From Trichosphaerium sp. ATCC 40318 (lineage: Eukaryota > Protista > Tubulinea), in NCBI GenBank assembly GCA_038496445.1, contig JALMLS010000027.1, forward strand, positions 124,001 to 188,000: DNA of 64,000 nt, read 5' to 3'. Position numbers and translations under genes: made by a program. The notes beneath the pieces were generated by a model, which searched no databases, was not told the origin of the DNA, and saw nothing but the letters and a program-made list of their open reading frames with translations. This document shows, piece after piece, positions 1-64,000 of the stretch (positions are counted from its first letter, which is position 1; each line of letters starts with the position of its first letter).

Positions 1-320
1 TTCTGATCGTTGCTCAGCTAATGCAATGCAAGGAAAGCGATAAAATACAGAGTAAAGTTGAAACAAATATTGACAGAACTTGCAAGAGTAAGAAGCAAGA
101 GATTGTTACTTAGCACAATAGTGAATAATTGCAATTCACTAATTGTTCTTACATTTTTGTGAAAGAGTGTCACCAAAGTACTAGAACCAAAAGGCAAGCG
201 ATGGGTAAGTGTGTAAAAGCTTCAAGTAACTTTAAGATAATTTTTGTTTTTTTGCTTTTATTTGAAAAAGTGTTCAAAAACTTAACGTGTTTGTAAGAAA
301 ACGTTGCAAACAGGTTGACA

Positions 321-3300
321 ATGGCAGAGCAGGATAAATTAGCAGCATTTGTATTCACTATCCATGACAATAAAGCAACACCACTCTGTGAAGCCTTCAA
401 CGTTTCAAGTGTAAATTTTTTTTCCACAAATAGCGTAAAGGAGTCCCTGCGATTCTTTGGTAATGATTCCAGGCGTAAACTAAATTCTTAACGATATATT
501 TAGCAAAAACAGTTGCTGATCGTCTAACAACCAAACCAGATCAACACAAAACAACACTGACACATGAAGGCTATTTTATTAATGTTCTAGTGTCATCAGG
601 GCTTATACTCATTCTGGTAACCAAAAATGGACTAACACGCTTGGATTTTGGGTGCTTAAGTAAAATTGAACAGGCAGTGAAAACATCGTACGGTGTTACG
701 CGTAACACATGAGTCTAATTTTCATGACACTATCCAGCGGATACAAAAGTGATCCTACGCAACCCATGGCACAACTGGAGTCCTCTTTGACAGCTATTCT
801 TACGATGTCGGACGCAGCAGATGATAAAATTACAAAGGTAAACTTCGTTTTTCTTCAATCTGTTTTTTTGCTTGGCACGTGATATTTTGTACTTTTAAAC
901 AACTAAGTGTGCCCTGGACACTATTTTCAAGAAATAATCGTCTAAGTGATGGAATATCTTGTTCTTTGTCATGAAGAAAACTAACTACTTCAAGCTGCAA
1001 CAACAGATTGACTCAAATAAGGAGATATTAATTCAGAACATTGATTCAGTTCTTGAAAGAGGAGAACGTATCGACAACCTTGTATGTCTTGCGCTGTTTT
1101 TTTAGTTTCATCCTTGTTTTACCGCGTATGAGACACGTGTAACATCATTGTAGGTGTGTCAAAGCGCGGACTTGAGTGTTTCAGCGAAGTCTTTTTATAA
1201 GAAATCTTCAAGCTTGAATTCCATTGGATTAGGCTTTTCTGGGTTTAATTGGGGATCTTCTACACCTAATATTAACGCACTTCTACCTGGTGTTGCCAAT
1301 ATAGATGGTAGCGTATTCGCACAGGAAAAATCAGCAAACCAAGATGCTGTAGATGGACTCATTACAGAGGTATACTTCCAATGTAGAATCTGTTGTTAAC
1401 CGATGATGTAGGGAGGTGATGTTGTTCGTGTAAAGGAAGTTAAAGTAGATGCGAATGTATTGGATATGGCTTCTTCAGTAAACGTCACACAAACTTACAT
1501 TAATCAATATGACACAGCCATAGAGACAAAGTATGTTTTGTTGGGTTTTTTTTGTAAGTACTTCATGTTTATATTCGCTAGATTTTCGTTCCCTCTTAAT
1601 GCTCTCGCTGCTGTATGTAAATTTACAGCAACGATCGATGGCCACGATATTGTCGGTGTTGTTCAAACTAAAGAGGAAGCAGAGGAGACTTATGATGATG
1701 CTCTTGCTGAAGGAAGAACAGCAGCTTTGATGCAAGAAGGTAAAAAAAACTTCACTCGAGAATCTTACATTTCTAATTGTTCTTTTAGAGGAGCCTGATG
1801 TTTTTGTCACATCTCTTGGCAATATACCACCTGGTGCTGAGGTTATTATAAAGATCACATATGTATCAGAGTTAGAGGTTGATGGAAAGGACATTAAATT
1901 CGTTCTACCTACAAGTGTAGCGCCAAGATATGCTCCTCCGGCTGATTTACAAACTCAGACATTGCCAAGTATTTCGAATGTTTTCTTTTCTATTGGCCTT
2001 GAGATGTCATGTGATATCACTGGAGTGAAGTGTTCTGATTACACAATCGATAGCACTCTTGAAGGCACAAAGGGATTAGTGGTGATGGATGGGCAAAAAG
2101 AGGAAAACCGAGTTGTTCTTTTGAACAAGAAAACGGACTTCGCTCTACAAGTTAGCCTTGCTGAACCGAATCAGGTATTGTATACGCTCGAACTAAAATT
2201 GATAATTAATATTTTATAGCCTAGAGTATGGTTAGAACATGATAAGGAGCATAAATCTATCGCTGTAATGGCGTCATTCTATCCAGATTTAGAAGTTGAA
2301 GAAATTGTATGTTTTTAAACCTTTATTATTATTATTTGTATAACGCTTTAAAGGTTAACGAAGTCGTTATTGTGATTGACTGTAGTGGATCAATGTCAGG
2401 ATCTCGTATTAATAGCGCAAGACAAGCCCTAAAAGAGTTACTCGACACAATCGTAAGAGATAAATCAAAACCACTTTTTTTCTTACTTCTTACTTATTTT
2501 ATTTTAACAGCCTAGCACGTGCTTCGTAAATGTATGTAGATTTGGGTCATCACATAAGTTATTATTCAGAAATAGTCAGCCTTGTAATGAGAAAACAAAG
2601 AAAGCAATTCGCGAACTACAAGTTGAAGCCGATCTTGGAGGAACAGAGCTACTAAAACCTTTGCATGCTATTCTTTCTTCAAAGGCTAAATACCCAAGAC
2701 AAGTATTCGTGATGACGGATGGAGAAGTATCCAATACTGATCAGATAATAAGATATGTTAGAGCTAAGAAGGGTAAGAGATTTGTTGTTAACGAAGATAT
2801 TTTGTGTCAAAAAAAGTGAAGCAGGCGTTTGTTTACCATTCTGTTTGTAGGGTCTACAAGGATTTTTTCTTTTGGTATTGGTAGTGGATGTTCAAAGGAG
2901 CTTGTATCAGGAATAGCACGTGCTGGTAATGGTAAAGCAGAGTATATATCTGATAATTACGCTTTAAAGCAAGTTGTCGTTCGTCAAGTCAAGTTAGCTG
3001 TAGCACCAGCACTTATAGACGTACGTTTCATTCTTCCCTTTTTTTTTAAACCAACAGTTCACTCCTTAGTAAATATTTGCCTTATGAAAAGCAAACAAAA
3101 CCCAAACCTACATGTTTTTATTTGTTCATCGAATTATTTCGTCTGTATTCGTGTGTTGCTTTTAACAAAGTTATTGTAGATGAATATGGACTGGGGAGCT
3201 ATTAAACCTGATCAACAGTCACCTCATGTTATACCGTCCTTGTTTAGTGGTTCTAGACAAATAGTTTATGCTGTGATGCCAGATACTGTAAAGTTTGATG

Positions 3301-3823
3301 AAACACAAGTTGTTTTATCTGTTATGTGCAATGGTAAGGAGAATCAATTTGCAATTAAAGCGAGTATGAGCGATATAAGAGAAGACAAAATGGTACATAC
3401 GCTTGCAGTTAAGAATATGATCACAGAGTTGCTTGAAGGCACGTTTCTTTTTCTTTTTTTTTTGTTTGTTTGTCAAATTGTTCGTTTGATTTCTTGCTGA
3501 GTTCGAACTTTGTGCTTATGAGGGTTTTAGGGGCTTCTAGATTTCATGAAGAGTCTGGAGCTTTGATGGCGCAGTACAAGACTGCAGATAAGGACTTTAT
3601 TAAGCACCGTGTTGAGAAGTTAGGAGTTATGTACCAATTGGCTTCAAAGCACACCAGCTTTGTTGCTGTAGATACTAGAGAAGGTACTTCAACGCAGACT
3701 GAAATGGTTCAAGGGAAATTAGCAGGCGATAAAAAAATGCCTGTGACGACTTGGGTACAGCTAGGAGATAATGAACCAGTGTCGTGGCTGGGTAGAATCA
3801 AGGGCATTTTCTTTAGAAATTAG
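321..3823 (+). CDS. Ykt6-like longin + R-SNARE fused to VIT and vWA domains (VWA5A-like), multi-exon
   Basis: First introns: 460-503, 688-737, 838-994, 1082-1153, 1370-1411, all phase-consistent. Longin-like part: NVSSVNFFSTNSVKESLRFFAKTVADR. R-SNARE: DKITKLQQQIDSNKEILIQNIDSVLERGERIDNLVCQSADLSVSAKSFYKK. VIT: VTQTYIN..FSFPLNALAAVCKFTATIDG..GNIPPG. vWA MIDAS: VIDCSGSM..LGGTEL..VMTDGEV..FSFGIG. Stop at 3823. Confidence 0.88.
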
Positions 3824-3979
3824 TAAATGAAATTAATAAATAGTTGTTAGCTTAATTAAAACCGTTCAAAGCTTTGTATTATTGTAAATAGTGCAAAGCA
3901 TATACGTTACATATTGGAAGGTCAATACAAAGCAAAACAAAAGCGAACCAATGACATGTAAGCAAGTGAAGTCATGTTT

Positions 3980-5720
3980 TTACCATACACGTGGTGCAGT
4001 TTTCCATTCGTCAACAATACACCCTTCATCCATAATGTAGTACCTACGTATTCGTAAGTATAACAAAAGAGATATAAAGGTTTATTATAACGTACTTGCT
4101 GTAACATGCCGCAGTAAGGCAAGAATGATTTGGTGTAATCCGTAAAAGAGTACCAATAGGATATTTTTCCTTTTTTTTCTTGTTATTTAAACAACTACAT
4201 TATAAAGAAACGTACAACGTCAAGTTTACCATCAACTCCTTCTACAATACCTACTTCTTGACTACACATAATGATAAGCATAGTCAAAACAAATATATGA
4301 ACAAGAGCTTGGTACCTTATGCTTACAATCTTAAGGTTTGGATGATCTTGGATTACTCCCCATTGCTTGTATTCCAAGTGCGAAGGACCAAGGTCTTTGG
4401 ATAAACCCAAAGCACCAGCATCTATAAGAAGTCTTGGATTATCTCCACGATATCTTGACACAACTCTAGCTAGCACAAAACATGCGCAAGCTTCCATTTC
4501 GCAACTTCCAATTTTAGCTTGTGTTACATCCATAAAAGCGTAGTTTCCTGAAAAAAGGTCACGTGATTTCAATTTTTAGTTTGTTTGAGGGCGCACCAGG
4601 GTGCATTTCATTTATTCCTTTGAGTGAAGCATCACTTGAGCATGTTGGTGTAGAGCCAATAGCAATGGCTTCTACTTTAAGACCAGCTGCGATGAGCTTG
4701 TCTTTAAAACTTGCTGTGACCTTAACTTCATCCTCAGCGACTGATTTAATCTCTTCTCTATTACCTCCATGATAAGAGTGACCAGCGTGACAATATACGC
4801 CTACCTTTGAGATTGTAAGTGTCGTACATTGAGTGAGTTTCAGTTGAGTACTAGAGTTGTAGATGGTCCTTCTGCTATCTCCTTTGCGAAGTGCACTGCT
4901 TCGTCACCTATTATCAATTACCACACAGTCAATGTGGAGAGAATCCTACCAGATGTATCAATCCCTGTGCGGTGGTATCCTGGGTCAATATCTAAGTACA
5001 AATGCAAGGTTGTCTTTTCTTCTTCTGCTACTTTTTTAGCAATTTCGAAACCTTCCCTTTTTTTCCATTAATTCAAATTTTTCTCGATTGGTTACTCTTT
5101 AATTGTACCTTGAGTCAACTAGAAAGCAAACCCTACGTATATTCTTTGCGTATTGGAGTAGTCTTTTACATTTGGAAGGCACTGAAGAGTAGTTAATGCG
5201 TATGTAAAAAAAAACTACGTACCAATTGGCACAGCGTATAGAACGTCCTGAAAACCTGCGTCAATGAAGAATTCTGCTTCGCCAAGCGTAGAGACTACAA
5301 TACAAGAGCGTTCCTATTTGACAGTTGTCAGTGAGAAAAGTAGAATCGTAATGTAACGTTATACGCACTAAAAAGTCCTTCGTTGTTGCGTTTTTAATGT
5401 CGTTCCCGTATAATTGGTACAATGCGCCTTCAATTGTTTTGTGGGTCTTAATATGTGGTCTAAGCGTAACCTTGACAGCGTCAGGTACGTATATAACGGT
5501 TTTTTGTGTACATTGTATTTTTTCGCTCTATCCAGCATTTTCTGTCCGTTGGAGGCCAAAACTTTTCTATCCACCTTATTTGTAAGCTACAGTGATGTAC
5601 TAAATCAAGTACTATTAGGCTCGGTGTTGGCAAGTCATCTATTGATCTTTTAGGCGCTCCATTGCTTCCTTTCTTCAAACGTGCTATGGCTTCTTCAATT
5701 TTATCGTATGACAGGCTCAT
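3980..5720 (-). CDS. D-serine dehydratase / D-threonine aldolase family PLP enzyme (alanine-racemase fold)
   Basis: Spliced exons give LPTPSLIV, RLRPHIKTHK (PLP lysine), DIDPGYHRTG, HAGHSY, GSTPTCS, EMHPGNYAFMD, IDAGALGLSKD, PNHSC. Confidence 0.9.
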
Positions 5721-5990
5721 TGGTAGTGTCAAAAAACTGTTTGATAAAAGTGTCACTTTGACTTTTTTGACTAGAATAGACTCTTGACACCGGTCCTCTG
5801 AGGAGATCTCTATATGGCCTTTGTAGGCTACCAAGATTACTACGTATTGTGACTACCTAAGGGTAATAAGGGAGGTTCAGAATAGGCAAAGTAGTGGTAA
5901 AAAACAAAGATCAATTCACTTAATGGTTCCGGGTATTTTAAGATATCCAACAGGCAAAACAGACTTTCTACTTTAAACACGCAACAGTTG

Positions 5991-7823
5991 ATGTCTCAAA
6001 AACGAATAGCTATATTCACAACAGGTTCTAGAGGAGATGTAGAGCCTTGCGTGAGCCTTGCGTTAAAGCTGATGAGCAAAAACTTTGTGGTGCTTCTAGG
6101 TGCTTTTTCTTACGTATATTAACTCTAACAACGTATAAAGGAGCTGATCCTAACCATGAGGACTTTGTAAAGTCACGTGGGGTACCATACGTCAGTACTG
6201 GAGTAGATACGCAAAAAATCCTTGAAGAATTTAAAAGCGGAAAAGATATGAACGAAATGAAGGAAAAACTACAAAATATGTATGTCAAGGTGTCCTATGA
6301 TTCATGGAAAGCAAGCGAGGCATTCAAACCGGATGTAGTAGCTACTCACAAGGTAAGTCCGTATTTCTTGTATAACATGTGTTTATGTCGTTGTGACCCT
6401 TTCACGCAGTCAGTTTTTGCTGGGTTTGGTATTGCTGCAAAACTTGGTAAACCTTACGTACAGGTACTAAAGTCACTGGTATTTTATTGTTGTAGTAACT
6501 AGCTTGTTAGTTTTCTTTCTCTCCGTGGGATGCATCGGGATCTTATCCAACGTTTTTTGATGAGAAGGCAATGGCCGATCCATCATGTTGGTATTTTACC
6601 AAAGAGACAACACCTCAGAAACAGTTTGCAAATTTTGTTGCCCATACAGCAGCAATAGAAGGTGGTTGGTTAGGGCAATATGGTCATGTTAAAGATACTT
6701 TGAAGATGGACAATCTCCCAAAAACGTGTGCTTATTTCCTACTTAGCAAATCTAAAGTATGTCTCCTGCAAATGGATTTTTCTTATTTTTTTCTAAATCG
6801 TACTTCAAGGTGCCAGTATTGAGCGCTTGGAGCCCAAGTATCCTCAACCCACCAGATTTTAAGGCACCTCATTCTAATGTCACTGGGTACTGGTTTATGG
6901 ACACTGTGAGAAAGTCTTCATGGGAACCACCTAAAGTACAAACATTTAGTTGTACTTATTGTTTACTTTTTTTCAAAGACTTTGACTGATTTTCTTGCTT
7001 CCGGTGACAAACCTGTCTATATCGGTTTTGGTAGTATGTTTGCAGATAATCCAGATAAAGTTCGTGAGAGTATAATGGGTGTAATAAAAAACACTAAACA
7101 ACGCTTTGTTCTTCTTGGTGGATGGGCAAAAATATTTGGAGTAAGTCGGAAGTTCAATACACTCAGAGTAACAATTCTCTAGGAGAAGGACTTAAGCGAT
7201 GATGTCTTTGTGATTAATGAAGTACCTCATAGTTGGTTATTACCAAAAATGAAAGCAGCAGTAATTCACGGAGGTGCAGGAACTACTGGAGCTTGTAAGT
7301 GAAAAAAGAAAGAAAAAACCCCGATATCTAACTTTCTCAAGGTCTTCGTGCTGGTATCCCAACGATTATCGTTGCTCATATTTCTGATCAACCATGGTGG
7401 GGAAACCTGTTATATCATCAAGGCGTAGGAACATCACAAATGCATGTCAAGGACATAAGTACTGAAAATCTCACTGCAGCAGTAACAGAAGCCATATCAA
7501 ATAAATCAATGATAGAAAAAGCAAAAGCTATTGGTACTACTTTACTGCACTTTGTTGTTAACAAGTTAGTTGTATCTTTATTAAATGTTGTTACAGGCGA
7601 AAGTATTGCAAAGGAAGATGGACTTGAGCAGGCTGCCAAAATTATTCAACGCGCTATCGATGATAATTGTGTTCCTTGTTTCGAGATGGATAGCCCTCCT
7701 TGGTTAAAACGAGACCCTCCAATGCCATCAACAGAGGAAGATTTCTTATGGATGTATGAGAACAATATGCATCAATATGAACCTGAGATAGTTAAAAAGC
7801 ACTTTCAGGACACTAAAAAATAA
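5991..7823 (+). CDS. Sterol 3-beta-glucosyltransferase-like glycosyltransferase (GT1, UGT80/Atg26 catalytic domain only)
   Basis: IAIFTTGSRGDVEP, WSPSIL, VTGYWF, PVYIGFGSM, VPHSWLLPKMKAAVIHGGAGTT, LRAGIPTI, DQPWWG. Confidence 0.92.
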
Positions 7824-8639
7824 ACTGCATCGAAAAGTAACTCACGTGAAAAGAAACTTGGATATTGAACCCACCAGTAATATAGTTCTTCTAACTACTA
7901 GAAATACTTTACAAATACTCTATAGACAATGTACTAGTAACAAGGATTTGGAAACAGCATCGTTTTGTTTCACGTGATTTTCTCAAAACAGCGACGACTT
8001 GCAACCTACAGTATTCAAAAACTGTTCTTGTAATCTCAAACGTATTCATAGCCACTTTAAAGAATTCGTTCATAGTTTTATTATTAAGGTAGCGCTAATA
8101 ACGTTGTCAAATAGCGTTATCTTCTAAGTACAAACAGCGGGTAAATCTATTGTGCGACTTTTTAAAGTCACTTACTATGGCTCTGAGTTATCCGCTGGCG
8201 CGGAAACCACCTGAGGTAGACAACGCTAATGGTATAAGATACAGAAAACTACTCTGATGTTTCGGGGTTATCGCGCCGCATGAACAAAAATACCGAGGAA
8301 AACCTTTTTTCCCAATACTTGTCATGTCAACTTTACAAAATCTAATTAATATGTTTTTAAGCGTACTTTTGACAAAGTGGACGATATTTTCTCCCACGGA
8401 ACAACAGATTTGAAACAATGTCCGGCGAGTTTAACTGTCAAATTCCATATTGTCTCGGGATTGGTTGGCCATAACACCCATTCAGTAAGATATTTGGGGC
8501 CTATAAAACAAAACTAGCCACTCCACCAAATTCTCCACCGCTTTTGGTTTTTTTTTATGATTTATTTTACGACAAAAGGTCGTTGCATCACGTTGTGGGT
8601 AACAATAGACGGGTATAAACCTCTAGCGAGTGTACATTA

Positions 8640-9561
8640 ATGGCGTGCATCAAAAAACGTGTGTGCAGACGGAGAAGATGCTCTAAATCGGATAGTAGGC
8701 AATCAGAGCTCGAGTACGTCAAATATAGATCAACAAAACAAATATTTGTTACATTCTCTCTATTATCCTTTTTATCGCTTCTCCTACACCGCTTACGCCC
8801 AAATTTACTACTGCCTTGTTTTACAATTCTCTTTATCAAGCGTTTCGCTACAACGTTTAGAATTCACAAATTATCATTCCCAACCGCTTCTAATAGCTCC
8901 TATTAACTTCCGTATAGTTTTACGATGTTTCCAAAAGAATTACAGTGGCTTATCTACAACTCCTGTAAAGAGTTGTACATCAAGTGGCCTCTAATATGTA
9001 AAGCTACAGCATGTAGATCTCGATTTAATTGTTCACTACAAAAACATGGAGCGTGGGTTTGTTGGAACAAGAAGTGTCAGAAATACAAGCTACAGCACTT
9101 TCGTAATGGTAAACCAGAAGGTAAATACATAAGATGGCATCAAAATAGTTGTATAGAGGTGATATGTTGGTACAAAAATGGTCTTCTTCATGGTGAGTAT
9201 AAAGCATGGTATCAAAATGGAAAACCTGCTGAACATTGTTTGTATAAATATGGAAAGGTTGATGGTACTTATAAGAGATGGTTTGATAATGGTCAGTTGA
9301 ACCTTGCTTGTCAGTTCAAGAAAGGGAAATGTAATAATCAAAAGAAAGAAAAATGTAGTAAAGAAAAACAATGTCAAGCTGAAACAAGGGTTTTAAATGA
9401 ACTTACTAAAAGCCTAGAATTCTTCACGTGTGAAGACCTACAGGTACAGTCCCGACGTTTTTTTAAATTCTCGTTTTATAACAACAAACACTTCTTCTTC
9501 TTATGGTAGTCTCATGTTTGCTTAGGAGCTAGTACGAGGGGACTGTGCGAATAGATTGTAA
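8640..9561 (+). CDS. F-box-like + MORN-variant (YwqK-like) repeat protein
   Basis: Introns ~8714-8917 and ~9444-9525. F-box-like segment FPKELQWLIY..WPLICK, then ~24-aa repeats FRNGKPEGKYIRWHQN, YKNGLLHGEYKAWYQNGK, YKYGKVDGTYKRWFDNGQ. TATAAAA at 8502. Confidence 0.75.
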
Positions 9562-9760
9562 ATTAAAAAAAAAAGCCACATGTAACAATAAAGTAATAAG
9601 CATACAAGAAAGTTTCTAAATCAAAGCGTTCATGAAGGCAACACTTAGTATTCAAAGGACGAAACCATTGGTTTTATTGTCATGTGTGTTCGTATTATTG
9701 TTTAAAACCGGGTAGTGTACACTTATTCGACATTCAAAAGTGAAGAAGGGTGTTGTTAAC

Positions 9761-10525
9761 TCAATTAATAGCTCCAAATACATTGATATGTTTTACATGT
9801 TCAAGCTTGACCAATTGAGCCAAACTGGTCGCTGTAATAGCATCACAATTGTCTAATAGTAAGCGTCTGACATTTGTTAATGATTTGATTCCATTATCTG
9901 TCAATGATAGTCCATCATAGATATGAACCGTATGCACATTTGCAAGGTGTTTTAGCCAGCTATCTTGAGGATCATCAACCATAATTGTATGTACACATGC
10001 GAGTGCCTTCAGCCAATCACCTGTAACACCTGGGCAACCACAAATATTAACTGTGTGGACATTCTTGAGAGCTTTTATACCATTAATGGTAATACGCTTA
10101 CAACCTCTAAGTGTAATTTTGTGCACGTGTTTAAGAGCATTTAATGAAACATCTGTAATGTTTGTTTTGGTCAAGTTAATGTTGTAAATCCTGTTTTTCC
10201 CTCTTTTTACCAATTCAAGGATTCTGCTATCTTTTATTAATGTATGAGAAAGATCTATAGTATGAACACCAGATAGGCAAGCTATATTTCTCTTTGACAG
10301 CTTTAGATGCGTATGCCAATTGAAACAAACGATTTTAGTGTTTTTTAATAACGGATTACGTCTTAGCACCAAGCAATCTGACGATTTCAGTAATTGTATT
10401 GTTCCAAGACCGACATTGCGCCGTATGATGTTTAGAAATAAGTGACATACTGTAGAAGTTGTAATACGCTGTTTTCTGTTTAAATAACGTAATATATGCG
10501 TTAGTATCTCTGGTAACGTTCTCAA
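9761..10525 (-). CDS. F-box + leucine-rich repeat protein; intronless body, start codon apparently displaced to 12613
   Basis: F-box LPEILTHILRYL..STVCHLF. LRRs VHTIDLSHTLIKD, VHKITLRGCKRIT, VHTVNICGCPGVT, VRRLLLDNCDAIT. No in-frame ATG next to the ORF. Confidence 0.8.
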   Translation of the reverse strand: MRTLPEILTHILRYLNRKQRITTSTVCHLFLNIIRRNVGLGTIQLLKSSDCLVLRRNPLLKNTKIVCFNWHTHLKLSKRNIACLSGVHTIDLSHTLIKDSRILELVKRGKNRIYNINLTKTNITDVSLNALKHVHKITLRGCKRITINGIKALKNVHTVNICGCPGVTGDWLKALACVHTIMVDDPQDSWLKHLANVHTVHIYDGLSLTDNGIKSLTNVRRLLLDNCDAITATSLAQLVKLEHVKHINVFGAIN

Positions 10526-10527
10526 AC

Positions 10528-12590
10528 TGTTGAGTATTGTGGTTTGAATATTTGTTATACACGCTAGAAAGGAAACATACTGTGGACTTTGTTATTTTTA
10601 GAACACCAAATGTATTCAGTCACCAAAAAAGGCACTACATCCAATGTTCACAAGTACTACACATGAAATACAGGCGACGTTTGCAGAGCATTTGAACATG
10701 GCGCTGTTGCTAATTTTTTGCGAAAGGGATACAAAAGTCAAGAAGAATTTCCATGTAATGTAAAGACTAACAAGCTAGTAATGGAAATTTTTCATAACAA
10801 AAGTGTTATACCCGTGATCAACAAAATTGCGCACGCTCATTTACTCCTTCCTTCGAAATTTACTTTCTTTTTTTAGCACATTGATGAACCGTGACAAAGC
10901 TGATTGTGGTTGGTAATTACCACTAAACTTGGTGCAAAAAATCAATTGTTGACTTGATATCTGATTGCAGGCTACACATTCTCCAAATACCATGAGGGCA
11001 TAATTGACGAAAAGTACAAGAACAATGCGTGACTTAAAAAAAAACACAAAGAGCCAAATACCCTACATTGCTCCGATCTTTGGAAATGTCCTCAAACAAA
11101 GGATTATTATTGTGCGCATTGGCTACAGATGATCCAAGACGAGCTCTCAATTGGGTTAGTTGAAGGTAACCATAAAGGTGCATCATAGCGTTCATTAGTT
11201 AAGTTATTTAATCTATGTTTATTACAGCCACAACAATTGGTAGTTGGTCGCAAGTTTACACAAGCTGATAGCTTGAATCGTGGTTGGGTGATGATAGCAT
11301 ACCTGTCGCAGGTGTCACAGATGGTAAGTAGCTTTATCAAGTATACATGCGTACGTACTAAATTAACACAAAAAATAAGATTCAAAACAATTAATTTTTA
11401 CTTGTTCTAATATATATCCTACGCGGACGAAGATCTCGAAATTGAGTGTTTTTTTTGACTTTTTGACAGTATTTACTTACTTTTGTAGAACAAGATCTTC
11501 GCTGTGTGTGTCACATGTCAACAATGCAATGTCACATGTTTAAGTTCTGGAAAAAAATTTTAGTGCCCATTCGACAATTCATTACTGGATTAAATACATC
11601 CAACAAATGTATCTAGCATGGATTAAAGTATGTGGTGGCAAAGCTAAAAAAGTAAAACGTGATGTTGTCACCGAGGAGCTCCAAAATTAGTTGCTCTCCT
11701 CCTTTAAAGCAGTCAAGAAGAGTTAAAACTATTAACGAAAGATTTGGTAAAAAGGACTTTTTTTGATAGTAAAAGCATCAGTTCACTGATATGCATTTAG
11801 TTTTTAAAGATCCCTGACTTTACTACATTGGACAATTATTGATGATATCATTGAGACCTTTTCTTCACTGTAAAGGTATAAGAAGCGAAAAACAATAACT
11901 CAAGCACTTATCTTAGCAATGCTTGAAATGCTTGAAAGTACAATTGAGGACAAGCTCAAACCATGTATGTGTTACTGACACTCCAGTAATTCAATTTAAT
12001 ACTATTTAAGCTTCTGAGAAGACAGCTGTATGCAGTAAACTACGAAGAAAGTGCAAAAGAAAATTAACAATACATAAATTAAGAATTTTATCAAAGTGGT
12101 TTTGTGGCCTACTTTTCCAAAAAAATGACGTCGCTAAAACTTGGAAGGTTAAGTAAGCAAAGTACCAAAGAACTTTATGATCAACAGAGCAAATGCTTCG
12201 TCGTTTATTTTTTGGTTATTGTATCCAGCGTCAACACATCATGTAGATGAACCTGATGAAACTATGCAGTTGAGGATAGTACATATTTTGTTTTTTCTTG
12301 TGCAATATTAACGACAAAATAGACGTAAAAGACGTTTGCAAAAACTTGCTCTTGATTTGATGACTTCAAGTTTCATGAAATGTATCGGCAAAGCAGCAAC
12401 ATACAATGCTTTCAAGCAAGTTTTCATTTACAGGGAGAATATATAGGTTATCACGCAAACTTGTAAATAACTTTCACTTTATCAACGATCGTAGGTAATG
12501 ATATCAGTTTGTATTTGTATTCTTTTTTGGTCCTTGGAATTTTTTTGAGTTAACTCTGGTGGAATCCGTTTTAGAGTCTCTCCTTTACAT
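10528..12590 (+). repeat. Highly degraded, deletion-rich direct copy of ~12591-15600 (probable assembly artefact, or decayed duplication)
   Basis: Colinear anchors with steadily growing offset: 10567/12649 (35 nt identical), ~10940/13165, ~11066/13318, ~11542/14010, 12091/14742 (27 nt identical), ~12533/15541. Confidence 0.8.
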
Positions 12591-13035
12591 GTTGAGTATT
12601 GTGGTTCTGACATCACTCAAGCTTTCGTTATTATCACGTGTAGCTAAAGAAAGGAAACATACTGTGGACTTTGTTATTTTTAGGGCAATCCGTTCAACAA
12701 ATAGTATTGTTTTTACAATTTTCTACCGGTAGAGCGTTAGGAATACCGACTGTATTCAGAACACATGTCAAAACTGTATATTCACTAATATCATTCATGA
12801 ATATTCACAGGCGACGTTTGCAGGAGCTTGTAATGGATCGGTTTGTAACGCTTGTGCGCTGTTGCCCCGTGACTAATTTTTTTAGACAGGTAATCGGTTG
12901 AACAACCCCAAAGTCAAGAACCTTGACTGTAAAAAATGTAAAGAGTAACGAAGGCTAGTAATCGGAAATTTTTCATTTCAGTCAAAGAGTTTGAGAGACG
13001 TGACAGAGAGCTCTGTGTTCGGTAAAATTATTTAT

Positions 13036-15593
13036 TTACAGTAAGTAATCAAAACCACTAAAAATTTTTCTCACTTTTGTTTTACAAAACGGCAGTAAGA
13101 AGCCAATAACCAATAGCAAGCATTAAAGCTATTTCAATAAAACCAGCCAAGAAGCCAGTTTTAATAAAATCAAGTGTTGACAAATATCTGTTTCCGTCTT
13201 TATCCTTCTCTGCAAACGTTGCAGCATTAGGGAATGATGTTACAGGAAGAGCCTAGAAACGTATTTCATCAGTAAAAGAAACTATAGGACAACTAAAAAG
13301 TCAAGAAAGTTCGTACCATTGCTCCAGAGTCAAGGAGTACTGATCCTACAACAAGGGCACGCCAGTGGCCTTTGGAGCATGATCCTTCTACGGAAATACC
13401 ACCAGCAAGCTCACAAGCAACGCTTGCTACAATTGGTAGAATAATAATAGATGCAACAGTATGTGAAATGAAATTAGCAAAGAGCCAAGTGAAAGTCCCG
13501 AAAGCCTGTAAGAAAAGAAAAATTAGTTCAGTGAAATACTCGTTTACATCTCTTGGTAGTTGTTACTTACCACCAATACTAGGTATGTTGATGCATGCGC
13601 TGAGTTTAGCACATCTTTAATGGCAAAAGCGATGACATGCAGTAGCCCAGAGTTTTGTATAGCTTCACCAAGAACTACACCTCCAGCCAAGAGCATGAGT
13701 ACATCCCATGACAATGCTTTAAAGTCCTTTACACTACAAGAGGACTTAGGTTAAGATTTATGATTATAAGACATACGTCAAGAAACCAAAACCAAAGAAT
13801 ACAACTACTGGTATCAAAGAAATCATACCCACACTTCCAAGGTACCTATGCCAACAGTCAAAAAAGAGTTGACAAAAAACAACAGCGTACTCTTTGACTT
13901 GATCGTTAACAGCCCACAAGACAATTGTAAGAACACTAATTAAACCAACTACAGCATGGCGCCATGATAGAGGAGCTAAGTCAACAGGAGGAAGTGGTTC
14001 TACCTTTTCAAGTTCTAGAAAGAAAATGTTAGCAAACAATGCACTCACAAGTAAACTTACTTGGCCTGAACCATAACCATAAAAATACGAATGTAGCCGC
14101 TGTACATAGTAGAGAATACGGTAAAGCAACAGCCATAAAATTACCCCAATTTAATCTTTCCCCAAGCGTCCTTGACAAAAAATTGTGAGCATTTTGAACA
14201 GACAATCAAAAAGGGATAACAACCAACTATTCTTGAACGTACATATTTGGTAATAGATCAGGACCATGTTCATTGATGGTATTGAAAGCATTTATGTTCT
14301 GTGGACTGGATATAGGCGTTGGCATACCACCTAAAGCCCGTGAATAAGAAAAAATAATCACAAAAAGATAATGCAAAATTATGCCGATCTAAATAAATAA
14401 TACAAAAACAGAGTTACTTCATTTACGACGTACCTATGTTATTAGAGAATGCGATACCAAGTAATAATGCTTTAGCATATCTATCTTTAGCTGAAAGGGA
14501 TCGTAAAATAGGTTGTACAAGCGATAAACATACGACTAATGGCTATAAGTCCCAAAAAAAATGTTACTTGATGTCAAACCTGGAGAAGCCACATTAGATA
14601 TCCACATTGACATGAAAACACCCAAAAACATAATTGTAGCCATGACAACTTTAGGGTTAGTGCCTACGCGAGATAGAGTTTGTTGAGCCTAATGAAGAAG
14701 AGAGTTAAAAGCAGATACAATAAAATTAAGGATTTTAGTGTTCAAAGTGGTTTTGTGGCCTACTTTTCGCTAAACCTCTTTAAAAAATGTACAAAAATAA
14801 AGAGAGCATAGTACTCGTCATTTACGCAAAAACATGGGAGGTTTGAAAATAAGTCAATAAAACGTACCAAACGAACGCTTATTTCGTATTTACTCAATGC
14901 TGATGTCATAGTAAATGCTCCAAAGGCCAATAGAACAGTACTGTCGAATAATTTTTTGGTTACGATATCTGCTGTATCTGCAGCGTCCAAACATACGTTA
15001 TCCTGATCATCCTTCATCATTACACGTAACCAAGTTACGAGAGGAGGTATGAGAAGCGCTGTAGTCCAAATAGGAATGGCCTATTTATTTTGTAAGGTTT
15101 TTCCGCTTTGTGGCCAGTAAGTACCTCAGAAGCCCACAAAATACCAACGAAAACGAGAATAGCGAGGCATCTGTGTGCGCACTTGTGACCCTGTGTAACA
15201 CGTAAACTTGGGTTTCGCGAAATTTATGCCATCAATACCTTCAGTATGCCAGGAACTGCGAAAATGATCGTTGCAGCCAAAACAGCAACAATAATACAAA
15301 TTAATTTTATAAGCAGAGTCCTAAACCTCTTCTTGCTGCTACAAAGGCGTTATTTAGCAACATGTCACAGTTGGGTACTGGGGTTCAAGCGAAAAAGAAA
15401 ACTACCTTTCTACTTTATCTACGAACGGTAAAACGTTGCCTTTCTCTTCATCTATCGACTCTTCATCGTCTAGTTGTATATTTCCGTCGCTATAGGCAAG
15501 TCCATTTGGTTTGTACGCAACTTTGCGTTTTCCTCTGGGACTTGGAATGAGTGTATCGTTTTCATCCGAGTTAACACTGGAAGGCCTAGACAT
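13036..15593 (-). CDS. Pho87/Pho90/Pho91-like (DASS/SLC13) low-affinity phosphate transporter, no SPX domain
   Basis: AHRCLAILVFVGILWASEAIP, SMWISNVASP, GIAFSSNIGGMPTPISSPQN, FISHTVASIIILP, GAMALPVTSFPN, YLSTLDFIKTG. Confidence 0.9.
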
Positions 15594-15791
15594 GACGACT
15601 TTTTTTCACAAATAAGAAAATTTGTCTTAAATTACTCAGATCGAACTTAACCTCCCTTTCTACTTATAGAAAGTGGGTGGGCCAATAATACAAAAAGGGA
15701 ACATAGTTTCGAGAGGTTATTTGTACAAGTGTTGTATTTACGAGCTGGTTTTGATCATTTTTCCCTTTTTAAACATCAGGCGTGCAGTCGA

Positions 15792-17167
15792 TTAGATTGT
15801 GTCCCACCTAATCAGAAAAACGTAAGTACTCCACGCATACACCTTTCATAAGCTCTCACGTACCAATTCTTGGCACTCAAGCCTTTTGTTTTTACTGCTG
15901 TCTTATTGTTTTCGTGTAGCGCTATGTTCGCTATATCAGGGTCGAAGTAACCTTCTACATCCTTTAAATCATCCACTGAAGTCACTACATCAGTTGGTCC
16001 AACACCCTTTAGAAATATAATCGTTAGAAAAAAACCTTCAACCAACCTTATCTTTGCTGTCTTACCTGACCTCCAATACATCTTGGGAATACCTTAGTCA
16101 CTTCTTTACATGTCTCGTAGCGAATGGCTTCAAATTTTATACACCAGGTGAGGTCGTCACTGACTTTATAATAGTATTTTAAAAACTGACCACATTTCTT
16201 CTCGTGCAACAACTAAAAGGAGTGTCAACAGTTTACAGATAAACTTGTTTATAAATCAGTACCATGCAGAGCTTTACTATACGTTCGTTCAACACAGCAG
16301 TACCTTTTCGAGGACCACCAACCCTTGCAAACGTAGCAGTCTTTGGCAGAACAACATCGATTTTCGAATTATCTTTACTCTTCTCCTCTTCTTCTTCGTC
16401 CTCCTCACTTTTATCTTCCTCACTCTCTTCATCATTTTCTTTCTTCACCTCTTTCTTAATCTCTACCTTTGTTTTTACATCTGACATTTCAACATCTTTA
16501 TCTTTGTTATCCTCTTTACAGTCTACATCAATTTCCCATTCAAATTCGTGAGCGTATTCATCGGCTACATGCCAACCAAATAGAATTTGAATCATCTGAT
16601 GAAGCTCTACACTATTTAGCGCGCTGCTACTTGAATACCTTTCGAGATGAATAATTGAGAAAGTCTTCTGTTTTTGAAGTTACGGTTAAACGTCAAACGT
16701 ACCTTGAATGGATGCATTTAATCTTACAACGATATTGCGGTATATTGGTACTGTGAACGTAAGTTTTGTAATTACATTACTTGTAAAATGATTGTTGTAC
16801 CTTCTTCGGGGCTTTCTAGCGTCAGCTTTAACTCTACGCAAGTCTGAAAAGCAAGGCGCCAACCGTGTTTTCGTAAATGTTCCATGATAGCGTAAAGCGT
16901 TGTTTTTTGGCGCTTGGCATCTCCTCCATCGGCTTTATCCGCGTTTTCTTCTCTAACACGCTTTCTTCTGTTTAAAGATTCGATAACCGTTTCGTCTGTT
17001 ACTACTAGACCCTCATCCAATGGTGTGGTGCGCAAGATACGCAATTCTTCTTTTAGCGCAGCCAAACGCGCCCGAATCTCTAATTCTTTCTCTGTAGCAG
17101 GTATTGTGCTTGGGTCAATGACTTTGGGCTCATCTGGTGCCTTGGTAGTTGCAGGGGCGTCAGCCAT
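15792..17167 (-). CDS. pRiA4b ORF-3 / MM3350-like domain protein with N-terminal coiled coil and acidic insert
   Basis: Spliced: ELKLTLESPEEVPIYRNIVVRLNASIQELHQMIQILFGWHVADEYAHEF..FLKYYYKVSDDLTW..FPRCIGGQGVGP..FDPDIANIAL. This follows the motif order of the pRiA4b ORF-3 family. Confidence 0.7.
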
Positions 17168-17292
17168 TTCCCACGTATGCGCACCAATCTAATAGATCCT
17201 CTACAAAACTTCTAAACCTGTTCACAAGTGTTTTCTGTACTGACTTAACCCTGAAATGTCATTTCTGTAAATTCGTAAATCAAACAAACCCA

Positions 17293-17701
17293 ATGGCTGC
17301 GCGCAAGCTTCCTGCAATGCGTGCGTCGAGCGAAAAAAGCAATTCAGAATTTGATAAACATTTAGGCAGCCGAGAATCAGCAAGTTTAGGTAAAGCAGAC
17401 GATTTAACAACGGGAAGAGAAGATTATTGGTCTGATGAACTGAGTTAGTACTTTAGCATAGCCACAAGTTTTCACGTGCAAAATCTATTCCATCGACGCT
17501 TGTTTGCGCTAACAAAGCGTAGGGTCAGAGTCACGGGAAGAAACAATAGCAAAAGCAAACGAAGAACAAAACGTTAGACTTTCTTCACCGCTTTCAGTCA
17601 GTACGATAAGCATGCAAAGCGCTTCTAGAGTAGAATTGACAAACGGCGATCACGAGAAAAAGAAAAAAAAGCAAAAAAAAAAGTGTTGTATTATAATGTG
17701 A
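17293..17701 (+). CDS. Small (109 aa) predicted prenylated protein with polybasic-CCIIM C-terminus
   Basis: ATG at 17293, GT-AG intron 17444-17522 in phase 1, exon 2 ends HEKKKKKQKKKCCIIM-TGA. Confidence 0.75.
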
Positions 17702-17818
17702 GCCGCCCTAAAAGCTAGCGCGGAGTTTTGTAGTTTTAGAAAATAAGCCCCAAAAAAAAAAATAGACATTCAAGGATGGCGTAAATCCTAGTTTATTAAA
17801 ATAATAAACAGAAGTTGT

Positions 17819-19442
<1,624 letters not shown>

Positions 19443-19720
19443 GGTGTTTGATACGATTTCTACTTTTCTCAGTGAATTTCGCCTTTTGACTTTCCTTGAC
19501 ATCAGTGTTTTAGCAACAAAATAGCTACTTTTGCAAAAAACTCGAATTTTCTATGTTGCAACACAAAAGCATAGTGGTACATATCGCAGGAAGCAAGCAG
19601 CTTTTGTTTCTAGAATTGCAACCTTTCTTCTTAAAGAAATCTAAAAAAAAACATGAAAGAATTACACAAATGTCGTTATTATTAATACACGTGAGTCCTT
19701 TTTCTTTTTTTTTTTCTAAC

Positions 19721-22700
19721 TTACATGGCGCGACGTGCCGGAGATTCTAGGAGTTTACTCCTCTTGTACAGTTCCTTGTCGTCCATATGATACATATGCT
19801 TTCGCAAAAATTCCTCAATTTCAGGGTTAGGCGCTTCAAACATTGATTGCTTGAAAGGCGTGTTCTGGACAAACTGGATGCGTTGTAATACTGCACCAAT
19901 CATTGTCATCTTTTTCCAGTTGATAAGACCGTTATCTAATAATGACAGGTTACCATCTTTGATAAATGTCAAATCTGACAGGTACAATCCTATTTTAAAA
20001 TTTAGAGACATGTGCGCTTAATAAATTTGAACATGAAATAAACACATACCAATATATGGAACGAATGGTGGCTTGGCTGCAGCTAGGGGTCTGTATTGCT
20101 TCCAATTTTCATCTGGTGACATTATATCTAAGAAAAAATGAGCTAACGGTGCCACTCGAGTCCATCCACGTACTTGTCAATGCATCAAACATGAGTTTAT
20201 ACTTCTTTCCAAGCAATTCCCAAGTCTGTCGCAAACGTCGAACAGAGGTGTTATTGAGACCATTCAATATCTCAAGTACGCCAGAGTAATTCTTATACTT
20301 GAAGCAATACTGTAAAAAAACAAGTCAGCAACGTAAAAACACATTAAAGAACGGCTTACCTGTGCTATTAAAATGAACTTTTTGATAACGCTTAACCTCT
20401 GTCTAGGATTAGCAGTATTGATCACTTCTGTAGCAACCCATGATGATACAGTATTTACATTATGGATCATTAAAAATAGAGACCGAGCTTTAGTCATACG
20501 TTGATCTTTTTGTTTACCACTAATGTAAAACAAGATATCTAAAACAAAAAAAAGTTCAGAGAGTTTTCAACCAAGTATAATTTTTCGTGTCATATTTGCA
20601 TACCTTGGTATGTCACTTTAGTGAATAGACTCATCTCATAACGAGATAATTGACTCGCAAAAGTAAGCTAAACAAAGTGTCAGATAAACAAACAAAACTA
20701 AAGAAAATATCCAAGAACAAACAAAAAATAACATGTAATTTTCACGTACTGGATCGAAATCTAGGATTGTTTTCACTGTAGGTTGGGTAGGTTCAAGGAC
20801 AATTATGTCCTTTTGCATTTCTTTACATTGAACTGTAGTAAGCTAAAATAAAGGGTTTAGAAGAAGAGTACCAACTGTTTAAAAGATCCAAAAAAACTCC
20901 AGAAAAGCAAAACAATACTAACCGTAAAAACATAGTTCAACAATTCGTTGAACTTCAAATTGTCTTCCTTCTCTTTCTTGGGTTTTATAAGACCCTTTCT
21001 TAGTATACGCGTAGCTAAAGTCAATGCCTCTGCTTCATTAAGACCAAGAACAGAATTACTCCACTTAATTATTTGCAAGCCTTTAACGGGCTGCTGTTTC
21101 TTTGTTTTTAGAAATTTGCCTTTTTTAGATGACACCAATTTAAGCACCATCTGTGCAGCGATTGGTTGTAAATCATCTTGGTCAAATCCATTTTCCTAAA
21201 CCAACAATGAGCCCCTTATCCATATAAAAACACCACCAAACACGTGTTGTATAAGATTTGGTGGACTGAATGACGAAAAGCACGTGCCTTGAATTTAATA
21301 ATCGTGTGCATACGAGAAAATGACGGATTAGTAGCGTCCTCGGAGTGGTGCAATTCAACAGAGTTGATAAAGTTGTGTAATAATATCAAACAATCTCTAT
21401 CATGTGTAAAACTTTCAAAATTCATCTTAACCCACATTGACAACATATCAAGTACTCTAAAAAAACCCCAATAAGACTCCACACGGCCACCAATACTATA
21501 ACCCAAATAACATTAACTTTTTGAACAACGCACCTCGATCGCACTTTTTTACTATGGGTGTAATGATCCATCAACATTTTTATAATTTTAGAAGGCGTCT
21601 TTTCAAAATAATCAAGTGTCAAGAAAAACGTTCGGACATACGACACTACGAGTAGTTCTTAGTAAAAATAACAATTATAATGTAAGACAATACCTTGCTT
21701 TGTTGTCATGAGGTATCCTACAAGTGCATCTAATGGTCCTGATACAATAACCTAGAAGACTTTGTTAACAAAACTTTTTTTAAACAACAAAGATTATTAA
21801 CATACCTCTTTTCCATTTGCAACAACCTCGGTATTTAGACCTACAATAGAATCTTCAAGTTTATCAAGAGCTTCCCAAGTATTATACTCATCATTATCTA
21901 GTGGCTAAAGAAAGAAAATTATAAACGGACAAAGAACAAAGAAACAAATCCACAAAAAAAATAAATTACCATTGAAAAACTGCCAAGAACAAGTTCTTGT
22001 TCTTTCATCAAGTCTTCTGACTCATCAGTTGCGTTTGTCCTAGGACTGTGTTTTATAAGTAATCATTGTAGGTTTCATAATATGTTACCTAGCACAAGGC
22101 GTAGTGGGTTCTGCGCGTGTGGTACAATCCCAACTTGACATACATGGTGCAGACTTACATCTACGCAGACGTGTAGTAAAAATAGGATCATCTGCTTGTA
22201 TTTTGAATCGTGTCTTTGTTTGTACATCGCCAACTGTCCACAAATACCTACATATGCGTCAAAACTACAATGAGCAGCATATAGTATATACAGTACCTCA
22301 TAGAGGACAGAGGAAGCGGTCTTGTACGCATATGACCTACTTCATCTAGAGCTACTTTTGAAATAAGCACACGCGCCAGTTTAGACACCACATCGCCGTC
22401 AACATTTAGCCTACGAACAGCACGACCTAAAGAACACTGTTAGAGCGTATATTTAACTAGACAAAATAAACCATACCAACACGTTGCTGAGATAAACTAA
22501 AAGATGCAGCACGTGGTCTACCCTGTCTACTTGGCGGAACACGCGCTGTTGCAGCTCTATTATTTACAGGAGACGCTAGCGGTAGCGGGTTGGAGATTCG
22601 TGTAGTTGCAGCGCCAGCAGACTAAATCCAAGGTAAGTATTTCTAAGAATTCATTCATTCGAAAACTGTTATTTTGCTAAAGAACCACTCTTGTGACTGT

Positions 22701-24953
22701 ACCTTACGCAAGCGACCTCCTGGAGGTACTGGACGTTTGACTTTTTGTTTAGTAAAAGTACCACTGCCTGTAGTACTTTTATTACCCTTCCTTCTGGGTG
22801 ACTTCACCCTAGGTGACTTCTTCTTCTTACCACTAGTACCGTTTGGTTTTTGTAGGGATTCTTTTTTCGGATTTAACTTTAATTTAGGTACTGGCCGTAT
22901 CAATGGTCGCTTTGGAGGAGCTGCAGCACGTACTGAGCCGTAACTAAAGTCATACATAAGGTTATGAAATTTGACAGGCTGCTGTTTGTACAAAGTTGCT
23001 TAACGTACTTGCTGCTCAAAATATCAACTGGCATGCCTGCATGGGTTGTTTGAGAACGATGTCTGAACGAATTTGAATCAGGAGTCGGTCCAGCATGTCG
23101 CATTGAATGAGAACTTGGTATGATGCGATGAGACAAAGGACCTCTAGGATTATGCCGTGGTAATGGAGGACCCTTTATGGAATAAGCATTCAGAGTAACT
23201 ATACAAAAAAAGTGCGTACGCCCTCCTCAAAGAAAGTTTCTGAACTCCTACTTGAAAGCATAGGATTTGGAGTCACTCTCCTTGAACCAGTAGGTGCCGG
23301 GGTAGACGTAGCACGACATGTTAATTTATAAGCAGAGCTAAGAAGAAAAAAATAAGCAAAAAACCTCCAACTTTGGAAAATACAATATCAATACGTACTG
23401 GTGTTGTGGTGGCGCTGGAGGAGGCTTATTTGGCATCTTCGGTGGCTCTAGTAAAGTATTAGTCAATATATCAATTAGCAGTCCAATTGTGCGTACGGTT
23501 AGAGGGTAACTTAGGAATTTTAGCATTAGATGGCGTTGGTGGAGGTTTACGCGAAGGAGGCGTAGGCGATGGTTCATCAGTCAACTTTGGTGTCTTGGGT
23601 TCTCTCATAGTGGCGCTGAGTGGTGAGGGAAAATACTTAGGGCTTGTCATAGGCCGTGGTGATTTTCTCTTTTTTGTAGATGACCGTTTGGTTTTTTTAA
23701 GTTTTAAGCTTCCAGATTGCCTTTCTCGTTCCAAGCTTGGTGGAGAGGAAAATCTAGCGCCCCTTGCACTATGTGGTCCACTTGATATGCTATCCATTGT
23801 TTTAAACTTTTTGAGCTTTCCAGGCTTTTCTGTTAGCACCTTCCTACTATCTCCTTTACTCGTTTTGCTCTTTGAAATAATTCTATCGCTTTTATCCCGT
23901 TTCTTTGACTTTCGCCCATCTGTTTTCCTTCGCTTAGCTTTCTTGGCGGACGCTGAGTCTTTTGCATTGTCTCTAATTTTTCTATCACGCTTTTCTTTTC
24001 TTTCTTTTTTTGACGGTTTTTCAAGTTTTACATGCTTCTCTGGCTTAGTATCTTCCTCACTCACATCTCCACTAGCTGTATCTGCACTACGTGGACTCAA
24101 AGGCTCATCAGGTGACGGTGGAGGATCACCAACAAATTCTATGAAGCCTACAGCTTGTCCTGTACCAATAACAGATTCATCAGCGTCAACAATATCTTTA
24201 TCTTTCGAGGCTCCTTCTATCGCTTCTAAAGAATGATCTTGTGATATAGTAATCTTTTTTATAGATGGCGCTCTTGATGTTAGCCCTATTAAACTGAATT
24301 AGCGTACACAGCGCTCCAATAATTAATTTGAAGGGTTATACGGTCCAAACAGTCGCCCCATTTTTATGTGGGTCGTTTCATGAAGTAAAAACTTCAACGA
24401 TCAAAATACTCTATAAAGAAAAAATTTCTATTCCTGTACCTTCATTGACGTAAGATAAAAAGCCTTGAGTTCCATCTTGTGTCTTTTTATCATGACCAGA
24501 TATATAATCAATATCTGGTTTTTCTTCTTCTTGTCCATCCTCTATGAATGACATGAAGCCCTTGGCTGGATTTAGCGAGTGTTACGCCAAAATCAAATAA
24601 AAGTGACAGAAAATTAAAAAAACCGATTCCTTCCTTACTTGTGCTCTTGAGTTATCGAATAGATTATCTTTACGTGGCATTGGAGGTGCTATCATGTGTT
24701 CAAGGGATTCTGTTTCATGTCGTAGCAATGAACGCGTCGGGTCAGATCCAGAGCTGTTGTGTGTGGTATCTGTACCATTAGTTTGAGCCCTGGAATTTGT
24801 GAGTTGTTTTAACAAACAAAAACCTCAAGTTCGGCAATCGTACAACATTTGTGCGGTACTATCTAGGTTGCGCGTTATGCCGCGTCTTCGTTCAAGTTTG
24901 GGTTTTTCACTTCTTGTGGGGGAAATGGGTTGATCCGGATCTTCGTTGTACAT
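19721..24953 (-). CDS. RasGEF (long Pro/Lys/Ser-rich N-terminus, REM, DEP, CDC25 domains)
   Basis: REM: SGPLDALVGYL, YVRTFFLTLDYF, RVLDMLSMWV. DEP-like: KGLQIIKW..EAEALTLATRILRKGLIKP. CDC25: VSSWVATEV, PYIGLYLSDLTFIKDGN, LINWKKM. 5' end approximate. Confidence 0.88.
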
Positions 24954-25951
24954 AATAAGCACTGGAGCGTGCTGTGAAATATCTACACTTGCGTCAGCGC
25001 ACTTTCATGTTCAAACAATAAAAAATAACAAACTTATTGTCTAGGTTGCGCTATTCAAAGGCCGAAGTAAATTGGCGTTGGTTTTGTAGTGTTTCTAAGA
25101 TCTTGCCAAAAGAAGTCGCAAACACAAAAAACTGTGTTTACGCTACGTACCTGCTATCTAGGCAATCATCAACCGCGTTTTGATTACCACAGAGTCTGCG
25201 CAAAAAAAAACTACACGTTGGTTCAACTGTAGTCCCTCAAATACACTGCTACTTGGCGTGGCCTTATGTCTAACCACTGTAGTACTAAAGATAGATAAAG
25301 TGCCTTAATACAGTAGTCAATTCATTCTCTTGTTCCAGCAATGCTTCGTGTATTACGCGAACATAAGCCACCATTGAGACTAATAGTGCAAGACAATAAA
25401 TAAACACGCAACAACCACGTTAAAGCAATAATTGTCAAATAACAAACGCACATCGTTGTGTTCTTGCATTTGCACTACTTGTCAGATAATTTGGTATCTT
25501 TATAAAAAAAGTTAGCTGTACAAACTAGCCACTGATCTTTGCCGTGTCGTTCTAAAACGCAAAGCAAGGACCTATAGTTGGTAAATACCAACTGCTATAA
25601 TTGGGATTCGCGTTTACATCTAAAGCGATCATTAAAACAAAGAGCAAATGCCTCACAGAACTATTTTTTGTTTACACGCTGCTTTGAGCAAGCTCCCTTT
25701 TATTGCTAACCGCTTCACTCGGTAGAATCAGAGAATGCCTTGCGCATGCAATTAGCCACATGTTGATGGTACCAATAGTTTTGGCAGTGCGACAGTGACT
25801 ATGAAGAAACAAATTAAACTTTCAGCCCGTTATTGTTTGTTCCCTTCACGTGTCAACATATTCTTTCTTACTATGTTGCTTATTGAGTTCCATGTACGCC
25901 ATCAAAAAGGGAACTGTCGAGAATGAATTTTTTTTTGTTTATTTCTATTAT

Positions 25952-28900
25952 CTACAAGTCAGCTGCCATGACACCCTCAACACCGTAACACATTACAACC
26001 TTGGGTATTTAATCAGTGTAAATGAAAGAGAGTGTATTTTGTTCAACGAAAAAACAGTAAAGAGCTCTTTGTGTGCAAGTTGTCAAAGAAAAAGTACCGG
26101 TGGTAAATTGTTTGATAAAATTTCTAGTTCGGAAATAAGGGTATTGCATTCATCTTCATCCAGTTCAGAGCCATCAGCTTTATTTGTTACCAAATCAAAA
26201 ACAGGAAAGAATACAACACCTATTGAGTAGCATAAGAGACCAAGTAATAAGATAAAATTTCGTTTTGCTAAGACTCGACTTCAGCGTACTTGTTGTTTTT
26301 GAATGTTCCTGCATTAGTAAATTCATCGCTTTGTATTGACTAGCTATAGACATTGAACCCAGCTCAACTAGGCTATCAGTAGTGCGATCGTAAAGTTCAT
26401 TAGGAGCGGCTGTAGATGGCGCTGATGCTAAAGACTCAACCTAGAACAAAAAGTTAATTGGTGCACAAACTCACGTGTTCACGTGCTTTAATAACGTCAG
26501 CTGTTATACGCATTTCACTCAGTATACGTTTAAGCATTGTTTTAATTCTATCACAATCTTCTAGCGATTGAGAAATGCCGAGAACTCTGAATTGTGCATG
26601 TTTTACCCAAATATCTAATAAGTGTTTGCTTGTACCGATTAAGATTATGGAAGGAAGTACCTGTTTGTGTGAGAATATGCGCAAGTTGTAGGGTAAAATC
26701 TAGTGTTGATACGATATCATCTTCTAATCGGTGCCCAGGAATCCAAACATCTAACAATAAAACATTAGTTTGTCTTTATTTATTTTGTATTAGTGCACCA
26801 ATTGTCATTCGGTGTTTTTTTGAACGGTATCTTGAAGACGAATGTGAAAATCCAATGATGTGGCTCTTGTCCATGATATCAAAACTTGAAGTCATTAGTA
26901 ACAAATAAAGGAACGTGCGTTGGAATTCTTTTGTTTCATAAAACACGTGAAAGATCACCAAAAAAAACTCAGTGAGGGAGTAAGTACTTACTTCCTGGCT
27001 AATACTATATTCTTTGATAACTTTTTTCCGTAGTTTAATAGTTTGATAAAATCCTTAGTTTCTACATTAGCTTCATCTGATTTTAGACTATCAAGACCCT
27101 CCATAGCTTGTTGATCTTTTGCAAATTTTGGAGGGATTGTTGGAAATCTAAACAAAATTTTAAACTAACTTCTTCACCCAGGATTTTTTTACCCTCTTTT
27201 GCCTTCCATCCCAGCGTTAGCACTTCCCACCAACATTGTTCCATCTAATATACGTTAGATTTCTATGCTAATGTAAATATCCTCTTACCTTTGTTGAGAC
27301 CATTGAAAGGAATGAGAACAGTGTTTGTCTTCATACCACCAATGCCAGCACTCTTGGAATATAATTAAAAACCTCAATATTAATTTATAAATAACAGTAC
27401 CGCCATTAAATTAGCTGCACCAGTAATATACTTGTCGGACATTACAACCTCAGAAAACGCCTTAACATGAGACTCTAGTTAAAAAGTAAGAAAAAAAGGT
27501 AAAGCGTTGCTCATAAAATTTTGCTTTGTGTATGTCTTACTTCTTGTAAATTCCTCTAGTGCCCTATACCTAGTAACCCATTCTGCATAACCACCGCTAT
27601 TTAAAGTAGAAAAAACACTGCCAATGACATAAAGACCTCCTTTTTTTAAATTATTTGCAAAATCGATCAAGGGCAAAGAGTTTGGTATATCATCTACAAG
27701 AAGTAGAATAGAAAGTCTCCAGTTCTAACACAAATAAATAAAACGATAAATCAAAAAGCCTTTTTTCTATTGTGCCAAAAAAAATCACGTGATATTTTTC
27801 AGTTACCTTGACATGTTGTTTTGTCTCTAGACGTAATAAGTACTTTCGTACTTGGTGATAAATTAAAGCTTGGCTTACATCACCCCATAATTGAGACGTT
27901 GCTTGAAAATGAAAGAATGTGGATAGTATTAAAAACACTAAGACAAATACACATGTTAGCATGAAGTTGAATTAATTGAAATAGGAACGGACCTAGAATT
28001 GCAATTCCAGCGTATTCTGGATTGATATAGAACATAGCAGCCATGCAACACAAAGTAGCGAAACCAGCTTTGCAACAGGTTAGAGAAATTGTGCGGGTGA
28101 TGATTCAAGTAACGTACAGGACCACCAAGTATAATAACGGAAACTTGGTCTAAAGTTTGGAGCACCAGAGATTGATAGTAAGAAACAAGCGAAATTTGTG
28201 ATGCCATATGTCAGAAAATAAAACATTGTTACCACTGGAAGAATGATATTAAGTTTTCCTAACATAACAACACACTAAACATAGAAACAAAATATCATCA
28301 GTATCAAGAACATTCAAACCATTCAAAAAAAAAACTCCAACTTTGTTTGATGATAGTTTTAAGTGAATTGAATCCTCATACGTACGAATATTAGTACTGA
28401 TGTTAATAGGACTGCACGTTGTGGTTCATCTCCTTTTTTTGATCCAACAGCGAAAAAACCAATGAATGGAACTAATTTATCTTTTGCAATAGCTTGAAGT
28501 ACACGTGCTCCGCCTTTAAATGAAAAACGTGTTAGGTTTGTTCTTGTGCAATGCAATTTAAAAAATTACCTAGTATTGCGCCTAAAGATGTGCTCATAGT
28601 AGCTGCCCAAACACCAATCATTACAGGCCACTTTGAGTACGATAGTGTCTAAATTCTTCAGTATCATTTTGTATAAGAAGAGTGCTTACTGCAAATAGAA
28701 AGTAGTCACCTGTTAGTGATTCACGTGGTACCGTGAAAGCAAATATGAAAATGAGAGCAGTGTACACAATGAGGGCAGTAGTGATAGCGTATAGTGTACC
28801 CCAAGGAATAGACTTGCCTGGTTTCTAAAACTGAATCAATTTCATCGTTGAAATGCGAACGCTCTATTCAGCTTACCTTTAAATCGCCAGACATGTTAGC

Positions 28901-30061
28901 ACCTGCCATAATCCCAGTTACAGATGGGAAAAAGATTGCAAACACAGTTTGAAAGTCTTGAGAGTCAACAAAACCAGGTTTTAGGTTCCTAACAACAGTT
29001 GCATGTAAATAATTTTTTGTGTTTTCTTGAAAAATGGAATCGTACTTGTCAAACAATTCTTTGCTAAACCCAGCATAGGAAACTTGGAAAGACGCATTTC
29101 TAGGACCAACAGGTTTCAAAGCTGTAGTGTGAAACTCATGTCTGTTTGTAATAAAACTTATAAGCCCTGTAAATATCGCGACCCATAACGCCAAAAATAT
29201 TACAATATATGTCTTAATAAAGAAGTCTGGAATTGGAGTAAATATCAAAGTATAAGTGAACTAACTTACTCGCTCCCAGGAATGCAATTACCGTTAATAG
29301 AGCTAATACAGCACCTGCATATCCCACTACTTCCCAATGCGAGTCAGGGACATCACCAGATGCCTACGAATTGCATTAACAAAGTTAACGTACAAATTGT
29401 TTTTTTCAAAAAAGCACGTGCCGTTATGGCGTCTGCAAATCCTATCAAGTACGATGCTCCACCAAATATATTAGCGACATAAAATACAACACCAATACCA
29501 CCACCAAACTCAGGTCCGAGACAACGACTTATCATGTCTTGAAGAATGAAGGAACAAAACAGAACAATTTAAAGAAAAGTATTTTAGCGTTTGAAAGCGC
29601 TTTTATCATAAATTGCCAAGTGTTTGAGTAGATTTTGTCAAGCGCTATTTTTTCTGCGTGAAAATTCGCGTGTTCAAGGATACAGTATGCGCCACCGCCC
29701 TTTATATGTCCATTCGTAGCGATAGCCGAAAGTGAAAGTGTAGTTAGGTACACAACACCAAAAGCAATAAAGAACATCAATAATGTCATTAACACGCCAG
29801 CTTGGCCCAACATCCAGCTTAAACGCTCAAAAAGAACTACGCCAAAGATACTGAGGCAGCATGGTACATATACGCCCTAAAACCGATTAAATAATGTCCC
29901 TACCGCATCTGTCATACCAAAAAAGTGCCAAGTGCGTTCTTGGCAGATGGAGTGTCAGTATCGCCAATGTCCTCTTTTATAATCAACGTAGTATCGCCTG
30001 CATCACCGTTTACGAGTAGGGTCTCTGTCTCCAGGTCGCCAGAAGACGCTAGAGCTGCCAT
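25952..30061 (-). CDS. Cation-chloride cotransporter, SLC12A9/CIP1/Vhc1-like
   Basis: [110 protein letters not shown]. Confidence 0.95.
29538..29683 (-). other. U12-type (minor spliceosome) GT-AG intron
   Basis: Donor GTATCCTT. Branch-point-like TTCCTTCAT ends 8 nt before the 3' end. Splicing restores GGGAY-Y-MISR. Confidence 0.85.
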
Positions 30062-30587
30062 CTGCCTGATTTAGGTTGGAAAAACACGTCAAGTTTGCTT
30101 AATCTAGTTTGTTGAATCAATGCAAATAGTACTATTTGAAATGTTATTATTATTGCCATGCTTCTCAGCTTCAAGAAATCCACAACGTAGCGAAGATAGC
30201 CACGCCATAACCCGGTTATGCATACTCTATGTTCTGTTGTTCCATAGCAGTGTTTAGCCACTAATCAAGTTCGGTACGCCTTTACTTCTTACATTGAGAC
30301 TAATAGTGTCGTTTGCGACAGAAAAGTAGTTCAGTTTCTTAAACTTCGCTCACAATCTATCTATACACTGACTTTAAGTATCTGTGTTGCTTCACAACCA
30401 TTGGGCACGACCAGAGAACTTTAAACCTTTTTTAAACTAATTTCTCTGCAGTTATTTTTTTTACCGCCAAAAAAACAAGTATCGCGCAACGCTTCTCTAC
30501 AAACGCAGGTACGTCAATCGTTGTATTAGGTAGCAGCATGTTATTTTCCACAGGTTTGAACCTTGTTGTGTACTAAATCGGTATAGG

Positions 30588-31473
30588 ATGGCACAACAGA
30601 ACATAGAGGAACAAAATATACCATTTCCAGCTCAACCAGTAATATGGCAGAATTCAAGGCACGCACTGAACTCTTCTAAAAACTCTTTTTAAGCGCTGCA
30701 CACAATTTTATTTCGTTTTGTACACTGCCTTCGAACGCCATCGCTTGTATTTGTCATACATCTGGGTGACAGTGATGTGTCGGAACTACGCCGTCACTTA
30801 GCATTTAATAACAAAATCTGTTGCGTGTGGGTTGCGGTTATTTGCTTGTGTACGTGAACTTCAAAAGCCAACTTAAAGGTTTGCCACCTTGAGGATGGGA
30901 GCGATGTGGAGGAACTACGCCGCCGCTTAGCATGGACGTGCGACATACTGCAAATTCGGCAGAAGTCGGGAACGTAGATACCGAACTGATGGAGCCGTCG
31001 TTTTTCTTGAGTTTTCAGTGGAGTTACTTTTAAAAACCAAAAAAATAGAATTTGCAAGCGGCCGCCAAGTTCTGTCTTTTTGATTTTTATTCCTCCGTGC
31101 TTTCCAACTTACCGTTATTTAGACCCTTTGTTTAGCGGTGATAACTGCTAAAAATAAAGAGCTTGCCGACAAAGACAAACTGCTTGCTGACCAGAGTCTT
31201 TTAATAGATAAACAAGATGTTAAAATAACAGCACTACAAAAGATAGTAAAACAGGGCCAAGACGATTTGAGCAACGCCTCTCAAACTGCTGAAGATCTTC
31301 AACGCGAACTTGACGAAGAAAGAGGGGTCAAACGGGAGCTAGAAGAAGACCTAAACGAAAGTAGAGGAGATTATAAACGACAGAAGAATGACATGGCCTA
31401 TATTTTTCAAAAAATAAATGAGTGTAACTATGGACTTGCGTATAAGCGCGCAGATAAGTCGCTAAACCCTTAA
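30588..31473 (+). CDS. Hypothetical coiled-coil protein with an internal duplicated segment (exon structure uncertain)
   Basis: Last exon is a heptad-rich helix (KNKELADKDKLLADQ..EDLQRELDEER). Upstream exons contain DVSELRRHLA and DVEELRRRLA. Confidence 0.55.
30774..30933 (+). repeat. Two 31-bp direct repeats (27/31 identical)
   Basis: GATGTGTCGGAACTACGCCGTCACTTAGCAT at 30774-30804 and GATGTGGAGGAACTACGCCGCCGCTTAGCAT at 30903-30933. Confidence 0.85.
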
Positions 31474-31792
31474 ATTGTAATCCAAAAATAAATAAGATGG
31501 CCTTAAATTTTGTGTTGCATGGATGGTTAGGTTCTTTGTATTGAATAAAGGCAAATGTGCCGAGAATTTAGTGGCAGTAAAATCCTATGGTAACGGTTTA
31601 TTTATCACTTTTCTCGACTTTGTGAGAACCCTTAAAAAGCGTTTTGTCGGAAATAGTTGACGATAAGTATTGTTCGTATCATTCAAGTCTGCAACAGGTT
31701 TGGCAGAAGTATCAAAGTACAAGATCTTGCAACAACTAACAGAGACAGGATTTTTATTTTATTTTTTTGTTCTGTATTTTTCTTATCCGTTC

Positions 31793-34700
31793 TTAACGTG
31801 TTGCCATTGTTGCTGTCTCAGATTCGTTACATATGTGGTTATAAGCATACGGATCCTTAGGCTTGTTCCTCCACATGATGTAAATCATTTTTATCTTCTT
31901 CAGAGTCATATTCGCTACCGTTCCAGTGTTGAAAATTATCGTCAGCATGAAGAGCATCGCCGTTATTAATCCAATTCTTGAATAATATAGACCATCATAC
32001 TCATCAAACAACTCTTGGTTGCTGTACAAACTTATCTTCAACCTAAGATAAAACGTCGTATTCAAGAGCTTCAGAATAGATTCGTGGCAAAACAAAGCAA
32101 CGTACGTTGGTCTAAAATGAGTGTAATATAGCGGTGGATAATCGCAACAAGGTTGAGCCACACCTGTTTTGATGGGCGGCTTTGCAGTGAGTCCAATGTA
32201 GCCTTCAACAATTCATGAGTATCTTGGGGGAGTCTTTTTTGTACCATCTAGTTGCTTTCGTCTGTATCCTTCTATAGTTCTTACAACACCTGTAGTAACT
32301 ATTGTAACTTGATGACTAACAGATGGCATGTATTCTTCTCTGTCAGTAAGCATGTGTACGGAAACAGAAGTGGCTTAAAAATAGCAATTTAGTGAAGAAA
32401 AGTTACAATTATATCTTAGCGTACGATGACTACATAATGTTTTAGCAGTAATTTCTATGTATGAATAGTATACATCGCAGTTTCCTAACCCAATTTCTAT
32501 AATCCTAGTATCCACAGAAGTCACAAAAGAAACACTAAACATGAGTTATGGAAAGTTGTGAAAAGTTTATTCCCGATTGTCAGTAAGCTGGGAGTACCTC
32601 TTGGTGTCTTTATTGAAACCTAATGTATTATTTTTATAGTTTATAAACGCATAAGCTTCAATAGAGCACTCTGGAACGAATACAAACAAGTCTTTCCTGT
32701 AATAAAACGAATAAGAAAAAACAAAGAAAAAAGAAGCAATTCAAAAATTACCAAGTAACAGTGATGTTCATCGTTGTATTCCTGTAAGAGTTTATAACTC
32801 AGTTTACGTAGATTATATCTTGACGTACTGTCTCATTGCATCATAGTACTTATATACATCATCAGTACGAAATAAAGCCTCTGTATTCCGTGACGTCCTT
32901 GTTCTTCTTGAATTCGCACAATCATGTGTATCATTGAACAAAAAAGGAGTTGGTTTGAAGTCATAGAAAACGTGAATCTCAGCAGCGACAGCCAAAAAGA
33001 AAACTGCAACCATAGTAATTGTTATCAATCCACCAGTAACATCACCAACCCAGTTCGGTTTCAAACCCTGAAATCCGTAAATCTGCTTGTTTGTATCAAG
33101 AGCCCTTATAACTCTCACAAACATGCTTTCTTTGCATCCACAGTTTAATAGAATAGCAGCAGCGCCACCAATAGTGATTACTATTAACACTAGCCCAATA
33201 CAAATAGAAAGGAAAATAGGAGGATGAAGGTTCAGAATTTCTTTAATAAATTGTTGCTGTACTGCTTGTTCCAAAGTGGATTCGAAAGGATAGAAAGAAG
33301 CTGTTGATATCTTGGGAGCAATAATAGGTACACGTGTTCCTCCACCACAAATTCTATGTTTTGGACAACGCAAGCAAGAAGACGAACCGTGCTTAGGTTG
33401 ATAAGTCCCATAAGGACATAATAGACATGGTCCTAAGTCACCATTGTTTTTGTATGTTCCAGGAGGACAAAGAAGCAGATCTGATGTATCTCTATAATAT
33501 TTCCCAGGTGGCACTGGTATAACCCACGTGGAAAGGTTGAGTGTCTTTGAGTTGTATAGCTGTATTCTATCATTTTCGGGAAACATCATTAACCACTCTA
33601 CGTCGGGTGGTGTATATACGTTAGGCGTGATGGTTTCTATACTCAAGGATGTCGGTCCGTCAGTGTAAATCTTTAAAGAACCGTTAGTTATGAATTAAAT
33701 AAAGCAAAACAAATCCAGAAAATTAGAAGATAAGTTTACAGTTCCCAGCTCGTTTTTCAAAGGAGAACTTTATGTTGTTTTTTTTTTCGTACCCTCTTAA
33801 CAGTTGACGTTTTACCAAGTATTTCATTACTAATCAGAGCGTAAAGGCATGACGTATTGTATGGTGTTTCAAACCCACATGAAGCGTAGTTATAAGACAT
33901 TACACCTTTAGCATTTGCTAGCTCACAACCAAGTATTGGAGATGGCTTTATGTCATTCCAGAAATTTGTCGGTTTTACCTTAACGCCACCAACACCCTCT
34001 TTGAAGCGAAAAGACATACTGTTATTGTACGGAGAAATGATGCCACCAACAACGTCGCCAGCCGGAACGGGAGTACTGCTCACAACGACCACGTTGTTTT
34101 CGAAAAGAACACTCGCTGTTAACACCAGGTTATCATACACTACCTAAAGTTGCTTAACTTCGTTGATGCGCAACATGTAGTACTTGTACTACGTGACCAC
34201 TGAAGGTTATTGCAAGTGGTTTTGAGCTTGTTTTAATCTCTTCTCCATACGGAACAAAGAAATCTGTGTCACCGAAATTGGAGGTGTTGTAGAAAGCCAA
34301 TCCAAGTGTAGTGTCAGCTACTAAGATATCTCCTGATACTGCCATGTACCAAAGAAAGTACCCGTATTTCGTTGTCTAAAGAAATGTGAAAAAACGAAGG
34401 AGGAGGTGCAAGGCTGTTCGTACGTTAGTGATAGTGTATGAACCGAAAAACTCCAACGAGTGTTCGTTAATCTGGTATCCTGAAATAGTTTGGCTATCAC
34501 TGGTAAAGAACACGAACCCCTCCGTAACCGCTAGCATACTTGCCACTTCAGAGGCGTTTGGAAGAATTGCGCACGTGGGTGGATCAAAAGTCCTAAAAGC
34601 CGATAATTGTTAGCACTTTTAATACGCTTTCATTCGATTTAAAGTGGTGTCACGTGCGGCCAAGTGTTTAACCTTGTTTTGAGTACTTACCCGGCAACTA

Positions 34701-34893
34701 TTGCTGGAGCAACAGGCATGTATTCAACCAAGGCTGCGTATGTATTCTCAGATACAGCAAAAGGATTATCATCGTTAATATTGTAATTAAGGATAGACGC
34801 CGGTAGTTTACAGTAGACCTCGTCAGCTTTTAATGTACATATCAACGAGAGGAAAGTAATCGAGACGAGTAACAAAGGAGTCGAATAGGACAT
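31793..34893 (-). CDS. Membrane protein: signal peptide, beta-rich ectodomain, Cys-rich GCC2/GCC3 (ephrin-receptor-like) repeats, three TM segments
   Basis: Signal MSYSTPLLLVSITFLSLICTLKA. Repeats CPPGTYKN..CLLCPYGTYQPKHGSSSCLRCP. TMs: IFLSICIGLVLIVITIGGAAAILL, GGLITITMVAVFFLAV, IGLITAMLFMLTIIF. 3' end may extend to ~31680. Confidence 0.75.
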
Positions 34894-35030
34894 CACATGG
34901 ACGTTTGTGCTACACAAAATTGCATTAACTTAAGCAACGTGTAACTTCACGAATTCACAGAAGAGTACGCTTAACAACGGCTTATAAAAACTTTGTATTG
35001 TTGGTACATGATGTGTTTGAGAGAATTGTT

Positions 35031-38000
35031 CTAGCATGGAAAGAAATAAAGCGTATATAAGGTTGTCACATGGTTTTTTGTTTTACTATTTTACAACAAG
35101 TTTTTTTACACTGATACTGACATTTTATCACATATTGTGCTTTTGCATAAATTTGGTTCGTCGCCTAACTCTAGGACTAGATAAACGTCGTAGACTATCT
35201 GAAGATGAAGTCAACCTACGTATAGGCGCAGGGGATAGCTGTTGAAGTGGGGGAGTATTTTCAGCACCAAATTCAGCAAGAGAATCAAGTGAAGAATAAC
35301 TTTGGTCAAGCCGCTGTCGCTTCGAACGGAGATCGTACTAGAAAGGAATGCCATAAGAAGGTTTGATACGTTATATTTCTAAGCAGCCTTACGTACTTGA
35401 AGTGACTTTATAGACTTCTGTTGAGCAGCAAGTGTGCTCTTTAACATAGCAATTTCACGATTTTTCATTTCAAGTTGATGTACATAATCGTTACGCAATA
35501 AAGGATGCTGTAAGAGCTCTGCTGCACTAGGTCTTTGATTTGGATCAGGATCAACCATGCTCTATTTTAATTTTGTATCAGTTTATGACCAAGAAAACGG
35601 TAAAAACCAAGAGACTCGAGCGTGTACCTTTAATAAATTTACAAAATCGTCCGAAAAAATTTGAGGCAGGTGGACTTCCCCTCTTTTTAGAGCCTCTAGA
35701 TCCCGTTCTCCTTCGGACAAAGGTCTTCCTCGGGCCTTAATAAAGTGTTATTTAAGAGTTATTTGAAAAAAAAGCAATGAATAAGGACGTACAATCTCAA
35801 AAATAGAACATCCCAAAGAAAATACATCAGCTTTTTTAAGCGACATTTCATCGTTTTTAGCTGTTACATTTTTAATAATATCATTAGGTAGATATCGTCC
35901 ATCGCCAAGCTCAGCATCACCTACATAATATGCTAAGCAAATGAAAGCGAAATATTAAGTCGCCATGAAGAAAGGCTGTTTTGGAAAATTTCTTGTCTTA
36001 CCTGCTTGCTTTGCATTAATTGCCAAGCCCATGTCTCCTAATTTATATGTTGCTTCGCTCCCAGTAACATCCAGCAAAGCTGGTACTATATAAATGTTGT
36101 CTGGTTTGATATCTAAATGTACAATGTCTCTACTGTGTAGGTGTTTTAACGCCTAAAAAATAAAGTCAGCCACAATTAAGCAAAAAAAATCAAAAGATAT
36201 CTCTCCACAACCTATCAATCACGTACCGATGCAATGTGCTGCAACACACGTAAACTTTCTGATTGGGAAAACCAATGATCTTGTTTCATACTTTGAGCAA
36301 GAGAGCCGCCTTCACAATACTCTAAATAATAGTTAATTAAATGTTGGGTTTTTTCACTGAATAAAATAGTGGCTGTTAAAAACACGTACCACATTGAATG
36401 TATATGTAACCGTCTTCTTCCCATGCACTAGTTCAGTGGTTAGTATTTTAGGTTTATAATAGTAATTGACATACCCATAGTATCGTATAATATTTGGGTG
36501 ACTACCAAGAGCTGCAAGAGCATATACTTCATGCAAATGAAGCTCACGTTGTCTAGCACCATGAAACTGATGAATTGACTTCTTGATAGCGTATAACCAC
36601 CCATCAACACGATTTCGACAGAGTGTCACTTTACCTAAATGGACAAAATGAGAATAAACGTCATTAAAGAAACTGAGAAAATAGAAAAGTTTGGGGTTGA
36701 GAACGCGTACCAAAATCCCCGTTGCCCAGAGCACTGAGCTCGTGGAAATTCCTCAAGTAATGTGGTAATTGTATATTAGATTCTAAATCTAATCTTAACG
36801 TTAGTTCTGAAGCTCAAAAAAATCATCCTGTTGGACAAAAAAGGTTCGCAGAAAGTACTATTTTTACCGCCAAAAAATAAACATTTGAAAAGGTAAAACC
36901 ACGTGCCTGTAGGGATAGACATTCTTCGTCGATCTTTTTTAACAGTCTTTGGAGAAAAAGGATTTATATTACATCTAGGCACGCGCAAAGAGGACAAAGG
37001 CGTAGCAGGTATTACACCACTTGGGATAATATTCTACAAGCAAAAAAAAAACGTTAGAACTGTTGAACAACCCAGCTTTGGAAAAGTGCGTACCCGTGGT
37101 GGAGTACGGGGCGTGTGTGGTACTGGTGGTTCTGAGTACGTTCGTCTTCGTATAGGTATAGGTGTATTAAAGGCGTCCATACCGCCACTAAAATAGGTAA
37201 GACAAAGATTACGCTTTTCTGGCTTTAAAAGCCGCCTGAAGGATCCTCTAAAAAAAAAACGCGCAACGTACTTTTCATCTGATAAAGATAATTGTGGTAA
37301 AACACGAGCAGGTGAGGCTGTGAAAACTGTGAAATCGCGCATAGGAAGCCCGCTGTGTTGTCCTCTAATCATAGGAGCATCCGGAGAATCTTGTAAATCA
37401 TCTTTGGAAAGTAGAGATCCGAACTCTAATGTAGAAGACGGTTAATTTATAAATAAACACATCGACTTTAAAGCTCAAAAACTGTTGTCCACACAAAAGC
37501 TCACGCAAGGTATCTTGGGCGCCCTGTGTTCAAATTACAAACTTTTTCGGTTTTTTTTTGTGACAAGCCCATTATGTGGTTTCTTTTTTGGTAAACTGTG
37601 TCAGAAAAATCAATACATAGACGTACTTCTCGTGGAGTTTGGATGGACAAAAGGTGAACGTGACCGTATTTTATAAGGTGTCGGCGTTGGTGGGCATCGT
37701 GGTGGTGTCTTACGTGATAGCGCAGGCGATTGTGGTGGTGTTTGCAACTACAAGTAAAAAGTGAGCAAAACCGTTCGAAAAATAGGTAAAACCGCCGAAA
37801 AAAATTAGAGGTAGTTGATAGGCGTGGATATAACGTACTGGGGAGCCAATAGAGTCACAGCTAGATAAAAGTGTTTCTCGGTCGCTCAATATAGGGCTGC
37901 GACTTCGTATTATATCCAAGGGAGACGGTATAGGTGACGAGGGCTTACGCTCTTGTTGTGTGTCAGTATTATACTTTGGCAAAAGAGTTTCTTGGGATTT

Positions 38001-38114
38001 TTGCTTAAATTTATTCGTACTGCGCTTTGGGGTTATAGAAGCTGTTCCTAGAGGATCTAGGTCATCATAAGATAAGCGTTTTTTGATTGAAGCGGTAGGA
38101 AAATCTGGATCGTT
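35031..38114 (-). CDS. WEE1: Wee1-like protein kinase
   Basis: CNINPFSP, LGNGDFGKV, DGWLYAIKKS, HEVYALAALGSHPNIIRYY, AWEEDG, EYCEGGSL, HLDIKPDNI, YKLGDMG, LGDGRYL. First exon not resolved. Confidence 0.9.
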
Positions 38115-38723
38115 CTATATAGTGTGTTATTATATGATTATTGCGTAATTAGCGTTGTAATTGTTATTTCGAGCAACCAAACTGGCGGTTATGCATTTAA
38201 AATTTTAAATTACGGGTTAATACGACTGTATATGAACATATACATACCAAGGTGTACATTAATTGCTTCAATCTGCAAAAACAAACGATTAAGCATGCAG
38301 TTTAAGTCAAAGAAAGTTTTCGCGCGCAAATTGTTTTTTGACAGAAAACAACGATAAAGTTGTAAATCCACGGTATAATCTCTAATGAGTGACAGTGTGC
38401 GTAGACTCGCACTTCTGAGAACGCCTAACAGTCTGTCCCGAAAACAGACTTCTTCAACTGCCCAAAACAGTAATATAGCATTTTATGCGCGTAAATCTAG
38501 CGTGAACGCTTGGAATTGTGTTAGTTGAACCGACACATCCAAGTAGAGGCGAATTAACGTATTAGTTAGAAATTCCTTGTTGTCATCTAAGATGAGTTTG
38601 CAGCCTGCGAGTTGTGTCTCACGTGATTACTACAATTAGTTTAACAGTAGTTGCTCGCACTTTTGAGACTAACGATGACTTTTACATCACGTGTACTTAG
38701 TTTTCTGAAAACATTTCGACAGC

Positions 38724-41037
38724 ATGGCAGTGCTGGTTTCTAAGGCTTCAAAAATATCGTTAGAAGACACCACTACAGAGGTCACTGTCCCAAACGATGA
38801 CATCGCAAATCTTATGTAAGGCTAGCAAAGCAACAAAACGGTTCGTTTAATAAGTCCTCAATTTAGGTACTATCTACACTGTATCAACTGTTGTTTGCAA
38901 GATTTTGAACCAAACCCACAATGGCAAAGATTATTAGACTACAAAAGATCCTATGAGCTTAATGAGAGCGAAAAACAACTTGTAGTTCTTTTGTGTGGAG
39001 TACTGTCACCTCAGAAACTACTGGGTATGTTTTCCACAATATTTTTGGAATTACCGTTTTTTTTTAATCAAAGCTATTTCTAGGGCTCGTAATCTTCGCG
39101 CTACCCGACAATCACCCTTCTTTTGACGGTTTTTCAAACAGATTCTACAAAATTACAGAAGCCAGTCACGTGCTCGCTGCTGGCGCATGCGCGAATACAA
39201 CTGTTGTTGTAGAAGAACAAAACGTTAAAATTGCCAAGTTCATGACGTTTAAAAGTTTTTGGTTGAGGAAGCATTACATTAACCCAATGCAGAGTCAAAT
39301 GTTCAGAATAACACAGGGAGAAACTGATCATAGACACTCAAATTATAGGTACCTGTTGTGACCGAAAACAACGAACTCATTGACTTATTCCTAGTTCTCG
39401 ATATTCTTCGTCTTCTTTTGCTCCCTCCCTTCGTGAACGTTTTGTTATAAACGAGAGACCTTTTTATAGACGCAGACACAATAAAAGATGCTTGGCATGG
39501 CGACGGTAACCTAAAACAAGACTTACTAAAAGAACTGTTGACAGCATTAGAGCGAATAAGTACACTAAAATGGGTGTACTACTTTTGATTTTACTGCTTG
39601 TCGCTGGCTTGGCTCTGACTGGAGTTGTTCTTTTCACTATGTTCGTACAACAACCATGTATTATAGCATGTACGTATTAATACATAACCACGTGGCTCCT
39701 AATGGTTAATCTCAAGCACATCATGTCACAAAAGAAAATCATGTCTTTACCTTATTAAACCCAAAATCCGGGAAGGAACAATATAAAATTAAGACAAATG
39801 ACAAGTATTCTCAACCTTCGAGTTTCATACTACACAACGGTGAAATAATTACTGCATCTACAAAAGTATGGAATCTATGCCACCTTGTTAAAGTGCTAAT
39901 TTCAATTTATAGGTTGGTTATGCTAGCAGAACCATTAAGCTATTTCACTTGATGAGAAAAAGAATAAACAATTGGTTCTTCTCAGATTTTTCCGAATTCA
40001 CGGTACGTCTCGTGCTCTTCGCCTTGCAATTTGCTTTACAAATTAAATATATTGCAGACTACATCGAGCTATGATTCAGTATTTTTATCCACAAGTGGTA
40101 ACCTACTGTACATCGGATACCTAGAAAAGCCAAATTACGTTGTGGACAAAATCTCGATACAGTTACCAACCAAAGCACAAAGTGTTGCGAGTCTTTCCGC
40201 AAACGAAACTATTTCCATGATTCAAGCAACAGAGGACTATGTATTCTTTATATCGAGCAATAGCGTTCATGCTTATGATCAAAATGGTAAGCACTCTTTT
40301 TTTTTGATGTTTTGTAGGTTAATTTCTGAGTTCAAGTTTAACGCTTGTAGGCGCTGTATCAACACAAGATATCCCATGTACAAACCCAAAATACAAAGGG
40401 ATAACCGTAGATGATCAAGTAGAAAATACTTTCTTTATGGCATATTCATGCGATAACGAACCGCGATTGTTTTATGTAGATGGTAAAACTCTGTCGCAGA
40501 TAAGGTAACAACTCCAAGTGATCATCATTTTAATAAATAAACAAGGATGCCTCTTTGGAATGGGACTACAGAAGTCCAAATAGTAGACTTGGCGAATGGT
40601 CAAGGAGATAATAAGTATAACTTGGTGTGGTGTAACATTACAACGCTTAATTGTTTTTTGAACCACATCACCTATCTTCACTCTGGTACTTTAGTTTTTT
40701 ATCTCAGTATGTTCTTACCTCTCTTTAGAAAATACCATCACAATTGATGACTCTCCAAAAATGATACCGTTGAGTTACACTAATCTACGTTCGATTGAAT
40801 ATGACACTGATTGTAGTACGCCAAAAAATCCAGCTCAAGTTATTTTTTTCTGTTGTTTTTCTTTGATAACGGCCCACGTGGGTCTTAAATTAACACAACC
40901 ACCTAGCATTTCTAGGGATTATGGACGATATTTTAAAATACGGGTTCATGGTCTCTTTATCTATGGTGTTGTTTTTTGGGATATGTTGTTGCTGTATTGG
41001 AAGATGTAAAGGAAAACGTAAAGTTGCTCGATACTAA
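38724..41037 (+). CDS. Uncharacterised two-TM membrane protein: globular N-terminal domain, TM, ~300-aa beta-rich loop, TM, Cys/basic tail
   Basis: Exons join in phase: DDIANLMYYLHCINCCL..WLRKHYINPM, TM1 MGVLLLILLLVAGLALTGVVLFTMFV, TM2 YGFMVSLSMVLFFGICCCCIG, tail RCKGKRKVARY*. Confidence 0.65.
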
Positions 41038-41211
41038 GCCTTTGAATAATAATAAAACAGGCTTTATTGTTTAGTACAGTTATGCTAAGAACTATGTTGA
41101 CGCTTAAGAATGCATTCTAGCCAGTGTCTAAAATACTAAATTTAGCGTGAATTTCGCCGTTTTCTAATTGTAATTCTTCATAGAAACACCCAACGGACAC
41201 CACAACTCATA

Positions 41212-44042
41212 ATGCAAGCTTCCGGAGAATCTCATAATGGTACGTGATGCCAGGTGACCACACTTTGGTTTGCTGTACATACATACCCGTTTGATGGGTC
41301 CCAAAACATCGTAAAACCCGATTTGTGGGCGTATTGAAAGCGGTTAAAACATACTTCACCTTACATTAATTTGCTCTAATTTATTATAGGCCGGTACGCC
41401 TTTTTAAGACAATACAGAGGGCTTTTACGTCAACCAGCAACGGAATTCACCGTAGTTTTGTTATTTGTAGATTTAACTTTCTTGTTGTTAAATCAGTACG
41501 ACACTAATACATACTATAGACCACTCGCTACGCGTTTGGCCAGGCTTGGCACAGAAACTGCCTACAAAATCTCAGGTAACCACTAAACCGAACGTACACT
41601 GCGGCGACCTTCTAACACGTCCATAGAAGAGGCAGCCCAGCGTAAAAGCAAAGGTTTAGTGACATACAATTATCACATTGGTGACTTGAACTTTAATACT
41701 CCGAAAGTAGTTAAACAAGGTATGCACAAAAACCCTTCACCCCTAAAAAAAAGAAAAACTTTTTACGTACATTTATTGACCTACTTTCTCTAGCTCTTCT
41801 CAAAGCTGTTGAATCTAATAAAACCGGCTATTGCGCAGCCTCTGGAGTTCCTGAGGTACTATATTAAGAGATTTACGCGAGTTTAACTCTTTTAGTTCCG
41901 CACAGCGCTCGCAAAACATATTGGTGAAAATAGAGGCGTAGAATATAGTATGGAGAATGTCTCCGTTCAATCAGGCAAGTTTACGGACATTTTTTTCTGA
42001 AATTAAAAGCGCAATAATTAAAAGCAAAAAAAAAGTTTGACATTTGCTTTGTAGGTGGAAAGCCTGTCATCATGAAATTTTTGTCATGTGTCATGAATCC
42101 AGGAGATAGCGTTATGTATCCCACACCAGGATATCCAATTTATGAATCTCAAATTAAATACCTTGGTGCGTATAAACCATTGTGGAAGACCTGTAGACTT
42201 CTCGCTTTTTGAACATTTTTTTTTTGACTTTCGAGTCTTTAGTCTGTATGTCCTAGTAAGGGCTTTGTAGTAACTCATTAAATTGCTCATGTGTTATATT
42301 TAGGTGGTAAACCACTTCCTTATAGCATTGAACAAACTGATTCTGGATTCCGTATCAATCTCGATCATTTTAGGGAAAATGCCAAAAAAGCAAAGGTTCT
42401 CATTTACAATAATTATCAGAATCCAACTGGTATTGCCTCTTCGCCTGAAGAGATGCAAGGTACGCAACAATTTAGCTTAAGCACTAAAAAGTAAAATCAC
42501 TTTTTGTCAAAACTCCCACTGCGTGATCTATTGCTTGTAAGCGGTATTCTCGCTTCCTTGTATCAAAACAAAGCATTATAGCTCTGTTGCTTTTATTTTC
42601 CTCAAAGAAAAAATAAAAACTTTCACCGCTTGATGAGCGCTAACCTAAACCCTTCAGAAATCGCAAAAATTGCTGTAGAACATAATATGTGGGTCCTTTC
42701 GGATGAAGCTTACTTTGACTTGGTTTATGGTATGTTTTGTTTCAAAATCCGACTTCAAGAATGTCAAATACTGCCGATGCCTTCTTATTAATTCGTATTG
42801 CGTACCTTATTGTATTGTAGAGCAAGAGAAACGTAGTATTGTTGCTCTACCTGGCATGAAAGAACGTACTATTATCCTACACACATTTTCGAAGTCATGG
42901 GCCATGGTAAGACATCGCTATAATGCGAAGACCACCAACAATTATATTTGGCTTCTAACTTTTCTTTACCAGACTGGTTGGCGTCTTGGTGCTGCTATTG
43001 GACCAACAAGCGTTATAAATATGATAAACAAACTCAACACAAACGATGAGGTAACTACAGTTAAAATAGCGTGAAGCTTAACTAACTTGCTTCTTAAGGC
43101 CTGCACAACCCACTTTATTCAATACGCAGGTATTTCCTGCTTTACAGACGAAGCCAAATGCTTTATTAATGATCTTGTGGCTGAACTTAAAAAGCGCAGA
43201 GATGCAGTACGTTCAAACCATTGCAGTCTTGATTAAGAAAGAAATTTCAAAAAAACTCCACGTGGTTTTGCACTTTGACCTTTTTTTATCTAATTCTTGT
43301 ATGTAGTTCGTGCGAGGCATCAACACAATTCCAGGATTTAAAGCGTTCCCTCCACAGGCAGCTTTTTACCTATTCGTCAATTGCACAAAGGTACTAACTG
43401 CACTGTTAACGTTTTGTTTCTCTCTTCATTTTTGTTTTTTTTTTTTGATCATTTAAAAAAACATACATCAGAAAAACATTGTGATACTTACGCGCAGTTT
43501 TGATTCTAAAATAATCTCAATGTTTTTCGTTTTCTTTTGTTTTTTTTGTTTTTTTGGCTTGATTGTTTGTTTACTAACGTATGATGCAGGCTATGCAGAT
43601 GTGCGGTTGTGATTCTGTTGAAGAGTTTCGTAAACTTATGGCTGAGGAAACAGGTGTTATGGTATGCACTAGAGAGCACTTTGGAACGCCTCTTGATGGA
43701 GAGAAAGAAAAATACATTCGGTACGTTACTGTTTTTATTTTTGCCATAAACCTGCGACACTTCTGTCACTTTTCATTCAAAACTGTTATAACTCCGATGA
43801 GTGTGTTCGGTTTTTATGTACACACATTATCTTGTGTTCGGGTAAAAAAATGCCAAAGTTAACAATAAGATTTGTCAAAGTCACTTTTTTTTTGTTTTTT
43901 TTAACCCGATCTTTTTTTATATCGTACTGATTGTTTGCTTTATTACAGATTCGCGTATTCATCTGTTGATATCCCATTAATAAATAAGGGCGTAGAAGTC
44001 CTACACGCATGGATGACATCCAAAGCTAAAGACAGCGCATAG
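41212..44042 (+). CDS. Class I/II PLP aminotransferase, prokaryote-type aspartate aminotransferase (subgroup I-beta)
   Basis: LARLGTETAY, HIGDLNFNTP, GYCAASGVPE, GGKPVI, YPTPGYPIYESQI, NNYQNPTG, LSDEAY, TFSKSWAMTGWRLG, YIRFAYS. N-terminal exons uncertain. Confidence 0.92.
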
Positions 44043-44936
44043 TCCCAAACATATCCGAGACTCAACCAAGTGGTTGCTAAAAACAGAAAAGAGAAAGAAA
44101 AAAACTTGTAAAAACTTTCTTCGCAAAAAAAAACCAACACAAAACGAAACAAATAAACGTTCAGCAAAACCTTACTGTATAAAAAACACTTTCGTAGACG
44201 CTCACAATCCACTACACTATCTGTTTTTTAGTTCATATCTGGATGCAATCTGCATAGAGGGCGAAAAAGCCATCCTATTATTGAATGTGAGCCGACCTTA
44301 TTTTGGTCTTAGTGTTTGCTTGTTGGTTTAAAAAATATAGGAACTATACAGGACCAGACTGGTAGTTCTAGTATTTTTTTAAGGGAACCCAATAGCAACA
44401 AAGGGTTTGTCGAAACGGCATAGTATTAATTCAAAAAGTCCTTCTGTAGATGGTGTACGAAGCTACAGGAGTTTAACACGGACCGTTCTGGACGTAAAAC
44501 TAAAACTAGTTCTTCAAAACGGCAAACCTTCAATGCTTCTTACAAACCACATCCAAAACCAAATCTTGGACGTCCATGTGCGTTGGGTACTATTCTAAAT
44601 TACTAAAAAGTTGAAAATTTGTTTCAAAAAAGTGAGTGCCGTTAGGAACGGTGTTGAAGTTTAAACACGTGCTAGTTAGATCGGTTTGCTATTTATACCG
44701 CTAGTTATGGCTTATTGAACCATGTACTAAAGCAAGTTCTATGTGATTCCGTACGCAAGATATCTTTAAACCGGCTCGCGCTTTTTAGGGCTTGTCACGT
44801 TTAAAACAAGATAAATCGGAGATTCGTACTTTTTTTTGTTTTTTGTGTCTCTGGAGTTCATAACCCGGAGTTTGGTGAGCGTTTAAGTCCAAGTTGTGGT
44901 TAAAAAGGGTATCATTTACATTGTTAAAAAACAAAG

Positions 44937-45481
44937 ATGAGCACTAAAGCAAGAACACAAACATTCCCTCCTGGACCTACAAAAGGTGGAGGTGATACAA
45001 TGATGTTTCAGTTCAAGATAAATAGACAAGTAAGTTGAAATACGCCTTTATTTAGGCGTAAATAATTGAAAGAAAATAAAACCAAAGCGAAAAAGATTTT
45101 CGGCCACGTGTTTTATTTGTTTGTCGACAAACTTTTTTTTTGCTTTTAGAAATTTCCTGTTTGGTATTTTATCATGTATTGGAGCTCATTGTTATTGTTA
45201 GTGCCCAGTCTACTTTTGCGCAAAGGGTTGGAGAAAGCGAAATCCGTCGTGGGAGTTTCGAAACACATCTTGCGATGCAAATCTATTAAGACGCTGGTGT
45301 ACGTATTCTTTACAGTTGAGCTCTCAATCTGAAAGCAAAAGGAGATATTTGTTTGCCATTGTTTTTTTTTCTTTTTTTTTTGAACCCAATCTAACTTTCA
45401 ATAGATAATGCTCAACAAAATCAGGATGCCAGTGAAGGCAGAATGGACGTTGGCTTCCTTCTCTTGCGACAACGCCATTGA
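44937..45481 (+). CDS. Putative small three-exon protein (~88 aa)
   Basis: ATG plus two phase-compatible GT-AG introns (GTAAGT and GTACGT donors) give MSTKARTQ..CPVYFCAKGW..RMDVGFLLLRQRH*. No recognised family. Confidence 0.4.
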
Positions 45482-45900
45482 TGAAACAGAGGACTCTCTT
45501 TTTTTTTTGAACTTGTAAATAAAAAAATAAATAAAAAAGATCTTATCCAATACGCAACGTTTTAATCACGTGACTAAATACTACTACAAAAAAAAGCCAA
45601 AAATAAACACCTACGCTATTATTTGAAGGAAAAAATAAATTTGTTTGACGCCTAAGTAGCGGGAGATTTGCTTACGCAAAAGCTAGCGTACCATAGCAGT
45701 GAGATGATTTCTAAGGTGTTTTCGGCATTATCAATACACAATCTCAGCTTGCTGACGTAAAATTTGCTGAAACACTATGCGGTGCGTTAAAGCGTCATTA
45801 CGTGCTAAAAAATAAAAAGTTCTTTATACCATGAGTCAACGTAGATCTTGTTTTTCACGATTTATTGGGTTATCCCAGCGTTAACCGTTTGACTAACCAC

Positions 45901-46342
45901 ATGTTACCAACTCTCTCAAGAGTACGTCCTACTAAGGTTGAACAAATACAACATTAATTGTAAACAGCACGTGATCTTAGCAGTATTACTCTTTTCGTGT
46001 TGTTTCTGTTTCATCCTAGCACAACAGAATATAACCATGGAGTGTGGCTTCTATAATTCTAAAAGTGATTGTTTATCTGGAACAAACAGCGTTGCTGTGC
46101 ATAACTTTACGTGGGCTCAGGACTTCTTGTGCTATAGAACAAAGATAGCAGTCGGAAACGAGACTATTACAAGTTATAGATGGTGCAGTACATGTGGAGC
46201 CTCTTTTTTCTTATGCACCGGTCCGTATTGCCATAGTAGTTGCTCAACCGCAGATTGTGAAGAACCAGACTCTAAAGGCATGTATTATACAGGATGCAAC
46301 GCCGGTCCACCAGAATACACCTCTGATGTCTCTATACAATAG
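45901..46342 (+). CDS. Small secreted cysteine-rich protein
   Basis: Exon 1 MLPTLSR, GTACGT intron, hydrophobic signal HVILAVLLFSCCFCFILA, mature region of ~105 aa with 10 Cys and N-glycosylation sequons. Confidence 0.7.
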
Positions 46343-46429
46343 ATTCATGGCTATAAACTTACTTGTAATTCGCAGAGTAAAGCTCCTTTCATTCAATAGT
46401 GAGTTATTTCGTATTCCTCTATGTTTTTA

Positions 46430-47992
46430 TTAATCTGTAACAGTAATGATATCTGACTTTGGAACTTTTGCAAAGTATCTGTCATAGTCATATTGTCGTG
46501 TATTTGTTCGACTCGGGTCACCTATATACATAGGTTAAAATGCATTGACCAACATATAGGAGAAAAAAAAAACATACCAATCTTATAGAATACAAAAACA
46601 AGGTAAAATCCAGCAACTTCCCAGTTGTTTTCTGGCATTGTTCCAGCTGCATTTAGGACTTTCATTCTGAATACAAGTTAAATACAAGTAATGATATTTA
46701 CTCAACTACGGAAATAAATTTTTCGTGACGACTGGAAGTAAGAACCAAATTGACAGTTTTTTTTCTTGATGACATTGCTTTGACTTTACCTTCTCATGAG
46801 AGTCTTGTGTTGTGGGTTTGACACGTTAGTTTTATAAAATTCATGGAATGTTGGCTTTGCCACTAGTTCTAATCCATACTCCTTTGCTAACCTTCGAATC
46901 GTAAGACACAGAAATTGAGAAAATGGAGACGAAAAAATCGAAATTTCTTGAAAAAAGAAATCAAGAATGTAAGGACTGTTCTTAGCCTCTTATCAGATGC
47001 TGTAACTTACCTTACTAGCGTTGGAAAATGTACAAGGTATTCAGGTGCATCTACTGCACCATGTAGGTAGAACTGATATTTACAACCAAAAGGCGTAAAG
47101 AGTGAACTATCTTTGCTTGCGAATTTTTCTTCAAAAGTCACTTTATAAACATCATTACCAAATGATAGACCATCAACACTTCTCAGCTTCTTACTACGCT
47201 TTGTTAACAACTAAGAATATAGCTCGCATTTTAGTCCGTACACTATCCAGTTAGCATTAGGTGTAGTCCTAGAAATTGACAATCTGTTAACATTGAAAAA
47301 AAAGAGCAAAAGTAAATTTCTGAATAAGTACCCAAGAAACATCCCTCCAGGCCTCAAACTACTCGTTACATTTGACAAGAATGTTCTACAACGTTCCTAG
47401 TCTGGTGTTATGTGAAATAAACGGCAAAGAAAAGTACAATTGTTTTGCACAAAAGGGTAATGATTGACTCAATGCAACGCACTTCTGTTTCAAAAGCATA
47501 GTGGAGGGCGAATTGGCAGGAAACTACGTCAAATTTTACGTTCAAGTCCATAAGCGCTTTCTCAAAGCTTGTCTGCGCGCGTGAGTTACATTATAAGGCC
47601 AACGAGAATAATAGTACCTTACAGCAATCTGCTATCACAAAATTGGCTGAAAATGGCGGTCTGCCTTTGTTTAGTAGGTTGTAACGCTCAACAGCCGTTT
47701 CAACAGATTTTTCAGCGATATCTAATAAAAACACAATTAGACTACGTGAGCTTGGTTTAATACGCGCACCAGCAAGTACTAGATGATCTATTCTACCTTT
47801 CAAGAATTTTTTTAAATCACCGCCTTTACCAGCGCAAACATCCAGGACAACAAAGCCTTGCTTCAAGTACTTGTTTAACAGTACGCTTTTGATCCAATTG
47901 TTGAAATTACGTAAATGAATAATAGGGGACCTATTCCTCTCGTCTAATGACTGCGACGCTCTACTATTATAGTGACGTGCTATTTGAGACAT
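46430..47992 (-). CDS. RNMT: mRNA cap guanine-N7 methyltransferase
   Basis: ARHYN, SPIIHLRNFNNWIKSVL, VLDVCAGKGGDLKK, FDVVSCQFALHYAFE, FGCKYQFYL..PEYLV. Confidence 0.96.
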
Positions 47993-48250
47993 GTGGCTTT
48001 GCTGTGGAGAACTCAAAAACAGTGGAATTTCGCTGAACTGTAGCAAATGTCTTTAGGCGCTAGTAGGAGCCTCAACAAGAGCGATTAACGTTACTACTGA
48101 TAAGACGTGAGGCAGAAGCAAATACGGGGCGGCTATTGCGTGCACAGTAATTTCCATACGAATAGTAGAGAATTACTTGTTTTGGATCCAGTAAAATAAA
48201 CAGGTCTTTTGACCTTTGCTGAACTCTCTTTTGTAGTATACAATTCCATT

Positions 48251-49100
48251 ATGGCAGGCGCTTCTTCGATTGTTATCATTGTTTTGTCCGTTTTAGCAAT
48301 GGTAAGAGTTGCAAACTTTGAGAAAAAACTAACTAAACCTCATAGTTCTTCTCCATTATCATCATTGGTATAGAGAGTAAACGCAAGGATGGTACAACTT
48401 ACTTGCCCTTATTTGTATTTTTTTCGGCTACCTTTCTCTGTAGGAGCTTGCGATGCGGCACAATGTCCTGAAGGTTTAGGTAAACGATCATCTAGCGACT
48501 TTGAGGCTGGATATGGGTACACACCTTTAAAACAACACCGGAACCATATCTAACGCTGTTCAAGAATATTTGGAGCACTTGGGATACTTATTATGTCAGT
48601 TTTTGCGTACGTATTTCGAAAAACACCTGACACAACCTCACGCATCGTTTAACTCCCATCTAGACTTCTCATTGCGATCTTTGATGGATTCAAGAGTAAA
48701 GTTTTCTCAGTTGTTGTACGCTAGCGATAAGAGTTGCACTTGAACTCTTCTTTGCATTTCTATTCAAAACTTCTCACAACTTCTCCTTAGTACACAACAG
48801 CACTATTGTTCGTTGGTTTCTTCTTTATTCTAGCAACTGCAACCTTAGCACGTGCGTAATGCTAGTTTTTTAGTATTTTGTTGAGTGACGTTGTGCTGAC
48901 ACATTCTGTTTCTAGTGAGTGTTAGTGGATTAGATGATCGTTCAGGAAATACTACTTCATTCCACAGACTATCTAGAGCTTCACTAGCATTCTTCTACAT
49001 GACAATGCTGGTAGTTTTCCCTAACGCTGCTCTTGTCATTATGGAAACATGTGGAATCGAGATCATGGAAGCTGCAGCTGCAGCAGAAGGAGCAAGCTAG
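48251..49100 (+). CDS. Small four-TM membrane protein (claudin/MARVEL-like topology), family unassigned
   Basis: Spliced exons give about four hydrophobic spans (IVIIVLSVLAMFFSIIIIGI, IFGALGILIMSVFALLIAIF, ALLFVGFFFILATATLA, LAFFYMTMLVVFPNAALVI) with a Cys pair in loop 1. Confidence 0.6.
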
Positions 49101-49168
49101 ACCATAAAAAAAAGACAGAACTGGAGTATAATTGGTTGTTGTAAATACAATAAGGTTTATTTCTAATT

Positions 49169-49507
49169 CTACCAGTCATCATCGCTCTCATCGGAAAACA
49201 ACCCAACACCTTCAAATGAATCAGAGTCTTCTGGTTCTTCTTCATCTTCATCAGCGTCATCGTCATCGTTTGTTGTTTCGATAGGGGCTGGAGCTACAGC
49301 AGTAGCTTGTCTTGTGATAGTTAGTTTCTTCATGCCTTCTGCCAATACTTGTTCGAGATCCTTAGCATTCAAAGTCTTGCAAAGATCTTCAACTTTCCCA
49401 TTGTCAATGTCAGATCCTACTACTTTAAGGATGGATATGACATCGGCAGGGGTTGGTTTTTCATTACCACCGAGTACTGCCAAGAGATAAGCTGCAACGT
49501 ATTTCAT
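49169..49507 (-). CDS. RPLP2: 60S acidic ribosomal protein P2-like, divergent C-terminus
   Basis: MKYVAAYLLAVLGGNEKP..ILKVVG..KDLEQVLAEGMKKL, short Ala hinge, acidic tail ending GVGLFSDESDDDW. Confidence 0.88.
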   Translation of the reverse strand: MKYVAAYLLAVLGGNEKPTPADVISILKVVGSDIDNGKVEDLCKTLNAKDLEQVLAEGMKKLTITRQATAVAPAPIETTNDDDDADEDEEEPEDSDSFEGVGLFSDESDDDW

Positions 49508-50219
49508 TATTGTTGGTTTTTGAGACTTGATAATGCTTGTTACATTTTGCGGAAATTCATTGAATACAAGTATTGTAATCAAATTTACTAAGTTTATTTG
49601 TTCAGAAATTTACGACATATAAAACCTACCTTTAACAGAGAAGGGTTATGTTCATGGCACTAGTTTTAACCAAATTCATGAAATTGTGAAAATTCTACGT
49701 GAGTTCCTCTGTTCAGCATGCTTTTTTCACCTTTTCTTCAAATAACGTTCTCTAGTATTTACTCGAGCCATGGAAAAATAGAAAACTGAGGTATCTTTCA
49801 CTAAAGGCTGAAGAATAAAAAAAGGCATCTACCTTGTATTGCTTTGCAAATCAGTAAGTTGCAAGTTCTTTTTTGGTTGTTACAACAATAGTTTCACTAA
49901 GTACATCAAGTCACAGTGACTATTGACCCTGCTTTATATATACATAAATGTACCAACGGACTCTTGTACTGGAGGCACAGTATCCGCTCTATCCAGGTAC
50001 CAATATTAAAGTGAACAAAGGGTCTAAATTAATACTAACAATACACTTGGATTTTATTTGCTTTTTTGCATTTTATCTTTGATAAAACAAAGCATAGCTT
50101 GGAACTATCGTAGTTGGGTATACAGAATACTTTACAATTAATATTTTACATGTCTACATACACCAGCATGCTCGCAAAAATTAGGAGGACGAGGAAGAAA
50201 AAAAAAATTGCGGCTATGC

Positions 50220-53049
50220 CTAGTTGACAAAAGGTGACATGTCATTAGTCGGTAAATGAGGTAAAACATCAGAGAATAGCGTGTCAATTTCTCCAGGTGT
50301 TTCAGTAAATCCAACATCCAAAAATTCATTAAATATATTCGGTGGGTCTAAAAAGAATAAGAGAGGTAAAAGAGGGAAACCAACTGAATTAAAAAAAAAA
50401 ACCAAAATGATGTTTTTAGTAAAAACACGTGCCAAAGAATAAATCGTTTGTGGTGTTTTCTGGTTGTGGTAAGAACAATGATTCGTGTCTTTCAGCGACG
50501 GCTTCAGCATGTATTTGTATTGGAGAAGGTTGATGGTTCGTGATTGTAAGAGGTGCTAGCATAAGAGTCAAAAAACGTTTTTGGTTTTTTTTTGATGATG
50601 AGCCTCATATTTGTAAAATAATGGTTGGTGACGTACGTGATGTGAATTGTTTCTGAACAGTAAAATCTGTTGATATTACATTATTATGTGCAGTACTAGG
50701 TGTAACTGAAATACCACCAAAGTCTTCACTTGTAGAATCAGTTGTAGAAGGTGAAGGTGCTTCAAAATTAGGTTCTGGTTGAATACTTTGCATCTAATTC
50801 AAAACAAGTCAGAAAAAAAAACTAACAAGTTTTTTGAGTAAGACTGAATACGTACAACTGCGAGTACGTGTTTGGCGATACCATACGTCTGACTCAATAT
50901 TTTCAATGAGGTGACATCTCTTGATTTCCAATCACTAGCGTTACAGGCAGTATGCACCTAAGAGTCATGTTAATAGGAGTACAAAAGAAAAGAAGAGAAA
51001 CTTACCAAATGAGCGTTTTTGAGAGCGAATGCTGTGAATGGAGAAGCTGAAGCTACACGTGCTTCTATCGATACTGTGACGGTATTGGCAGCCTTTAAAC
51101 TCAATAAGTAATCGTGAACAAAAATCACAAATAAGGATAAAAAAAAGCTCCAAACAGCATTATACCTCTTGTGCTTCAACCAAGTTTCCTGCTACCAATT
51201 CCATATGAGCTAATATACCAAAATAGAAGGGAGAACAATCAAACCAAGCAATAGAATCGTGTAATTGTTTGGCCTCTTCTTTCCAAGTCTACAAAAACAG
51301 TCAAACCCTCTTAAAACGTTGCTACAATAGAAACAAGTACACATAGTAGGTCCTTGTTATCAACCGCACTGAATTTTCCAGCAAAGCTAGTCTACAAAAA
51401 ACTTAAAAAAGTGTCTACGCGCGTAAATGTATAAAGAGGATGAAAAAAAAGGCCACTACGCGTACCTCCAGACTCATCATTAACGTTAGCGTGATGAGGG
51501 TGAATTGTTTATCCCTTGTTGTTGGCGTGCTTCCAGAACGCTCTTTGATTTCGTTTTTAAACTTCATAAGTACGCACAGACTCTGTTTAAATACAAGGGG
51601 AGACATGCTACTGAATGAATTAGCTTGCCCAAAGCTTAGTCGACAAGCTACGGTGATCAACTCTTCTTTGGAACCTATCGGAGAATTAAACCTTACTTTT
51701 GCTGATCCCACATGATGATTCCTTGGACGTTGAAGGAAAAAACCAATGAACAAAAATACCATTCCACCGAATGCCATTTTTGATTTTTTTTTACTTGTTG
51801 AAATGAAGTTCCATTTTGCGTACCACGTTGAAGACCTCTTGCACGAGTTAAATATGCGCACATAGCGTCTGCTACGCCAAGGTAGTTCATTGTAGATTTA
51901 AAATCACAATTAGCTAAGGTGTAGAACGATAAACAGCATAAACCAGCTAAGAACAACACCATTAGTAAATGCCATTGGTGAACCGGAAAAAAAAAATTGC
52001 CGACGAAATGTAGATGAAATTTATTGCCCTGTTTAGATGTAGTAGTACCTGCAGTCTGAAAGTTTGGGCTATCAATCAACTGATCAGCTAAACTCTTAGC
52101 GATAGATGCGAACTCATTAGCTTTTGCAGTATCTCTAGCCACTAATGCCCCATTCGCTAATTCTGCGTATATTGTCATTGCCTCTGGTGTAGCTAAGCTA
52201 GTATAAGCCACATGTGATGATAGAAGTCGAGTGGTCTTAATTTTATTTCTTTTTTTTGGTCATGTGACGTGACAGTAAAATTGTACCTTTTCTGGACACA
52301 ATTTCATCGATTGCTATCTCTGGCATTGGTGGTTTTACCACTGGAAAGAAGGCAGTACCTTGCGCCTAGATAATGTTAGCAATGTTTTGGCATAGTAAAT
52401 ATAAGAAACCGTACCCGAGCTAAAAAGTTATACACTTCAGAAGCCAAGTTCTACAAGAAAAAAAAAAGGTTAACAAAAAAGGGAGAGGTTACCGGCAAAT
52501 ATGGGTCCCCAAAACTTACTAAGCGCATTTGTGATGGTTGAGATATATTAGTCATAGGTTGTGGCGTTTGTTGCATTATTTGTGGGCCTCCGATGATTAA
52601 TTGATTTGTCGGTGTTGGAGATGTAGTTGTTTGTTCTTCTGTTTTATCTCCAATAGCTACAGCGAGTTGTTGTTTGTATGTATCAGTTATTTGTTGTTGT
52701 TCAATTAATGCCTGCTCAAGCGCTGTAATACGTGATTCTAGGACTTTTCTGGCGCCTAAGCCAACGTTACTCGGGAAGCCACAAAACGGTGTGTTGTGAT
52801 GTGAAATTACCTCTGCGCGGTCCCCTTTTCCGTAATTCAACATAACTACACGAGAGTCGATTTCTGGCGCAGTTTCCTGTGGCTGTAAGTACAATGAAAG
52901 CGGAAGAGGATTTCTCCTTTTAACAGATACACACCACAACAAGGACTCTTCCTATCGCATTTTTCGTGTCTTCTTCTACAATTTGTACAAGACATGCTCA
53001 TTACCGAGTCATCATCTTTATCTACGCGCTGGCGCTTAGAGGCTTGCAT
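50220..53049 (-). CDS. Zn(II)2Cys6 (GAL4-type) transcription factor
   Basis: After removing one intron: CTNCRRRHEKCDRKSPCCGNCARNRLSCSYVELRKRGPR, dimerisation coil LESRITALEQAL, helical middle region, acidic/hydrophobic C-terminus. Confidence 0.9.
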
Positions 53050-53147
53050 AGTGAGGTGCTTGGCGTTAATTGAATTGTCCGAGTCAGAATACCATTGACA
53101 AATCTCGGAAATATTACTAAAACAAGGAATCTAGAAGGCAGTAGCAA

Positions 53148-53830
53148 TGGGCGAATTAATTTCAAGCTCAGAAGTAGCAAAACTCAAAGTAAGTCCTTAC
53201 AAACTTTCTTATCTATCTAACGTATGCTTGGTAGCTTAAAGAGCTCGTTCAAAACGATTTGGAAGCATCCTCAACTGTTCTGGTCGTGCAGCAAATTTTT
53301 GATGCTTTTAGCGGGTATTACAAGCTAGACGAGAATCTATGCACTAAATCGACGCGGTACATACCCCATAAAATGATTTATCGAGCTGACAGTCAATTTT
53401 AGCCATTCATTATGTATAACTATAGGTCATGCACTGCACGTTCGTTTCCCACATAAAGGACAAACTCCCAAGAAATATTTATGCCGCTTCAAAATTACAT
53501 CGCGCTACTATCGTGCGTAATTCAAAAAAAGTCTGCATTAACCACTTTTGTTTCAAAATTTTTCAATCTAACATGGAACAAAACTCATACAAATTAGCAC
53601 ATGTAACGAAATTAAGGACTCCAAGGCCTTACAATACAAAAAACAGGACTAAAACAAACACACAAAAAAGCAAGCCTTCACAACCTAAAATATCCACATC
53701 AGCAGCAAGAGACAAACACCAACGTAAACCACCTGAGAAAGTTAGACAAGCAGCAACTGTAAACTGGTTTGGCACTAACGTGGATATAACAAACAACCAC
53801 CTCATGTTCTCAACAAACAAAGGATTTTAA
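53148..53830 (+). CDS. Possible small spliced gene, structure unresolved
   Basis: ATG at 53148, GTAAGT donor at ~53189 and an in-phase second exon (LKELVQNDLEASS..). Downstream exon phases are ambiguous. Confidence 0.3.
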
Positions 53831-54153
53831 ACAGACAAACCAGTGTTTTACCAGAGAACTTGTACATAATGAAATTGGTCACTCTTATTTTGACATTAAT
53901 AATTGCCACAAAAACCTGGGCAGCTTATGAAATATTTTGTACAAAGTAACAAGCAAAATAAAGTTGGTTGACGTTTTTTTTGGTTGAATAAGAACGACTT
54001 TCAGTAAGTTTCGCACAAATCAACTTGTCACGTGATAGTTGATTAAGTGTATTGTTCAAAGCTTTGCTGAATAAATAAAGTACTGTTATTTAATTGTAGA
54101 GCTATGTACATATGAGAAGAGGTTTCCCTGGGCCTGACACCCAAGGCAAGCAT

Positions 54154-55138
54154 CTAAAGGCGTCTGGTTGTAATTGCTTCAGGATCAAAATGTTCAGGCC
54201 CTCCACCCCGTTCTTTATCTCCTGCTTTGATGTTATTTTCTATCGTCATCATTCCTCTGCTTGCTTGTCTATTAATTTGCGATGAAGCATAGGCATAACT
54301 TCCAAATCCTAGAGCAACAACTAAAGCAACTAGTGCGTATCCCATAAAGTTTTGCCTTTGCCAATGCACAGATCCTTTTTTAAGCCGTTCTCTATTTCTC
54401 TCAACACGCTCTTTATAAGCTTTAGGGTTATATATATGATCGAATTCGGCTACAAAGCATGAGCCGGCAGTGCTAATAGTTATAACGAGATTTGTACGCA
54501 CGGCCTGGTGTCCATCCCCATTTCCCAGCAAAATCATTCATGTCAGCTTCTTCTCCGCCTTCCCGAAAAGCTTGTTCTTTTTCCCTCTCACGTGCCTTTA
54601 AACGTCATCAGTATGTAAAAGATTAAAAAATATTACCCTCCAAGCTTTGTACTGTTCTGAGCGTTGCTTCCACTTTGGTCTACCACCTCTATCCTCCTCC
54701 ATTTGCTCTTGGTATGATTTCTTTTTATCCGCATTGTACAACTAACACATCATTTACCACTTCTGTAAATGACAACCAAAAGGGGCGCTACCTGTTCAAA
54801 AGCTTGTTTCACTTTTGTAAACTTCTTGGCTGCATCAGGATCATCAGGGTTTTTATCAGGGTGACACTCCAACGCCCTCTAAATATAGTTTAGTGAAAGA
54901 TAGTCTCAACGAAGAGTTGTACTTTTTTAAATGCCGCTTTGAGTTCTTGTTTGGTTGCATTTGTATCTACACCTAATATTTTATGCGCGTCTGGGATGTG
55001 TGAGCAAAATCTAACGCCTAAGACGTTGAACCGATTTCTTTTACGATAAGTCGGCGTTTGGGGCGTTACAGGGCGCAAGACGGTGTTTTGTACCCGTTTT
55101 GCGTGCCAGTGCTTTGTTTGAACACTATTCACCGACAT
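54154..55138 (-). CDS. DnaJ (J-domain) protein with C-terminal TM, likely mitochondrial
   Basis: AHKILGVDTNATKQELKAAFKK..ALECHPDKNPDDPDAAKKF. Basic, Arg-rich N-terminus. TM FMGYALVALVVALGFGSYAY. Confidence 0.88.
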
Positions 55139-55363
55139 TCTCGTTATTCTACGCGAAATAAGCTATGGTAGTACTTTTTAACCAACCTGTGCAATATCAT
55201 TGTGGTTGGGGTAAGAAAGTATCTCCGTTAATTCTCTTAAGTGTTTACAACGTAATCTATACAAGTGACATTCCACGCTGGCAATAAAAGACCGTTTACA
55301 AAGTTTTTTTTAAGTTAACGTTTGCTTAACATCCGCAAATTTCTGTGTCAGCTCGTCGCAGAC

Positions 55364-58300
55364 ATGTCCCTGTGGTCTTCTGCACGCCATGCGGACCAAC
55401 GTGGGGATTCAGAGGAACGCTCTTCGAGTTCTGGATCTACAAGAGGCAGAGTGCGTGTCAATTCAATAATTGTTGTTTATAAATGGTTAAAAACGCCAAA
55501 CTACAACCTATAGCTAAATCTGATTATTTGATTAGACGAGGCGAGGTACACCATCATTAGATTCCTTAAAGGAACAAATACAGCAGGAGGTAAGCAGGCG
55601 CACACAAGTGTTTAAATCCCTTTTTTTGGTGGAAGCATAAATAAGTCGATTTTAGAAGGAAGAAGACAGCTGTTCTAGTCTTACACTCGGTACGTTTAAT
55701 AACTCTCGCCCTAAAAACGCCCATCCCACCTCCAACCGTTAATTTATTTACAAAATATGCGTGCTACACACTGAACAAAAGTAGAATGAGTTTTGTAGGT
55801 GAAGCACGTGCACTCAAACGACATTTCAACTGTTTTTGCTCCCTCAAAAAAAAGCACACCTAAAATATCGTAAAGGTGCAGTAGTGGAAGTCACTATTTG
55901 GAGTAACCTCTTTTTATGCGCTACAAATTATTACTAACAGCGCTTTTTTCTGTTATTGGTGGTAGTGGTGAGGGTGGACATAATCTTTTTTTCAAACAAA
56001 GCTTTTTTTGGTTGTTTTTAGTAACCGCTTGTAGGCCACAGTAGAGTACAAAAATCGCCAAGCAGAAGTCCACGCATGCGACGGAAAAAGAAAAATCACC
56101 ACCACAAACATAAACATCGCAAACATAAACCCAAACCAACAACAACAAAGGATGAAGCGATAAGTGAAACAGAACTGTATGAACCCAAACTAAGCATAAA
56201 TTATCTGTTTTTTTGTAACACTCAACAGGATTATACAACCACGTTCCAAAAAGCGTAAAGAGACTGAAACAAAGCGTCGAAGTTGGAGTTCATCATTTGT
56301 ACGTCTTTTTTATATTTTTGCCCTTTTAAAATACGTCACAGGTTTCAGAAGAAGAGAGAACTAAGCGCAAGACTTCACTTGTGCGAACTCGGTCTCAAGA
56401 TAGGCTACAATCATTTGGTATAAACGTTGACTCGTACAACAATATGCACAACATCAAATCATCGAAAGATTCATCAAAACCTACGAAACGTGCCCGAGGA
56501 GGACGTGTAAGTTGAACAACCAATAAGATAAAAAATTTTGAACACGTGATTAATCACGTGTTAGAAAAGAGGAAGTAATTGTATAGAGAGGATCAAAACA
56601 AGCACTAACCGTGAGATTGTGACACGAGGTACTCTGGAAGCGTTAATAGCTGAACTTGCTGGAAGAAACTTTCAAGGTATTCGACTTTCTGCTCTCCTTC
56701 CTTTAACTGTTTTGGTTTAGACGTACATTACGTTCAAGAGTTTCTATTCACTCACGACTACTTCATAAAACCTGTGACGCTTTTAAAGTTGCTTGTAAGA
56801 CGATACGAGAAGCACTCAAGAGGAAAGAAGGTCTTGAAAAGCAAAAAAAATACTTTTGACTATGAGATATTTATACAACTTCGGTGCGTATGACGTGTAG
56901 GACTTTTGGTTTCGATAGTAATACTACGATAACGCATAATCTGACGCTATACAAAAGGATTGTGAATGTTCTGAAGAGATGGATAGAGTTTAAATACGAG
57001 GATTTGAAGCATAATAAAGACTGGATGAATGTCATGCAGTACAAAATCTTTTTTTTGTTCACTCTTTATTTTCTTACCTAATAATATTACCCGTCAAGGA
57101 ACTTTATAAGAGGTTTAAAGAAGAGTAAAGTAGAGAATGAGAAGGAGTGGAGCGGTATTTTGCTTCGTCAAATGGTACGGAATAACAACAAAAAAAAAAC
57201 ACCGACAAAATTACTTAGTTTTTTTCTCGCCCCAACAAAGCTAACAGTACGTTCAGAGAGAGCACCACAAAATGTCGTATGGTAGTATTAACGAGATAAG
57301 AAAATCACCAAGAAAATCGCGAAAGAAACCAAGTACGCTACAGTTGACAGTCACCAAACAAGTATTTTTTGAGAATTTTTACTGTGAAAAACGTTCCAGT
57401 TGTGTTTTTTTTTGAGATACTTCAAGACTTATTTTTTTTTTCCGATTAGAGACTGTTCTAGAGATTTCTACACGTGCACTAGCCCACCACTTAACGCTGG
57501 CGGACCATATATTATTTAAAAAAGTTAAAATTTCAGAATTCTATCGTCAAGGATGGTTAGATATGACAAGTGAACGCTCAATGAACCTCAAAAAGTTTGT
57601 TGAACACTTTAATGAGGTAACAAATATTAACCTTTTTTTTTTTTTTGTGTTTCTTGTTTACCGCTCAAGTGTTTTTAACGTTGTCCTTTTCAAGGTGAGT
57701 TATTGGGTAGCTTCTCAGATTATATTAACAACGGCTGACCACAAGAATCGTGCTCTTGTTCTTTCTAAATTTGTTAGTGTAATGAAGGTACGTCTAGAGA
57801 TAATTATAAAATACTCACCACTGCAAACAGGTTTTCAGATCCACAAATAATTTTAATGGGATTATGCAAATTTTAGCTGCACTCAATTTTTCGAGTATTA
57901 GAAGACTTGATCGTACATGGAAGAGTGTTGGCCGTAGTGTAGTACAAGTAATTGAATATAAAATATGTAATGATTTACATTAACGGATATAGGCTGTGCA
58001 AGAGATGGAGTCGTTTATGAAGCAGGTACTTACAAAACACAAATTGTTGTTGAAAAGCTAACTAAGTTCATAGGATCATAACTATGCTGAATATCGCATA
58101 GTTCTGGCAGAAACATCTCCGCCGTATATTCCATTCATAGGACTTCATTTAAACGATATTGTATACGCAGGTAGGTTCATTTCATACCAACAATTTCATT
58201 TGTAATTTTCGAATAGAGTCTGTGATGAGCAGTAAAGGGATCGAAGACGATGACGGCTATATCAATTTCGACGATCTCAGGCGATTGGCGAAAGGTAAGT

Positions 58301-59026
58301 TTATTAATTGCTACTGTACTTACACGTGTAACTCTATTTTTAGCTTTGTTTATGTTACAACAATGCCAAAGGACTAATTTCAAATTTTCTGACGATGAAT
58401 ACATTTGGGAATACTTGGAGAAGAGTACAGTTCTTAGTGAAGAGGTCACGTGACTTTTATAAAAAACCTTTCTCTTAATATTAAATTAGGACTTGATGGT
58501 AGCTTCTCTAAATGCTGAGCAAAACAACAAAGCTAATGCACTTAAATCACAAACAAAACAATCAGTACAAAGAGTAAGCAAAACCCATCAATTACCAAAA
58601 CTAAAAGTTGTCTGTTTTATAGGCTGCTGGTGAACATAGAGTTACTCGTCATCTTAAAAATGTTAATATGCGTATATTGATGAACGGTGAGGTTGCAAAT
58701 ACGCTTGTGCCGCCAGAATCAAAAGTGGTAAAAAGACATACTTTGATAGTCATTTCTATGTTTTTTCTAATTGTTCTTAGTCTGTCTGTGCTCAGGACTT
58801 GACAGAATCTTCTGATGTATTAATGTCCCTTCCAAGAGCCGAGGTTGTCCGTTCTATAAGTAATCACGATTTTAATGAAATGCAATCAAAGCACAAAAAG
58901 CAAGCAGCCAAAAAGTTTAGTAGATCTGGTTTTGTACGCTCCAAACAGAATTGACACTTTACAACTTCAACTTGTGTTGACAATTATATTTAGAGAAAGT
59001 CATGGAATAAGCAAGGGGATTTTTGA
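55364..59026 (+). CDS. RasGEF (REM + CDC25)
   Basis: RGTLEALIAEL, YVQEFLFTHDYF, RIVNVLKRWI, LAHHLTLADH, FNEVSYWVASQI, NNFNGIMQI, PYIPFIGLHLNDI, GYINF. Confidence 0.9.
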
Positions 59027-59224
59027 TCATTATATTCTGGTCTTGGTGTAAGAAAAATACAACAAATCATTTGATAGGCTTCAAATCTAAAACATAAAAA
59101 AAAATGTAAACTACCTAAAAGTAAATAGTGTACATATTTACAAGAGCAACACGTGTACCTTAAAATCTTTCAAAGCACAAACAATAAAAAAATACGTGAT
59201 GGTATGTAAACGCGTAGATGTCAA

Positions 59225-60532
59225 ATGACAGAATCTGTGAATATCTGCCTTAACGAGATCAAGTACACCCAAATTACAAAAAAGAGGCACTGTAGGATGC
59301 AAAAGTCGCTACTGGAGTTTTTCAACTCCCCTACATCCTCACCAAATACCAAAAAAGTGATATCTCCTGTAAAACTTACTCGCACAGCTAGAAATTCCAT
59401 ACAACACACCATACACGCAGGTACATAATTTTTAAGCGCTGTAGATTCAACGGCTAGTTTTTTTTGCTGATTGCTACTCAACACCCTTTATTCTCTGTAT
59501 GCATCATCGCAAATCATTTAATATCGCGTGTACTTCAATTCCACTACAAGGTTCTAAAAAAACACTACAGACGCTACACTACAGCTTCCAAAAGAGATAC
59601 TGCTCGAAATATTCTCGTGTAGTGGACCAACAGTAATTTGCCGAGCTACTCAAGTGTGCCGTACATGGTTTTGGTTGATCAAAACCCACGAGACGTCTAT
59701 GTGGGCCGTTATGCTTACAGAGTACGCGCTGTGTCACTCAAGAGAATACAACGAGCTCATAGAACGTCCGTTATCAAGTACGTTTACTTGCTCGCTATTT
59801 CCATCAATTCACACTTGTACAAGGTCTAAATGGTATAGAGAAGGTTGCTATACAAAAGTTGTGGTGGGAGAATCACCCACAAGCACATATCAGCCCAATT
59901 GATTTCGTACGTTATTTCGGACGTTAGGAAAATATTTTTTCGTTCCTTTTATCAAGCCCGTTGTAATGACTATATCCAGTGGCCTGTACTTACTGTTGAC
60001 ACACTATCGCGCTTATGGCTTAAATTAACGGGCACACGAAAAGAAAGGATGTGGAGAAACCTCTCACAGGTATAACCAATTATTTACCATTTTAACACAT
60101 TTCTCACGCGTAGAAACCCATGCAGCGCTGTTTTTGCTAATTGTTTCCTTGTTAGAAGCAGCGTCTACAGATTCTGGACTGCAATAGAGGCATATGTGCG
60201 CGTACAGTAAGTAGGAAAGCGTTCAGCATGAACCACAATCTACTGTGTGGTGCTGCTTGTTCTATTGCTCAGTGTATATGGGCAGAGGATAGACAACTTA
60301 GTTTAAGCGTATTGAAGGATCGTCTGGACGAGTGTAATGCTACATATTTCTTCTTGGAGGCACTTGATGACTTTTTATTTACTAAAGTTGTGCCTCTTTT
60401 GTCATTCTGGTACGCATTTTATTCTACTTGCAACTGTTTGAAGTCTTTGCATTAATTTTTTCGATTAGCTTACAGTACGATGAACGTATTAGACAACGAT
60501 ACCAAGTCTTGCTTCAAGAGCAACTCATGTAA
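59225..60532 (+). CDS. F-box protein with an N-terminal PIP-box-like motif
   Basis: Exon 1 has QKSLLEFF and three SP sites. Exon 2 has the F-box LQLPKEILLEIFSC..RATQVCRTW..SMW. Helical C-terminal region is unassigned. Confidence 0.75.
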
Positions 60533-60717
60533 TGATATGACGCGTAGTGTAGTAGTTAGTTAGTATGTAAAAAAAAGGTATTAATTTTGGTGAAGGCACA
60601 GCCATTGTGTAGTGAAGTGAATACGGTTTTAGGACAATACATTCTTTTTTTTTTTTTACTATTATTTTACAAAGGGGAGAAGCGTTTTTCGCAACGTAGT
60701 TCGAGGGTTTTTTTTTT

Positions 60718-63700
60718 TTAAACCACTTTGAAAATTTGTTCGTAAAAATCAATACAGTCCTTTACACATCCGTACTGTGCTCTCATATCCCTGAAGAGAA
60801 TCATTGGATTATCATTTGCAGATCTACAAAGTGTAGGTCCAAAAATAACACTAAGGTTGCTGCTTGTCATTTTGTTAACAGAAGCATTATCTGCCACTTC
60901 TCTTAAGAAAGATATAACCAACCAAAGTGTGTTTCTGTTGATTTCTGGTAATTTGTTTTGTACGTAGTCCTTTACTAATTTAACGCGAGCCTTAGCATCA
61001 GCGATTTCTAAGCCACACAAGATTAGTTTAAAAGAAAAAAAATCATGGACAAAAACACGTGACCTGTGGAAAAAATCACGTGTTTTTTTGTTTTTTTGGT
61101 AGAGTAGTTTAATTGGTTATTACGCACGTTGAGAAGCGATCCATTCATCATAAAGAGCAAAAGTAAGCAATGGTTCTGGTAGTTCTCTAAAATACAATTT
61201 TAAGCTGCTTGTAACTGTGTGTACATCTTCACGAAGATCTATACTAAAATCTAGATCATCTGTATAGCAGTTAGTGACATAGAGTTAAAAGACACTAAAT
61301 TGAGGTTATCAAACAACGTACCATTTGAGTTCCAAGCATCTTTAAGATCAAGCACGCATACATTCTCTCCAGAAATACGAAACACACCTTCTAGCATTGA
61401 CACATCTTTGATAAAGGGTGTTAAACAGCTTCTTTCTTTATTGACGTACTCGCGTTTCTCAGGAACTCCAAACACTTGTGAACAAAAGGTGGGATACTAG
61501 AGTCGAATCCACGCTCACGGCTACGCTTTACCTGAAACTTTAGGCTTGACCCAAATGTAAATTCTGAAACAAAAATTAATACAACATTACTTGTAGTGCT
61601 TAAATGTCAGTAACAAAAAACCTCTCACCTTTATGACTCGCTTTTGTTAAAGCTGAAATCCAGCTATCTCGTTCTTTGTTATCAGCAGCTGTAAAAATAA
61701 AAGTCTTTTCGCCATTCGACTACAAAGAAAGAAAAGTGTTAGCCAAAAAAAAAAAAGAAAACTTTAATTGAACGTGCTTACCACATCAAAAGCAAAGTCT
61801 TTATCAGTGTTGATATTAATACGCGTGTTAAGTACATTTATACTACCAATGGGTGTGCATTGCTAGAAAGAGGGGTTAGACAGGAGCTAGAATAATGAAA
61901 AAAACATTTTTCTGTTCATACATCAGGAGACTTTAAGAAATGAGCTTCTGTTCCCTTTAGCACCAACCACCTTCTTTTTACTGATTTTCTAACAGGTCCT
62001 TCTTTAAGAATCCACCCAGCTTTGTCAGGATTAGATATCTCAGGCTTCGCTGTTGGTGCTTCCTCAGGTTCTTCTCTACAAAAAAAATTAACGTAATCAT
62101 AACAAGTGCAATGCCCTTCGTACGGTGCGCCTGTAGGTTTATATGCTTTGTTAAGTCCCAAGTCCTGCTTCACCCTATCATACTCGCACAACGTAGAAGA
62201 TCGTCTACGCGCAATACCTTTGTTGCCAGGGACCTAAATGCTAGCTTAACACTTACAAGAAATTAAGTCGCGGTTTTTAATTAATTGTACCCAATGAGAG
62301 CTGTCATCTTCCAGGTTCAAAGGTACGTCCTGGTTTATTTTCATTGAGTGAACACGTAGATTTATAGCAGCTCCAGAAGGCCTTGCAACACGTTTACGGT
62401 TATAAAAACTTTTTCTACTCGGTCTTCTAGAGCGTTGAATGATATGTGCGACTTTGAAGAAAGAATCTAATATGATGAGTTTGATTTATCTGAAATTTCT
62501 TACCTCTGACGTTTTGACCCGTTTTCGCTGAAACCTCAAAGAAAGGACAATCAAAAAGCTCTGCAAGATCAGCACCTTCTTGTTTTGTTACTTGTCTGTC
62601 GTTTTCGCGCTCAACTGGATATGTATAAGCTTGTATTTGCTGATTTATGAATAAAGTGTACCTTGTGTAGCTATTATAACCATTGCAAGGTTCTCTCGCT
62701 CCGATACCGTCTTTATTATCTCTACAAAAGTTCGCAATAGATCGAAACTACTCTTCTTTGCTATGCTGTAACATAGAAGGTAACCAGATGCCCATGAGAA
62801 CCACTAAAGTTGTGTAAAAGATATTGAAAACAAGTGATAATGTTGTGCACATTAGAGTTTCTGTTGGTGTTTTTTTTTATTGAAACTTACCTGCTGGTGC
62901 TTATCAGAATGAGAAAAATCTGTACTGATGTCCAGAACATCCATCATAAGCGGTTCACGGCCACCAAGCTTGACTTCTTTGTAGTAATGCTTTTCTGAAA
63001 AAAAAATTAGTTCTTCATCGGAATCTTTGCTCCGAGAGCATACCAACAGAACCTTTTGTCCCTTCTGTGCGTTCGAAAAAATCATATCCCAACTTATCTA
63101 CAAGACCTGATTTTCCTGACTGACTACCAACCAGACACTACGAGAAAAAAAAAAGATTAATTTTCGAAGTATTTTTTTCGGACTTGGCCTTCTTTATCAA
63201 AAAAAAAAGTTACTTACAATTCTAAGCGTGCTTGGTGATACTCTATGATCAGCAGCCAAGAAATTTCTTCTCCTACGCCTACTTTTCGACTTTTTCTTTG
63301 TCTTTGTGTCCATGAGTGAAACTGTCTCATCAGGTTGAGTTTCTTTTGCTGGTTCCTCGAATATCTTCGAAACACCCTTTTGGAAGTCAGATAATTCCCG
63401 TAACAACGTGTCAAGATAATTATATTACTAAACAAGAACACATTGTCCCAACTTCAAAAAAAAATTGCCTTGTTTTCGAAAACACAAAAAAAAAAGATTA
63501 TTATGCAAGTACCGAATCTGAATGTGATCGCTTGCGCACGTGACCGTTTTCAGGTGTTTTTGAAGGTGCATTCTTTTCATCTTGTGTTTTTTCTTCACCT
63601 TTTTCGTTTGTGCCATTACTTTTATCACGTGTCGCCAAAGTAAATGACACACCTCCACCATTTGCTTCATTTTTTCTATCATTATTAAGTATACTTCCAT

Positions 63701-64000
63701 TAGTTCCAGAATGCTCTGTTTTAATCCGCCTTTTTTTTAGTTTTCTCGTTTGTCTCAATAAACGATCTTTAATCTTCTTCTGTGGTTGAGTATTAGAAAC
63801 CCCAGCGCCTGGGTCGGGAGTAATTTTCCTTTTAGAGTCATCTAAATCTAATTCATCCCCAAAAGCATCAATTAACTGTCTCATTCTATCGGAAGATAAA
63901 ATTTGGTCAGGTTCTACTGTAGTAGAAGGAGTTGGTGAAGTTTTTGATTTTTGCAACCCAGGAGACACACGTGGGCTCTGATGTGCGGTATTATCGCTTT
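60718..64000 (-). CDS. Ras-like (pseudo)GTPase + PH + RhoGAP multidomain protein; 5' end at or beyond the window edge
   Basis: Ras fold: [57 protein letters not shown]: [25 protein letters not shown]. RhoGAP: [37 protein letters not shown]. Confidence 0.9.

Follow-up and report, generated by a model that had tools for sequence, protein, structure and literature searches.

A Ykt6-type longin-SNARE module without a membrane anchor fused in one frame to a VIT-vWA body in the amoebozoan Trichosphaerium

PARP4 (vault PARP), which is built as BRCT-PARP-VIT-vWA, is the established case of a functional module placed N-terminal to VIT-vWA. Tomosyn and amisyn are soluble proteins that carry an R-SNARE motif without an anchor and are expected to form non-fusogenic complexes with Q-SNAREs. 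The longin R-SNARE Ykt6 is able to act as a regulatory, non-fusogenic SNARE, and mutants in its lipid sites fail to rescue Ykt6 loss in flies (PMC5937789). Cytoplasmic VIT-vWA proteins work by protein-protein contacts; Dictyostelium Vwa1, for example, pairs with an F-box protein (PMC10539598). Here, we describe a gene from Trichosphaerium sp. ATCC 40318 that combines features of these systems in a single protein of 852 aa. All coordinates (Table 1) refer to the window, i.e., the whole 64,000-nt stretch of genomic DNA that was analyzed.

The gene model rests on spliced RNA from several sources. In RNA contigs from two studies (runs X1 and X2), all 13 introns are spliced out; 12 of the joints are GT..AG and are found in spliced contigs of these runs; the GC..AG intron 13 is skipped in X1 and X2, leaving contig pieces 3180-3436 and 3529-3828. 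A 2,614-nt JGI cDNA contig (L004) covers the whole gene and is collinear with window positions 314-3871 by blastn, with every intron missing. The database protein P0001 (MMETSP, 'type:complete') equals the spliced model except for A9V, T91P, and D738N. An earlier note on this DNA had arrived at one continuous frame by hand splicing, and all of these transcript sources agree with it.

The two modules meet inside exon 5, which reads without a stop codon from the end of the SNARE motif (..SAKSFYKKSSSLNS) through the linker into the start of VIT (GLITE). One X1 contig (record 2) runs unbroken over this exon and is spliced to exons 4 and 6. As the earlier note had argued, the fusion does not depend on a doubtful splice. 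The Ykt6-type module and VIT-vWA are thus encoded by one mRNA in one frame. Two neighboring genes, or a read-through artefact, can be ruled out, as the frame stays open from one module to the other, the two are joined within an exon, and L004 spans both. No second copy of the gene was found within the window.

Table 1. Coordinates of the fusion gene and its parts in the window
Feature	Position	Strand	Basis
CDS, 14 exons, 852 codons + TAG	321..3823	+	hand splicing; MMETSP complete ORF P0001
Transcribed unit (span of single cDNA contig L004)	314..3871	+	blastn; X1/X2 contigs concordant
Exons 1-7	321-459, 504-687, 738-837, 995-1081, 1154-1369, 1412-1530, 1582-1739	+	
Exons 8-14	1789-2174, 2220-2306, 2354-2452, 2511-2772, 2851-3020, 3180-3438, 3531-3823	+	
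Exons 1-3: Ykt6-type longin domain (residues 1 to ~125) and start of SNARE motif	321..837	+	Pfam, structure matches
R-SNARE motif, residues 136-192, exons 3, 4, 5, ending ..FYKKSSSLNS	820..1219	+	Pfam Synaptobrevin on P0001, 51.7 bits
Zero-layer arginine R163 (AGA) in LERGE	1058..1060	+	
Exon 5, junction exon (SNARE end, linker, first VIT residues; one open frame)	1154..1369	+	sequence, X1, L004
Linker, residues 194-237, G/S/N/A-rich, without Cys	1223..1354	+	composition; AF2 pLDDT 24-30
VIT domain, residues 238-359, exons 5-8	1355..1862	+	Pfam VIT, 121.2 bits
Intron 5, 42 nt; retained frame would end ..GLITE-VYFQCRICC-stop	1370..1411	+	spliced out in X1, X2, L004
vWA domain, residues 494-643, exons 10-12	2357..2942	+	Pfam VWA_3 85.3 bits, VWA 49.3 bits
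MIDAS motif D501-C-S503-G-S505	2378..2392	+	
MIDAS T570	2643-2645	+	
MIDAS D595	2718-2720	+	
Intron 13, GC..AG boundary	3439..3530	+	sole cut preserving frame; skipped in X1, X2, L004
C-terminal tail (residues 813-852) and stop codon	3701..3823	+	AF2 pLDDT < 50

Compared to the window, run X2 carries 9 synonymous changes and 1 replaced codon, which indicates that the gene is under purifying selection. Two of the synonymous differences lie in exon 5, at 1213 (last SNARE codons) and 1240 (linker). In one strain, Y185S hits the conserved FYK.

Several lines of evidence support the assignment of residues 1-193 to a Ykt6-type longin and R-SNARE module, as the earlier note had proposed. Among solved structures, Ykt6 scores highest at 57.7 bits, 17 bits ahead of VAMP7 (40.9), with Sec22b at 16.6; a VAMP7 or Sec22 type is therefore less supported. 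Residues 10-101 match structures of the yeast Ykt6 longin domain (3bw6, 1h8m), residues 10-193 align to residues 8-194 of rat Ykt6, and the full-length alignment to rat/human Ykt6 has an E value of 1.3e-14. The likeness runs up to NS, where the alignment stops directly before CCAIM. The ESM Atlas model of the N-terminal module reaches a TM score of 0.84 to a YKT6 cluster. On P0001, Pfam finds the Synaptobrevin, VIT, and VWA_3 domains, and Longin at residues 47-103 with 23.2 bits, slightly below the cut-off of 26.2; exon 2 by itself scores 25 bits. All 16 SNARE layers (R163 and 15 flanking layers) are filled in a Ykt6-like pattern, with polar residues at layers -4 and -2 as in Ykt6.

The module is nevertheless divergent, with an identity to rat Ykt6 of about 30% as counted on the structure-search alignment. 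When exons were searched singly against solved structures, neither the longin exon nor the junction exon gave a match. A word-based protein search with the N-terminal part alone found one VAMP7-like protein only. P0151, a VAMP7-like protein, is identical over 15 residues of the SNARE motif but has nothing in common with the longin part. When AF2 was applied to the whole protein, residues 1-190 received low confidence because the alignment contained no homologues. Compared to Ykt6 (3kyq, 6j74), the module shares the collinear longin and R-SNARE, the zero-layer Arg, FYK...NS, and the lack of a transmembrane segment; it differs in that the CCAIM-type double-cysteine motif is absent and the chain goes on through a linker into a VIT-vWA body of 615 residues.

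Where Ykt6 has its CCAAX-type motif after NS, this protein reads IGLGF, and it is free of Cys from residue 173 to 293. A 19-residue hydropathy scan found no hydrophobic stretch after the SNARE motif; the peak of 1.72 lies in the longin sheet, compared to 3.29 for the transmembrane segment of a VAMP7-like control. We also searched for a hidden CAAX exon (C-x-x-x-stop in all forward frames of positions 1-8000) and obtained chance hits only, without a usable splice site. Judged from its sequence, the protein has no lipidation or transmembrane anchor after the SNARE motif, in line with the earlier view of it as anchor-less. The ~45-aa linker that takes the place of the anchor is predicted to be disordered. 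At the other end of the protein, the tail is basic and hydrophobic in composition, and the earlier note had described it as an amphipathic segment. This description does not hold: 31% of shuffles of the tail's own residues equal its hydrophobic moment, and AF2 leaves it unstructured. We therefore dropped a C-terminal amphipathic anchor as a candidate.

The rest of the protein is a VIT-vWA body of VWA5A/ITIH type, and its MIDAS is complete. The Pfam VIT match on P0001 covers residues 250-359, and the vWA domain is modeled by AF2 with pLDDT > 90. D501, S503, S505, T570, and D595 fall on near-invariant columns of an alignment of 45 sequences (A1), which bears out the intact MIDAS that had been read from the letters. 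The best Foldseek match is ITIH1 (6fpy, E 2e-35), and in the Atlas, a VWA5A-like cluster matches residues 234-850 in structure. In a tree, the body falls among eukaryotic VWA5A-like and PARP4-like sequences, apart from the bacterial group, and many PARP4-like proteins are among the nearest matches. The GL at 238-239 aligns to the N-terminal GL of VIT-vWA relatives, in which a median of ~11 residues precede it.

VWA5A/BCSC-1 and Dictyostelium Vwa1 (PMC10539598) have the same order of VIT, hybrid, vWA with MIDAS, and helical bundle and likewise no signal peptide, the absence of which we judged here from the N-terminus being a Ykt6 module. However, those proteins begin ~10 residues before VIT, whereas here 237 residues of Ykt6 module and linker come first, and their ~100-residue C-terminal domain is absent. 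PARP4 also carries another functional module N-terminal to VIT-vWA, but that partner is an enzyme rather than a SNARE. Tomosyn and amisyn share the anchor-less R-SNARE motif on a large non-SNARE body; in contrast, the motif follows the body in these proteins, they have no longin domain, and the body is non-homologous. The resemblance would be one of function only. The roles suggested in the earlier note, a decoy of the tomosyn kind or a recruiter of a vWA adaptor, may be regarded as candidates.

We found no longin-SNARE joined to VIT-vWA elsewhere, either in searches with the N-terminal part against long proteins, the N-terminal part alone, and the full-length protein, or among the 150 nearest VIT relatives, IMG/VR, JGI metagenomes, and ESM Atlas clusters; the protein searches rely on shared words, so distant cases may escape them. 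The literature likewise yielded no description of the architecture, which the earlier note had called undescribed and which these searches leave so.

The nearest VIT-vWA relative is a protein of Dermamoeba algensis, also of 852 aa, that is the product of an unpublished EukProt transcript (EP01097_P007184; P0026 here). It consists of a degenerate Ran and VIT-vWA, with Ran in the same N-terminal position as the Ykt6 module. The P-loop of this Ran copy is lost, and the C-terminal third of Ran is kept (54 bits). The trimmed Trichosphaerium and Dermamoeba bodies are sisters (UFBoot 98 / SH-aLRT 97), both on long branches. Each begins with an entire housekeeping protein, down to the C-terminus of the latter, followed by a G/S-rich linker and VIT-vWA; the N-terminal module differs (degenerate Ran versus SNARE), and the linkers have no detectable homology. 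As the Dermamoeba sister repeats the design with a Ran whose P-loop is dead, the comparison suggests a small amoebozoan family in which the VIT-vWA body stays constant and the housekeeping transport protein copied at the N-terminus varies; these two long-branched sequences would be the members found.

Based on this information, we hypothesize that the protein is a cytosolic, non-fusogenic adaptor that captures Ykt6 partners, a reading to which we assign a probability of roughly 0.55. The fusion gene is real, expressed, and selectively maintained, and its product is predicted to be soluble and cytosolic. Its Ykt6-derived longin/R-SNARE module has lost the C-terminal double-cysteine lipid anchor and is joined flexibly, through the linker, to a body with a complete metal site. 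With no anchor beside the SNARE motif, the protein should be unable to drive fusion. If it still binds the acceptor complexes of Q-SNAREs and the longin-domain partners that Ykt6 binds, the loss of fusion ability would leave a partner-capturing adaptor. Specificity would then come from the Ykt6 copy and output from the VIT-vWA body via metal-dependent protein-protein contacts, with the outcome that the body is positioned at Ykt6-dependent fusion sites or that such sites are blocked. The same logic may extend to the family, in which the N-terminal transport-protein copy (Ykt6; P-loop-dead Ran) would bind yet no longer act.

The gene is a natural, expressed Ykt6 copy whose anchor has been exchanged for a ~600-residue metal-dependent interaction module, and as such a probe of anchor-less Ykt6 in cells. 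Together with the Ran-bearing sister, it offers a testable logic, a constant body with a variable partner-binding module, for poorly understood intracellular VIT-vWA proteins (VWA5A, PARP4).

We also considered whether the module is displayed for pathogens rather than for cellular partners. The anchor-dead Ykt6 could be bait for bacterial or giant-virus factors that bind, modify, or cut Ykt6, with the body reporting or trapping the attack, and the gene could be one of a larger set of amoebal VIT-vWA genes whose products present copied hub proteins. The P-loop-less Ran copy of the sister fits this possibility, as do a 14-3-3 domain on dictyostelid PARP4-like VIT-vWA proteins and ubiquitin joined to VIT-vWA in one Atlas cluster. 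The Ykt6 module also holds three of the four amino-acid polymorphisms seen, but these counts are too few to demonstrate faster evolution. Further, an immune output domain is absent, and we did not find such a system in the literature. We therefore regard this alternative as a tentative one, well behind the adaptor. It would, with the same tentativeness, imply an undescribed amoebozoan class of cytosolic sensors or traps in which VIT-vWA displays an inactivated hub copy (Ykt6; Ran; possibly 14-3-3) to pathogen effectors, in parallel to the integrated decoys of plant NLRs.

An unlikely alternative is that the gene makes two products. Retention of intron 5 would yield a 251-residue Ykt6-like protein with a Cys-rich, perhaps lipidated tail (..CRICC), so that splicing would decide between the fusion and a SNARE with an anchor. 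The retained frame stops after 9 codons that include three Cys, the final two as CC; 0.05% of the tails that precede stops in the window share both properties, and 0.6% have three Cys. However, this observation was made post hoc, 58 residues lie between the SNARE motif and the tail, which is no CAAX box, and the intron is removed in every X1 and X2 contig and in L004, although rare isoforms would be invisible to contigs.

Less probable still is that the protein works as a fusogenic Ykt6 in which a protein anchor has taken over from the lipid, the VIT-vWA body or basic tail binding the vesicle. In favor of this are the intact SNARE layers with their zero-layer Arg and the basic, hydrophobic tail. 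Yet any candidate anchor is ~650 residues and a disordered linker away from the SNARE motif, which would uncouple zippering from the membrane; the amphipathicity of the tail is within chance; and the divergence from Ykt6 is large for an essential orthologue.

Finally, that the chimera is young and without function, or that two genes were joined in error during assembly or annotation, is the least probable explanation and is largely refuted: the architecture is confined to one organism in our searches, but the genome and three transcript assemblies are concordant, the junction lies within an exon that lacks a stop, the MIDAS and SNARE layers are intact, and synonymous changes between strains outnumber replaced codons 9 to 1.

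The gene at window 321-3823 on the forward strand encodes a Ykt6-type longin R-SNARE joined through a linker to a VIT-vWA body. We read window positions 1-4500 and translated the three forward frames; hand splicing across 14 exons gave one uninterrupted frame of 852 codons from the ATG at 321 to the TAG at 3821-3823. The earlier note's claim of a single continuous frame is borne out by a 2,614-nt JGI cDNA contig (L004), which encodes the 90%-cluster member P0171 and is collinear with the window over 314-3871, with all introns gone. The introns are AT-rich, 42-159 nt long, and GT..AG in 12 of 13 cases. Intron 13 (window 3439-3530), the sole non-GT donor, was cut as GC..AG because no other cut preserves the frame, and spliced contigs confirmed this. 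A representative search with exon 8 also recovered P0001, an 852-aa MMETSP 'type:complete' ORF with 100% identity to the query over residues 336-463; it has 3 residues unlike the gene model.

Two public sequencing runs from different studies, X1 (2015) and X2 (2024), represent RNA, as their contigs omit precisely the introns of the fusion gene. The second X1 record (2,093 nt) begins with 39 nt of exon 4, crosses exon 5 and reaches position 3828 uninterrupted, and one X2 contig connects exons 3, 4 and 5. The MMETSP ORF, the JGI record and X1 possibly derive from one common read set; X2, which carries the label of a different organism, is independent. In X1, depth is 6.2 on the contig that covers exons 1-4 and 36.9 on the one that covers exons 4-14. 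These contigs have no overlap, and the break lies inside exon 4 at 1035-1043, a step that may reflect 3′ bias or a 5′-shortened transcript in greater abundance. Depth in X2 is even across the gene, and no such step is present. Compared to the window, X2 has a single replaced codon, Y185S, and 9 synonymous differences, which are distributed among the SNARE end (1213), the linker (1240) and the body. At window 635, in the longin domain, the window has A (Thr91), while X1, X2, the MMETSP ORF and the JGI cDNA have C (Pro91), reflecting either an allele or an assembly error.

Pfam searches exon by exon recovered Longin, Synaptobrevin, VIT and VWA.

Domains of the fusion protein (P0001 numbering) and two intron-free ORFs in the window
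Feature	Position	Strand	Pfam score
Longin	P0001 residues 47-103		23.2 bits (cut-off 26.2)
Synaptobrevin	P0001 residues 136-192		51.7 bits
VIT	P0001 residues 250-359		121.2 bits
VWA_3	P0001 residues 494-643		85.3 bits
ORF with MORN_2 repeats	8925-9509	+	
ORF with F-box, then LRR-like repeats	9761-10525	-	

When all solved structures were searched, rat Ykt6 (8-194) aligned to residues 10-193 with 57.7 bits (E 1.3e-14). Human Ykt6 scored about the same, VAMP7 and Sec22b reached 40.9 and 16.6 bits, and the isolated longin domain of yeast Ykt6 was also matched. The ESM Atlas model of residues 1-196 has a TM of 0.84 to a YKT6 cluster; an accompanying feature search placed generic longin SNAREs at the top. 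R163 is the zero-layer Arg in the series of 16 SNARE layer residues, I L I N L N V R I L S L A F S L, whose polar/apolar pattern is that of the aligned Ykt6 sequence.

As the earlier note proposed, the likeness to Ykt6 extends up to NS, where the alignment stops and where CCAIM follows in Ykt6; the position of the CCAAX box is instead taken by IGLGF, with G/S/N/A-rich sequence after it. No Cys occurs between residues 173 and 293, and no CAAX-type exon is evident. Nor is there a hydrophobic segment C-terminal to the SNARE motif: the hydropathy maximum of 1.72 falls inside the longin sheet, compared to 3.29 for the transmembrane segment of the control, the VAMP7-like protein P0151. A basic amphipathic segment had been suggested for the C-terminus; the tail is basic, but its amphipathicity is not significant. 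Judging from the sequence, retention of intron 5 (42 nt, window 1370-1411) could produce a short Ykt6-like isoform, possibly lipidated: the frame stops after 9 codons (VYFQCRICC-stop), and only ~0.05% of tails before stops in the window have 3 Cys with a terminal CC. Unspliced intron 5 is absent from all contigs, which are blind to rare isoforms, and the Cys-rich tail therefore stays a lead.

AF2 with a 45-sequence alignment modeled residues 240-810 with pLDDT >90, the linker (190-238) at 24-30 and residues 813-852 below 50. The N-terminal module was not resolved because the alignment lacked homologues of that part. Foldseek placed two proteins at the top, the heavy chain of ITIH1 (6fpy, E 2e-35) and a trypanosome axonemal VIT-vWA protein. 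The MIDAS site is intact, as anticipated, with D501, S503, S505, T570 and D595 in near-invariant alignment columns. Ahead of the GL that opens the VIT domain lie 237 residues, compared to a median of ~11 in relatives.

Ykt6 requires farnesylated and palmitoylated (or geranylgeranylated) cysteines, and site mutants fail to rescue (PMC5937789). Intracellular VIT-vWA proteins presumably act through protein contacts; Dictyostelium Vwa1 partners an F-box protein (PMC10539598). Because of this cysteine requirement and this mode of action, we read the fusion protein as, most likely, a cytosolic, non-fusogenic adaptor in which the Ykt6 copy would supply binding specificity and the VIT-vWA body the output. 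Such an adaptor could occupy Q-SNARE complexes in the manner of tomosyn, hand them over to a ubiquitin ligase, or act as bait for pathogen factors. Ykt6 itself can serve as a regulatory SNARE and is displaced by Vamp7 (PMC5937789).

A related arrangement occurs in P0026, an 852-aa protein from the Dermamoeba algensis transcriptome (EukProt EP01097) with ~240 extra residues at its N-terminus. Residues 152-216 match Ran 151-215, acidic tail included (54 bits), and residues 6-58 align weakly to Ran 12-63. This Ran copy, N-terminal to the VIT-vWA body, is degenerate: it conserves the C-terminal third and the acidic tail, the P-loop is absent, and the Ras-type domain is no longer recognized by Pfam. 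With the N-terminal modules trimmed, the bodies of P0026 and the fusion protein are sisters in both a 51-row quick tree (SH-aLRT 98) and a 37-row careful tree (UFBoot 98/SH-aLRT 97), each on a long branch; their linkers have no detectable likeness. Like the fusion protein, P0026 has lost a part needed for activity and retained a partner-binding part. This pattern favors the view that the two would share a 'bind but do not act' logic.

Other VIT-vWA fusions were also recovered. Among the high-ranking hits, dictyostelid PARP4-like proteins of 2,300-2,500 aa have a 14-3-3 domain C-terminal to vWA (P0023, P0034 from Cavenderia fasciculata and P0073 from Synstelium polycarpum), and one Atlas cluster unites ubiquitin with VIT-vWA. 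In two of the three dictyostelid proteins, a further segment is similar to the acidic tail of ribosomal protein P.

The longin-SNARE-VIT-vWA architecture had been put forward as undescribed, and word-based searches, of limited sensitivity, likewise returned no further protein uniting VIT with Synaptobrevin or Longin. No second such protein was found when the N-terminal region was compared to proteins 469-1491 aa long, in a full-length search, among the 150 nearest VIT relatives, in IMG/VR, in JGI metagenomes or among Atlas clusters. Literature pairing Ykt6 with von Willebrand or VWA consisted of unrelated papers only, and the Trichosphaerium genome paper makes no mention of SNARE or VWA.

Downstream, a convergent gene at ~3900-5800 (-) encodes a D-serine dehydratase-like domain (PF14031, 33.7 bits). 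Its introns at 4040-4091 and 4169-4214 read CT..AC, that is, GT..AG on the minus strand, and its 3′ end lies at most ~100 nt from that of the fusion gene.
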